Source: a virus
Direction: 5' to 3' (one strand)
Virus genome (UHGV): UHGV-1581437
Length of the DNA: 11,751 nucleotides
Shown here: piece by piece, positions 1 to 11,751 of the stretch
How the letters are laid out: the number at the start of each line of letters is the position of its first letter
Numbering within the stretch: position 1 is the first letter of the stretch
Notes under the pieces: model-generated
Told to the model about the DNA's origin: nothing
What the model saw: the letters and a program-made list of their open reading frames with translations, nothing else
Databases searched by the model: none
Position numbers and translations under genes: made by a program

Positions 1-1773
1 CCCGCCGCAATGCAGCTCAGTGACGCATTGGATACCGTCAGAGATATGTATAGAAAACAACTCCGAAAAGTACCGCCTTCCGCGCCAATCGGGTTCATCC
101 CGGAAAGCTGGAGAAAGGTTGTGATCACCCCCACCGGCATTGACCGAAAATATTACGAATTTTGCGTGCTGAATGAACTGAAGGGAGCCTTACGTTCAGG
201 TGACATCTGGGTAAAGGGGTCACGCCGCTACAGGAATTTCGATGATTATCTGATCCCGTCAGACGATTTTGAAAAATCACTCCGGGATAACCAGTTACCC
301 CTTGCTGTTCCGGCCGATTGCCATGAATACATCAAGAGCCGTTTGACGCTTCTTGCATCGCGTCTGGAAGAAGTTAACGCGATGGCGCTGGCCTGTGATT
401 TACCCGATGTTGATATATCGGATAAAGGCGTGAAAATTACCCCGCTGGATAACAGTGTCCCTTCAGCAGCATCCCCTTTTGGCGATCTGGTTTATGGCAT
501 GCTCCCTCACCCTAAAATTACTGAAATGCTGGATGAAGTGGACGGCTGGACTGGTTTTACCCGCCATTTCACACATCTCAAAAACAATCACGTCAGACCT
601 AAAGACAGAAAGTTGTTACTGACCACCATCCTGGCCGATGGTATCAACCTTGGACTGACAAAAATGGCCGAATCCTGTCCGGGAACGACCAAATCGTCAC
701 TCGAGGGCATTCAGGCCTGGTACATCAGGGATGAAACCTATTCAGCTGCGCTGGCCGAGTTGGTCAATGCCCAGAAAAAAAGCCCTCTGGCGGCATTCTG
801 GGGCGATGGAACAACGTCATCGTCTGATGGACAGAACTTTCGGGTGGGGAGTCACGGGCGTTATGCTGGTCAGGTCAATCTTAAATACGGTCAGGATCCA
901 GGCGTGCAGATTTATACGCATATTTCGGACCAATACAGCCCGTTTTACACCAAAGTTATCAGCCGCGTGCGGGATTCAACACACGTACTTGATGGTCTGC
1001 TGTACCACGAAACTGATCTGGAAATTACAGAGCATTACACCGACACAGCAGGTTTCACTGAGCATGTTTTTGCGCTAATGCATCTGCTCGGATTCGCTTT
1101 TGCGCCAAGGATCCGGGATCTTCATGACAAACGGCTGTTTATTCATGGAAAAGCTGAGTTGTATCAGGGGCTTCAGTCAATCATCTCGACAACCAGCCTG
1201 AATCTAAAGGAAATTGAAACCCACTGGCATGAGGTGCTGCGTCTGGCAAGTTCTATAAAGCAGGGAACGGTAACAGCATCACTGATGATGAAAAAGCTGG
1301 CAAGCTATCCGAAGCAGAATGGTCTGGCAAAGGCGCTGAGAGAGATTGGCCGCATCGAAAGGTCATTGTTTATGCTGGACTGGTTCAGGGATCCTTTACT
1401 GCGTCGACGCGTACAGGCGGGGCTGAATAAAGGTGAGGCTCGCAATGCCCTTGCGCGAGCGGTCTTTATGCATCGGCTGGGTGAAATCAGAGATCGGGGG
1501 CTGGAGAATCAGAGCTATCGAGCCAGCGGTCTGACGTTGCTGACTGCGGCGATCTCACTGCGGAATACGGTATATATAGAAAGAGCGATAGATTCTTTGA
1601 GACGAAAAGGGATCCCGATTAATGAGCAACTGATTACCCATCTGTCACCACTGGGATGGGAACATATCAACCTGAGCGGGGATTACGTCTGGAGAACGAA
1701 CCTCAAACTGGGACAGGGTAAATACCGCGCATTACGCTCAGTGAATAGTAATATGTACAAAAAACAGGCTTAG
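1..1773 (+). CDS. tnpA: Tn3-family DDE transposase TnpA, C-terminal ~590 aa (5' partial; frame is open through bases 1-9)
   Basis: ORF track 10..1773 (587 aa) with no stop in frame back to position 1. Size, composition and a stop codon (TAG 1771-1773) embedded in the terminal IR are typical of Tn3-family TnpA. Not Tn3 itself: the C-terminus differs from the Tn3 TnpA I recall. Confidence 0.88.
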
Positions 1774-1806
1774 CGTAGGATAATTTCCGTTTTCCAAGCG
1801 GACCCC
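1769..1806. repeat. 38-bp Tn3-family terminal inverted repeat (outer end at 1806)
   Basis: Reverse complement of 1769..1806 reads GGGGTCCGCTTGGAAAACGGAAATTATCCTACGCTAAG. It shares the GAAAACGGAAA core and ACGCTAAG inner end with Tn21/Tn501-subgroup IRs as I recall them. The 5 bp immediately outside (1807-1811, ATATA) is the candidate target-site duplication. Confidence 0.8.
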
Positions 1807-2108
1807 ATATAGCAGGCAATGCAGGGGAGAGTGCCAAGAGCATTGGCGATGCGCCGTTCCTCCGCCGTTGGTGTTCTCCCCTTCAAGCCACGAGATTTTA
1901 TTTTTACCGCGCTTTTCCGCGTTTTGCTGGCTGGTGGGCGCTCTTTCTGTTTAGCGATACGGCGGTCGATAGTATCCCGCATTTTCTGATATTGAGATTC
2001 TCGCCAGACCGGATCAGCCAACTTCTCCCGTTGCCGAGCGATCGCTCGTTCTCTGGCTGCCTTCTGCCACTTGCGGCACTGTTCAATTTTTTGTTCGATT
2101 GTTTTCAT
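1807..2108 (-). pseudogene. ref: ref (P1 recombination enhancement function) truncated by the transposon; only ~100 N-terminal codons remain
   Basis: Minus-strand ORF 1770..2108 begins MKTIEQKIEQCRKWQKAARER... (P1 Ref N-terminus as I recall it) and reads up to ...LPCIACYM. It then continues into the transposon IR ([11 protein letters not shown], then stop), so the C-terminal HNH-type domain is missing from this locus. Confidence 0.75.
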
Positions 2109-2114
2109 ATGGTC

Positions 2115-2141
2115 AAAAAAAAGGCGGCCTAATGGCCGCCT
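2115..2141 (-). terminator. Intrinsic-terminator-like hairpin on the minus strand, immediately upstream of the ref start
   Basis: Perfect inverted repeat AGGCGGCC-TAAT-GGCCGCCT (2122-2141) followed on the minus strand by a run of eight T (plus-strand A run 2115-2122). Confidence 0.4.
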
Positions 2142-2206
2142 ATGATGTCAAGGAGTGAAGTAATGGCAACGTCTTCGTAGTTGACAAAAACTGCGACTCA
2201 ATTATG

Positions 2207-2223
2207 GCAACCAATTAGAGCAA
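2207..2223 (-). promoter_or_regulatory. C1-operator-like 17-mer upstream of ref (ref operator position)
   Basis: Minus strand reads ATTGCTCTAATTGGTTG; the first 11 positions match the P1 C1 operator consensus ATTGCTCTAATAAATTT. Confidence 0.5.
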
Positions 2224-2355
2224 TTAAAGTTGTTTATTTATCGCGAATCACATTTTTTCACTTCAGTACCTGTGTGCTATACTCCTTTTTGATTAATTGG
2301 ATGCGGAATACAAACCCGCTCTTTTGTGCAGCCTGGCTCCTTGCCAGGCTTTTTT

Positions 2356-2667
2356 TTATTTCATCATGGAAGCTGTTAACGCTTTGGACCTTGCTGAACT
2401 GATTGAGAGGGCTTTGTCAACGTGCCCCAAAAATTCGCCAAACTCAGACATCACTTTAGCAAAACCGCGCCGTGCTTCTTCCTCGGTGGCATTCATCACG
2501 AAATGTTCAGCACCACGCATACTTTTGACAGGGAACGCAACGGATATTGAATCAATATCAGGCATTCTATCGCTCAGCTTTACAGTGACAATGACGGCTG
2601 GCGACTGAATATTAGTGCTTACAGACAGCACTACATATTTTCCGTCGATGTTGAAATCCTTTCTCAC
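2356..2667 (-). CDS. Hypothetical small protein in the cre-ref interval (position of the small P1 gene between cre and ref, possibly c8); GTG start as drawn
   Basis: 103-aa ORF on the same strand as cre and ref, with protein-like composition. The overlapping plus-strand ORF (2297..2608) is Ser/Leu/Cys-rich and less plausible. A C1-operator-like site lies just upstream. Start codon is uncertain. Confidence 0.4.
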   Translation of the reverse strand: MRKDFNIDGKYVVLSVSTNIQSPAVIVTVKLSDRMPDIDSISVAFPVKSMRGAEHFVMNATEEEARRGFAKVMSEFGEFLGHVDKALSISSARSKALTASMMK

Positions 2668-2683
2668 ATGTCACCATAAATAT

Positions 2684-2700
2684 CAAAGAATTAGAGCAAT
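2684..2700 (-). promoter_or_regulatory. C1-operator-like 17-mer between the cre stop and the downstream small gene
   Basis: Minus strand reads ATTGCTCTAATTCTTTG (13/17 to consensus, first 11 positions perfect). Confidence 0.5.
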
Positions 2701-2717
2701 CATTTACGCGTTAATGG

Positions 2718-3749
2718 CTAATCGCCATCTTCCAGCAGGCGCACCATTGCCCCTGTTTCACTATCCAGGTTACGGATATAGTTCATGACAATATTTACGT
2801 TGGTCCAGCCACCAGCTTGCATGATCTCCGGTATTGAAACTCCGGCGCGGGCCATATCTCGTGCGGCTCCGACACGGGCACTGTGTCCAGACCAGGCCAG
2901 GTACCTCTGGCCAGAGTCATCCTTAGCCCCGTAAATCAATCGGTGAGTTGCTTCAAAAATCCCTTCCAGGGCGCGAGTTGATAGCTGGCTGGTGGCAGAT
3001 GGCGCGGCAACACCATTTTTTCTGACACGGCAAAACAAGTAGTTATTCGGATCATCAGCTACACCAGAGACAGAAATCCATCGCTCGACCAGTTTAGTTA
3101 CCCCCAGGCTAAGTGCCTTCTCTACACCTGCGGTGCTAACCAGCGTTTTCGTTCTGCCAATATGGATTAACATTCTCCCACCGCCAGTACGCGAGATATC
3201 TTTAACCCTGATCCTGGCAATTTCGGCTATACGTAACAGGGTGTTATAAGCAATCCCCAGAAATGCTAGATTACGTATATCCTGGCAGCGATCGCTATTT
3301 TCCATGAGCGAACGAACCTGGTCGAAATCAGTGCGTTCGAACGCCAGCGCCTGTTTTGCACGTTCACCGGCATCAACGTTTTCTTTTCGGATCCGCCGCA
3401 TGACCAGTGAAACAGCATTGCTGTCACTTGGTCGTGGCAGCCCGGACCGACGATGAAGCATGTTTAGCTGGCCCAAATGTTGCTGGATAGTTTTCACTGC
3501 CAGACCGCGCGCCTGAAGATATAGAAGATAATCGCGAACATCTTCAGGTTCTGCGGGAAACCACTTCCGGTTATTCAACTTGCACCATGCCGCCCACGAC
3601 CGGCAAACGGACAGAAGCATTTTCCAGGTATGCTCAGAAAACGCCTGGCGATCCCTGAACATGTCCATCAGGTTCTTGCGAACCTCATCACTCGTTGCAT
3701 CGACCGGTAATGCAGGCAAATTTTGGTGTACGGTCAGTAAATTGGACAT
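2718..3749 (-). CDS. cre: Cre tyrosine site-specific recombinase
   Basis: 343-aa ORF starting MSNLLTVHQNLPALPVDATSDEVRKNLMDMFRDRQAFSEHTWKMLLSVCRSWAAWCKLNNRKWFPAEPEDVRDYLLYLQARGLAVKTIQQHLGQLNMLHRRSGLPRPSDSNAVSLVMRRIRKENVDAGERAKQALAFERTDFDQVRSLMENSDRCQDIRNLAFLGIAYNTLLRIAEIARIRVKDISRTGGGRMLIHIGRTKTLVSTAGVEKALSLGVTKLVERWISVSGVADDPNNYLFCRVRKNGVAAPSATSQLSTRALEGIFEATHRLIYGAKDDSGQRYLAWSGHSARVGAARDMARAGVSIPEIMQAGGWTNVNIVMNYIRNLDSETGAMVRLLEDGD, which I recognise as Cre; one position reads G where I recall D (RTGGGRM versus RTDGGRM). A loxP site lies ~410 bp upstream. Confidence 0.97.
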   Translation of the reverse strand: MSNLLTVHQNLPALPVDATSDEVRKNLMDMFRDRQAFSEHTWKMLLSVCRSWAAWCKLNNRKWFPAEPEDVRDYLLYLQARGLAVKTIQQHLGQLNMLHRRSGLPRPSDSNAVSLVMRRIRKENVDAGERAKQALAFERTDFDQVRSLMENSDRCQDIRNLAFLGIAYNTLLRIAEIARIRVKDISRTGGGRMLIHIGRTKTLVSTAGVEKALSLGVTKLVERWISVSGVADDPNNYLFCRVRKNGVAAPSATSQLSTRALEGIFEATHRLIYGAKDDSGQRYLAWSGHSARVGAARDMARAGVSIPEIMQAGGWTNVNIVMNYIRNLDSETGAMVRLLEDGD

Positions 3750-3756
3750 TTAACAC

Positions 3757-3978
3757 TCAGATGATGGTTTTAAGTAAAGTGTACAGGATCGGCTCTGCCT
3801 TTACCTGTTTATGGTTCTCGTCATAGAAACGCCAGCGACCGCGCGTGCGTTCTATTTTCTCTTCACCGCGCGATAATGACAGTTGGCAACTATCACGATC
3901 AAACCCTTTTGCCCGCCAGTAACCACGGTTTTTCTCAAGCTCAAGATGAGTGGACACTTTAGCAGTTGAATATCCCAT
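3757..3978 (-). CDS. Small basic protein (73 aa) immediately upstream of cre; likely the cre-associated small gene (cra)
   Basis: ATG preceded by a strong Shine-Dalgarno (minus strand AGAGGTGAAAA-ATG). The stop lies 8 nt before the cre ATG, suggesting co-transcription or coupling with cre. Confidence 0.45.
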   Translation of the reverse strand: MGYSTAKVSTHLELEKNRGYWRAKGFDRDSCQLSLSRGEEKIERTRGRWRFYDENHKQVKAEPILYTLLKTII

Positions 3979-4010
3979 TTTTCACCTCTGATTGATTGGT
4001 GGTGCTAAGT

Positions 4011-4069
4011 GCGCTACGCGAAATCTGTAGGACTAACACCGCCAACTTTTCACAGATTTTACGTAGCGC
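4011..4069. repeat. Long imperfect inverted repeat (~18 of 20 bp arms, ~20-bp spacer) in the loxP-cre regulatory region
   Basis: GCGCTACGCGAAATCTGTAG (4011-4030) pairs with CACAGATTTTACGTAGCGC (4051-4069). Adjacent GATC (Dam) sites at TTGATCAAATGATCA (4075-4089) and TTGATCAT (4135-4142). Confidence 0.5.
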
Positions 4070-4159
4070 AACCTTGATCAAATGATCACTATTTGACCTG
4101 CTAAGGTATTGAACTGTATGGATTTACAGGTAAATTGATCATATTCAATAACCCTTAAG

Positions 4160-4193
4160 ATAACTTCGTATAATGTATGCTATACGAAGTTAT
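4160..4193. other. loxP site-specific recombination site (Cre target)
   Basis: Exact 34-bp match ATAACTTCGTATA-ATGTATGC-TATACGAAGTTAT: two 13-bp inverted arms around the 8-bp asymmetric spacer. Confidence 0.97.
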
Positions 4194-4236
4194 CAGGTCC
4201 GAAGAGGAGTTTACGTCCAGCCGCGCACAAAAATCA

Positions 4237-4253
4237 AGAATTATTAGAGCAAT
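4237..4253 (-). promoter_or_regulatory. C1 operator (Op99-type), minus orientation
   Basis: Minus strand reads ATTGCTCTAATAATTCT (15/17 to consensus ATTGCTCTAATAAATTT). Confidence 0.6.
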
Positions 4254-4313
4254 AAATTTTGAGAGAAAAATCCCACTCCACCAGCTAAAAACTGGATTGT
4301 TTTTCATAGTTGT

Positions 4314-4340
4314 TTGACAATTGCTCTAATAAATTATAGT
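4314..4340 (+). promoter_or_regulatory. C1 operator (Op99-type) overlapping a sigma70-like promoter facing coi-c1
   Basis: TTGACA (4314-4319) followed directly by ATTGCTCTAATAAATTA (4320-4336, 16/17 to consensus) and TATAGT (4335-4340): a -35 and -10 with a 15-bp spacer fully occupied by the operator. Confidence 0.6.
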
Positions 4341-4574
4341 TTTGCCGCCGTTACGTAATACGACTTTGGATTCACTATTTAATGTGTCTTCAGCGTTGTA
4401 GAGCGGCTCAGAAGGAAATGAGCAAACAGGGAAACCTTATACAACGGCATTACAGCTATGCATTGCTCATCTTACACACAGCGCAATGTTGTTAGATTAC
4501 CCCAGCATGGATCATGGGTGAAACAGTAGGTCAGAGCTTCAGGCTCTGTGTTGTCAATACAGTGAGGCATAATT

Positions 4575-4784
4575 ATGGCTTTCATTCAACCAACCATCGA
4601 CGACGTTAGACATTGCTCTAACGCTTTATCTGTAGACCCTGCCGAAACCGACGCTGCCCGCGCCATTGCTGAACACTACTCAAAGATATCCAATCAGGAG
4701 TACCGCATCACCCAAGACGACCTGGATGACCTCACTGACACAATCGAATATCTCATGGCAACTAACCAGTTAGACTCACAATAA
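4575..4784 (+). CDS. coi: Coi (C1 inactivator), 69 aa
   Basis: 69-aa acidic ORF directly upstream of c1 and downstream of the operator cluster; GAGG lies 7 nt before the ATG. Size and position match P1 coi. Confidence 0.85.
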   Translation: MAFIQPTIDDVRHCSNALSVDPAETDAARAIAEHYSKISNQEYRITQDDLDDLTDTIEYLMATNQLDSQ

Positions 4785-4800
4785 ATGCACTAATAAATCT
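4784..4800 (+). promoter_or_regulatory. Weaker C1-operator-like 17-mer between coi and c1
   Basis: AATGCACTAATAAATCT (14/17 to consensus), followed by a TATAAT hexamer at 4820-4825. Confidence 0.35.
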
Positions 4801-4894
4801 ATTATTTTTGTTTGATCCCTCTATAATATAGGTCAGTAATGACCGGTTTTCTCAGCCGGGCGTTATTGACCATGTCAATTCTGGAGGAGGATCA

Positions 4895-5746
4895 ATGATA
4901 AATTATGTCTACGGCGAACAACTGTACCAGGAGTTCGTCAGCTTCAGGGATCTCTTTCTAAAAAAAGCTGTTGCACGCGCCCAACACGTTGATACAGCCA
5001 GCGACGGTCGTCCTGTACGCCCGGTTGTCGTTCTACCGTTCAAAGAAACTCACAGCATTCAGGCTGAAATTGATAAATGGACTTTAATGGCGCGGGAACT
5101 GGAACAGTACCCAGACCTCAATATCCCAAAGACTATTTTATATCCAGTGCCTAACATCCTTCGCGGTGTGCGCAAGGTTACAACTTATCAGACAGAAGCT
5201 GTGAACAGCGTCAACATGACCGCTGGCCGCATTATTCATCTGATTGATAAGGACATTCGCATCCAGAAAAGCGCAGGGATCAATGAGCACAGTGCGAAAT
5301 ACATAGAGAACCTGGAAGCAACAAAAGAGCTAATGAAGCAGTACCCGGAGGATGAAAAATTCCGTATGCGCGTACACGGCTTTAGCGAAACAATGCTGCG
5401 CGTCCATTACATTTCCAGTAGCCCTAACTACAATGATGGTAAATCAGTTAGTTACCATGTGCCGCTGTGTGGTGTGTTTATCTGCGATGAAACTCTCCGT
5501 GATGGAATCATCATCAACGGTGAATTCGAGAAAGCAAAATTTAGCCTTTATGACTCTATAGAACCGATCATCTGCGACCGCTGGCCGCAGGCAAAAATAT
5601 ATCGCCTGGCAGATATTGAAAATGTAAAAAAACAAATTGCCATCACTCGCGAAGAGAAAAAGGTCAAATCAGCCGCATCAGTTACGCGCAGCCGTAAAAC
5701 CAAGAAGGGGCAGCCAGTAAACGACAACCCCGAAAGCGCGCAATAA
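4895..5746 (+). CDS. c1: C1 repressor of lysis (primary immunity repressor), 283 aa
   Basis: 283-aa ORF with strong RBS (GGAGGAGG, 4883-4890). Length, position after coi and the surrounding operator array match P1 c1. Confidence 0.92.
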   Translation: MINYVYGEQLYQEFVSFRDLFLKKAVARAQHVDTASDGRPVRPVVVLPFKETHSIQAEIDKWTLMARELEQYPDLNIPKTILYPVPNILRGVRKVTTYQTEAVNSVNMTAGRIIHLIDKDIRIQKSAGINEHSAKYIENLEATKELMKQYPEDEKFRMRVHGFSETMLRVHYISSSPNYNDGKSVSYHVPLCGVFICDETLRDGIIINGEFEKAKFSLYDSIEPIICDRWPQAKIYRLADIENVKKQIAITREEKKVKSAASVTRSRKTKKGQPVNDNPESAQ

Positions 5747-5749
5747 ATT

Positions 5750-5771
5750 ATGCCCGGCATCAACCGGGCAT
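5750..5771. terminator. Bidirectional intrinsic-terminator-like hairpin between convergent c1 and the Ant-like gene
   Basis: ATGCCCGG-CATCAA-CCGGGCAT perfect 8-bp stem with T-rich flanks on both strands, sitting in the 32-bp gap between two convergent stop codons. Confidence 0.6.
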
Positions 5772-5778
5772 TCTTCCA

Positions 5779-6891
5779 TTATTCAGCCGCCACCGGTTTT
5801 AACAAGCCAGCATCGAGCAGTTTACGCGTCAACCACTGCTGGCCTTTACCCGTTAATTGAGGCGTCAACCGTATCTGGTAGCCATCTTCATCATCCAGCA
5901 CCACTTCTTTCACCGTGAAATACCCCGCGTTGATGTACTGCTGGAACGGCACATTTTTACGTCCACCGGACGCTATCAGGATGCCGTTCTCCCGTAACCA
6001 GACAAACAGCGCGTTTTGCTTAAGTCCAACAACCTTTGCAAAATTCCCAATCAGGATCCCTTTAGCTACTGATACCCGGTCGGCAAAATCGACTTTAGGA
6101 GCGGCGGCCACCAGCTGCTGATTTAGCTGGTGGGCTTTCTGTTCCAAAAGCTGCTTTTGTTCAGCCAGTTCGGCAGCCAGGCGCAGAGCTTCTGGAAGCG
6201 TCTGGGGGATTGCAACCGGTTGCTGTTCTTTTTGCCGGAAGTAGCTGTCTTCCAGTTTTTCAAAGAATGCCCATGCTTCATTTGTGTCCACGATCTTAGA
6301 CATGCGTGCAGCGCCGCGCTCTGTCCAGAGTGTAAGGCTTCTGGCGTTCTTACCAACAGAGTAACTTCCGGTTACTCTGTTCTTAAATTCTCTTAATTTT
6401 AAACCAGTTAGAAGAAAGTAATGCTTACCTTCTTCAAAGCGGTCAAGGTTGCGAGACAAATTGTTGCGAATATTGGCTTCATCGACCCCATACCCTCTAG
6501 CAAGAGTTTCGGTTGTCACGACACGTACTCCCTGCCATTCCAGAACGGGAATTTCATCCGGCTGATTCTGAACAACCACCAGTTCCGATTCCTGAACTGA
6601 AGGTGCATAAATTTTTTCTGATTTAACGTTAGTTGCTTTCATTCTGTGTGCCTCCTTGCGTGCTTCGGCTGCGACGGTTGCGTAATTCAGATGACCCTGT
6701 TCGAGCAGGTATTCACGGATATCGGTTAGCAGAATGCGGTGAACCGCGTGTTTGTCCTTTCTCCGGTAAAGTTGTTTGGTGATCATGAAGTAGTTGGCAA
6801 TAACGCCCGGTATATCCCTGGTACTGATACAGGCAGTGTGCTGTTCAATTGCCTCGATCATCTCTTCACGGGTGACTAATGACGTTCTCAT
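5779..6891 (-). CDS. Ant-like antirepressor (370 aa) with an ORF6N/Bro-N-like central domain and a KilAC-type C-terminal domain; in-frame internal start at 6642 would give a 287-aa isoform
   Basis: Strong RBS (minus AGGAGGG 4 nt before ATG). Central segment LEWQGVRVVTTETLARGYGVDEANIRNNLSRNLDRFEEGKHYFLLTG...LWTERGA...FFEKLEDSYF has the ORF6N pattern; the C-terminus (VDFADRVSVAKGILIGNFAKVVGLKQNALFVWLRENGIL...) is KilAC-like. Domain calls are from motif memory, not a search. Confidence 0.85.
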   Translation of the reverse strand: MRTSLVTREEMIEAIEQHTACISTRDIPGVIANYFMITKQLYRRKDKHAVHRILLTDIREYLLEQGHLNYATVAAEARKEAHRMKATNVKSEKIYAPSVQESELVVVQNQPDEIPVLEWQGVRVVTTETLARGYGVDEANIRNNLSRNLDRFEEGKHYFLLTGLKLREFKNRVTGSYSVGKNARSLTLWTERGAARMSKIVDTNEAWAFFEKLEDSYFRQKEQQPVAIPQTLPEALRLAAELAEQKQLLEQKAHQLNQQLVAAAPKVDFADRVSVAKGILIGNFAKVVGLKQNALFVWLRENGILIASGGRKNVPFQQYINAGYFTVKEVVLDDEDGYQIRLTPQLTGKGQQWLTRKLLDAGLLKPVAAE

Positions 6892-7109
6892 AGTCCCTCC
6901 TGAGCAGAAGCGTTAACAGGGAGGCACCAGTAACTGAGAGAATTGCGCGAATCGGTAGAAAAGCGGGCAGAGAAAATACAGGGAGCATCCGGAAGCTGAG
7001 AACGTGCCTCATCTTCTGTCGGTGCAATAACGAAGTGATAGTGACGTTTTTGGCAGGAGTAAAAGCGCCAGATAAATTCAGGATGAGCAGGGGTAGGGAT
7101 AGTAGCCAC
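6888..7109 (-). CDS. Icd-like small protein (73 aa) translationally coupled to the Ant-like gene
   Basis: GTG start 8 nt downstream of a consensus SD (minus AAGGAGG, plus 7118-7124). Its stop overlaps the ant ATG as ATGA (6888-6891). Size and overlap mirror P1 icd-ant1 (73-codon icd, as I recall). Confidence 0.55.
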   Translation of the reverse strand: MATIPTPAHPEFIWRFYSCQKRHYHFVIAPTEDEARSQLPDAPCIFSARFSTDSRNSLSYWCLPVNASAQEGL

Positions 7110-7117
7110 AATGGCAG

Positions 7118-7141
7118 CCTCCTTTTGCTAATTTAAGGAGC
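7118..7141 (-). promoter_or_regulatory. RBS-sequestering hairpin for the Icd-like ORF
   Basis: Minus strand GCTCCTT-AAATTAGCAA-AAGGAGGC: an upstream anti-SD (CTCCTT) can pair with the SD (AAGGAG) of the small ORF. Confidence 0.4.
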
Positions 7142-7293
7142 TACCGCGTGAGGTCTCAATCTCAATGGCGGTAGCACTGACTGGGTTGAGACTACCGGCG
7201 CAAAAGGGAACCGGCCTGCCTTTCGGCAGCCCAGCCAGCACTACCATTGATCTCTGAGCTAAACGCTACGTATGGCTGTGCGATGGCATGACA

Positions 7294-7322
7294 CAAAAAA
7301 AGACGCTTTTGGCGTCTGTGTC
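7294..7322 (-). terminator. Strong rho-independent terminator on the minus strand inside the module leader
   Basis: Minus strand GACAC-AGACGC-CAAAA-GCGTCT-TTTTTTT-GTGTC: GC-rich stem followed by seven T, with an outer GACAC/GTGTC clamp. Confidence 0.6.
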
Positions 7323-7430
7323 GCCTTTTGCATTATCCGGGGTCTCAATCCCGGCACCCGTTTTACTGAGGTGCCTGATAAGCATAAACCGAAAATGCCT
7401 CAAGGCGCAAGAGGTCAGGTTCAATGTAAC
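7294..7430 (-). ncRNA. Candidate C4-like antisense regulatory RNA (about 120-135 nt) running from the operator-overlapped promoter to the terminator
   Basis: Promoter-like elements on the minus strand (TTGTGT, 17-bp spacer, TACATT) next to a C1-operator-like site. Hairpin CCGGG-AUUGAGAC-CCCGG (plus 7337-7354). Terminator at 7294-7322. The loop is complementary to a downstream leader site. No protein-coding potential. Confidence 0.35.
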
Positions 7431-7448
7431 ATCGGTAGTTAAAAAACA

Positions 7449-7465
7449 CAATTTATTAGAGCAAA
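7449..7465 (-). promoter_or_regulatory. C1-operator-like 17-mer at the head of the sRNA/icd-like/ant-like module
   Basis: Minus strand TTTGCTCTAATAAATTG (15/17 to consensus), starting 4 nt after the pacB stop and overlapping the candidate promoter. Confidence 0.55.
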
Positions 7466-7468
7466 TAT

Positions 7469-8953
7469 TCATTCATTAAGCCATGCCAGAGCTTCATCAA
7501 CCTGCGCTTCGTCTTCGACGCTAAGCACTTCGTCCTGGGGAACATAATCCGCCAGCATAGCGAAACAATATGTATCCCAATGGTCTGGTGAGTGCAGGTT
7601 GAGTTTTTTCTTCATATCCTCCTTACTCATCACCTTCCATTGACCTGCGGAGTTAATCCCTACAGGGATTTTCGACGCTTCCTCAATAGTTTCATTACCC
7701 TTATCCAGTCTCATACGACCAGATTTTACGGCCTCTGCGGCTTGAACGTTGGCATAAGCACGTTTATCAAAGTACAGGCTCTTATCTTCACGGCTATGCA
7801 TCTTTTTACCCCAGCGTATACGCTGTACGGTAATACCATAATACTCGTACATCAGATCCGCCGTTGCTTTACCCAGGCCATCGCCGTCTATCGCTATGGT
7901 GATATTTGGGAATCGCTCAGGATTACATTCTGCGAAAATTTTGGCGGCAAGCTGCGTTTCTGTAACGTCTGTGTATTCCAGCATTCGATAGTTGATTACA
8001 CGGCGTTTATTTCGCTGGCCGGACACCATCATGATATTGATAACGGACTTATCCCGTCCCGTACCACCAGCAACGTCCACACATGCAAGCCAGCCCCATC
8101 CTTTTGCAATCTTGACTTTCCGCCGCGTTGCACGTTCAACCTCATCACGTCCAAGAAGGAAGCCATCCTGTGATTTAGGGAATAGGCCGCGTACCTTAAT
8201 CATGTACATAGGGTTATCACGCCCGCCGTACTCCGCCAGCTTCATTTTGATAAATGCTGGCGTTACCAACGGTGATTCCTCACTGTTAAGCGTGATCGCC
8301 GTATAAACGCCATCAGGGTTACCAGGACGCTTGGCCAGTTTATGGTGTGTATCGTAGAAATAGCCGCTTGGGCGTGTAGGCTGTGACAGCAATAAGATGC
8401 GGTTATCCTGTCCGGTAAGAGCACCGGTGATGATACCGAAAGCTCTATCACTGACACCGGAGGCTTCATCGATAATATACAGAAGATGATCTGCGTGTTC
8501 ACCGGCGAGAGCTTCTTCACTTCCCAGACGAAAGCCCTTCGGTACTACAGTCCATACACCTTTACCAGTAATCTCATAGAAAGCGGTTTCTGTCAGAACA
8601 AAATAATCAGCAAGCCATGGGAAACGGCTGGTGGCAGTAGCCCAGTTTATCTTGATGTACTTGAATATACCGGTCATTACCTGCTGAATTTTGTTCGCAA
8701 CGATAATGGCACGGGCACCTGGATACATGATTATGAACAACATGATCATGATAGAAGTCATGTCTGATTTCCCGGTACCGTGACCAGACGAAACAGATGT
8801 CTTGCTACCCTGTTCCTGCACAGACTCAATAATCAGATCCTGCTGCCAGGTAGGTGTTTTGCCGAACAAAACATCAGCGGCCGCAATCCAGTCATAACGA
8901 TATAGCGCCACCAGCTCGCGCCAACGTGGATCCGTTACGCAACTTCTGGCCAT
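7469..8953 (-). CDS. pacB: Terminase large subunit PacB (494 aa)
   Basis: 494-aa ORF with a Walker A-like motif (SSGHGTGKS) and acidic nuclease-type motifs. Its ATG overlaps the pacA stop (TAATG). Size and order match P1 pacB. Confidence 0.92.
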
Positions 8954-10146
8954 TAATCATCATCCCCGTATAGCTTGCGGGTAACTTCTTCGTCTTCCTC
9001 CTCGTCTTCGTCCAGGTCTTGTTCCAGCCATGGGTCGTTTGATACACCTTCAGTATCAACATCTCCATAACCGCCTGTATCAACGATATCGGCGATTTCT
9101 TCCCTACGCTGCTCAATCCACAATGCGGCATCGGCGCGGCGGTTGGCGGCCCGTTCTCGCGCAACTTTGTCCAGATCTTCAAGAGAAGGGCCACCGACGG
9201 CTGTTTGCCTTTCCTCATCATCGGTATTGGTCTTAGGAGCACGCAGATCGGCTTTGATTTGCTCCAGCATCAGGGGCGGCACTTTCCCGCCATGCGCCTC
9301 GATGAATTCAGCTGCTTCCAGCACTGACCAGTTATTTTCACGCTTTCGTTCGTATGCCAGCTTAACAATGCCAGCTTGCCCCATAGACAAAGCGTGCTTT
9401 TCCGCCTCCCGGCTTTCTTTTCGATAGTTATTCCGGATGCTGTAAATGGTGTTGATCAGGCTGCTTATCTGCGCGGAACAGCTGTTTAGCATGCTCGCGA
9501 TACGGTATTCAGGCGGAGTACCTTCATCATCGTCTTTTTGCTGATCGCGCATTTCCTGCACCAGGCGAATACACGTATCCCTGGCGTTCTCCAGCATAAG
9601 GAGATGAGAAAGAGACTTTTCCAGAAGAGTGGTTTCCAGAACATCGGCCCCGGACCGACGCAACATAGCGCGCGCGGCCTTCCGCGCTTCAACGTTATCT
9701 ATCAGGTAATCGCCAGCTTCGAATTCAAAGCGTTCACCATCATCATCCAGGGTGTCGCGTTCCAGGCGATCACGTAAGGTCCGGTGGGCGCGGGTGATCA
9801 CGTCATGATCATCAGAACGATCATTTATGCGCTTATTCTGGCGCTTCGCGTTCTCGACTGCGGCACTGACAACAGCATTAACTCTTTGTTTTTCAGCCAT
9901 TTCAGCCACAATGTGATCACCTGCACGTTGATCATTAGCGTGATCAATGATCATGCTTTTTAGTGGTTTTCTGACAGGCTTATTTGGCTTACGGCTGTCC
10001 GCTGTTCCGGTGTCTTCTTTGAATGCACGGAGATAACGACGTGCGGTGTTTGGGTTGAGATTAAACTCGGCGGCATATTGTGCGATGGTGTAACCACCAT
10101 CTCGCGCCAGGCGAGCAAAATTCTTCTTGTGATCGTCCCAGGTCAC
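8953..10146 (-). CDS. pacA: Terminase small subunit / pac-recognition protein PacA (397 aa); the pac site is embedded in the coding sequence
   Basis: 397-aa ORF with an N-terminal HTH-like region and a highly acidic C-terminus (DEDEEEDEE). GTG start with AAGGAAG RBS. Contains the clustered TGATCA hexamers characteristic of P1 pac. Confidence 0.92.
9794..9953. other. pac packaging-initiation site: 3 + 4 GATC-containing hexamers flanking a ~100-bp core
   Basis: Left cluster TGATCA 9794-9799, TGATCA 9806-9811, GATCA 9819-9823. Right cluster TGATCA at 9913-9918, 9929-9934, 9941-9946, 9948-9953. Seven Dam-methylatable hexamers in a 4/3 split is the described architecture of P1 pac. Confidence 0.85.
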
Positions 10147-10232
10147 TTATGCTTCCTTTCGTATAAAACTCTTTTTGACGCGAGGGTAACGAAAGTCACA
10201 TGTCAAAAGGCCCGGAACGGGCAAGCAATCAA

Positions 10233-10685
10233 TCAGATACGTGCGGATGTGGCATTACCGTAATGACGGTGCTGACGGACCACCTTATTGAAAAGTTGAC
10301 GCGCCATCACCCAAGGCTGGTGCTCCCGGCGTTCCTTTTCGTCCTGCGTCATATAGAGTTCGTTCTGGAGTTTTTCATCAAACCGGCGCGGAGCGCGGCT
10401 GCGGCGAAAGAATTCAGGATTCAGAGAGTGGATCTGAAATCTACGTGGGCGTGTACTGTCATCAATCAAAACAGACGAATACTTAGACACAGCGATAGCC
10501 TTTAAGCGCAGATAAACATCGCGCTTATCGACATCCAGATGCGGGTATTCCTTTTCAAGAATTGCTGCGAGATCTTTCGCTGATAGAAGAGATTTAGTGC
10601 GGATCATGTAATCCGCAATCTCGTACGATGTTATTCGTGAGTGATTTATTTCCATGAAGTGGCGTCCCTGCCAGTTAAGTAACAT
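10233..10685 (-). CDS. lpa: Lpa-like late promoter activator (150 aa as drawn; alternative ATG at 10655 gives 140 aa)
   Basis: Small basic ORF directly upstream of pacA and preceded by a C1-operator-overlapped promoter, as for P1 gene 10 / lpa. Identity is by synteny and size, not sequence recall. Confidence 0.7.
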   Translation of the reverse strand: MLLNWQGRHFMEINHSRITSYEIADYMIRTKSLLSAKDLAAILEKEYPHLDVDKRDVYLRLKAIAVSKYSSVLIDDSTRPRRFQIHSLNPEFFRRSRAPRRFDEKLQNELYMTQDEKERREHQPWVMARQLFNKVVRQHRHYGNATSARI

Positions 10686-10755
10686 CCTGTCACCTACTGA
10701 TTAGCCCATGTCAACTAATCAACGTCGAATATAATACCCTCGATTAAAGAAATAG

Positions 10756-10772
10756 CAATACATTAGAGCAAT
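10756..10772 (-). promoter_or_regulatory. C1-operator-like 17-mer overlapping the lpa promoter
   Basis: Minus strand ATTGCTCTAATGTATTG (13/17 to consensus). TTGCTC inside the operator serves as -35, then a 17-bp spacer, then TTTAAT as -10, all upstream of lpa. Confidence 0.6.
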
Positions 10773-10773
10773 T

Positions 10774-11751
10774 TTATCTAACGCTCGACGAATGACTTGT
10801 GATAGCGCCGACTCCAAGCGCGTAATCAAAGAACAATCGTTGATGCATCGCCAGCCTACCGTGCGTCTTCTCCCAATTATCGCGGTCACGCTCAATATCA
10901 CGCTGGCATGACTGGCACAGAGGAACAGCATAAATGTCATGCGCGCATAATCGACTATGACGAACGATATAAGGCGTAATGTGAGCGCCAGCTCCCGCAG
11001 CTCCACAGCCACAGCATGGACGGGAAGCCACAAAATCCATGTACTCGGGCAATTTTAGCGATTGGAGTTTTGGTATTTTGAAATGCGCCATGCCAGGGTC
11101 GGCGTCAACATCCACAGGGCATACTTTTGCACGCATCGGCGCGGCGCGTTCTTCCATCATCTGAACATATGCTGTAGCGCGATCGTCATACGGGCGAATA
11201 TCCGCCTCTTTCAGAGGTCCGCTATCCTGCGGAGTAGCCTTCATCTTATTTATTGATATGCGGCAGACTTCTTCCGGCATCAGGTGCATCATGTTGCGCA
11301 TGAAAGCCCACCAGCACAGCTCCTGAATACTTAAATCATGGCTATTTGAAAGGCCCATTTCCTGACGGGCGACATCCAGTATCCAGTTAACGCGATTATT
11401 GTGCAGCGTTTCTTTCAGCTCATTAAAACCACGCATCCGGTAATGGTTATCGTGATGCCAGCACAACAACACCGCGCTATTGTCTCGTTCAGCGTGGACA
11501 ATATGGTTGTCACACCAACTACGATCTGCGGCCTGGCATTGACCCTCTTTCCTACGCAACCACGCCACCAGCGCGTCAATTCCACCAATACGGCGAAACA
11601 GTTCATCGCTGTTAAAAAACGGCTGCAACGCCTCATTTGTTGCCATGGTTTGCTCGGTAACAACGAGGCCGTCTTCCATGTGCTCGATTAACTCACGCGG
11701 CACCGGCTCCATAATAAATTTACGGCCAGCCTCCACCAGCTTTCTGACTTC
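10774..11751 (-). CDS. Cys/His-rich protein with a Ref-like (DUF968/HNH-type) C-terminal motif; possibly the P1 pdcB-position gene; 5' end may lie beyond the window
   Basis: ORF of at least 320 aa, open to the window edge on the minus strand. C-terminus has [38 protein letters not shown] and an earlier [25 protein letters not shown] motif. Position upstream of lpa matches pdcB in the P1 gene order I recall. Confidence 0.65.

Follow-up and report, generated by a model that had tools for sequence, protein, structure and literature searches.

A Tn3-family transposon end interrupts ref in a P1-like sequence and is probably part of an immobile stump

The window, the whole 11,751-nucleotide stretch of UHGV virus genome UHGV-1581437 that was analysed, opens with the end of a Tn3-family transposon joined to the P1-type gene ref. 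The preferred reading, with a probability of about 70%, is that bases 1-1806 are the tnpA end of an 8.6-kb transposon that killed ref, that this end is likely an IS1-cut stump, and that the left arm of the P1 part was recombined near loxP. The earlier note on this DNA had described a Tn21-like transposon truncating Ref, with accessory genes of a phage-plasmid probably just upstream; its observation is confirmed and its interpretation is partly supported. What was found is a transposon-end scar that inactivates a dispensable phage gene, and on its own it has little importance.

Frame 1 is open on the forward strand from the first base to 1773 and yields 590 aa. In the translation of bases 1-1770 the Pfam domain DDE_Tnp_Tn3 is complete (positions 1-389 of 389, E 4.5e-147), and a large DDE transposase with this type of catalytic domain places the element in the Tn3 family. 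Together with the 38-bp inverted repeat (IR), the domain bears out the note's transposon end inside ref, and all of its coordinates hold. Compared with the tnpA of the intact element on NZ_CP011133, the gene is 99.8% identical at the nucleotide level and has two amino acid changes (G536C and W925R). The tnpA stop codon, TAG (1771-1773), lies inside the IR, which is canonical (GGGG...TAAG type); its partner would lie outside the window. The IR matches the IRR of the intact 8,586-bp element (L005, L006) at every position, and that element's IRL differs at 2 positions.

P1 reads CCATGC/ATATA/GCAGG at the position of the joint. From 1806/1807 to 2400 the window is homologous to P1 without gaps (97.5%; NC_005856 nt 2379-1785), and a Tn3-family end is joined to ref precisely, IR tip to target. 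Since the joint is precise, a past transposition into ATATA can be inferred, and this pentanucleotide would make up the 5-bp target duplication, provided that a second transposon end existed.

Table 1. Features at the transposon-ref joint and in the adjoining P1-like DNA (window coordinates)
Feature	Position	Strand	Remark
tnpA 3' part, residues 405-994 of 994 and stop codon	1..1773	+	Tn3-family transposase; continues past the window's left edge
Terminal IR (IRR, tnpA side), 38 bp	1769..1806	.	read directly; reverse complement GGGGTCCGCTTGGAAAACGGAAATTATCCTACGCTAAG
ref pseudogene ORF, truncated	1770..2108	-	112 aa
Target pentanucleotide ATATA at the IR tip	1807..1811	.	read directly
ref promoters P1ref and P2ref with C1 operator Oref	2141..2228	-	transferred from the P1 annotation via ungapped alignment
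loxP	4160..4193	+	exact 34-bp match

P1 ref occupies NC_005856 2077-2637 and the break comes after 302 nt, within codon 101, in line with the proposed truncation after about residue 100. Bases 1807-2108 cover the first 100 ref codons and 2 nt of codon 101. The frame then runs into the IR, as had been described, and bases 1770-1806 supply 11 IR-derived codons and a TAA stop, so the ORF consists of Ref residues 1-101 followed by 11 foreign residues. Ref has a 76-residue unstructured N-terminal part and a 110-residue globular HNH domain with its active site at H153 (PMC4330346). The insertion takes away 85 of these 110 residues, including the active-site His153, and the window lacks the complete ββα-metal HNH domain (residues 77-186) with His153 that characterizes the Ref family. 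For the Pfam profile RecA_dep_nuc (PF16786), the truncated protein keeps positions 1-29 of 103 and intact P1 Ref has positions 1-102, which agrees with the suggestion that the HNH-type C-terminal part was separated or lost. Since the HNH core and His153 are gone, ref is a dead gene encoding at most a 112-aa DNA-binding tail. The stump of ref could still be transcribed under C1 control, given the promoters and operator upstream.

The NCBI annotation pipeline PGAP has labelled this very sequence 'Ref family recombination enhancement nuclease, incomplete, missing C-terminus'. Truncation of ref affects about 20% (~133) of 649 ref-bearing PLSDB records, at several different positions, and the gene is absent altogether from some P1-like plasmids. 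Since ref is dispensable, the insertion is probably neutral for its carrier. P1 lysogens show a Ref-dependent enhancement of ciprofloxacin killing (PMC4713147), which a host with this ref allele only should lack.

The intact form of the transposon is an 8,586-bp Tn3-family metal-resistance (ars/chrA) element on Citrobacter amalonaticus Y19 plasmid NZ_CP011133 (184,724... region; L005 2221-10806) and on Leclercia plasmid NZ_CP068235; both plasmids have both IRs, tnpR, chrA and ars genes. Its gene order is IRL-arsC-arsB-arsR/arsH/padR-chrA/tnpR<->tnpA-IRR. The intact TnpA has an IR-binding DUF4158 domain at residues 6-169, and the window covers residues 405-994. The serine resolvase gene (Pfam Resolvase and HTH_7), whose counterpart would fall outside the window, is divergent from tnpA, with tnpR at L005 7052-7630 (-) and tnpA at 7789-10773 (+). 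In the classical Tn21 subgroup tnpR and tnpA are co-directional, with res upstream of tnpR. The proposed likeness to this subgroup therefore fails for gene direction but stands for the IR, whose ungapped identity is 29/38 to Tn21, 27/38 to Tn1721, 26/38 to Tn501 and 19/38 to Tn3 (the Tn1721, Tn501 and Tn3 sequences were confirmed as exact matches in L034). By this comparison the IR is nearer to the Tn21/Tn501/Tn1721 type than to Tn3. A homologue search returned the generic name 'Tn3 family transposase' only, plus one 73%-identical Tn2501-derived automatic name. The ars/chrA transposon could be given no ISfinder or TnCentral name, and a literature search on the element gave nothing relevant. 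A paper on Tn3-derived miniature inverted-repeat elements (PMC13367494) concerns a different insertion, with the direct repeat ATCCA.

The same junction recurs, at 99.9-100% identity, in 6 plasmids of PLSDB and in 3 complete E. coli plasmid records of RefSeq; one record is shared by the two sets, so at least 8 complete plasmids carry it. An exact look-up of the truncated protein (Ref') added 13 draft or metagenome contigs, none of which follows the window beyond 4,460; the exact Ant and PacB proteins are too common to discriminate among records. No full-length match came from a megablast of the whole window against plasmids, phages and complete E. coli genomes. Since independent records contain the junction at such identity, it is not an assembly artefact. 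The idea that transposon and P1 were joined only in silico rests on the mid-gene start of the window, and nothing was found in its favor. It is refuted by the independent records, namely complete plasmids sequenced separately in the UK, Germany and Canada as well as drafts and metagenomes, and the IR tip is exactly where the joint lies; the probability of a chimera is negligible. The junction is thus already known and ordinary, being public in E. coli plasmids with both genes flagged as incomplete, and it is old and widely spread. Three carrier plasmids examined in full or in part are metabolic or capsule plasmids of F-like or RepB/Sop type with a P1 remnant of ~15 kb (ref'..phd). These three are not phage-plasmids, and the window should not be assumed to be phage-plasmid DNA.

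In all five relatives with upstream DNA, tnpA is cut by an IS1 end 2,689 bp from the IR tip. The cut is at one shared point, with an identical IS1 joint at transposon coordinate 5898 in CP057248, NZ_CP081712, NZ_JBVDMN010000004, JH969566 and JH970492, and leaves a tnpA without its first ~110 codons. The complete plasmids CP057248 and NZ_CP081712, both read whole, have one IR each and no second one, and neither distal ref nor mat was found in them. The tnpR, res, chrA and ars of the intact element were found in none of four carriers compared, which include CP057248, CP081712 and the CB6886 plasmid (the last over 19-20 kb either way around the stump). A whole transposon with its cargo upstream, as the earlier note expected, is contradicted in every sequenced junction carrier examined, and cargo upstream of the window is probably not there. 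At its left edge the window ends 1,806 bp inside the element, and since it is 100% identical to one stump plasmid over 4,193 bp up to loxP, it most likely carries the same stump. Extrapolated from the relatives, the IS1 joint (IS1 end …ATCAGCAAGTTGGTAGCATTACC) would be expected 882 bp beyond the left edge of the window.

A simple and complete insertion is an unlikely alternative, though the least improbable one. The window would then come from a functional P1-like phage-plasmid with the whole 8.6-kb ars/chrA transposon in ref and a duplicated ATATA; distal ref would lie ~6.8 kb upstream and the IRL, GGGGTCCGCTTGGAAAACGGAAAATATCCTACGTTAAG, at about -6,780, preceded by ...CTCCATGCATATA. The clean joint between the IR tip and an AT-rich 5-mer is consistent with this, as are the open tnpA and complete DDE domain in the visible part, and other P1-like plasmids have a comparable complete insertion 3 bp away, in which the two halves of ref are retained and the 5-bp duplication was verified. 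All P1 genes in the window are intact and it lacks ISKpn26, which also speaks against a stump; these features fit an earlier, less decayed and possibly phage-competent carrier in which the whole transposon might persist. However, the predicted left junction (IRL, TATAT and distal ref) was in no PLSDB record when a synthetic 402-bp junction was used as the query, and the IS1-truncated stump is present in 5/5 relatives with upstream sequence, one of them the plasmid identical to the window up to loxP. Exact-pattern scans of three collections (viral, genome and metagenome contigs) found neither the left nor the right junction; since the right junction is likewise absent there, these scans are uninformative on the left end.

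The IR-ref joint might instead stem from a transposon-mediated adjacent deletion and not from simple insertion. Replicative Tn3-family elements are established to undergo deletion-type intramolecular transposition. If the element had first been located further along P1, such an event into ATATA would have removed all DNA in between, distal ref and mat included, and no duplication would ever have existed. The complete carriers are without distal ref and mat, yet a separate ~950-bp piece of P1 from the far side of mat, with an 82-aa gene, a 146-aa gene and a darB fragment, persists elsewhere in them, as this route would allow. The outcome cannot be distinguished from insertion followed by IS1-mediated loss, since IS1 has deleted the left flank in all relatives, and there is no positive evidence for adjacent deletion; it is considered improbable.

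The synthetic junction query revealed two other types of junction in PLSDB instead, those of NZ_CP145673 and NZ_CP063502. Three different Tn3-family ends are found within 8 bp of ref. In NZ_CP145673 (L032 11495-12048) the tnpA 3' end is 88% identical to that of the window, and its IR, GGGGTCCGTTTGGAAAACGGAAAATATCCTACGTTAAG, has 3 mismatches to the window IR. The 5 bp where this IR meets TATAT and distal ref are the very same as in the window, and its orientation is that expected of the missing end. The two tnpA-end IRs could therefore have entered ref as one composite unit, duplicating TATAT. NZ_CP145673 and the CB6886 plasmid both have an rfbBDAC (dTDP-rhamnose/capsular-polysaccharide) cluster, although with different protein alleles, and ISKpn26 between coi and cra. 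However, the two ends occur together in no record, each half sits on a plasmid of its own, and a further, full-length copy of ref is present in NZ_CP145673. Independent insertions at a hot spot explain the data equally well, given the third, different IR 3 bp away, and a composite insertion is quite improbable. An intramolecular inversion as the source of two tnpA-end junctions was rejected on mechanism, since in replicative transposition the two target halves are always joined to one L end and one R end. A broader and tentative view, somewhat short of even odds, is that the 8 bp around ref codons 99-101 (GC-TATAT-GC) are a recurrent Tn3-family hot spot in P1-type elements, which at least two and probably three different elements have entered, and that Cre/loxP crossover carries the transposon-marked ref-c8-cre-cra arm from one P1-type replicon to another.

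The P1 part of the window has the P1-like gene order c8-cre-cra-loxP-coi-c1-(ant)-pacB-pacA-lpa-pdcB, and bases 1806-11751 are collinear with many P1-like plasmids at 97-98.6%. The virion, lysis and IncY replication and partition genes of a P1-like phage-plasmid would lie outside the window. Except for ref it is intact, with cre, c1, ant, pacB, pacA and lpa at full length. No ISKpn26 is present, and this element occurs in every complete or near-complete relative examined. The window has 0 mismatches to the CB6886 plasmid (L029) over bases 1-4193 and 6 within the next 120 bp; right of 4194 it has the haplotype of L023, an ordinary P1-like lineage. The change of lineage falls inside a 50-bp interval (4144-4193) that contains loxP. 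This is most simply explained by a Cre-mediated crossover, but ordinary homologous recombination could also hit the interval. Another mosaic boundary is located near 8,000, so at least one exists besides the loxP interval. The top whole-window match among complete E. coli genomes, NZ_AP042707, contains a tnpR/tnpA pair of a related Tn3-family element, but this lies between coi and c1 and not in ref, and it has nothing to do with the junction described here.

In the preferred reading, the 8.6-kb Tn3-family element would have transposed into the AT-rich ATATA at ref codons 100-101 of a P1-type element. An IS1 insertion or deletion may then have reduced it to a 2.7-kb immobile stump, as in the relatives with known upstream DNA; the distal half of ref would have been lost, and the stump would be without tnpR, res, cargo and second IR. 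Finally, a crossover in the 50-bp interval would have joined the left arm, up to loxP, to an ordinary P1-like phage-plasmid's right arm (coi-c1-ant-pacB...). If the arm-exchange view is true, the window would be a cointegrate or exchange product of a P1-remnant plasmid and a live phage-plasmid, and plasmid cargo and phage-plasmids would have a route by which to swap arms. The clustered Tn3-family insertions in ref and the lineage switch at loxP may be modestly useful for tracing how P1-like elements gain cargo and decay into plasmids.

Four known systems can be compared with the window. Over codons 1-101 it is collinear with P1 ref (NC_005856 2077-2637; PDB 3PLW), which encodes a RecA-dependent HNH endonuclease, at 97.5% nucleotide identity, and it keeps the upstream promoters and C1 operator. 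Unlike P1 ref, it is without residues 102-186, which make up most of the HNH domain including H153; therefore, the allele is a pseudogene and not a functional member of the Ref family. Bases 1-1806 are 99.8% identical to the intact ars/chrA transposon and the IRR is identical, but the tnpA end alone is seen, whereas the intact element has an IRL, arsC-arsB-arsR, arsH, padR-chrA, tnpR and a 994-aa tnpA. In NZ_CP063502, a qnrS1-bearing P1-like plasmid with a multidrug-resistance region in ref (ref::MDR-region), a Tn3-family-type 38-bp IR, GGGGTCAGTTTGGATATCGAAAATTATTGTACGTTAAG, lies 3 bp from the site in the window. It is 30/38 identical to the window IR and represents a different element end, and this type has both IRs, both ref halves, the duplication TAGCA and ~34 kb of resistance genes between the IRs. 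The closest systems are the junction carriers E. coli pRHB31-C22_2 (CP057248), AH21 unnamed1 (NZ_CP081712) and CB6886 unnamed2 (NZ_JBVDMN010000004), which share the IR, the ATATA and the 112-aa Ref' ORF with the window at 99.9-100% across the junction, CB6886 unnamed2 being identical across bases 1-4193. In the carriers PGAP labels the transposase gene 'Tn3 family transposase, missing N-terminus' and the ref gene 'Ref family ... missing C-terminus'. Between cra and coi the carriers have either ISKpn26 or a dms operon bounded by ISKpn26, and their ant/pacB region is degraded or divergent, whereas the window has neither insertion, retains intact ant and pacB, and right of loxP follows a P1-like haplotype different from theirs.

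The window opens in a tnpA reading frame (1-1773, + strand, frame 1) that is open from base 1 and encodes 590 residues with the C-terminus ...NSNMYKKQA*. This part contains the complete Pfam domain DDE_Tnp_Tn3 (positions 1-389 of 389, E 4.5e-147), and the tnpA stop codon sits within a 38-bp inverted repeat (IR). Beyond the repeat, an ungapped alignment at 97.5% identity pairs window 1806/1807-2400 with phage P1 nt 2379-1785. Since P1 ref lies at 2077-2637 and the P1 homology has its edge at nt 2379, ref is broken after 302 nt, within codon 101. The earlier note proposed a Tn3-family end truncating Ref at about residue 100; the IR-ref joint and the P1 alignment confirm this core inference, and a re-reading of the sequence and its ORFs bore out all of its coordinates.

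Features at the ref junction and related sites
Feature	Record	Coordinates	Strand	Description
38-bp IR	window	1769-1806		final bases of the element; reverse complement GGGGTCCGCTTGGAAAACGGAAATTATCCTACGCTAAG; canonical Tn3-family terminal repeat
ATATA	window	1807-1811		directly after the IR
Truncated ref ORF	window	1770-2108	-	Ref 1-101 (MKTIEQ...LPCIACYM), then 11 IR-encoded residues
loxP	window	4160-4193		34 bp; inside the crossover interval
IR pair inserted 3 bp from the window's site	NZ_CP063502	L008 12011-12048 and L034 2519-2556

P1 Ref consists of an unstructured, DNA-binding N-terminal part of 76 residues and a globular HNH domain of 110 residues with active-site His153 (PMC4330346; structure, PDB 3PLW). 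The Pfam profile RecA_dep_nuc is covered at positions 1-29 of 103 in the truncated ORF versus 1-102 in intact Ref, so the nuclease core is lost. The ref promoters and the C1 operator are kept upstream of ref and map, via the P1 alignment, to window 2141-2228; a 112-aa tail from truncated ref could still be produced. The gene is dispensable, and the feature is a known transposon scar in ref that is already publicly annotated: in carriers of the junction, PGAP labels the transposase gene 'Tn3 family transposase, missing N-terminus' and the ref gene 'Ref family recombination enhancement nuclease, missing C-terminus'.

Window 1-1806 is 99.8% identical to the right end of an 8,586-bp element, of which intact copies lie on plasmid NZ_CP011133 of Citrobacter amalonaticus Y19 and plasmid NZ_CP068235 of Leclercia. 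Its order is IRL (the end opposite tnpA), arsC, arsB, arsR, arsH, padR, chrA, a serine resolvase gene, divergent tnpA and IRR (the tnpA end). The 994-aa tnpA product ends in an IRR identical to that of the window, IRL and IRR differ by two mismatches, and the part of tnpA in the window encodes TnpA residues 405-994, two of them substituted. In public databases this transposase is named only 'Tn3 family transposase'.

The junction is widespread: six PLSDB plasmids carry it at 99.9-100% identity, as do three records of complete E. coli plasmids in RefSeq (one also in PLSDB), and the exact 112-aa ORF is encoded by 13 further draft or metagenome contigs. Five records have enough upstream sequence to be read (CP057248, NZ_CP081712, NZ_JBVDMN010000004, JH969566 and JH970492). 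In all five, transposon homology ends at element coordinate 5898, which leaves 2,689 bp up to the tip of the IR, and there the same IS1 end (…ATCAGCAAGTTGGTAGCATTACC) adjoins it and the first ~110 codons of tnpA are removed. CP057248 and NZ_CP081712, read whole, are F-like or RepB/Sop plasmids rich in metabolic genes, with one IR each. Sensitive blastn of these two whole plasmids found neither distal ref nor mat, and none of the remaining parts of the intact element was found elsewhere in them. It is possible that the joint was made by adjacent deletion through intramolecular transposition; this is not separable from insertion followed by IS1-mediated loss. The P1 content of both plasmids is only a ~15-kb remnant (ref' to phd) and one separate ~950-bp piece of the region past mat. 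This isolated fragment (L030 15486-16713 and CP057248 34532-35501, both on junction-bearing plasmids) holds genes of 82 and 146 aa and part of darB; it has IS elements on both sides and is distant from the remnant. The capsule-gene plasmid of CB6886 (NZ_JBVDMN010000004) has the same arrangement.

Because the CB6886 plasmid matches window 1-4193 at 100% identity, the window most likely holds the same immobile stump as its relatives. This is an extrapolation from them, since the predicted IS1 joint falls 882 bp past the left edge of the window. The window could instead be an earlier, less decayed carrier with a complete insertion in ref, because its P1 genes are intact apart from ref (cre 343 aa, c1 283, ant 370, pacB 494, pacA 397 and lpa 150 aa) and it lacks ISKpn26, which all the complete or near-complete relatives examined carry. 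When the predicted left junction was built as a synthetic sequence and used to search PLSDB, no record with that junction was found. A complete insertion is unlikely, and the whole transposon with its cargo and a duplicated target site envisaged in the earlier note is unsupported, being contradicted by the IS1-cut stump in all sequenced carriers examined (5/5).

The ref gene is frequently disrupted in plasmids. Among 649 PLSDB records with ref (query L028:14792-15352), 133 (~20%) retain less than 80% of its length, and breakpoints in sampled records lie near nt 157, 230/236, 297-303, 315 and 430. Some P1-like plasmids have no ref altogether, and in L007 and L036 its place is taken by an ant-icd module or nothing. 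Three different Tn3-family ends fall within 8 bp of ref, the first being the window's IRR at ATATA. The second, 3 bp from the window's site (1804-1811), belongs to a different IR pair (GGGGTCAGTTTGGATATCGAAAATTATTGTACGTTAAG, 30/38 identical to the window's) in qnrS1-type P1-like multidrug-resistance plasmids; both ref halves are kept, a 5-bp duplication (TAGCA) is confirmed around the insertion, and the two IRs enclose ~34 kb with resistance genes. The third (NZ_CP145673.1, L032 11458-12598) is the tnpA 3' end of an 88%-identical element with its IR. It adjoins TATAT and distal ref, the same 5 bp as in the window with the opposite half of the gene, and is cut by a further Tn3-type IR (L032 11458-11495), beyond which lies IS1. 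Either the cluster is an insertion hot spot with an AT-rich core and GC on the flanks, the third end being an independent hit in opposite orientation, or the NZ_CP145673 junction is the absent far end of a two-IR composite.

The window is 100% identical to the junction lineage (L029) up to 4193, the final base of loxP, and from 4194 to ~8,000 has the haplotype of L023 (GCA_033384815.1), an ordinary P1-like plasmid whose ref is intact. The crossover interval (4144-4193, 50 bp) includes loxP. The simplest reading is a Cre-mediated event in which a live P1-like element and a plasmid with the P1 remnant exchanged DNA or formed a cointegrate; homologous recombination is a possible alternative. This loxP-bounded mosaic and the clustered Tn3-family ends in ref are the only mildly novel threads.

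The neighbouring gene content also varies. Between c1 and pacB (5779-7109) the window has a module of ant (ORF6N/ANT, 370 aa) plus an icd-like gene. P1 and CP057248 lack this module, but it is common among P1-like plasmids, and the identical Ant protein occurs in 262 indexed blocks of the assembly collection. The slot downstream of ref-mat (L019-L028, ~16,200-17,900) holds RelA_SpoT-domain, SIR2_2, PIN, DUF2971 or acetyltransferase genes in different P1-like plasmids and looks like a variable defence-gene island beside the ref locus. In another P1-like plasmid, NZ_AP042707.1, a related Tn3-family tnpR/tnpA pair is inserted between coi and c1 (L007 11666-15401), which marks a distinct event in this immunity region.

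The window IR is identical to that of Tn21 at 29/38 positions, Tn1721 at 27/38 and Tn501 at 26/38, versus 19/38 for Tn3. The label 'Tn21-subgroup-like' thus suits the IR alone, since tnpR and tnpA of the intact element are divergent, unlike those of the classical Tn21 subgroup.

Follow-up and report, generated by a model that had tools for sequence, protein, structure and literature searches.

The C1-operator-like 17-mers in the stretch of viral DNA analysed here (the window, 11,751 nt) are very probably operator motifs of the P1-type C1 repressor, a near-identical copy of which the same element encodes, and the 17-mer at 7449–7465 very probably corresponds to Oc4/Op51 in a complete second immI cassette lying between pacB and c1; we hold the two readings jointly, with high confidence. 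The window is a segment of a P1-like (Punavirus) phage-plasmid that spans loxP, in reversed orientation relative to the P1 map. The C1/Coi/Ant circuit decides between lysogeny and induction in P1-like phage-plasmids, which are vehicles for the spread of resistance genes in Enterobacteriaceae. The C1-operator finding is sound, though mostly textbook P1 biology: for the operators it is mainly a confirmation that the P1 regulon map carries over unchanged to wild relatives. The coordinates of all features are collected in Table 1.

Table 1. Operators, promoters, RNAs and genes assigned in the window
Feature	Position	Strand	Details
Tn3-family transposon end	10..1806	+	C-terminal part of tnpA and terminal inverted repeat ending ...GGACCCC at 1806
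Truncated ref	1770..2108	−	First ~101 residues as P1 Ref; remainder reads into the transposon
Oref orthologue (ref promoter)	2208..2224	−	ATTGCTCTAATTGGTTG; 16.2 bits; aligns to P1 Oref 1962–1978
Candidate C1 operator, interval from cre stop to c8 start	2684..2700	−	ATTGCTCTAATTCTTTG; 18.9 bits
Oc1e (Op99e) orthologue	4237..4253	−	At −35 of P4cre (cra/cre); 25.1 bits; P1 annotation, P1-identical context
Oc1d (Op99d) orthologue	4320..4336	+	26.1 bits; P1 annotation, P1-identical context
coi (C1 inactivator)	4575..4784	+	68/70 translated positions (69 residues and stop) identical to P1 Coi; P1 annotation
Oc1c (Op99c) orthologue, inside coi	4612..4628	+	ATTGCTCTAACGCTTTA; 14.9 bits; identical to P1 Oc1c
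Bivalent Oc1ab orthologue over −35 of Pc1	4784..4811	.	P1 annotation and alignment to P1
Oc1a	4784–4800	+	23.6 bits
Oc1b, weak half	4795–4811	−	5.2 bits
c1 repressor gene	4895..5746	+	C1 281/283 identical to P1 C1.100; NCBIfam phage_rep_C1 equivalog
Terminator-like hairpin between ant stop and c1 stop	5750..5771	−	
ant-like antirepressor gene	5779..6891	−	370 aa; Pfam ANT and ORF6N domains
icd-like gene	6888..7109	−	73 aa, GTG start; identical to P1 Icd at 52 of 64 aligned residues (81%)
C4 target sites a2 and b2	7121..7159	−	a2 7159–7153 (TTGAGAC), b2 7128–7121 (GCAAAAGG); layout as in P1
C4 antisense RNA	7164..7251	−	Rfam RF01695, 75 bits (gathering score 45)
C4 loops b′ and a′	7207–7200; 7192–7186	−	b′ CCTTTTGC; a′ GTCTCAA
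isrK-like leader RNA	7296..7374	−	Rfam RF01394, 58.2 bits (gathering score 50)
Intrinsic terminator ending the leader	7317–7301 and T-run	−	Terminator scan
C4 target sites in the leader	a1 7348–7342; b1 7331–7324	−	
P51b-like (PisrK) promoter, downstream of the operator	7381..7410	−	−35 TTGCGC, 18 nt, −10 TATGCT
P51a-like (P2c4-like) promoter	7423..7451	−	−35 TTGTGT, 17-nt spacer, −10 TACATT; geometry as P1 P2c4
Oc4/Op51-type C1 operator	7449..7465	−	TTTGCTCTAATAAATTG; 22.0 bits; 3 nt past the pacB stop codon
Olpa (Op94) orthologue at −35 of Plpa	10756..10772	−	Identical to P1 Olpa; 19.6 bits

C1 operators in the window

The element carrying the 17-mers encodes its cognate repressor, and the match of the window C1 to the NCBIfam equivalog reaches 609.7 bits against a cutoff of 500. 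The sites were scored with a log-odds matrix for which the 20 annotated C1 operators of P1 (GenBank AF234172) served as input. All seven 17-mers listed in the first-pass annotation exist, six exactly where it placed them and the ref site one base away (2208–2224 rather than 2207–2223), and the scan with the P1 operator set that it had proposed makes all of them real matches, at 16.2–26.1 bits. The annotated P1 operators themselves mostly gave 15.7–27.7 bits in leave-one-out scoring, with Oc1c (10.3) and Oc1b (−1.0) below that range, and the seven window sites fall inside the range of most of them. The list of seven had overlooked Oc1c and the weak Oc1b half-site.

A consensus search allowing up to three mismatches recovered five of the seven sites (Oc1e, Oc1d, Oc1a, 7449–7465 and Olpa), at exactly the coordinates first annotated; 0.05 sites were expected by chance, and none of 200 shuffles gave five or more. 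The sites at 2684–2700(−) and 2208–2224(−) have four mismatches each to the consensus. At a matrix score of at least 14 bits the window holds eight sites, the original seven and Oc1c, against 0.18 expected from first-order Markov randomizations; at the window's own intergenic composition, 0.07 are expected per 1.4 kb. The matches are thus commoner than chance in AT-rich intergenic DNA would make them. The next-best matrix match (12.1 bits, at 1069–1085 inside tnpA) was rejected as chance, as random windows average a best score of 11.7 bits.

It is extremely improbable that the 17-mers, or at least those at 7449–7465 and 2684–2700, are functionless chance matches. Both of these sites do lie in AT-rich spacers, and 2684–2700, with its four mismatches, might be just a −10-like box, P1 and P7 having TATAAT there. 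Against this stand not only the excess over expectation but also the 22-bit score of 7449–7465, its homology to Oc4 and its presence in 37 of 37 cassettes from IMG/VR relatives, together with the retention of the 2684–2700 site in all 62 IMG/VR loci that cover the junction. Chance matches should drift freely among relatives, and these sites do not drift.

Six of the 17-mers sit where phage P1 has corresponding sequence, 7449–7465 being the exception, and five are positional orthologues of annotated P1 operators (Oref, Oc1e, Oc1d, Oc1a and Olpa). For these five, overlap or abutment with a sigma-70 promoter follows from the P1 annotation and the near-identity of the two sequences, and for 7449–7465 from alignment to P1 P2c4; the earlier statement that several sites overlap −35/−10 hexamers holds on these grounds. 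Oc1d sits between the −35 TTGACA and the −10 of P1coi (imcA/B, coi, c1), and alignment to P1 puts a −10 CATAAT just downstream of Oref. A simple promoter scanner run around lox/coi recovered none of the annotated P1-type promoters; because a consensus scanner misses known promoters of this type, the promoter assignments rest on homology to the P1 annotation. Among the IMG/VR loci, Oc1c is kept in 80 of 80 and Olpa in 73 of 73, and the Oref position gives ~60 matrix matches in 80. Judged from their sequences, then, ref, the cre region, coi/c1, the immI-like module and lpa do appear to carry operators of one repressor, as first proposed, in the form of five P1 orthologues and an Oc4-type site.

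The ref gene is cut after ~101 of its 186 residues by the end of a Tn3-family transposon at 1806 (Pfam DDE_Tnp_Tn3 match of the tnpA part, E = 4e-147), the position at which the P1-like homology of the window begins. Therefore, in contrast to P1, Oref here precedes a truncated ref and would govern a dead gene. The Tn3–ref junction is 99.9% identical to that in CP057248, an IncF hybrid without the second cassette.

The operator at the head of the second cassette

The 17-mer at 7449–7465 stands at the head of an insert of 1.7 kb, located between pacB and c1 and containing the operator, two promoters, an isrK-like leader, a C4 antisense RNA, icd and ant. The 17-mer can be aligned to P1 Oc4 as well as to the operator found where this cassette type occupies the canonical immI site, departs from the consensus at positions 1 and 17, and in 39 distinct cassettes varies at only 2 of its 17 positions. 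The operator and both promoters align across the window, P1 immI and a third allele found at the canonical immI site before kilA-repL; the distance from the operator start to the C4 match is 214 nt in the window and 197 nt in P1.

The −35 hexamer of the P51a-like promoter overlaps the 3′ end of the operator, and the hexamers of this promoter are almost invariant in 39 distinct relatives. The P51b-like promoter aligns to P1 P1c4 (TTGACC/TATAGT), and the isrK match begins at the predicted start of this promoter, ~7374; column conservation over 7422–7375 is 0.994. Both promoters fell below the threshold of the consensus promoter scanner, each agreeing with the consensus at 8 of 12 positions. P1's own promoters are equally weak by comparison with the consensus.

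The operator is best read as having come along with the module, since each immI cassette examined in C1-encoding elements has one. For the same reason the site, which the first-pass annotation had described as not expected from the canonical map, is unexpected by position only. Its proposed role in tying the inserted module to the C1 regulon has held up better: the site heads the module and aligns with Oc4/Op51 and the P51a/P51b pair.

Two other roles for this site were weighed. One is that it is mainly a recombination joint for exchange or duplication of immI cassettes, and regulates nothing at its new position. The homology to the canonical-site allele has its start precisely at the operator (query 37 = operator base 2) and its end at the ant stop, while the few bases from the pacB stop to the operator vary among relatives, as at a junction. 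However, the spacing from the operator to the conserved −35/−10 hexamers is constant in all 39 variants, as for a working operator–promoter unit, and a joint may also regulate; we consider a role mainly as a joint clearly unlikely. The other is that C1 bound here is chiefly a roadblock to pacA–pacB read-through into the antirepressor cassette and not a repressor of a promoter, which we judge to be very unlikely. Only 3 nt, without a terminator, separate the pacB stop from the operator, in P1 a sigma-70 promoter is annotated within pacA and a late promoter ahead of that gene, and Oc1c, inside coi, is also an operator away from a promoter. Yet the same operator–promoter unit is present at the canonical immI site with other genes, on the opposite strand, as its upstream neighbours, and it is therefore independent of pacB read-through.

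In P1 immI, P51a is under C1 control and P51b is constitutive. The GenBank note on the P1 immI operator region reads 'controls expression of c4'. The sequence data show the sites with their P1 homology and conservation, the RNA families and the covariation of C4 with its targets; from P1 biology we infer that C1 occupies the sites in the window, that the promoters are active and that the two share the work as in P1. As an Oc4/Op51 equivalent, the 7449–7465 site, when bound by C1, would have the −35 of the upstream P51a-like promoter covered; the P51b-like promoter, 40 nt downstream, would be left free and should stay active. It would produce the isrK-like leader and, by read-through of the terminator, C4 RNA, which would pair with a2/b2 over the icd ribosome-binding site and so block the translation of icd and of the antirepressor gene ant. 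With help from the corepressor Lxc (encoded outside the window), C1 would be bound at nine places in a lysogen: Oref, perhaps the cre/c8 site, Oc1e (for cra/cre), Oc1d, Oc1c and Oc1a/b (for coi and the autoregulation of c1), Olpa (for the late-gene activator) and 7449–7465.

RNA and protein parts of the cassette

The isrK model that detects the leader also matches the P1 immI leader, at 35 bits (gathering score 50); the intrinsic terminator of the window leader has no clear P1 equivalent. The C4 gene lies upstream of icd, and its loops are exactly complementary to all four target sites, over 7 and 8 nt, with b2 overlapping the icd Shine-Dalgarno sequence GGAGG. Changes in the a and b sites are matched by compensatory changes in a′ and b′, and 39 distinct cassettes show five such combinations.

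The icd-like product matches NCBIfam phage_ICD_like at 49.8 bits, and its stop codon overlaps the ant start by 4 nt (6888–6891). The ant product is 57% identical to P1 Ant1 overall and close to identical over the C-terminal ~140 residues; an internal Ant2-like start near 6642 can be read from a conserved Met with an upstream GGAGG. Two open reading frames were rejected as genes for want of Pfam or NCBIfam support, one of 68 aa at 7266–7472 and a 39-aa 'ash family' frame over the C4 gene. Annotations that call the C4 gene a protein are corrected by this analysis.

Distribution and alleles of the cassette

Of 73 IMG/VR relatives, 37 carry the second cassette, in every case with the operator; in PLSDB it occurs in about 309 plasmids. 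It lies between pacB and c1 and not at sim/kilA-repL. The canonical immI site is occupied by the same cassette type in CP058684 and CP024832, and JL22, RCS47 and vB_EcoM-673R5 each have the second cassette as well as a canonical immI; the JL22 cassette is 99.1% identical to that of the window and the RCS47 cassette 91%. Phage D6 has a related cassette (87% identical from 7418 onward, 95% over 7375–7048), and the D6 stretch examined contained no P1-type operator. Therefore, the operator appears to go with the C1-type host element.

Judged by its parts, the common 'ant insertion' amounts to a second immI cassette in full, equipped with a C1 operator and an orthogonal C4 RNA of its own, which would give a concrete explanation of the heteroimmunity groups among P1-like plasmids. 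A larger reading, for which we see the chances as even, is that roughly half of the P1-like phage-plasmids in nature have, behind a C1 operator, a second antirepressor cassette, and with it two orthogonal antisense locks; combinatorial heteroimmunity would result. Part of this reading is that there would be at least five C4 specificities, reassorted from three a types and three b types, none of which matches the canonical P1/P7 immI of its own genome. If true, two antirepressors would stand under one repressor, and the carriers would gain both broader prophage immunity and a broader ability to break the immunity of rivals.

A conserved site before c8

The site at 2684–2700 lies after cre and 17 nt ahead of c8, where neither P1 nor P7 has an annotated operator; the corresponding sequence in both is ATTGCTATAATTATTTG. 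The CTCTAAT core is present in 57 of the 62 IMG/VR loci. A search for a promoter that could be controlled from this site gave nothing convincing. This conserved consensus-core site may be a hitherto unrecognised C1 operator, lost from the laboratory phages P1 and P7.

Comparison with known systems

An 'ant' insertion between pacB and c1 has been described in RCS47, pTZ20_1P and other P1-like plasmids (PMC6906374). That insertion is the same as the one in the window; in that report we found no mention of an operator, promoters, an isrK-like leader, a C4 RNA or C4 target sites.

The C1 operators of P1 (Op2a/Oref, Op99a–e/Oc1a–e, Op94/Olpa and Op51/Oc4) share an asymmetric 17-bp motif with the consensus ATTGCTCTAATAAATTT, which is the same in the window, and five of the window sites have the same positions relative to promoters. 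The sequence context of P1 Oc4 is shared with 7449–7465. Two places differ: between c1 and pacB, P1 has only a 24-nt spacer where the window has an operator, and before c8 both P1 and P7 have ATTGCTATAAT where the window has the consensus-core site.

The order, spacing and overlap of the parts in the P1/P7 immI (Op51-P51a-P51b-c4-icd-ant1/ant2) match those of the window cassette. Common to both are a 73-aa icd with a 4-nt overlap with the ant start and a C4 with two loops for a1/b1 and a2/b2, with b2 over the icd ribosome-binding site, and the N-terminal part and C-terminal ~140 residues of Ant are homologous. The P1/P7 immI, however, lies between sim and kilA, whereas the window cassette is elsewhere and is an extra copy, relatives having both. 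The C4 specificity also differs (a TTGAGAC and b GCAAAAGG in the window, TTGACAG and GTTAGTGA in P1), the window leader is isrK-like and ends in an intrinsic terminator, and the middle of the window Ant is replaced by an ORF6N domain.

In the isrK-orf45-anrP unit of the Salmonella prophage Gifsy-1, read-through of the isrK terminator yields the antirepressor mRNA; binding of Hfq and trans-activation of the read-through mRNA by short IsrK are known only for Gifsy-1 (PMC4825925). The window likewise has an isrK-like leader scoring above the gathering score, a terminator and then an antirepressor gene, but its unit adds an upstream P1-type C1 operator and an Icd gene.

C1 operators in the window

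The first-pass annotation had proposed seven 17-base C1-operator-like sites, which would place ref, the cre region, coi/c1, an immI-like module and lpa under one repressor. Searching with the consensus ATTGCTCTAATAAATTT at three mismatches or fewer, for which 0.05 matches are expected, recovered five of these at the proposed coordinates; the other two have four mismatches apiece. A log-odds matrix built from P1's set of 20 annotated monovalent C1 operators (AF234172), among which the strand of Omat is wrongly annotated, was also scanned over the window, and eight sites stood clear of background (Table). Chance sites of at least 14 bits number 0.18 per randomised window, and 0.07 per 1.4 kb at the window's intergenic composition. 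The sites are thus far commoner than expected for AT-rich intergenic DNA (eight compared with 0.18 per window). All seven proposed 17-mers exist, the one at ref having been misplaced by a single base, but the list lacked Oc1c as well as Oc1b, the weak half of the bivalent c1 operator. The ninth-ranked match (12.1 bits) lies in the transposase gene and is no better than the best match of an average random window (11.7 bits). Within pacB, P1 and 17 IMG/VR relatives carry an operator-like sequence, TTTGCTCGTATAAATTT (13.8 bits; P1 92418–92434), that is not kept at the corresponding position near 8240 of the window.

Table. Features of the window. The layout was drawn from the P1 annotation and the ORF list, and its orientation is reversed relative to the P1 map. 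Parts of the insert are read on the minus strand, from 7468 down to 5779. Single numbers give the position of a 17-base site; scores of operators are from the matrix scan.
Feature	Position	Strand	Details
Tn3-family transposon end	10–1806		
ref, truncated	1770–2108	−	
Oref	2208–2224	−	16.2 bits
c8	2356–2667	−	
cre/c8 spacer site	2684–2700	−	18.9 bits; without P1 annotation
cre	2718–3749	−	
cra	3757–3978	−	
loxP	4160–4193		
Oc1e	4237	−	25.1 bits
Oc1d	4320	+	26.1 bits
coi	4575–4784	+	
Oc1c	4612	+	14.9 bits
Oc1a	4784	+	23.6 bits
Oc1b	4795–4811		5.2 bits; weak half of bivalent c1 operator
c1	4895–5746	+	
Hairpin facing c1	5750–5771	−	9 bp, GC-rich, then T-rich tail; in 32-nt gap of convergent ant/c1
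Insert	5779–7468		1.7 kb; absent from P1
ant		−	370 aa; 4-nt overlap with icd stop; Pfam ANT and ORF6N domains
icd		−	73 aa; 81% identical to P1 Icd; NCBIfam phage_ICD_like match
C4 antisense RNA	7251–7164	−	75 bits (gathering score 45)
isrK-like leader	7374–7296	−	Rfam isrK, 58.2 bits (gathering score 50); intrinsic terminator at end
P51b-like promoter	7410–7381	−	−35 TTGCGC, −10 TATGCT
P51a-like promoter		−	−35 TTGTGT, sharing last three operator bases; 17-nt spacer; −10 TACATT
Insert-head operator, TTTGCTCTAATAAATTG	7465–7449	−	22.0 bits; starts 3 nt past pacB stop codon
pacB	7469–8953	−	
pacA	8953–10146	−	
lpa	10233–10685	−	
Olpa	10756	−	19.6 bits
pdcB	10774–11736	−	

Punavirus genomes, including P1, P7, SJ46, RCS47 and JL22, match at 93–99% identity when the whole window is compared with phage records by megablast. 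In pairwise alignments of the sites and their flanks, Oc1e, Oc1d, Oc1c, Oc1a/b and Olpa, along with their annotated −35 and −10 hexamers, match P1 exactly or almost exactly; Oref has one operator position changed and a −10 of CATAAT rather than TATAAT. Given this near-identity, these sites belong to the P1 regulon already known. The P1 record puts ref under Oref, lpa under Olpa, and imcA/B, coi and c1 under Oc1d, Oc1c and Oc1a/b; of Oc1e it states that it 'may control expression of cra and cre'. C1 has 22 dispersed operators of this consensus and is modulated by Coi, Lxc, Ant1/Ant2 and c4 RNA (PMC8546580). Five of the seven proposed sites are already annotated in P1. The operator finding correctly rediscovers the C1 regulon of P1 and adds one operator of a known class, on a second immI cassette. 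The loxP sequence also has a 34/34 match in Lactococcus phage Q33 (JX564242), within its 'portal protein' gene; this match seems to reflect engineering or contamination of the record, not biology.

The ref ORF tracks P1 Ref over ∼101 of the 186 residues before it enters the inverted repeat of a Tn3-family transposon, represented in the window by the C-terminal part of tnpA and the terminal repeat. Oref therefore governs a dead gene here. The Tn3–ref junction is found at 99.9% identity in several E. coli plasmids, one of them the IncF hybrid CP057248, from which the second immI cassette is absent. P7 too has a Tn3 insertion in ref.

The spacer site lies 17 nt past the cre stop codon and 17 nt ahead of the c8 start codon (GTG in the window, ATG in P1), and no operator is annotated there in the P1 and P7 records. 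Where laboratory P1 and P7 have ATTGCTATAATTATTTG, which includes TATAAT, the window has ATTGCTCTAAT, the operator core. The same sequence is found in 57/62 IMG/VR relatives covering this junction, and none of the 62 falls below 13 bits. A promoter that the site could cover was looked for and none was convincing. The site is a candidate operator, whose target, if any, would be c8 rather than cre.

A second immI cassette between pacB and c1

Judged by its parts, the insert is a complete immI-type cassette, and the operator that had been assigned to an inserted immI-like module indeed heads it and aligns with its P1 counterpart. In P1, the canonical immI operon next to kilA has the order Oc4 (Op51), P2c4 (P51a), P1c4 (P51b), a1/b1, c4, a2/b2, icd and ant1/ant2. 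The insert keeps this order at nearly the same distances, and the operator and both promoters can be aligned between the two. The insert Ant is 57% identical to P1 Ant1, with the C-terminal ∼140 residues close to identical, and the hairpin facing c1 is likely the terminator of the cassette. Transcription from the P51b-like promoter is predicted to start at ∼7374, exactly where the isrK match begins. The P1 immI leader (the a1/b1 region) is likewise hit by the isrK model, with 35 bits, which makes the two leaders homologous; this match and the coincident start suggest that Gifsy-1 IsrK and the P1 immI leader are homologous as well. In PGAP/RefSeq annotation the C4 gene is exactly covered by a 39-aa ORF named 'ash family protein' (window 7134–7253, minus strand; 2712–2831 in L009 and 6254–6373 in L011, two related loci). 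This ORF is unsupported by NCBIfam or Pfam and is probably a spurious CDS.

The cassette occupies the pacB–c1 site in four phage records, namely JL22 (99.1%), RCS47 as two record copies (91%) and vB_EcoM-673R5 (87%). All of these phages also have the canonical immI next to kilA; the second cassette is therefore an extra copy and not a relocated one. At least 80% of the cassette is found in 309 PLSDB plasmids. We also sampled 80 IMG/VR loci whose C1 shows ≥99% identity, 73 of which span the c1–pacB junction: a P1-like spacer of ∼28 nt occupies it in 36, and the 1.7 kb cassette in 37.

The operator is present in 37/37 of these cassettes. Across 39 distinct cassette sequences just two of its 17 positions vary and the promoter hexamers are almost invariant; a chance match fits this site less well than an operator homologous to Oc4. 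The few bases between the pacB stop codon and the operator vary like a junction. In CP058684 and CP024832, where the window's cassette type sits at the canonical immI site before kilA–repL, homology starts exactly at the operator (there ATTGCTCTAATTATTTT, 24.8 bits). Such boundaries would suit a mere recombination joint, a reading that again fits less well than an Oc4-like operator, given that the spacing from the operator to the conserved −35 and −10 hexamers is kept in all 39 variants. A related cassette in phage D6, which includes both isrK and C4, shows 87% identity starting at 7418 and 95% identity over 7375–7048; no P1-type operator was found in the 5.4 kb D6 stretch examined. Thus, in host elements that use C1, the operator is part of the cassette. 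D6 has two icd-containing cassettes (L007 2544–2754; D6 20806–21177), one like P1 immI and one like that of the window, the latter with no P1-type C1 operator nearby. At the level of sequence, the insert carries a genuine and conserved operator, a homologue of Oc4. The cognate repressor is encoded in the window: C1 is 281/283 identical to P1 C1.100 and scores 610 bits against the NCBIfam equivalog phage_rep_C1 (cutoff 500).

Co-variation of C4 loops and their targets

In P1, one pairing loop of C4 RNA, TCACTAAC, pairs with b2 (GTTAGTGA) and the other, CTGTCAA, pairs with a1/a2 (TTGACAG). The window has different loops. CCTTTTGC (7207–7200) is complementary to GCAAAAGG at b1 (7331–7324) and at b2 (7128–7121), which overlaps the icd Shine-Dalgarno sequence, and GTCTCAA (7192–7186) is complementary to TTGAGAC at a1 (7348–7342) and a2 (7159–7153). 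As the loops match the window's own, non-P1 targets, the C4 mechanism appears conserved with a different specificity.

Within the cassette, variation among the 39 distinct sequences is greatest in the C4 region. The a sites are TTGAGAC, TTGGAAC or TTGGCCT and the b sites are GCAAAAGG, GTCAAAGG or GTCTAAGG; these three a types and three b types occur in five combinations. The changes are compensatory, with a and b sites co-varying with the a′ and b′ loops through Watson–Crick or G–U pairs. The C1 operator stays constant while the loops and four targets co-vary (window 7121–7348; IMG/VR loci L012–L091). By its sequence, the antisense lock formed by these pairings is intact, and its evolution is under selection that maintains pairing. 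The canonical immI of JL22 is P7-like, with TTGACAG as its a site, GATTGTGA as its b site and the operator TCTGCTCTAATAAATTT (21.1 bits); on its predicted pairing it is orthogonal to the second cassette of the same phage.

The insert operator will not surprise a P1 specialist. The orthogonal, reassorting C4 specificities of a second cassette that about half of the wild relatives carry are a more interesting by-product.

Proposed regulation and comparison with known systems

The pacB–c1 'ant' insertion is on record for RCS47 (PMC6906374). None of the literature searched describes the operator, promoters, isrK-like leader, C4 RNA or target sites of this insertion.

By analogy with P1, C1 bound at the insert-head operator would occlude the −35 of the upstream P51a-like promoter, while the downstream P51b-like promoter would stay active, providing the leader as well as C4 RNA, which would block icd/ant translation at a2/b2. 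With C1 absent or inactivated, both promoters would fire. In P1, P51a is reportedly C1-controlled and P51b constitutive (work of Heinrich, Velleman and Schuster), and the GenBank note is a further basis for this. An operator so close to the pacB stop codon might instead be a roadblock against read-through from pacB; this fits less well than occlusion of the P51a-like promoter, whose −35 overlaps the operator. The leader's terminator and isrK identity raise a further possible parallel, with Gifsy-1: the antirepressor gene may be transcribed by read-through alone, and the short RNA may act on the resulting transcripts, for which Gifsy-1 provides the precedent (PMC4825925).

Follow-up and report, generated by a model that had tools for sequence, protein, structure and literature searches.

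A 1.7-kb segment at the c1-pacB site of a P1-like phage-plasmid is, with high probability, a second, self-contained immI-type operon. This reading is drawn from the sequence of an 11,751-nucleotide stretch of the virus genome UHGV-1581437 (the window) and from comparison with its relatives. The cassette is real and appears functional. It has been partly noted before: its proteins are already annotated by PGAP, and Venturini et al. 2019 (PMC6906374) report that pTZ20_1P and RCS47 have an 'ant' insertion in the pacB-c1 interval. That insertion and the cassette are one and the same element, identically placed, and the RCS47 Ant is 86% identical to the window Ant. The 2019 account presents two short hypothetical ORFs and an antirepressor gene, without the C4 RNA, leader, operator or specificity differences, and no description of the RNA-level anatomy of the junction cassette was found in the searchable literature.

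Site and layout of the cassette

The c1 stop codon (5746, +) and the pacB stop codon (7469, -) enclose 1,722 bp in the window, in keeping with the roughly 1.7 kb given by a first-pass annotation of this DNA. In P1 (AF234172) the spacing is 24 bp, and the annotation had rightly placed pacB and c1 close together there. Alignment shows that P1 homology breaks off exactly at the c1 stop codon and restarts at the pacB stop codon. The 24-bp P1 spacer is replaced exactly, stop codon to stop codon, by the cassette (5747-7468(-)), which is paralogous to the whole P1 immI operon. The comparison with P1 and P7 proposed at first pass finds it absent from the pacB-c1 junction of both phages, and also from that of SJ46. 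No target-site duplication or repeats are seen at the cassette borders; it is called an insert relative to P1, the border sequences favouring neither gain nor loss as the event.

The cassette reads in the same direction as pacAB and converges on c1. Between the ant and c1 stop codons a hairpin (5750-5771) folds on both strands, with z scores of -4.1 and -3.9, and is a candidate for the bidirectional terminator that the first-pass annotation had placed between the convergent genes.

The c4-icd-ant1/ant2 immI operon of P1 and P7 was reportedly described by Citron and Schuster in 1990. The cassette has the same order of elements, which runs from operator through promoters, a1/b1, C4 (RF01695), a2/b2 and icd to ant, and it aligns element by element with P1 immI over the operator, two promoters, a1/b1, a terminator-like hairpin, C4, a2/b2 and the icd start. 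It also shares a 73-aa Icd, ATGA coupling and nested ant1/ant2 genes with Met84. All of the elements listed at first pass were recovered at or near the places given for them. The P1/P7 operon lies between sim and kilA-repL, whereas the cassette lies at the c1-pacB junction.

Operator, leader and C4 RNA

The C1-operator-like element that had been noticed upstream is present at 7449-7465(-) and is non-random. This site (TTTGCTCTAATAAATTG) begins 3 nt past the pacB stop codon, aligns with P1 Oc4 (Op51) and has two mismatches to the C1 operator consensus; three C1-operator-like sites are observed in the window against none expected from 200 shuffles. Among 120 IsrK/C4 cassettes from viral contigs, a C1 operator is found only in the three that lie at the P1 junction.

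Two promoter candidates follow, both identified only by alignment to annotated P1 promoters. The upstream candidate (7423-7451(-); -35 TTGTGT at 7446-7451, 17-nt spacer, -10 TACATT at 7423-7428) overlaps the operator, matches annotated P1 P51a in hexamer quality and is a positional homolog of the C1-controlled P1 promoter P2c4/P51a. The downstream candidate (7381-7410(-); -35 TTGCGC at 7405-7410, 18-nt spacer, -10 TATGCT at 7381-7386) is a probable positional homolog of P1 P1c4/P51b and stands 6-7 nt 5' of the IsrK-model start (7374). Both are weak, and a generic sigma-70 promoter scan called neither.

The leader RNA (7294-7374(-)) is of the IsrK type. It consists of hairpin 1, hairpin 2, a single-stranded b1 segment and an intrinsic terminator, the hairpin of which (7301-7317(-)) is followed by a U-run. 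It matches Rfam isrK (RF01394) over model positions 1-77 at 7296-7374(-), with 58.2 bits against a gathering score of 50; taken by itself, its fold is of ordinary stability (z -1.6). The sequence a1 (UUGAGAC, 7342-7348(-)) is in the loop of hairpin 2 and b1 (GCAAAAGG, 7324-7331(-)) is single-stranded. The leader occupies the position homologous to the P1 c4-a1b1 element, and it differs from the c4-a1b1 leader of P1/P7 in scoring as isrK and in its stronger intrinsic terminator. A small RNA had been proposed here at first pass: the structured, terminated RNA is indeed present, but it is an IsrK-like leader bearing the a1/b1 targets and not the repressor RNA. An arrangement for C4-dependent attenuation, in which b1 GGCG and the left arm of the terminator form a 4-bp anti-terminator, was considered and is too weak to claim.

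The C4-type antisense RNA itself (7164-7251(-)) had been missed. It sits between the presumed small RNA and the 73-aa ORF, and is the repressor-type RNA of the immI-like circuit recognised at first pass. The C4 RNA matches Rfam RF01695 with 75 bits (gathering score 45) and has a long closing stem and two hairpins, with a minimum free energy of -46.4 kcal/mol (z -5.6). Its a' sequence (GUCUCAA, 7186-7192(-)) lies in a single-stranded linker and its b' sequence (CCUUUUGC, 7200-7207(-)) in the loop of hairpin 2. The targets of both are carried by the translation-initiation region of icd (7110-7163(-)). Here a2 (UUGAGAC, 7153-7159(-)) is complementary to a', and b2 (GCAAAAGG, 7121-7128(-)) is complementary to b' and overlaps the Shine-Dalgarno sequence AGGAGG (7118-7123(-)). 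The computed energies of these two cognate duplexes are -12.4 and -8.8 kcal/mol.

Two short ORFs overlie these RNA elements and were rejected as genes. The 68-aa ORF (7266-7472(-), JL22 gp120) has no match in Pfam or NCBIfam and a weak one in PHROG (E 5.5e-4), and the 39-aa ORF (7128-7247(-), the 'ash family protein' of PGAP) has no match in Pfam or NCBIfam. Both are probable overcalls, as they lie on the operator, promoters and leader and on the C4 RNA, respectively.

The specificity sequences of the cassette differ from those of its known counterparts. The a'/b' pair is GUCUCAA/CCUUUUGC in the cassette, CUGUCAA/UCACUAAC in P1 and CUGCUAA/UCACAAUC in P7, and the C4 loops of the cassette match the targets of their own cassette only and not those of P1/P7-type immI. 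Summed duplex energies are -19 to -22 kcal/mol for cognate pairs and -3.6 to -12.7 kcal/mol between junction and canonical cassettes, in a matrix that is crude, being computed from excised segments, and in which one canonical-type cross-pair scores as well as a cognate one. Compensatory changes across b'/b1/b2 and a'/a1/a2 are seen among three junction variants (window, RCS47 and 673R5). The RCS47 cassette has the variant b' CCUUUGAC with b1 and b2 changed to match, its type of b2 being GUCAAAGG where the window has GCAAAAGG; at least three a'/b' types occur at the c1-pacB site. Loops and targets also covary among 62 distinct related cassettes, which have 12 a' and 30 b' sequences. Within these, the median contiguous complementarity of a C4 RNA to its own sites is 7 nt for a1, 7 nt for a2, 9 nt for b1 and 10 nt for b2, compared with 0, 4, 5 and 5 nt in non-cognate pairs. 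Where a replicon also has the canonical immI, the a'/b' sequences of the two cassettes differ, and neither circuit is expected to repress the other.

Related RNA arrangements are found in other mobile elements. The CI RNA of satellite phage P4 is a processed small RNA that pairs with sites 5' and 3' of its own gene (seqA/seqC), following the same Rfam clan logic. It acts via premature transcription termination and controls replication genes; neither an Icd nor an Ant is known to be involved. The Rfam C4 and isrK profiles pick up relatives of P4 CI RNA and of its seqA target (PMC10111431).

Phage D6 has two C4-icd cassettes. In its orf83-orf82 region (MF356679) the leader, C4, a2/b2 and 5' icd are 95% identical in DNA to the cassette, and the a'/b' specificity of its second icd-antirepressor region is identical to that of the cassette; for a D6-like plasmid, PMC6799933 likewise notes a second c4/icd region. 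The D6 region has no C1 operator, and its sequence 5' of the leader start differs, with the -35 TTGCGC kept. Its antirepressor is of the Rha type, unlike the Ant/KilAC protein of the cassette, and it sits at another genomic site, between the pmgF and ref homologs.

In Gifsy-1, IsrK acts in trans to activate a small ORF and the antirepressor coupled to it (Hershko-Shalev et al. 2016, PMC4825925). The isrK-orf45-anrP arrangement resembles the cassette in its terminated leader of the IsrK family, in partial read-through to a small ORF with an ATGA-coupled antirepressor, and in the complementarity of the short RNA to a downstream regulatory RNA region. The cassette differs in that C4 and then a conserved 73-aa Icd, not orf45, follow the leader, and in its apparent placement under a P1 C1 operator. 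Trans-activation and Hfq binding of the short RNA are known from Gifsy-1 only; the complementarity of a1/b1 to C4 suggests that the cassette leader may trans-activate in a comparable way.

Icd and Ant proteins

The icd homolog (6888-7109(-)) encodes 73 aa from a GTG start, and its stop codon overlaps the ant start in an ATGA sequence (6888-6891), so the overlap of a 73-aa ORF with a 370-aa gene was correctly read at first pass. The comparison with P1 that had been suggested identifies a true Icd homolog and a true Ant1/Ant2 homolog. Over residues 10-73, Icd shares 81% identity with its P1 counterpart, and it matches the NCBIfam family phage_ICD_like (E 2.6e-13). Its dN/dS of 0.05-0.09 indicates strong purifying selection.

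The ant1 homolog (5779-6891(-), 370 aa) was established from Pfam, PHROG and alignment to P1 Ant1, with which it shares 57% identity over the full length. It matches PHROG 63 'anti-repressor Ant' (E 1e-134), the Pfam ANT/KilAC domain PF03374 at residues 258-359 (E 6.5e-31, 107.3 bits, cut-off 25.3) and the ORF6N domain PF10543 at residues 116-200 (E 2.5e-18, 66.6 bits, cut-off 27.8); its designation as antirepressor-like at first pass thus finds family homology. Resemblance to P1 Ant1 is found in the first 84 aa and in the C-terminal KilAC domain, at about 65-70% identity for the Ant1-specific N-terminus and about 90% for the C-terminal domain as judged by eye, and the 3' 335 bp of the gene are 86.6% identical to P1 ant DNA. 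The central third is replaced by ORF6N, a domain that is absent from P1 Ant1 in the domain comparison, and the protein is 23 aa longer than P1 Ant. An ant2 homolog (5779-6642(-)) is nested in frame, with a Met84 start at the same codon position as in P1 ant2 and the Shine-Dalgarno sequence AAGGAGG upstream. The icd and ant ORFs are intact in the window.

Since its central third is swapped for ORF6N, this Ant could have a target other than C1. It might act on the repressors of co-resident prophages, or be a KilA/Roi-like DNA-binding or toxic protein, in which case the cassette would serve as a weapon between phages or to control the host. Several observations lean that way: the C-terminal 164 aa are 60% identical to P1 KilA, the gene is labelled 'Roi DNA binding protein' in JL22, and in Gifsy-1 the homologous, IsrK-controlled AnrP raises expression of antQ, the product of which causes growth arrest (PMC4825925). 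We nevertheless think a target other than C1 unlikely, as this Ant shares its Ant1-specific N-terminus, internal Ant2 start and C-terminal domain with P1 Ant, which binds C1, and the cassette is apparently wired to C1 through its operator.

Relatives and prevalence

The first-pass annotation had left two possibilities, a relocated immI or a second, possibly heteroimmune cassette. Four complete P1-like relatives were inspected (JL22, RCS47, vB_EcoM-673R5 and pHNTH9F11-2), and 4/4 have the junction cassette together with a complete canonical c4-icd-ant adjoining kilA-repL. As these relatives keep the canonical immI, the junction copy is a second cassette and not a relocated one, and its C4 specificity loops, unlike those of the co-resident canonical immI, are consistent with heteroimmunity.

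For the window itself, a canonical c4-icd-ant that has moved to the junction and is now the sole immI of the replicon seems very improbable. No full-length parent replicon record of the window was found; the best plasmid and E. coli genome matches span 85-97% of it. CP057248.1 was rejected as the parent: its Tn3/ref junction is 100% identical, but its c1-pacB junction is empty and it is an IncF hybrid. A Tn3-family end truncates ref in the window, which may therefore be a rearranged hybrid from which other parts of P1 are missing, and a few cassette plasmids (e.g. NZ_CP139810.1 and CP057803.1) show one matching place only. These points would allow a relocation, but at least two matching places are present in 37 of the 40 best plasmid matches. 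The cassette also differs from the canonical operon in its leader type, C4 loops, Ant central domain and flanks, which are without sim, kilA and repL; these differences indicate a diverged paralog rather than a moved copy.

With a carrier defined as matching at least 80% of the cassette, it is present in 309 of approximately 703 P1-type plasmids in PLSDB (about 44%) and in 302 of 5,426 complete E. coli genomes. The idea that it is rare or newly acquired in this replicon does not hold at such a prevalence. Carriers match it at 97-99.8% identity. The cassette is dispensable, as the junction ant of phage 673R5 seems frameshifted and that of phi456 is cut by IS1, and the c1-pacB junction is empty in 314 P1-type plasmids. 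Such frameshifted or interrupted copies, and the many plasmids that do without the cassette, are what a decaying or inert duplicate, a passenger remnant with no regulatory function, would leave. This is highly improbable given the intact ORFs of the window, the constraint on icd, the compensatory changes that tie C4 to both target sets among variants, the conserved C1 operator, and the high prevalence at near identity.

Proposed circuit and immunity specificity

In P1, the Ant1/Ant2 complex binds and inactivates C1, and C4 RNA is processed by RNase P. The second immI-type operon is expected to work in the same way by virtue of its homology with P1 immI, in promoter activity and C1 binding as in RNA processing and translational repression. 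On the model of the P1 mechanism (PMC8198154), the operon would be transcribed from the weak P51b-like promoter and, when C1 is lacking, also from the operator-overlapped P51a-like promoter. Some transcripts would end at the leader terminator to give a short IsrK-like RNA, and read-through would produce the C4 RNA. Pairing of C4 a'/b' with a2/b2 would mask the icd ribosome-binding site. With Icd untranslated, the translationally coupled ant1/ant2 would stay silent, C1 would remain active and the plasmid prophage would be maintained. Should target transcripts exceed C4, after infection, loss of C1 or titration of C4 by the leader RNA bearing a1/b1, Icd and Ant would be made and Ant would inactivate C1. 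Any consequence for superinfection would follow from this predicted interaction of Ant with C1, and a phage-plasmid with two cassettes would have two immunity specificities.

Resistance genes in E. coli and Salmonella are often carried by P1-like phage-plasmids, whose immunity systems determine which of these elements can coexist, which can superinfect and which can induce each other. The textbook account of P1 immunity comprises immC, immI and immT. Nearly half of natural P1-type plasmids appear to add a fourth locus to these, another immI that has a separate RNA specificity and is wired to the same C1 repressor. If the circuits do not cross-repress, immunity typing needs both cassettes, and heteroimmunity of the P1/P7 kind is one axis of a larger specificity space. 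The cassette also links the Salmonella IsrK family of small RNAs to the long-unexplained a1/b1 of P1, as both resemble the upstream target or decoy of C4-type RNAs.

A more speculative possibility is that P1-like phage-plasmids accumulate C4/Ant cassettes of orthogonal specificity, which together would form a combinatorial immunity code. The c1-pacB cassette would then add a second, independently evolving RNA specificity. An element with both cassettes would be immune to superinfecting relatives of either type, and the Ant that it makes, being unrepressed, could overcome the immunity of lysogens with a single cassette. A C1-controlled burst of the IsrK-like leader would serve as a C4 decoy and make derepression switch-like. 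Under such a code, the near-equal numbers of empty and occupied junctions would mark an ongoing immunity arms race, one that would shape which phage-plasmids, including carriers of resistance genes, coexist with or displace others.

The insert at the c1-pacB junction

The window comes from a P1-like phage-plasmid, and the cassette between its c1 and pacB genes (5747-7468, minus strand) is a second antirepressor operon of immI type, widespread and with a C4 specificity of its own. The window opens with a Tn3-family transposase fragment (the C-terminal 587 aa of tnpA, 10-1773, plus strand), and the right transposon end (10-1806) finishes with the 38-bp terminal inverted repeat at 1806, exactly where P1-like plasmid homology begins. 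The ref homolog (ORF 1770-2108, minus strand) is cut short by this insertion. An IncF hybrid plasmid, CP057248.1, matches the window across the Tn3/ref junction at 100% identity; its c1-pacB junction is empty. Next come c8, cre (2718-3749, minus strand) and cra, and a perfect 34-bp loxP (4160-4193) separates cra from the imcA/B-coi region, the arrangement also seen in P1. These are followed by coi (4575-4784, plus strand), c1 (4895-5746, plus strand; NCBIfam phage_rep_C1 equivalog, 609.7 bits), the cassette, pacB (7469-8953, minus strand), pacA, lpa and pdcB. C1 operator-like 17-mers with 1-3 mismatches are found at 4237-4253, 4320-4336 and 4784-4800, matching the positions of P1 Oc1e, Oc1d and Oc1a, and at 10756-10772, between lpa and pdcB.

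The first-pass annotation had placed an immI-like module at the pacB-c1 junction, and the insertion is borne out: the two stop codons are 1,722 bp apart in the window against 24 bp in P1 (AF234172). BLAST homology to P1 stops at the c1 stop (5745) and restarts at the pacB stop (7471), so the cassette exactly replaces the short P1 spacer; no target duplication is seen at its borders. P1, P7 and SJ46 match the flanks alone, and the full insert is present in the phages JL22, RCS47 and vB_EcoM-673R5. The pacB 3' end (7471-7874) is only 86% identical to P1 and the adjacent c1 3' end 98%, a contrast that suggests a mosaic breakpoint at the cassette.

A P1 junction probe matched 703 PLSDB plasmids, 314 of them with a contiguous 'empty' junction. 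At least 80% of the cassette is carried by 309 plasmids, and it is present in 302 of 5,426 complete E. coli genomes, almost always plasmid-borne. It is already visible in annotations (PGAP 'phage antirepressor Ant/KilAC' and 'host cell division inhibitor Icd-like'; 'ant' at this site in RCS47) and was briefly noted, with RCS47 named, by Venturini et al. (PMC6906374). Outside the D6 genome paper, the searchable literature yielded no account of the cassette's C4 RNA, leader and operator, or of its distinct specificity. Added here are a dissection at the RNA level and evidence that its C4 is mismatched with the co-resident immI.

Regulatory RNAs and genes of the cassette

A C1 operator-like site, TTTGCTCTAATAAATTG (7449-7465, minus strand), begins 3 nt past the pacB stop and differs from the consensus at 2 positions; three sites of this kind occur in the window, compared with none across 200 shuffled sequences. 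One promoter candidate overlaps it (-35 TTGTGT, -10 TACATT, 7423-7451, minus strand) and another lies downstream (-35 TTGCGC, -10 TATGCT, 7381-7410, minus strand). In a multiple alignment they stand opposite the annotated P1 Oc4/P2c4 (P51a) and P1c4 (P51b); a generic promoter scan called neither.

The leader RNA (7294-7374, minus strand; Rfam isrK, 58.2 bits, gathering score 50) comprises two hairpins, a single-stranded stretch and an intrinsic terminator (7301-7317). The C4 antisense RNA (7164-7251, minus strand; Rfam RF01695, 75 bits, gathering score 45) folds with an MFE of -46.4 kcal/mol (z -5.6), and a 54-nt spacer separates it from the icd start. The terminated, structured RNA described earlier as a regulatory sRNA is present, but that role was misassigned and the C4 RNA was missed. 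Because complements of the C4 segments lie in this RNA and downstream of C4, it is an upstream leader bearing the C4 targets, a positional homolog of the P1 c4-a1b1 element. At the leader position P1 and plasmid pHNTH9F11-2 score RF03163, whereas the junction cassettes score isrK. Consistent with this, PMC10111431 notes that relatives of the P4 CI RNA and of its seqA target are picked up by the C4 and isrK profiles of Rfam.

Two short minus-strand ORFs, of 39 aa (7128-7247; PGAP 'ash family protein') and 68 aa (7266-7472; JL22 gp120), sit atop the C4 RNA and atop the operator, promoters and leader, respectively. Neither matches Pfam or NCBIfam, and the longer has one weak PHROG match; overlapping RNA elements as they do, they are probably annotation overcalls.

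The icd gene (73 aa, GTG start at 7109, minus strand; NCBIfam phage_ICD_like) encodes a protein 81% identical to P1 Icd, likewise of 73 aa. It is under strong purifying selection (dN/dS 0.05-0.06 among junction copies, 0.09 against P1). Joined to it by an ATGA overlap is ant (370 aa, minus strand; Pfam ORF6N and ANT/KilAC; PHROG 63 'anti-repressor Ant', E 1e-134), whose product is 57% identical to P1 Ant1 over the whole length and keeps the in-frame Ant2 start (Met84, preceded by AAGGAGG). The gene is mosaic, with dN/dS of 0.2-0.4. The middle third of Ant is formed by an ORF6N domain with no counterpart in P1 Ant1, so the protein could conceivably act on something else instead of C1 or in addition to it. 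A hairpin between ant and c1 (5750-5771) folds on both strands. The operator, terminated RNA, 73-aa ORF, coupled 370-aa antirepressor gene and hairpin of the first-pass annotation are thus all present, both proteins resemble P1 Icd and Ant1 as it had proposed, and its interpretation is correct in outline. The junction ant ORF of 673R5 (L011, 1224-1997) is just 774 nt long, ends out of frame and looks frameshifted; in phi456 (L012, 3380-4495) ant is truncated by IS1 and pacAB is lost.

C4 specificity

The annotated C4 targets of P1, TTGACAG (a1/a2) and GTTAGTGC/GTTAGTGA (b1/b2), complement the C4 linker CUGUCAA and loop UCACUAAC. In the window the linker (a') is GUCUCAA and the loop (b') CCUUUUGC, and perfect complements of each occur twice on the minus strand: a1 UUGAGAC (7342-7348) and b1 GCAAAAGG (7324-7331) in the leader, a2 UUGAGAC (7153-7159) and b2 GCAAAAGG (7121-7128) downstream of C4, with b2 overlapping the icd Shine-Dalgarno sequence. 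Judged by these pairings, the RNA logic of the cassette appears intact and specific. The RCS47 junction cassette has the loop CCUUUGAC, and both b1 and b2 are GUCAAAGG. That of 673R5 has the loop CCUUGGAC with b1/b2 GUCUAAGG (one G-U pair) and the linker AGGCCAA with a1 UUGGCCU and a2 UUGGUCU.

IMG/VR viral contigs were scanned for the conserved first leader hairpin, which gave 120 loci; with the reference loci these collapse to 62 distinct cassettes, holding 12 a' and 30 b' sequences in 36 a'/b' combinations and indicating a large space of predicted immunity specificities. Median contiguous complementarity for cognate against non-cognate pairs is 7 and 0 nt (a' to a1), 7 and 4 nt (a' to a2), 9 and 5 nt (b' to b1) and 10 and 5 nt (b' to b2). 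This covariation shows that selection acts on the pairings. Duplex energies, crude values from excised segments, are -19 to -22 kcal/mol for cognate pairs and -3.6 to -12.7 kcal/mol between junction-type and canonical-type partners.

A C1 operator-like site (at most 3 mismatches) is present in three of the 120 viral-contig cassettes, all P1-junction-type, two of them with the pacB 3' end directly upstream. Since the operator is confined to such copies, the cassette appears to be wired specifically into the circuit of P1. Cassettes of the IsrK-leader/C4 kind abound in other enterobacterial viral contigs (L016-L135), many with a 'MANRKQ...' ORF next in place of Icd; these may be P4/PICI-like.

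A second cassette and its proposed action

Either a relocated immI or a second, possibly heteroimmune, cassette had been proposed, and relatives carrying both copies speak for the second. In plasmid pHNTH9F11-2 (NZ_CP054193), whose cassette shares 99.7% identity with that of the window, icd-ant-kilA-repL lies at 7.1-10.2 kb and the junction cassette at 51.6-53.1 kb, and JL22, RCS47 and 673R5 also keep a complete canonical immI (P1 immI query coverage 99-100%). Judged on these relatives, the junction copy is a second cassette. The canonical C4 is P7-type in pHNTH9F11-2 and RCS47, a P1-a'/P7-b' hybrid in JL22 and a further type in 673R5, and each of the four replicons has a junction C4 that is different from its canonical one.

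D6 likewise has two C4-icd-antirepressor cassettes of differing specificities (L009, L013), and a D6-like plasmid with a second c4/icd region has been noted in print (PMC6799933). In the D6 cassette near repL the leader is P1-like. The orf83-82 cassette is 95% identical to the window in leader, C4 and targets; it lacks a C1 operator and its antirepressor is Rha-type, which shows that RNA and protein modules recombine independently.

The background to the P1 immI mechanism is reportedly due to Citron & Schuster 1990 and Riedel et al. 1993. We infer the action of the junction cassette from homology with P1 immI (summarised in PMC8198154) and established knowledge. In a lysogen, basal transcription would supply C4, which would pair with a2/b2 and block translation of icd and of the coupled ant1/ant2; C1 would additionally repress the upstream promoter. 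If C1 were missing, or target transcripts exceeded C4, Icd and Ant would be made and Ant would inactivate C1. The terminated leader, with a1/b1, may titrate C4; by comparison, Gifsy-1 IsrK trans-activates translation of its own read-through transcript (PMC4825925). Speculatively, late pacAB transcripts could read into the cassette, because no terminator lies between the pacB stop and the operator. Given that the a'/b' segments of the junction and canonical cassettes differ, silencing of each is expected only from its own C4, and the element would in that case have two immunity specificities.

Follow-up and report, generated by a model that had tools for sequence, protein, structure and literature searches.

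Two in-frame proteins, of 370 and 287 amino acids, are most likely made from the ant gene of the virus genome UHGV-1581437, the shorter one starting at an internal ATG behind its own Shine-Dalgarno (SD) sequence. The analysis covered a stretch of 11,751 nucleotides, hereafter called the window, and it is highly probable that this stretch holds a complete second immI-type operon whose ant message yields both proteins in the manner of phage P1.

A second immI-type operon between pacB and c1

The window is a P1-like phage-plasmid. Over the 1.7 kb around the internal start, its identity was 99.2% with Escherichia phage JL22 and 94.8% with RCS47, both of which are P1-like (Punavirus) phage-plasmids. 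JL22 and RCS47 have immI in two places each, the P1-type immI being kept elsewhere in the phage. The features around ant are the following.

7469..8953, minus strand: pacB, upstream of the operon.
7449..7465, minus strand: C1-operator-like 17-mer TTTGCTCTAATAAATTG, first element of the operon and adjacent to the end of pacB, matching the consensus at 15/17 positions.
7296..7374, minus strand: isrK-like RNA (Rfam RF01394, 58.2 bits, gathering score 50).
7164..7251, minus strand: C4 antisense RNA (Rfam RF01695, 75 bits, E 1.5e-13, full length).
7121..7159, minus strand: a2/b2 sites in the leader of icd-ant, assigned as C4 targets by complementarity to the C4 loops.
7124..7118, minus strand: icd SD AAGGAGG, 8 nt before the icd GTG.
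6888..7109, minus strand: icd homologue of 73 amino acids with a GTG start, its stop overlapping the ant1 start in ATGA.
5750..5771, minus strand: terminator-like hairpin immediately behind the stop codon of ant, in the gap that separates ant from the convergent c1.
4895..5746, plus strand: c1 repressor gene of 283 amino acids, convergent with ant.

The C4 RNA match lay well above the gathering score of its family (75 bits obtained vs 45). Its loop b' is CCTTTTGC (7207..7200) and its loop a' is GTCTCAA (7192..7186). Pairing with the targets, read here from sequence complementarity, would involve a2 (TTGAGAC, 7159..7153), which is the exact reverse complement of loop a', and b2 (GCAAAAGG, 7128..7121), which is the exact reverse complement of loop b' and overlaps the icd SD. 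The sites are arranged like the a2/b2 sites annotated in P1, but the loop and target sequences are unlike those of P1, so that the module would have a specificity of its own. Further copies of both targets, TTGAGAC (7348..7342) and GCAAAAGG (7331..7324), are carried by the isrK-like element, which ends in a terminator-like hairpin and a U-run.

The operator-like 17-mer has two mismatches to the consensus ATTGCTCTAATAAATTT, and five such sites were counted in the window vs 0.05 expected. Its position corresponds to Oc4/Op51 of P1, where Oc4 reads AATGCTCTAATAAATTT; a simple scan of the site (7449..7465) for a promoter found none. The icd frame is as long as P1 icd (1590-1811), which likewise has a 4-nt overlap with its ant1 (1808), and many plasmids annotate the homologue as an Icd-like protein. 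The position homologous to c1 carries c1 in RCS47 and C1.100 in JL22 according to the record annotation, and the antirepressor presumably acts on the C1 repressor.

Because a C4 RNA, complementary targets, icd, ant and an operator-like site occur in the P1-type order, the window appears to hold a complete immI-type operon of which ant is the last gene. The C4 RNA, the ATGA overlap of icd, the complementary targets and the C1-operator-like site also bear out the analogy with immI that had been drawn earlier in the sequence-only reading.

Anatomy of the nested start

The sequence elements that define the two frames of ant are the following.

6901..6896, minus strand: SD AGGAGG of ant1, preceding the 370-codon frame.
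5779..6891, minus strand: ant1-type long open reading frame with an ATG start, 370 amino acids, 42.0 kDa.
6657..6651, minus strand: internal SD AAGGAGG for ant2, encoded by Lys79-Glu80-Ala81 and invariant in 112/112 distinct intact sequences.
6650..6643, minus strand: spacer CACACAGA of 8 nt from the SD to the ATG, read from the sequence.
5779..6642, minus strand: nested ant2-type frame, 287 amino acids, 32.3 kDa, from the ATG at 6642..6640 to the stop common with ant1.

The codons around the site on the minus strand read GCC GAA GCA CGC AAG GAG GCA CAC AGA ATG AAA GCA ACT AAC GTT AAA. This reading confirmed what the sequence-only reading had described, namely AAGGAGG (6651-6657) located 8 nt before an in-frame ATG (6642..6640) in the protein context ARKEAHR-MKATNVK. 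The distance from 6891 to 6642 is 249 nt, or 83 codons, and the internal ATG is thus in-frame codon 84. The lengths of 370 and 287 amino acids were also correct, and the masses, earlier put at about 42 and 32 kDa, were recalculated as 42.0 and 32.3 kDa.

Counting of the motifs made only a modest case for the site. AAGGAGG by itself was unremarkable, with three copies in the window vs 1.09 expected and at least three in 15/200 shuffles, while AGGAGG-N4-10-ATG was present three times vs 0.56 expected, a number reached in 5/200 shuffles. The three copies of the latter are the start sites of c1 (4895) and ant1 (6891) and codon 84 of ant; no other in-frame internal start codon of ant has an SD match of more than 5 nt. 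The earlier statement that such an SD is unlikely to be due to chance thus drew only modest support from motif counts; it is homology to P1 and conservation among homologues that make the nested start more than a chance occurrence.

A scan of the Ant1-specific region for a sigma-70-like promoter found none, and an mRNA common to ant1 and ant2 is therefore likely. The predicted local accessibility of the ant2 SD ranked at percentile 61 for the window and at percentile 83 for P1, values that are moderate and not discriminating, whereas the ant1 SD was predicted to be almost fully paired in both. This predicted pattern would fit, weakly, a coupled initiation at ant1 and an independent one at ant2.

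The internal start corresponds to the ant2 start of phage P1

In the P1 record NC_005856, ant1 (1808-2851 of locus L001) and ant2 (2057-2851) end at one stop codon and begin 249 nt (83 codons) apart, just as in the window, and the record notes that the product 'antagonizes C1 repression by formation of Ant1/Ant2/C1 complex'. The P1 ant2 start reads AAGGAGG-CACATAGA-ATG and the one of the window AAGGAGG-CACACAGA-ATG. The original P1 deposit (X15639) carries a ribosome-binding site feature at 774-780 and an ant2 CDS from 789, with the same gap of 8 nt. The 18-mer at the ant2 start, AAGGAGGCACATAGAATG in P1 and AAGGAGGCACACAGAATG in the window, is identical at 17/18 positions and is the best-conserved 18-nt stretch between the two genes in the region from -30 to +300.

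BLASTP of the window Ant against P1 Ant1 showed 57% identity (E 4e-131). Residues 1-84 align without gaps to residues 1-84 of P1 Ant1, Met84 falling on Met84, so that the comparison with the P1 ant1/ant2 starts proposed in the sequence-only reading came out in its favour; this part of the alignment ends in ...AAEARKEAHRM in the window and ...AAEIRKEAHRM in P1, the middle of the proteins is diverged, and in the KilAC C-terminus the two hardly differ. Identity over the first 83 residues is about 61%. Over codons 1-83, the DNA identity is 66%, with pS of 0.72 (near saturation), pN of 0.22 and pN/pS of 0.31, and the Ant1-specific segment is therefore a real, constrained coding region.

The internal SD and ATG of the window are thus the exact counterpart of the P1 ant2 start. 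The match at codon 84 and the equal SD and spacing support the proposal of nested isoforms analogous to P1 Ant1/Ant2, both of which are probably synthesised. The comparison of the predicted masses with P1 figures of 42 and 32 kDa stood less well: the nested frames are indeed present in P1, and the agreement in mass is partly a coincidence, given that the annotated P1 products (347/264 amino acids) calculate to 38.7 and 29.0 kDa.

Conservation of the ant2 start across homologues

Two viral-contig scans, one species-genome scan and reference phages yielded a sample of 170 loci, many of them on IMG/VR contigs that both viral-contig scans found and that carry window-type and P1-type copies. The 170 loci represent 116 distinct DNA sequences, and the 112 with an intact N-terminal part were analysed. 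They form two clades, window-type and P1-type, with about 61% amino-acid identity between them and synonymous sites near saturation.

The homologue family is narrow. When residues 1-83 were compared exhaustively by HMMER with 1.84 billion representative proteins, no distant relatives came up and the matches were limited to 16 clusters, which are essentially P1-like Ant proteins and a small chromosomal protein of E. coli/E. albertii; for this reason SD conservation is testable within the two clades only. The profile scan of species genomes gave six loci, all of Escherichia type, and the two of them in a Bacillota-labelled bin are probably a binning artefact. The search with the full-length protein revealed no diversity among the matches listed, with at least 120 homologues, all 97-99% identical, which made no alignment suitable for predicting the structure, and the search with residues 1-96 returned short fragments only, with the rare variants P0017, P0032 and P0037 and the chromosomal stand-alone homologue.

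Within the 330 nt from -30 to +300, AAGGAGGC was the only invariant run of at least 8 nt among the 112 sequences. An invariant run of this length anywhere in the region is not unusual (shuffle P = 0.30), while the chance of invariance for this particular 8-nt stretch is roughly 0.0014, a value that assumes independent sites although the sequences are related. It is thus the location of the invariant 8-mer on the SD, and not its existence, that is informative. The SD-to-start distance was 8 nt in 112/112, whereas the bases of the spacer region vary (CAC/CAT/CGC, AGA/AGG/ATA, GCA/GCG). Codon 84 was ATG in all but seven distinct sequences, which are P1-type and have GTG; this exchange replaces Met by Val in Ant1 and keeps a start codon, and it may represent one evolutionary event. 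Conservation of the SD-ATG pair in homologues had been set beforehand as the refuting test, and the pair (with ATG or GTG) was kept in 112/112.

These data were weighed against the reading that a single 370-amino-acid product is made, AAGGAGG being a by-product of the conserved Lys-Glu-Ala and Met84 an ordinary internal methionine. RKEAHRM is indeed kept as protein in both clades, so that protein constraint could explain part of the conservation of the motif, and the argument at the nucleotide level is carried by two synonymous sites only: Lys79 is always encoded by AAG and Glu80 always by GAG (112/112 sequences), at a rate of invariant third positions of only 18% of codons. Single codons with an invariant third position do occur elsewhere, such as Glu76 (GAA in 112/112), and database annotation gives one CDS per gene, the long form alone being annotated in all of the at least 120 homologues among the matches listed. 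A single product nevertheless leaves several observations unaccounted for. Codons 79-80 are the only adjacent codons, besides codons 1-2, in which both third positions are invariant, and they lie in the only invariant 8-mer. AAG and GAG are the rarer synonyms in E. coli codon usage. The sole substitution at codon 84 keeps the capacity to start, and in P1 the original depositors marked the homologous site as the start of ant2 and entered a ribosome-binding site for it. A single product is therefore considered quite improbable.

It is also very improbable that the internal SD-like sequence is no start at all and serves as a pause site or as a standby or structure element for elongating ribosomes or the mRNA. 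The motif does lie at the junction between a segment predicted to be helical (1-83) and one predicted to be coil (84-116), at low confidence, but a role of this kind does not explain why a start codon is kept 8 nt away in all 112 sequences or why ATG is replaced by GTG. Such an element would be compatible with internal initiation and not exclusive of it, and two products are indicated by P1 genetics and annotation.

Exceptions, domains and modularity

Production of two isoforms, the preferred reading, is accompanied by a few exceptions in the sample. P0017 (E. albertii) and P0168 are fragmentary proteins without Met84, carrying small deletions, and the ant2 start is thus dispensable in some copies. 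The Ant2 frame is intact in four copies with a damaged long frame: the Ant1-specific part is frameshifted in L075, a stop codon replaces the ant1 start in L091, a stop is present at codon 65 in L149, and L068 has Phe as its first codon. Decay of the second ant, as a duplicate of the canonical one in immI whose motif is inherited and unused, would agree with the P1-type immI kept elsewhere in such phages and with the frameshift or stops in the Ant1-specific part of L075, L091 and L149, but is extremely improbable for a module in which the frame is intact in 112/116 distinct sequences, pN/pS in codons 1-83 is 0.31, and an own C4 RNA with matched, different targets, an own icd and an operator-like site point to a maintained, heteroimmune unit.

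The long protein of the window is composed of the following parts.

6643..6891, minus strand: Ant1-specific N-terminal segment, residues 1-83, pN/pS 0.31, found in P1-like elements and few others.
6292-6546, minus strand: ORF6N domain, residues 116-200 (Pfam).
5815-6120, minus strand: KilAC/ANT domain, residues 258-359 (Pfam, ANT 6.5e-31).

A search for a Pfam family matching residues 1-83 gave no match. P1 Ant1 has ANT as its only Pfam domain, and the gene of the window is thus an Ant1/Ant2 homologue in which the central domain has been exchanged. Residues 85-100 are poorly conserved and nearly neutral (pN/pS 0.75). A single-sequence AlphaFold model of the 370 amino acids, which was taken as a hint of secondary structure only (mean pLDDT 39), showed four helices in residues 1-83 and coil up to about residue 116.

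Natural recombinants join at the same place. In L077-L083, residues 1-86 of the window type are fused to a P1-type middle domain, and the mosaic joint falls just after the Ant2 start (Met84), while P0167 (467 amino acids) has P1-type N-terminal and middle parts followed by ORF6N and KilAC. Because residues 85-100 are variable, ORF6N starts only at 116 and these recombinants join after Met84, Ant2 begins at the head of a variable linker, which is a module boundary.

Two or three immI modules can co-reside in one phage-plasmid. A further reading, of low probability, is that the Ant2 start also serves as a recombination joint, the 83-residue segment, with the SD in its last codons, and the Ant2 body being swapped as separate cassettes among co-resident immI modules whose Ant1 and Ant2 could then cross-assemble. 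If this is true, cassette exchange and cross-assembly could create new antirepressor or immunity specificities.

Proposed mechanism

In the lysogen, C1 bound to the putative operator and C4 RNA paired with a2/b2 across the icd ribosome-binding site would silence icd-ant. Once expressed, ribosomes translating icd would reinitiate at the ATGA overlap and produce the 370-amino-acid Ant1-type protein, and the prediction that the ant1 SD is almost fully paired fits the need for such icd-ant1 coupling. The internal AAGGAGG (6657..6651) would recruit further ribosomes, which initiate at the ATG at 6642 and give the 287-amino-acid Ant2-type protein, a putative self-contained antirepressor body of ORF6N and KilAC that lacks the first 83 residues. 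As in P1, Ant1 and Ant2 would then assemble, and their complex would bind the C1 repressor and inactivate it; the association of both products and their action on C1 are inferred from the analogy with P1.

Comparison with known systems

The nested Ant1/Ant2 design has long been known for P1 and P7. As in the immI of these phages, the order in the window is a C1 operator (a putative one in the window), C4 targets, c4 RNA, a2/b2, icd and ant, the icd stop and ant1 start overlap in ATGA, and ant2 starts at codon 84 behind AAGGAGG and 8 nt. The two differ in site, immI of P1/P7 being located between sim and kilA and the operon of the window between pacB and c1. They also differ in the C4 loops, which are CTGTCAA and TCACTAAC in P1 and GTCTCAA (a') and CCTTTTGC (b') in the window, and in the targets, which are TTGACAG and GTTAGTGA in P1 and TTGAGAC and GCAAAAGG in the window. 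The upstream targets of P1 lie in a c4-a1b1 motif (RF03163), whereas the window has an isrK-like element there and RCS47 has isrK. The middle domain of the P1 protein has no Pfam match while that of the window is ORF6N, and the products are 347/264 amino acids in P1 and 370/287 in the window. Published accounts portray Ant as a dimer of Ant1 and Ant2 which binds C1, and place its genes in a c4-icd-ant1/2 operon under the control of C1 and C4 (PMC8198154; PMC8546580).

The insertion of ant between pacB and c1 in RCS47, pTZ20_1P and JL22 was described by Venturini et al. (2019; PMC6906374), and it is the same insertion as in the window. The records of these three elements differ from the present reading in giving one long CDS only, which JL22 names 'roi, DNA binding protein'; neither JL22 nor RCS47 has an annotation for the c4 RNA or for the nested start of ant2, and RCS47 has none for icd. 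The isrK - orf45 - anrP arrangement of Gifsy-1 in Salmonella (PMC4825925) likewise has an isrK-type RNA, a short open reading frame and an AUGA overlap, with translational coupling there. It differs in that no nested second start is described, and the window has a C4 RNA and icd between the isrK-like element and ant.

Both the nested Ant1/Ant2 design and the extra ant between pacB and c1 were thus already known, and the finding adds no new principle. Its novelty is modest: a second, heteroimmune module has kept the nested start base for base although its central domain was swapped, and this start is unannotated in JL22, RCS47 and all of the at least 120 homologues listed. The gene, annotated as a 370-amino-acid 'KilAC domain protein' or 'Roi', should read ant1/ant2 with c4 and icd upstream, in a clade of widespread P1-like phage-plasmids, many of which carry resistance genes. 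One element can hold several heteroimmune immI modules, and their interplay is the biological question that this raises. The survival of the nested start through a domain swap and in lineages near saturation argues for a functional need for two isoforms and against their being an oddity of P1.

Recombinant and disrupted ant copies

In four natural copies of ant (L075, L091, L149 and L068), the Ant1-specific part is broken while the Ant2 frame and the Ant2 SD are intact; the lesions across these loci comprise a frameshift, replacement of the ant1 start by a stop codon, a stop at codon 65 and Phe as the first codon. The converse was found in the protein fragments P0017 and P0168, where small deletions removed Met84. 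In addition, loci L077-L083 (e.g. L077:2501-3556) are recombinant genes in which a middle domain of the P1-type clade is joined onto residues 1-86 of the window-type clade, and thus the mosaic junction lies just past the Ant2 start codon.

Sequences similar to the Ant1-specific segment also occur outside ant. Residues 2-69 are matched with 72% identity by P0025, a stand-alone protein of the E. coli chromosome (L171:4001-4417) without an attached Ant2 body, which is encoded within a chromosomal element, beside ProQ-like, SSB and DUF927 genes; its true start is probably downstream of the start of the called ORF. The 695-aa protein P0170 has seven repeats that resemble residues 19-52 of Ant1 (28% identity, E 1e-10), and a check of P0170 for Pfam families gave no convincing match.

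Distribution of c4-icd-ant modules

Single phage-plasmid contigs of IMG/VR carry two or three c4-icd-ant modules, each with its own C4 RNA, and the L013/L071 pair is arranged head to head:

651053023_000001: L013, L071, L092
2703718869_000013: L016, L082, L125
646311924_000007: L068, L073, L094

Both ant types, 96% and 60% identical to the query, were also found on short contigs (L085 and L088) in a metagenome bin with the label Bacillota. Most likely, a binning artefact placed E. coli phage-plasmid DNA in this bin.

Operator-like sites and neighboring features

Scanning the window for 17-mers with up to three mismatches to the P1 C1-operator consensus ATTGCTCTAATAAATTT revealed five sites, where 0.05 are expected by chance:

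4237-4253 (-), C1-operator-like 17-mer
4320-4336 (+), C1-operator-like 17-mer
4784-4800 (+), C1-operator-like 17-mer
7449-7465 (-), C1-operator-like 17-mer
10756-10772 (-), C1-operator-like 17-mer

Three are upstream of c1/coi, the fourth stands at the head of the c4-icd-ant operon, and the last lies at 10.76 kb. Other features of this region are:

7296-7374 (-), isrK-like RNA (Rfam RF01394, 58 bits)
7266-7472 (-), 68-aa ORF, annotated in phage JL22 as hypothetical gp120
5750-5771, G+C-rich hairpin lying where the convergent genes ant and c1 meet; on the minus strand it was flagged as resembling a terminator

Both the isrK-like RNA and the operator-like site at 7449-7465 overlap the 68-aa ORF, which is unlikely to be a real gene. 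The hairpin may serve as terminator for both the ant and c1 transcription units.

Comparison of the isrK-like RNA with known systems

In P1, the position held in the window by the isrK-like RNA is occupied by the c4-a1b1 motif, which the IMG/VR multi-module copies likewise have in place of an isrK-like RNA. Inside the isrK-like RNA, TTGAGAC (7348..7342) and GCAAAAGG (7331..7324) are second copies of the C4 targets of the window module. Because these targets recur there, the RNA looks, from its sequence, like a functional counterpart of a1/b1. The layout of isrK-like RNA, icd and ant is similar to that of the Gifsy-1 isrK-orf45-anrP locus, which has an AUGA overlap ahead of its antirepressor gene (PMC4825925).

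Follow-up and report, generated by a model that had tools for sequence, protein, structure and literature searches.

The ribosome-binding site of icd in the virus genome UHGV-1581437 is predicted to fold into a stable stem-loop (positions 7145-7113, minus strand). This stem-loop lies within the two-part target of C4 antisense RNA, in a P1-like immI operon of the D6/RCS47/JL22 type. Our preferred reading, which we hold with somewhat more confidence than doubt, is that this stem-loop dampens icd initiation in cis and that its loop presents the b2 target site to C4. The anatomy of the leader, its complementarities and their co-variation, the predicted stability of the stem and its recurrence in relatives were observed, and from these we infer what effect the hairpin may have on translation. 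The window is the whole stretch of 11,751 nucleotides that was analysed; positions count from its first letter. All parts of the operon are located on the minus strand, on which positions written from high to low run 5' to 3'.

Organization of the locus

Escherichia phage JL22 shares 99% identity with the DNA of the locus, RCS47 and D6 about 95%. Given these phage relatives and the matches of C4, an isrK-like RNA, Icd and Ant, the locus is therefore a P1-type immI operon. It is situated between pacB and c1, which distinguishes it from the operon of P1. Downstream of the pacB stop codon (7469), the minus strand carries a C1-operator-like site, the isrK-like RNA, C4, the leader, icd and ant in this order, with 55 nt of leader between C4 and the icd ORF:

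7449-7465, minus strand: C1-repressor operator-like site TTTGCTCTAATAAATTG, two mismatches to ATTGCTCTAATAAATTT
7296-7374, minus strand: isrK-like leader RNA (RF01394, 58.2 bits, gathering score 50)
7348-7342, minus strand: a1 UUGAGAC, in a hairpin loop of the isrK-like RNA, exact copy of a2
7331-7324, minus strand: b1 GCAAAAGG, in the isrK-like RNA, exact copy of b2
7317-7301, minus strand: stem of the intrinsic terminator of the isrK-like RNA, followed by a U run
7164-7251, minus strand: C4 antisense RNA gene (RF01695, 75 bits, gathering score 45, E = 1.5e-13, full length 1-87)
7118-7124, minus strand: Shine-Dalgarno (SD) sequence AAGGAGG of icd, 8 nt upstream of the GUG
6888-7109, minus strand: icd, 73 codons, GUG start, 81% identical to P1 Icd, NCBIfam phage_ICD_like
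5779-6891, minus strand: ant, antirepressor of 370 aa, Pfam ANT and ORF6N, 57% identity to P1 Ant1

The small ORF had been described as Icd-like in a first-pass annotation made from the letters alone, and both its 81% identity to P1 Icd and the NCBIfam match bear this out. Its overlap with the start of ant, also pointed out there, is present as ATGA, in which the TGA stop codon of icd overlaps the ATG of ant (6891). The layout reads as one transcript composed of the isrK-like leader with a1, b1 and terminator, then C4, a2, the hairpin with b2 and the SD sequence, icd and ant. The isrK-like RNA combines the RF01394 match with a terminal intrinsic terminator and a position at the start of an antirepressor operon, as is typical of the IsrK family, and isrK is annotated beside C4 in Stx and APSE phage records.

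With the immI operons of P1 and P7 the locus shares gene order and strand, C4 (RF01695), a1 and b1 upstream and a2 and b2 downstream of it, a b2 site at the icd ribosome-binding site, the ATGA overlap of icd and ant on the same strand and a C1 operator upstream, in addition to the identities of Icd (81%) and Ant (57%) to their P1 counterparts. The C1-operator-like site occupies the position of Oc4/Op51, upstream of the immI promoters in the P1 annotation, and the window contains five such sites compared with 0.05 expected. The leader and the first nine codons of icd, in contrast, represent a cassette different from that of P1. The position of the GUG at 7109 holds AUG in relatives. When genome contigs were scanned on the basis of Icd, only three loci were found, which were near-identical.

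C4 RNA and its target sites

In P1, C4 is matured from the operon transcript, with RNase P acting at the 5' end. The closing stem of the C4 RNA of this phage is tRNA-like and is followed by GCCA, and homology with the P1 C4 annotation suggests a mature RNA of about 7245-7166. Its two recognition segments and their targets in the leader are as follows:

7207-7200, minus strand: b' CCUUUUGC, loop of C4 hairpin 2
7192-7186, minus strand: a' GUCUCAA, in the C4 junction
7153-7159, minus strand: a2 UUGAGAC, first C4 target site, exact complement of a'
7121-7128, minus strand: b2 GCAAAAGG, second C4 target site, exact complement of b'

The same full complementarity exists between a' and a1 and between b' and b1. 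The predicted C4 fold has an energy of -46.6 kcal/mol, in which opening of a' costs 0.0 and opening of b' 1.0 kcal/mol; the duplexes a'/a2 and b'/b2 yield -9.1 and -11.0 kcal/mol. Thus, the defining elements of a P1-type immI operon (a C4 gene, a'/b' matching a2/b2, upstream a1/b1, and overlapping icd and ant on the same strand) are all found here.

These contacts were followed through 172 related loci from IMG/VR and phage records, which comprise 23 a'/b' combinations. The a2 and b2 sites were exactly complementary to a' and b' in 21 of the 23, usually together with a1 and b1, and the two remaining combinations showed G.U wobble pairing only or a non-cognate b2. The largest exception was a family of 23 loci (family C) that pairs through G.U wobbles only. 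In the leader family of this phage, b2 changes between GCAA and GUCA within the loop of the hairpin described below and is matched by UUGC and UGAC in b', with both arms of the hairpin invariant. Altogether, there is strong comparative evidence that C4 acts in trans via two short contacts, as in P1.

A predicted hairpin covers the SD sequence of icd

The first-pass annotation had proposed that an anti-SD further upstream, CTCCTT, sequesters the SD sequence of the Icd ORF by pairing with AAGGAG. Both hexamers were found exactly as claimed (CUCCUU at 7140-7135 and AAGGAG at 7124-7119), and the complementarity is longer than claimed, giving the following structure:

7113-7145, minus strand: SD hairpin, 11 bp with one bulged G and one U.G pair, 10-nt loop
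7145-7135, minus strand: hairpin 5' arm GGUAGCUCCUU
7135-7140, minus strand: anti-SD core CUCCUU
7134-7125, minus strand: hairpin loop AAAUUAGCAA
7124-7113, minus strand: hairpin 3' arm AAGGA-G-GCUGCC

The proposed sequestration was predicted both in the MFE structures, where the hairpin appeared in the 71-nt and the 321-nt context, and in the pair probabilities, which were 0.89-1.00 in contexts of 86, 186, 335 and 495 nt. Only C7140 deviated, its partner being split between G7118 and G7119 (about 0.5 each). The hairpin persisted in every context from 86 to 495 nt, and its failure to form in the full leader was not seen in silico. The free energy is -13.3 kcal/mol for the 33-nt hairpin and -4.8 kcal/mol for the 6-bp core alone. 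According to the predicted folding, the stem covers the whole SD sequence and ends 3 nt before the start codon, as would be characteristic of a stable local hairpin that sequesters a ribosome-binding site in cis. In these models the ribosome-binding site of icd folds into a stable hairpin that forms a separate layer inside the C4 target.

The b2 site overlaps the SD sequence AAGGAGG by 4 nt and straddles the hairpin: its variable 5' half GCAA is placed in the loop, and its constant half AAGG, which represents the first four SD bases, in the stem. Opening of the whole b2 site costs 6.4 kcal/mol, opening of the loop segment UAGCAA with the variable half 0.02 kcal/mol.

The SD hairpin is real and probably more than a product of chance; taken by itself, this sequence gives moderate statistics, because the pyrimidine-rich surroundings would partly mask the SD sequence anyway. 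The pattern CTCCTT-N(3-20)-AAGGAG is expected 0.01 times per window, and three of 200 shuffles gave a match. Opening of the SD sequence costs 8.6 kcal/mol compared with 4.8 ± 1.6 kcal/mol after shuffling of the spacer between a2 and b2 (2.5% of the shuffles equal or higher), and for the 10-nt window of the ribosome-binding site from -14 to -5 the values were 10.3 and 7.4 ± 1.8 kcal/mol (p = 0.07). In the opening-energy shuffle tests on this sequence alone, p was marginal with values from 0.025 to 0.085. Opening energies were used in place of the mean unpaired probability of the SD sequence, which was no lower in the native leader than in spacer shuffles; this measure is uninformative here because the bulged G and the pyrimidine-rich neighbours saturate it. 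The z-score of the folding energy of the whole 71-nt leader was only -1.09, total energy being the wrong test for a single hairpin.

It is very improbable that the feature acts on the level of DNA, either as a protein-binding palindrome or as an internal promoter (TTGAGA, 18 nt, TAAATT). The promoter-like match over a2 and the loop (7159-7130, minus strand) agrees in nine of 12 positions; as a candidate of its own it was rejected, since chance alone would give about 0.7 matches of this kind in the region and the hexamers are not conserved, with TTGGAA and TAACTT in relatives. A palindrome is disfavoured by the U.G pair and the bulge that the stem needs and by the several G.U pairs needed in relatives. 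Such pairs are possible only in the mRNA strand, which favours an RNA structure.

Hairpin and C4 repression compared with P1

The hairpin had also been equated with the mechanism by which C4 represses ant in P1. This identification could not be maintained, as it merges a cis element with a trans mechanism. The Rfam match of C4 ends at 7164, which leaves CUCCUU outside C4; the hairpin lies between the a2 and b2 sites, and it is these two sites that C4 binds in trans in P1. The P1 record places a1/b1 upstream and a2/b2 downstream of c4 and notes for a2 and b2 'repression of icd ant translation', and in both the record and a review C4 binds complementary regions around the ribosome-binding site. 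P1's own leader, moreover, is not predicted to mask the SD sequence: opening costs 3.3 kcal/mol compared with 3.2 kcal/mol in shuffles (p = 0.44), and the test of the ribosome-binding-site window gave p = 0.82. The stem-loop that P1 has between a2 and b2, UAGCAGGUU-GUUA-AACCUGUUA, takes in the 5' half of b2 but not the SD sequence (GAGG), which stays free. When the 3' arm of this stem changes with b2 in P1/P7-type relatives, a compensating change is seen in the 5' arm (A to C, facing U to G). In the phage studied here the stem-loop is shifted by about 10 nt downstream and covers the SD sequence together with the 3' half of b2. An SD sequence that is free without C4, as in the P1 layout, was thus not found (8.6 versus 4.8 kcal/mol in shuffles), which makes the locus a variant and does not exclude it from the type. 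In these models, SD masking marks the leader as a variant form of the P1 paradigm, and the hairpin is an addition to an antisense system already known.

Instead of occluding the SD sequence directly, C4 bound to a2 and b2 could induce, stabilise or clamp the SD/anti-SD helix. The arrangement of the sites would suit such a role, with a2 close to the 5' side of the anti-SD region and b2 close to that of the SD sequence, which it overlaps; in relatives with the nested architecture described below the anti-SD tract directly abuts a2, and the helix separating a' and b' in C4 has 5-6 bp, similar to the length of the SD/anti-SD helix. We nevertheless consider this quite unlikely. CUCCUU is no part of C4, and the hairpin already forms with a probability of 0.9-1.0 without C4. 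To pair fully with b2, b' must break four or five pairs of the stem (6.4 kcal/mol), so that C4 would compete with the upper stem rather than stabilise it. Likewise, the hairpin does not simply help C4, because it makes b'/b2 pairing 6.4 kcal/mol costlier. Finally, P1 as the paradigm works without SD masking, and its record and the review give direct binding at the ribosome-binding site.

In the preferred reading, a cis damper inside the C4 target, the hairpin would lower basal ribosome access to icd, to which the weak GUG start would contribute. The variable half of b2 would be displayed in the loop and could make a loop-loop first contact with the b' loop of C4. Processed from the same transcript, C4 would then pair with a2 and b2 in trans and take the same AAGG as the cis anti-SD. 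With AAGG taken either by C4 or by the anti-SD, the SD sequence would be covered in both states and the antirepressor would be tightly off in lysogens. Without icd translation no ant would be produced, as the ant SD sequence would be masked by a second hairpin which icd-translating ribosomes would melt and the two genes overlap as ATGA; untranslated, C-rich icd RNA may furthermore permit Rho termination, as reported for P1.

Predicted SD masking in other C4-type leaders

For comparison, 19 distinct leader types downstream of C4-like RNAs were gathered, including those of P4, phiP27, Stx1 and Stx2 phages, APSE-7, Klebsiella phage Kp4865-1 and several uncultivated viral contigs. The opening energy of the ribosome-binding site was above that of spacer shuffles at p <= 0.125 in 15 of the 19 leader types. 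Fisher's combined p was 2e-7 (1e-4 in an earlier version with ten families), a value that is optimistic because the leader types share modules and are not fully independent. Most C4-type leaders other than that of P1 are predicted to mask the SD sequence, with different sequences, and the masking is probably a real, selected feature.

Two SD-masking architectures recur, one local and one nested. The local type is found in this phage, APSE-7, Kp4865-1 and two further leaders (L207 and L228). Here, the 5' arm runs from a G-rich segment after a2 into the anti-SD, the loop contains the 5' half of b2, and the 3' arm extends from the SD sequence almost to the start codon. The arm sequences differ by family, namely GGUAGC/GCUGCC, GGUGGUGAUU/GAUCAUUACU (combined with UCCUU/AAGGA in APSE-7), GUGAUUA/UGAUCAC (combined with CCU/AGG in Kp4865-1) and GUGGUG/CAUCAC. 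In the nested type, the SD sequence is paired across an inner hairpin with a pyrimidine tract that follows directly on a2. This tract tracks the SD sequence: CCUCCU occurs with AGGAGG, CCUCU with AGAGG and ACCUU with AAGGU.

Column by column, co-variation is weak, because the SD sequence hardly varies and the structures are not positionally homologous. There is none in the family of this phage, as its stem never varies; one relative (L042) has lost the loop-closing pair. On an alignment of 24 sequences the hairpin of the window was 80.7% paired and only one pair had changed on both sides. For the outer helix between tract and SD sequence, 76% pairing was found with weak co-variation, the SD sequence being nearly invariant in the aligned set. 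RNAalifold on a MAFFT alignment of nine leaders of the local type gave a weak consensus only, because MAFFT mis-registers one of the families (family A).

A conserved alternative pairing with the 3' strand of C4

The segment that follows a2 has a second potential partner:

7167-7175, minus strand: C4 closing-stem 3' strand and tail GCUACCGCC, complementary to 7148-7140 CGCGGUAGC

The segment 7148-7140 overlaps the lower 5' arm of the SD hairpin. Over five leader families, 88% of the cells of this alternative pairing were paired and four pairs had changed on both sides; none of 500 shuffles was as high, and slid controls reached 24-52%. Column 103 of the alignment tracks column 80, and the 5'-strand partner within C4 itself stays U. 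The alternative duplex amounts to -14 to -18 kcal/mol in 10 families, and further perfect versions exist in two leaders (L220, GCUACCACC/GGUGGUAGC; L201, CGUCACCA/UGGUGACG). In the folded contexts of this phage, the alternative stem had an equilibrium probability of about 0, because the 17-bp closing stem of C4 wins, and it was rejected as an equilibrium structure here.

The complementarity to the SD sequence could accordingly be a by-product without meaningful effect on icd, with the 5' arm kept for pairing to the C4 3' strand, for mRNA stability or for the spacing of a2 and b2. We regard this as fairly unlikely. It would account for the co-variation found between the C4 3' strand and the segment behind a2 (88% of cells paired, -14 to -18 kcal/mol), for the co-varying stem-loop that P1 and P7 keep at the same position without covering the SD sequence, and for the marginal statistics on this sequence alone. 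However, the C4-complementary segment ends at C7140, so CUCCUU (7140-7135) is almost wholly outside it, a stem of -13.3 kcal/mol over the whole SD sequence is expected to depress initiation, and unrelated leader families reach SD masking with different sequences.

Co-variation of the alternative pairing extends over at least ten leader families and does not depend on the C4 5' strand. If IsrK-C4 immunity loci had a conserved RNA switch of four segments, with the hairpin as one of its states, the 5' arm (7148-7140) would pair either with the region from the SD sequence to the start codon, which masks icd, or with the C4 3' strand and its CCA-like tail. Translation of the antirepressor would in that case depend on how C4 folds or is processed, or on ribosomes that read through C4 as at orf45 of Gifsy-1, and not on the trans action of C4 alone. 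Such a switch, with the hairpin as its OFF state, appears unlikely to us: the alternative stem co-varies, but its probability at equilibrium is close to 0.

The same degree of doubt applies to a related possibility, a coupling relay in which ribosomes melt the hairpin and would thereby uncover the icd SD sequence. A frame of 39 codons is open from AUG 7247 at the C4 5' end to UAG 7130-7128 in the hairpin loop, and the homologous orf45 of Gifsy-1, which begins at this conserved AUG, has to be translated for translation of the antirepressor to take place. Like Stx-phage C4 sequences, orf45 has two in-frame AUGs 12 nt apart; it is conserved in nucleotides, not in amino acids, and alternative RNA structures have been demonstrated in Gifsy-1. 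On the other hand, 39 open codons arise by chance about 15% of the time, AUG 7247 is preceded by a weak SD sequence only, and in P1, APSE-7 and Kp4865-1 the frame spanning C4 is closed early by stop codons in the b' loop. The isrK-like RNA showed no complementarity to the anti-SD arm for direct opening of the hairpin when checked by eye.

The link from icd to ant

In P1, C4 reportedly blocks icd translation, which leads to Rho-dependent termination before ant; the link between the two genes is said to be this termination within untranslated icd and not simple translational coupling. In the phage studied here, the ant SD sequence is itself part of a predicted hairpin:

6896-6924, minus strand: second predicted anti-SD hairpin, inside icd, CCUCC-CUG (6924-6917) with CAGGAGG (6902-6896), the ant SD sequence
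6924-6917, minus strand: ant anti-SD arm CCUCCCUG, within icd

P1-type relatives have a comparable potential (CCUCCCCU/AGGGGGG), but not in the MFE structure. With a C/G ratio of 1.64, and with 33% C and 10% G in its first 78 nt, the icd RNA is rich in C and poor in G, a composition as expected of a Rho-loading region. Based on the ATGA overlap, the second predicted hairpin and the C-rich icd RNA, it is plausible that ant depends on icd translation. The first-pass annotation had assumed that blocking the small ORF would shut down ant by translational coupling. The shut-off through icd agrees with the ATGA overlap, the predicted pairing of the ant SD sequence and the P1 record, in which icd is 'apparently required for expression of ant'. 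Given the ATGA overlap, the predicted pairing of the ant SD sequence and the Rho-like composition of icd, coupling is a reasonable but not an exclusive explanation.

Relation to other systems

Judged from its sequence, the locus is a member of the C4/IsrK RNA immunity family, which corresponds to CI/seqA in P4. The C4/IsrK module decides on antirepressor production in P1-like plasmid prophages, Stx phages, APSE phages of aphid symbionts and P4-like satellites. Should most leaders of this family fold the ribosome-binding site away, P1, the only well-studied case, would be the exception, and the textbook picture, with an antisense RNA that simply occupies an open site, would be incomplete. Repression would then be layered, with a cis hairpin, an antisense RNA in trans and a second hairpin at ant, and the escape from this layered repression during induction or superinfection would need explaining. 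The practical value for this locus lies in the correct annotation of the target sites and of the CUCCUU element.

The logic of the locus resembles that of hok/sok, in which an antisense RNA blocks the leader ORF mok, needed by the downstream gene, and cis structures keep the mRNA quiet. Here, icd would take the part of mok; the sequences and the RNA family are unrelated. C4 differs in being encoded on the same strand and in the same transcript as its target, and in contacting two short separate sites.

In the homologous isrK-orf45-anrP operon of Gifsy-1 (Salmonella), RBS-sequestering structures and translational coupling were shown experimentally to control the antirepressor (Hershko-Shalev et al. 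2016, PMC4825925). Both operons begin with an isrK-like RNA that carries a terminator, followed in Gifsy-1 by a processed stable RNA downstream, and RBS-sequestering structures are predicted here as well. Antirepressor translation depends in Gifsy-1, and would depend here, on an upstream ORF ending in AUGA. They differ in that orf45 runs through the C4-like element and here a separate Icd gene is placed between C4 and ant. In addition, the short IsrK of Gifsy-1 is described as an activator in trans (PMC4825925).

The satellite phage P4 (seqA - CI RNA - seqC) aligned over 149 of the 151 nt of a C4-plus-leader query with 72% identity; IsrK has been equated with seqA and C4 with CI RNA (Barquist et al. 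2013). The outcome described for P4 is premature transcription termination of the replication operon. P4 shares with this locus the AGGAGGCUGCCAUCAUGGCUAC module, sites similar to a2 and b2 (GUGAGAA and UUCACAGG) and a CUCC tract after a2. Its predicted SD masking differs from that of this phage in being of the nested type and weaker (p = 0.08-0.13).

Complementarity between C4 and the leader downstream of a2

Directly past a2, the first of the two downstream target sites of the antisense RNA C4, a segment of the leader (7148-7140) is complementary to the C4 3' strand and its tail (7175-7167, minus strand). This pairing, which corresponds to columns 74-82 with 101-109 in alignment A2, showed co-variation in at least ten leader families, P4 among them, and the co-variation was independent of the 5' strand of C4 itself. 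Equilibrium folding prediction did not form the 7175-7167/7148-7140 pairing. If formed, it would enclose a2 in a loop of 18 nt. It would also compete with the SD hairpin, the predicted stem-loop masking the icd Shine-Dalgarno sequence (SD), in its lower stem. A weak sigma-70-like match (TTGAGA, 18 nt, TAAATT; 7159-7130, minus strand) overlapping a2 and the SD hairpin loop lacks conservation in relatives and was rejected as probably due to chance.

Further downstream, a second hairpin was predicted at the SD of the antirepressor gene ant:
6924-6896, minus strand: anti-SD hairpin, CCUCC-CUG in the 3' end of icd predicted to pair with the ant SD CAGGAGG

The ant SD lies 5 nt upstream of the ATGA overlap, and the predicted hairpin covering it is consistent with translational coupling of ant to icd.

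Target-site copies and immunity specificities

The operon begins with a separate small RNA:
7374-7296, minus strand: isrK-family RNA with its own terminator, first element of the operon

Its a1 and b1 exactly copy the sites that C4 targets, so that this RNA resembles a C4 decoy. The layout is the same in P1, though the P1 annotation carries no isrK label.

Among loci L002-L235, the a'/a2/a1 types (for example UUGAGAC, UUGGAAC, UUAGCAG and UUGACAG) and the b'/b2/b1 types combine freely, giving 23 combinations. On this evidence immunity specificities across these loci are modular, and the free combination suggests frequent recombination between the a and b contacts.

Some loci deviated in their contacts. 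In L063, represented by one contig, the C4 b' is UCAUUCGU, whereas the leader b2 is the P1-type GUUAGUGA; this locus is a naturally occurring chimera in which C4 would not be expected to pair with the b2 of the same locus. In leader family C (e.g. L018 and L123), a1 is perfectly complementary to a', whereas C4 contacts a2 and b2 via G.U wobbles only, and because of this difference the upstream copy would be the better C4 binder.

Start of icd and the reading frame through C4

The beginning of icd belongs to a cassette:
7124-7083, minus strand: mosaic cassette formed with C4 by SD, start codon and first 8-9 codons (M/V-ATIPTP...)

In the window this cassette is joined to Icd, and in Stx phages (L122 and L124 compared) directly to Rha/Ant-type antirepressors. 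Identity between the window Icd and P1 Icd starts only from codon 10. The icd start codon is GUG (7109-7107), with an out-of-frame UUG 2 nt upstream; most relatives have AUG. Such a weak start would further reduce icd translation.

An additional frame traverses C4:
7247-7128, minus strand: 39-codon frame MVVLAGLPKG..., AUG at the C4 5' end, UAG stop within the SD hairpin loop

Its apparent homologue is Gifsy-1 'orf45', which reads through a C4-like RNA and has a pair of AUGs 12 nt apart, with nucleotides conserved and amino acids not (PMC4825925). In Stx-phage relatives, the frame continues directly into ant.

Other features of the window

Outside the leader, the following elements were identified:
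4237-4253, 4320-4336, 4784-4800, 7449-7465 and 10756-10772: P1 C1-operator-like sites
10-1770, plus strand: truncated Tn3-family transposase, matching profile positions 391-954
2718-3749, minus strand: Cre-like tyrosine recombinase, 343 aa

The five operator-like sites compare with 0.05 expected in the whole window, and they include positions upstream of c1 (4895-5746) and of the immI operon. The truncated transposase and the Cre-like recombinase are neighbours, which suggests that a transposon inserted close to where lox and cre lie at the end of the P1-like genome.

Follow-up and report, generated by a model that had tools for sequence, protein, structure and literature searches.

The mechanism by which the C4 antisense RNA acts in phages P1 and P7 was reportedly worked out by Citron and Schuster in 1990. 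The P1 record describes C4 with a repressor mechanism and calls the function of the upstream target copies, a1 and b1, only 'putative'. RNase P processing of C4 and Rho polarity are further parts of the described system (Citron & Schuster 1990; Biere et al. 1992; Hartmann et al. 1995). The elements of the P1/P7 immI region follow the order a1 b1 - c4 - a2 b2 - icd - ant, with a2 just past C4, b2 on the icd Shine-Dalgarno sequence and a C1 operator upstream.

Comparable arrangements have been described in other elements. In the immunity system of the satellite phage P4 (seqA - CI RNA - seqC) and the anti-immunity system of N15 (CB RNA), a processed small RNA lies between same-sense target copies, and published descriptions liken these systems to IsrK and C4 and call them their structural homologues (PMC4825925, PMC3632133). 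Barquist et al. refer to an 'IsrK-C4 immunity system' common to P4, P1, P7 and N15 (PMC3632133). The outcome in P4 is premature transcription termination of the replication genes, whereas the icd-ant operon is subject to a translational block. In the Salmonella prophage Gifsy-1, the short IsrK RNA activates the antirepressor in trans (Hershko-Shalev et al. 2016, PMC4825925), and short-RNA accumulation, Hfq binding and trans activation by isrK have been shown only for Gifsy-1 (PMC4825925). The Gifsy-1 authors themselves pointed to the likeness to P4 seqA/CI and to the processed RNA STnc1160 (PMC4825925).

Here, we describe a module of this kind in a stretch of 11,751 nucleotides of the virus genome UHGV-1581437 (the window). 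It shares with P1/P7 immI the order of its elements, the C4 fold with the positions of a' and b', and the placing of a2, b2 and the C1 operator-like site. We conclude that it is very probably an immI-type antisense-RNA immunity cassette of a P1-like phage-plasmid.

Genomic setting and RNA elements

Over the 700 bases around the module, identity is 99-100% with P1-like phage-plasmids (phage JL22 and many E. coli plasmids) and 95% with RCS47 and D6. The gene arrangement of the window is that of RCS47, where pacA, pacB, the module region and ant are followed by the oppositely oriented c1-coi-imcB. In the window, pacB lies at 7469-8953 and c1 at 4895-5746, and between them the minus strand carries an icd-like gene (6888-7109; 73 aa; NCBIfam phage_ICD_like) and an antirepressor gene that overlaps the icd stop (5779-6891; 370 aa; Pfam ORF6N + ANT/KilAC), annotated as ant in RCS47. 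The icd-like product is 73% identical to P1 Icd and starts with GUG at 7109, as against AUG at the equivalent position in relatives in the start codon alignment. An icd-like gene followed by an ANT/KilAC gene is the gene content of an icd-ant operon, and control of this operon by C4 is predicted. The antirepressor, with its ORF6N and KilAC domains, is one of the points in which the window differs from P1/P7 immI.

The position of the module is another. In P1, pacB is directly followed by c1, and the c4-icd-ant1 operon is located elsewhere, at the immI position. The canonical c4-icd-ant1 region and the pacB-c1 module are both present in JL22, RCS47, 673R5, D6 and Ro157c2YLVW. The module of the window, lying between pacB and c1, is therefore a second immI-like cassette, additional to the canonical immI. 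Its presence has already been mentioned in passing, once as an ant insert between pacB and c1 (PMC6906374) and once in the observation that D6-like plasmids have a second antisense RNA/icd region (PMC6799933).

At curated thresholds, the Rfam scan returns adjacent C4 and isrK matches on the minus strand. The C4 antisense RNA (RF01695; 7164-7251) is matched over its full length (1-87/87) with 75 bits against a gathering score of 45 (E = 1.5e-13). Its long closing stem surrounds two hairpins and leaves a single-stranded stretch 3' of hairpin 2, and this Rfam structure is recovered for the 88-nt RNA in the MFE as well as in the centroid (-46.4 kcal/mol, z = -5.6). The IsrK-like leader, or short RNA (RF01394; 7296-7374), scores 58.2 bits against a gathering score of 50. 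It consists of two 5' hairpins, the second of them weak, followed by a terminator hairpin and a U tract. The element is followed directly by a C4-like RNA and an antirepressor gene here, in nine of nine scanned phage loci and in Gifsy-1. Its intrinsic terminator, AGACGC-CAAAA-GCGUCU + U7 (7294-7317, minus strand), was called by the terminator scan and is part of the Rfam isrK model; P1 also has a terminator hairpin, whose stem differs in sequence. In the 45-nt spacer (AGCUCAG), ARAGORN found no tRNA-like element.

The Rfam family c4-a1b1 (RF03163), which P1, P7, D6 and Gifsy-1 pass, reaches 22.3 bits at 7334-7387, below its gathering score of 46.7. The upstream element of the window is functionally equivalent to c4-a1b1, though of the isrK sequence type, because a1 and b1 are present in it and co-vary. 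The P1 scan yields C4, 'c4-a1b1, targets of C4 antisense RNA' and a sub-threshold isrK match that covers the same two hairpins together with a terminator-like one. It follows that isrK and a1b1 are two family descriptions of one element.

A putative promoter for the leader RNA was read from the minus strand at 7381-7410, with TTGCGC (7405-7410), an 18-nt spacer and TATGCT (7381-7386). It ends 7 nt before ~7374, the predicted start, which is also the 5' end of the Rfam isrK match, and its hexamers are conserved in relatives. The match to the consensus is weak and the tool scan made no call at 7381-7410. Directly past the stop codon of pacB, and ~75 nt before the leader RNA begins, the C1-repressor operator-like site TTTGCTCTAATAAATTG (7449-7465, minus strand) has two mismatches to the P1 operator consensus. 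Five C1 operator-like sites occur in the window, with 0.05 expected, and a C1 operator is annotated at the equivalent place in P1 and P7. The operator-like site, together with the weak promoter, suggests C1 control as in P1.

Recognition sites and their co-variation

Two sets of short sites, a and b, connect the leader RNA, C4 and the icd leader on the minus strand. In the leader RNA, a1 (UUGAGAC, 7342-7348) sits in the loop of hairpin 2, CCGGG-AUUGAGAC-CCCGG (7337-7354), and b1 (GCAAAAGG) lies at 7324-7331. In C4, b' (CCUUUUGC, 7200-7207), the complement of b1 and b2, forms the loop of hairpin 2, and a' (GUCUCAA, 7186-7192), the complement of a1 and a2, is single-stranded between that hairpin and the closing stem. 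The target a2 (UUGAGAC, 7153-7159) follows a few nt past the 3' end of C4. The target b2 (GCAAAAGG, 7121-7128) overlaps the icd Shine-Dalgarno AAGGAGG (7118-7124; together 7118-7128), which is 9 nt upstream of the start codon. C4 thus matches the ribosome-binding region of icd over 7 bp and 8 bp, and the target copies a1 and b1 stand upstream of it on the same transcript. GTCTCAA or its complement occurs four times in the 11.7 kb, three of these inside 200 nt.

In dinucleotide shuffles of 7100-7400, the arrangement X..rc(X)..X for a single 7-mer arose in ~2% of cases, and two independent triples, such as those of UUGAGAC and GCAAAAGG, arose in 6 of 20,000. Homologues were gathered from 80 loci encoding Icd relatives (IMG/VR) and 10 phage loci. 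The 36 distinct modules come from P1, P7, D6, Stx phages, a Yersinia phage and IMG/VR contigs. Pairs were counted in two alignments, one of 23 distinct isrK-type modules and one of 13 canonical P1-type modules. A single alignment of 43 modules was rejected because a' and a2 were misaligned in its canonical P1-type rows.

Both site sets co-vary in triplicate over the 36 modules, with 98-100% of pairs formed compared with 23-55% in slid controls. Among the 23 isrK-type modules, a1:a' and b1:b' are together 100% paired (slid controls 32-54%), 12 of the 15 pairs have changed on both sides, and the covariation is 0.66 compared with 0.19 in shuffles (0/500). Each pairing is also complete (100%) in the 23 homologues when taken alone: 6 of the 7 a1:a' positions show double changes, and for b1:b' both sides have changed at 6 of the 8 positions. 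On the target side, a':a2 and b':b2 are 98% paired in the same modules with a covariation of 0.60 and compensatory changes in 10 of 15 pairs; the few unpaired a2/b2 cells belong to two rows in which MAFFT misplaced a2, or in which b2 lies on the start codon. In the 13 canonical P1-type modules both site sets are 100% paired, and variation in this alignment, which has a mean column identity of 94%, is concentrated in the sites. In the phage loci, each C4 is preceded at ~25 nt by an element of the isrK or a1b1 family. When the C4 core was compared with its flanks in 11 phages, the two strongest complementarities were found at the same positions in all 11, and nine a codes and nine b codes are represented among them. 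At the level of sequence comparison, the three copies that change together in homologues are the decisive evidence, much stronger than the shuffle tests.

The locus had been noticed for a hairpin whose loop is complementary to a supposed leader site, in an arrangement resembling the a/b sites of the P1/P7 C4 RNA. The sequence elements listed in this initial annotation are all where it placed them: the minus strand reads CCGGGAUUGAGACCCCGG at 7337-7354, GUCUCAACCC at 7183-7192 and AUUGAGAUUGAGAC at 7153-7166. Its motif indeed recurs three times, in copies that lie inside 200 nt and change together in homologues, and the ~10-bp pairing of GGG(A)UUGAGAC with GUCUCAACCC, with one bulged A, was recovered by RNAduplex. 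The likeness to C4 turned out to be stronger than claimed, a true homology (Rfam C4, 75 vs 45 bits), and the recognition sequences differ from phage to phage in a compensated manner, which is what immunity specificity would lead one to expect. When the loop is set against the P1 and P7 recognition sequences, the layout is homologous and the code, UUGAGAC/GCAAAAGG, is its own. An end of the transcript had been placed in the region where the scan now finds an intrinsic-terminator-like hairpin with U7 (7294-7317).

The roles, however, had been exchanged. Since the Rfam C4 match spans 7164-7251, the 'leader site' at 7183-7192 lies inside the C4 RNA gene and corresponds to a' of the antisense RNA. 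The hairpin RNA that had been taken for the antisense regulator of the leader is an IsrK/a1b1-type element bearing a target copy. The tandem motif at 7153-7166 was half right: 7153-7159 is a2, but the half-copy UUGAGAU upstream of it (7159-7165) is unchanged in relatives whose a', a1 and a2 are of the GGAAC type, and since it does not co-vary, only the 7153-7159 copy is a site. In short, the earlier interpretation is partly supported, naming the right family and assigning the roles wrongly. The b1, b' and b2 sites (GCAAAAGG/CCUUUUGC), the set covering the ribosome-binding site, were absent from it.

Two further proposals concerned folding. The hairpin thought to expose the loop does form in the isolated 83-nt upstream RNA, where AUUGAGAC is a loop in both the MFE and the centroid, but it is lost from the MFE of the whole 301 nt, in which other pairings replace it. 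Its stem is only GGG/CCC (3-5 bp), with a z of only -1.8. Because of this short stem, the weak z and the loss in the 301-nt MFE, the a1 hairpin is supported more by the family model than by thermodynamics. Of the two mutually exclusive stems proposed nearby, one belongs to an alternative hairpin (7140-7175, minus strand) in which the C4 3' arm GCUACCGC (7168-7175) pairs with GCGGUAGC (7140-7147), placing a2 in the loop and excluding the C4 closing stem. This stem is conserved, being 95.7% paired in the 23 homologues with compensatory change in four pairs. The other, CGGUAG/CUACCG, is specific to the sequence type of the window and is not conserved.

Proposed mechanism and competing explanations

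We propose that a minus-strand transcript starts at ~7374, downstream of the C1 operator-like site. The IsrK-like leader with a1 and b1 would be made first, followed by the intrinsic terminator, and the read-through RNA would contain C4 (7164-7251), which may be excised as a stable small RNA. C4 would then expose b' in a hairpin loop and a' as a single strand, and the two would pair with b2 and a2 on the icd-ant mRNA. In other words, C4 would be a repressor that blocks the icd ribosome-binding site via b':b2, helped by a':a2. Because b2 overlaps the Shine-Dalgarno sequence, C4 binding would stop icd translation and antirepressor expression, leaving C1 repression intact. The a1 and b1 sites would serve as same-sense target mimics that bind C4 rather than the mRNA. 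The leader is most likely a decoy, or anti-antisense, that relieves repression both in cis, as part of the precursor, and in trans, once termination has released it as a short RNA. In addition, a1 and b1 may couple C4 occupancy to termination at 7294-7317. Which operon a given C4 recognises would be determined by the 7+8 nt a/b code.

In RNAduplex, the energy of the C4 core is -29.7 kcal/mol (z = -2.6) on the icd leader and -35.6 kcal/mol (z = -3.2) on the IsrK-like RNA. The duplex with the IsrK-like RNA, which uses the bulged-A pairing and b1:b', is the strongest interaction. The signal appears only with the exposed core, as full-length C4 is indistinguishable from shuffles against both the leader (z = -0.4) and IsrK (z = -1.1). 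The IsrK-like RNA and the icd leader, a pairing that the earlier interpretation had called for, show no above-chance complementarity (z = -0.6). This is expected because the two are same-sense, and the target of the upstream RNA is therefore C4 and not the mRNA.

Support from experiments comes from Gifsy-1. Its isrK (79 bits) and C4 (69 bits) lie upstream of the antirepressor gene anrP, and the isrK-orf45-anrP region resembles the window in having IsrK with a terminator, then a C4-like RNA (STnc1160) and the antirepressor, in the positions of its a1/a'/a2 and b1/b'/b2 sites, and in an ORF that begins at an AUG in the C4 5' arm. It differs in its code (UUGGCGU/AUCACCG), in lacking icd, with the antirepressor following directly, and in its published mechanism, which is activation by short IsrK instead of repression by processed C4. 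When the first base of the Rfam isrK match (A34316) is taken as +1, G28 and G31 fall in a1 (UUGGCGU), and C159 and C162 fall in a' (ACGCCAA). Single mutations at these four positions activate translation, and the pairs G28A/C162U and G31A/C159U restore repression (PMC4825925). The published compensatory mutants thus map exactly onto a1:a' pairs.

Two explanations would deny the repeated sites a function. The triple motif could be a chance repeat or a functionless relic of a local duplication, as the ~2% of shuffles with a single triple and the adjacent half-copy UUGAGAU, which looks like such a relic, might suggest. Two independent triples are far rarer in the shuffles, however, and both co-vary over the 36 modules. 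This co-variation already refutes the chance repeat, to which we give practically no credence. Alternatively, the region could be conserved for a small 'Ash family' protein, the repeated motifs being incidental. The 39-codon ORF in question (7128-7247, minus strand) runs from a conserved AUG in the C4 5' arm to a UAG abutting b2, stopping 18 nt short of icd; RefSeq annotates it as a CDS for an 'ash family protein', and it passes the Pfam Phage_ASH threshold (29.1 vs 26 bits). Its length nonetheless varies across homologues, with 8 (a Yersinia phage), 14 (P1), 31, 37, 39 or 41 codons or read-through, and because of this variation it is probably not a conserved protein. Moreover, variation in the a and b sites is compensated at two other places outside the ORF, and the RNA structure model stands far above its threshold (Rfam C4, 75 vs 45 bits). 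An origin of the conservation in the protein is highly improbable.

The other two explanations accept the sites and distribute the roles differently. According to one, the terminated upstream RNA is the primary trans-regulator, which pairs with the downstream part of its own read-through transcript and activates translation by opening a translationally silent fold, and the C4 region is only mRNA structure and an upstream ORF, not a separate repressor RNA. This is the line of the initial annotation and also how Gifsy-1 has been understood: IsrK in trans activates anrP translation through orf45, and the activation is explained via the overlap of orf45 with the C4-like RNA, not by titration of processed C4 (PMC4825925). 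Constitutive co-expression of orf45/STnc1160 made the IsrK growth arrest more pronounced, not weaker (PMC4825925). The location of the compensatory mutants on a1:a', the equivalent ORF of the window, which likewise starts in the C4 5' arm, and the strength of the C4 core/IsrK duplex all agree with such a role. Yet it leaves the co-variation of a2/b2 with a'/b' unexplained, IsrK being same-sense to a2/b2 and without complementarity to them. The fold of C4 is maintained as a unit of its own (Rfam 75 bits; z = -5.6), C4 is annotated in P1 as a separate 77-nt RNA, and the ORF is cut short in P1 and the Yersinia phage. We find this explanation rather doubtful here, and it complements the immI-type repressor mechanism rather than excluding it. 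According to the other, C4 acts mainly on a1/b1 and a2/b2 of the nascent transcript and causes premature termination, at 7294-7317 and/or through Rho in icd. The P4 CI RNA acts in this way with seqA/seqC, the structural equivalents of IsrK and the target (PMC3632133, PMC4825925). In the window, a GGCG/CGCC pairing in competition with the terminator stem lies right next to b1, and blocking b1 in modelling, which is thermodynamic and not co-transcriptional, raises the terminator probability from 0.61 to 0.98, with similar results in ~9 of 14 homologues. Several homologues, in contrast, have a terminator probability of ~1.0 already without blocking, and nearly all homologues have b2 on the Shine-Dalgarno sequence, which points to translation. 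Because the modelling is suggestive but inconsistent (~9/14), the terminator/anti-terminator switch driven by b1 is kept only as a rival, and termination as the main outcome seems unlikely to us.

Allele code and significance of a second circuit

The window code, UUGAGAC/GCAAAAGG, differs from those of P1 (UUGACAG/GUUAGUG) and P7 (UUAGCAG/GAUUGUG), and the upstream element and C4 of the window are closer in sequence to those of lambdoid Stx phages, with ~69% identity over the 300-nt RNA region. Close relatives of the cassette have GAGAC, GGAAC or GGCCU as the a code and GCAAAAGG, GUCAAAGG or GUCUAAGG as the b code. The first two a alleles occur with the first two b alleles in all four combinations in the pacB-c1 cassette, and the canonical locus has at least 2 x 5 alleles. 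In a 15x15 RNAduplex matrix of C4 cores against leaders, the diagonal is the best in nearly every row; the C4 of the window reaches -25.8 kcal/mol on its own leader, as against -12 to -16 on P1-type leaders.

Contigs with a window-type cassette also bear a canonical UUGACAG/GUACAUG module (L042 with L079; L051 with L077). As the code of the canonical module is different, the two C4 circuits in one genome look orthogonal, judging from their sequences. A more tentative proposal, which we put forward with considerable reserve, is that P1-like phage-plasmids run two orthogonal C4 circuits, each gating an antirepressor of its own, in which the separately exchangeable 7-nt a and 8-nt b digits form a combinatorial heteroimmunity barcode and the terminated IsrK-like leader is a diffusible decoy. 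If true, a phage that enters the cell or is induced could use the decoy to titrate the resident C4, provided that it has the same code, and the P1 (repressor) and Gifsy-1 (activator) models would be unified.

The module is an ordinary extra copy of a well-known type of switch with its own code, and nothing in it is left unexplained. Specialists may find it worth a look for the variety of its alleles, for the pair of orthogonal modules in one genome and for the way in which it brings the P1 and Gifsy-1 models together. In public records the region appears only under hypothetical proteins or an 'ash family protein', an annotation that can now be corrected, and the module joins three literatures, on P1/P7 c4, P4 seqA/CI and Salmonella IsrK, on one RNA architecture. 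Many P1-like elements carry two independent antirepressor switches, and the allele table predicts immunity and heteroimmunity among them. The RNA switch described here would govern the dormancy of a phage-plasmid that is widespread in E. coli, and resistance genes are frequent on plasmids of this kind.

Operator-like sites and the surrounding region

The P1 C1-operator consensus ATTGCTCTAATAAATTT has five matches in the window at no more than three mismatches, against 0.05 expected. These operator-like sites, located at 4237-4253 (-), 4320-4336 (+), 4784-4800 (+), 7449-7465 (-) and 10756-10772 (-), lie upstream of coi/c1, of the C4 cassette and of lpa. Their number and placement fit a P1-type repressor network. 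Beyond c1, the region encodes a Tn3-family transposase (DDE_Tnp_Tn3; 10-1773, +) and a Cre-sized tyrosine recombinase of 343 aa (2718-3749, -). An E. coli chromosome, not a plasmid, bears the whole region in one 100%-identical match (NZ_CP097001).

Origin and arrangement of the C4 modules

The start region of the icd-like gene, GGAGGCUGCCAUUAUGGCUACUAUCCC (7107-7131, -), comprising leader, Shine-Dalgarno and first codons (MATIP...), is common to the window and a Stx-phage gene. The latter is a regulatory/antirepressor gene of ~215 aa, present at three loci that encode Icd relatives (L086, L088 and L092). This shared start suggests that the cassette may be a chimera, in which a lambdoid isrK-C4 leader has been joined to a P1-type icd. 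The terminator and C4 are separated by a spacer (7252-7295, -). In the window-type module (CCAUACGUAGCGUUUAGCUCAGAG), this spacer exceeds by ~21 nt its counterpart in modules of the 673R5 type and of Stx phages. Within it lies AGCUCAG, resembling a tRNA D-arm, and ARAGORN detects no tRNA in this spacer.

Modules are also found doubled. A single viral contig (IMGVR_UViG_651053023_000001) carries two canonical, P1-type modules a few kb apart, L067 and L078, with an identical a code (UUAGCAG) and unlike b codes (ACUUACG vs GUACAUG) as C4 recognition sites. At another locus, L020, C4 occurs in two copies with ~1.5 kb between them.

Open reading frames over C4

The 5' arm of C4 contains a conserved AUG. 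In seven distinct modules (673R5_2nd, Stx2_F039, phiP27, Stx2a_1447, L022, L066 and L068), the frame that it opens is in phase with the downstream gene and continues into that gene's start codon. In other modules, this frame ends 2-33 nt ahead of the downstream start codon.

RefSeq places a CDS for a 39-aa 'ash family protein' (7128-7247, -) exactly on the C4 RNA gene, and the translated ORF scores 29.1 bits against Phage_ASH (Pfam), passing the threshold of 26. Its counterpart in Gifsy-1 is 'orf45', which overlaps a C4-like RNA. Among homologues, the ORF over C4 ranges from 8 codons up to read-through. Given this exact overlap and variable length, the Ash protein family may therefore largely represent translated C4/CI RNA.
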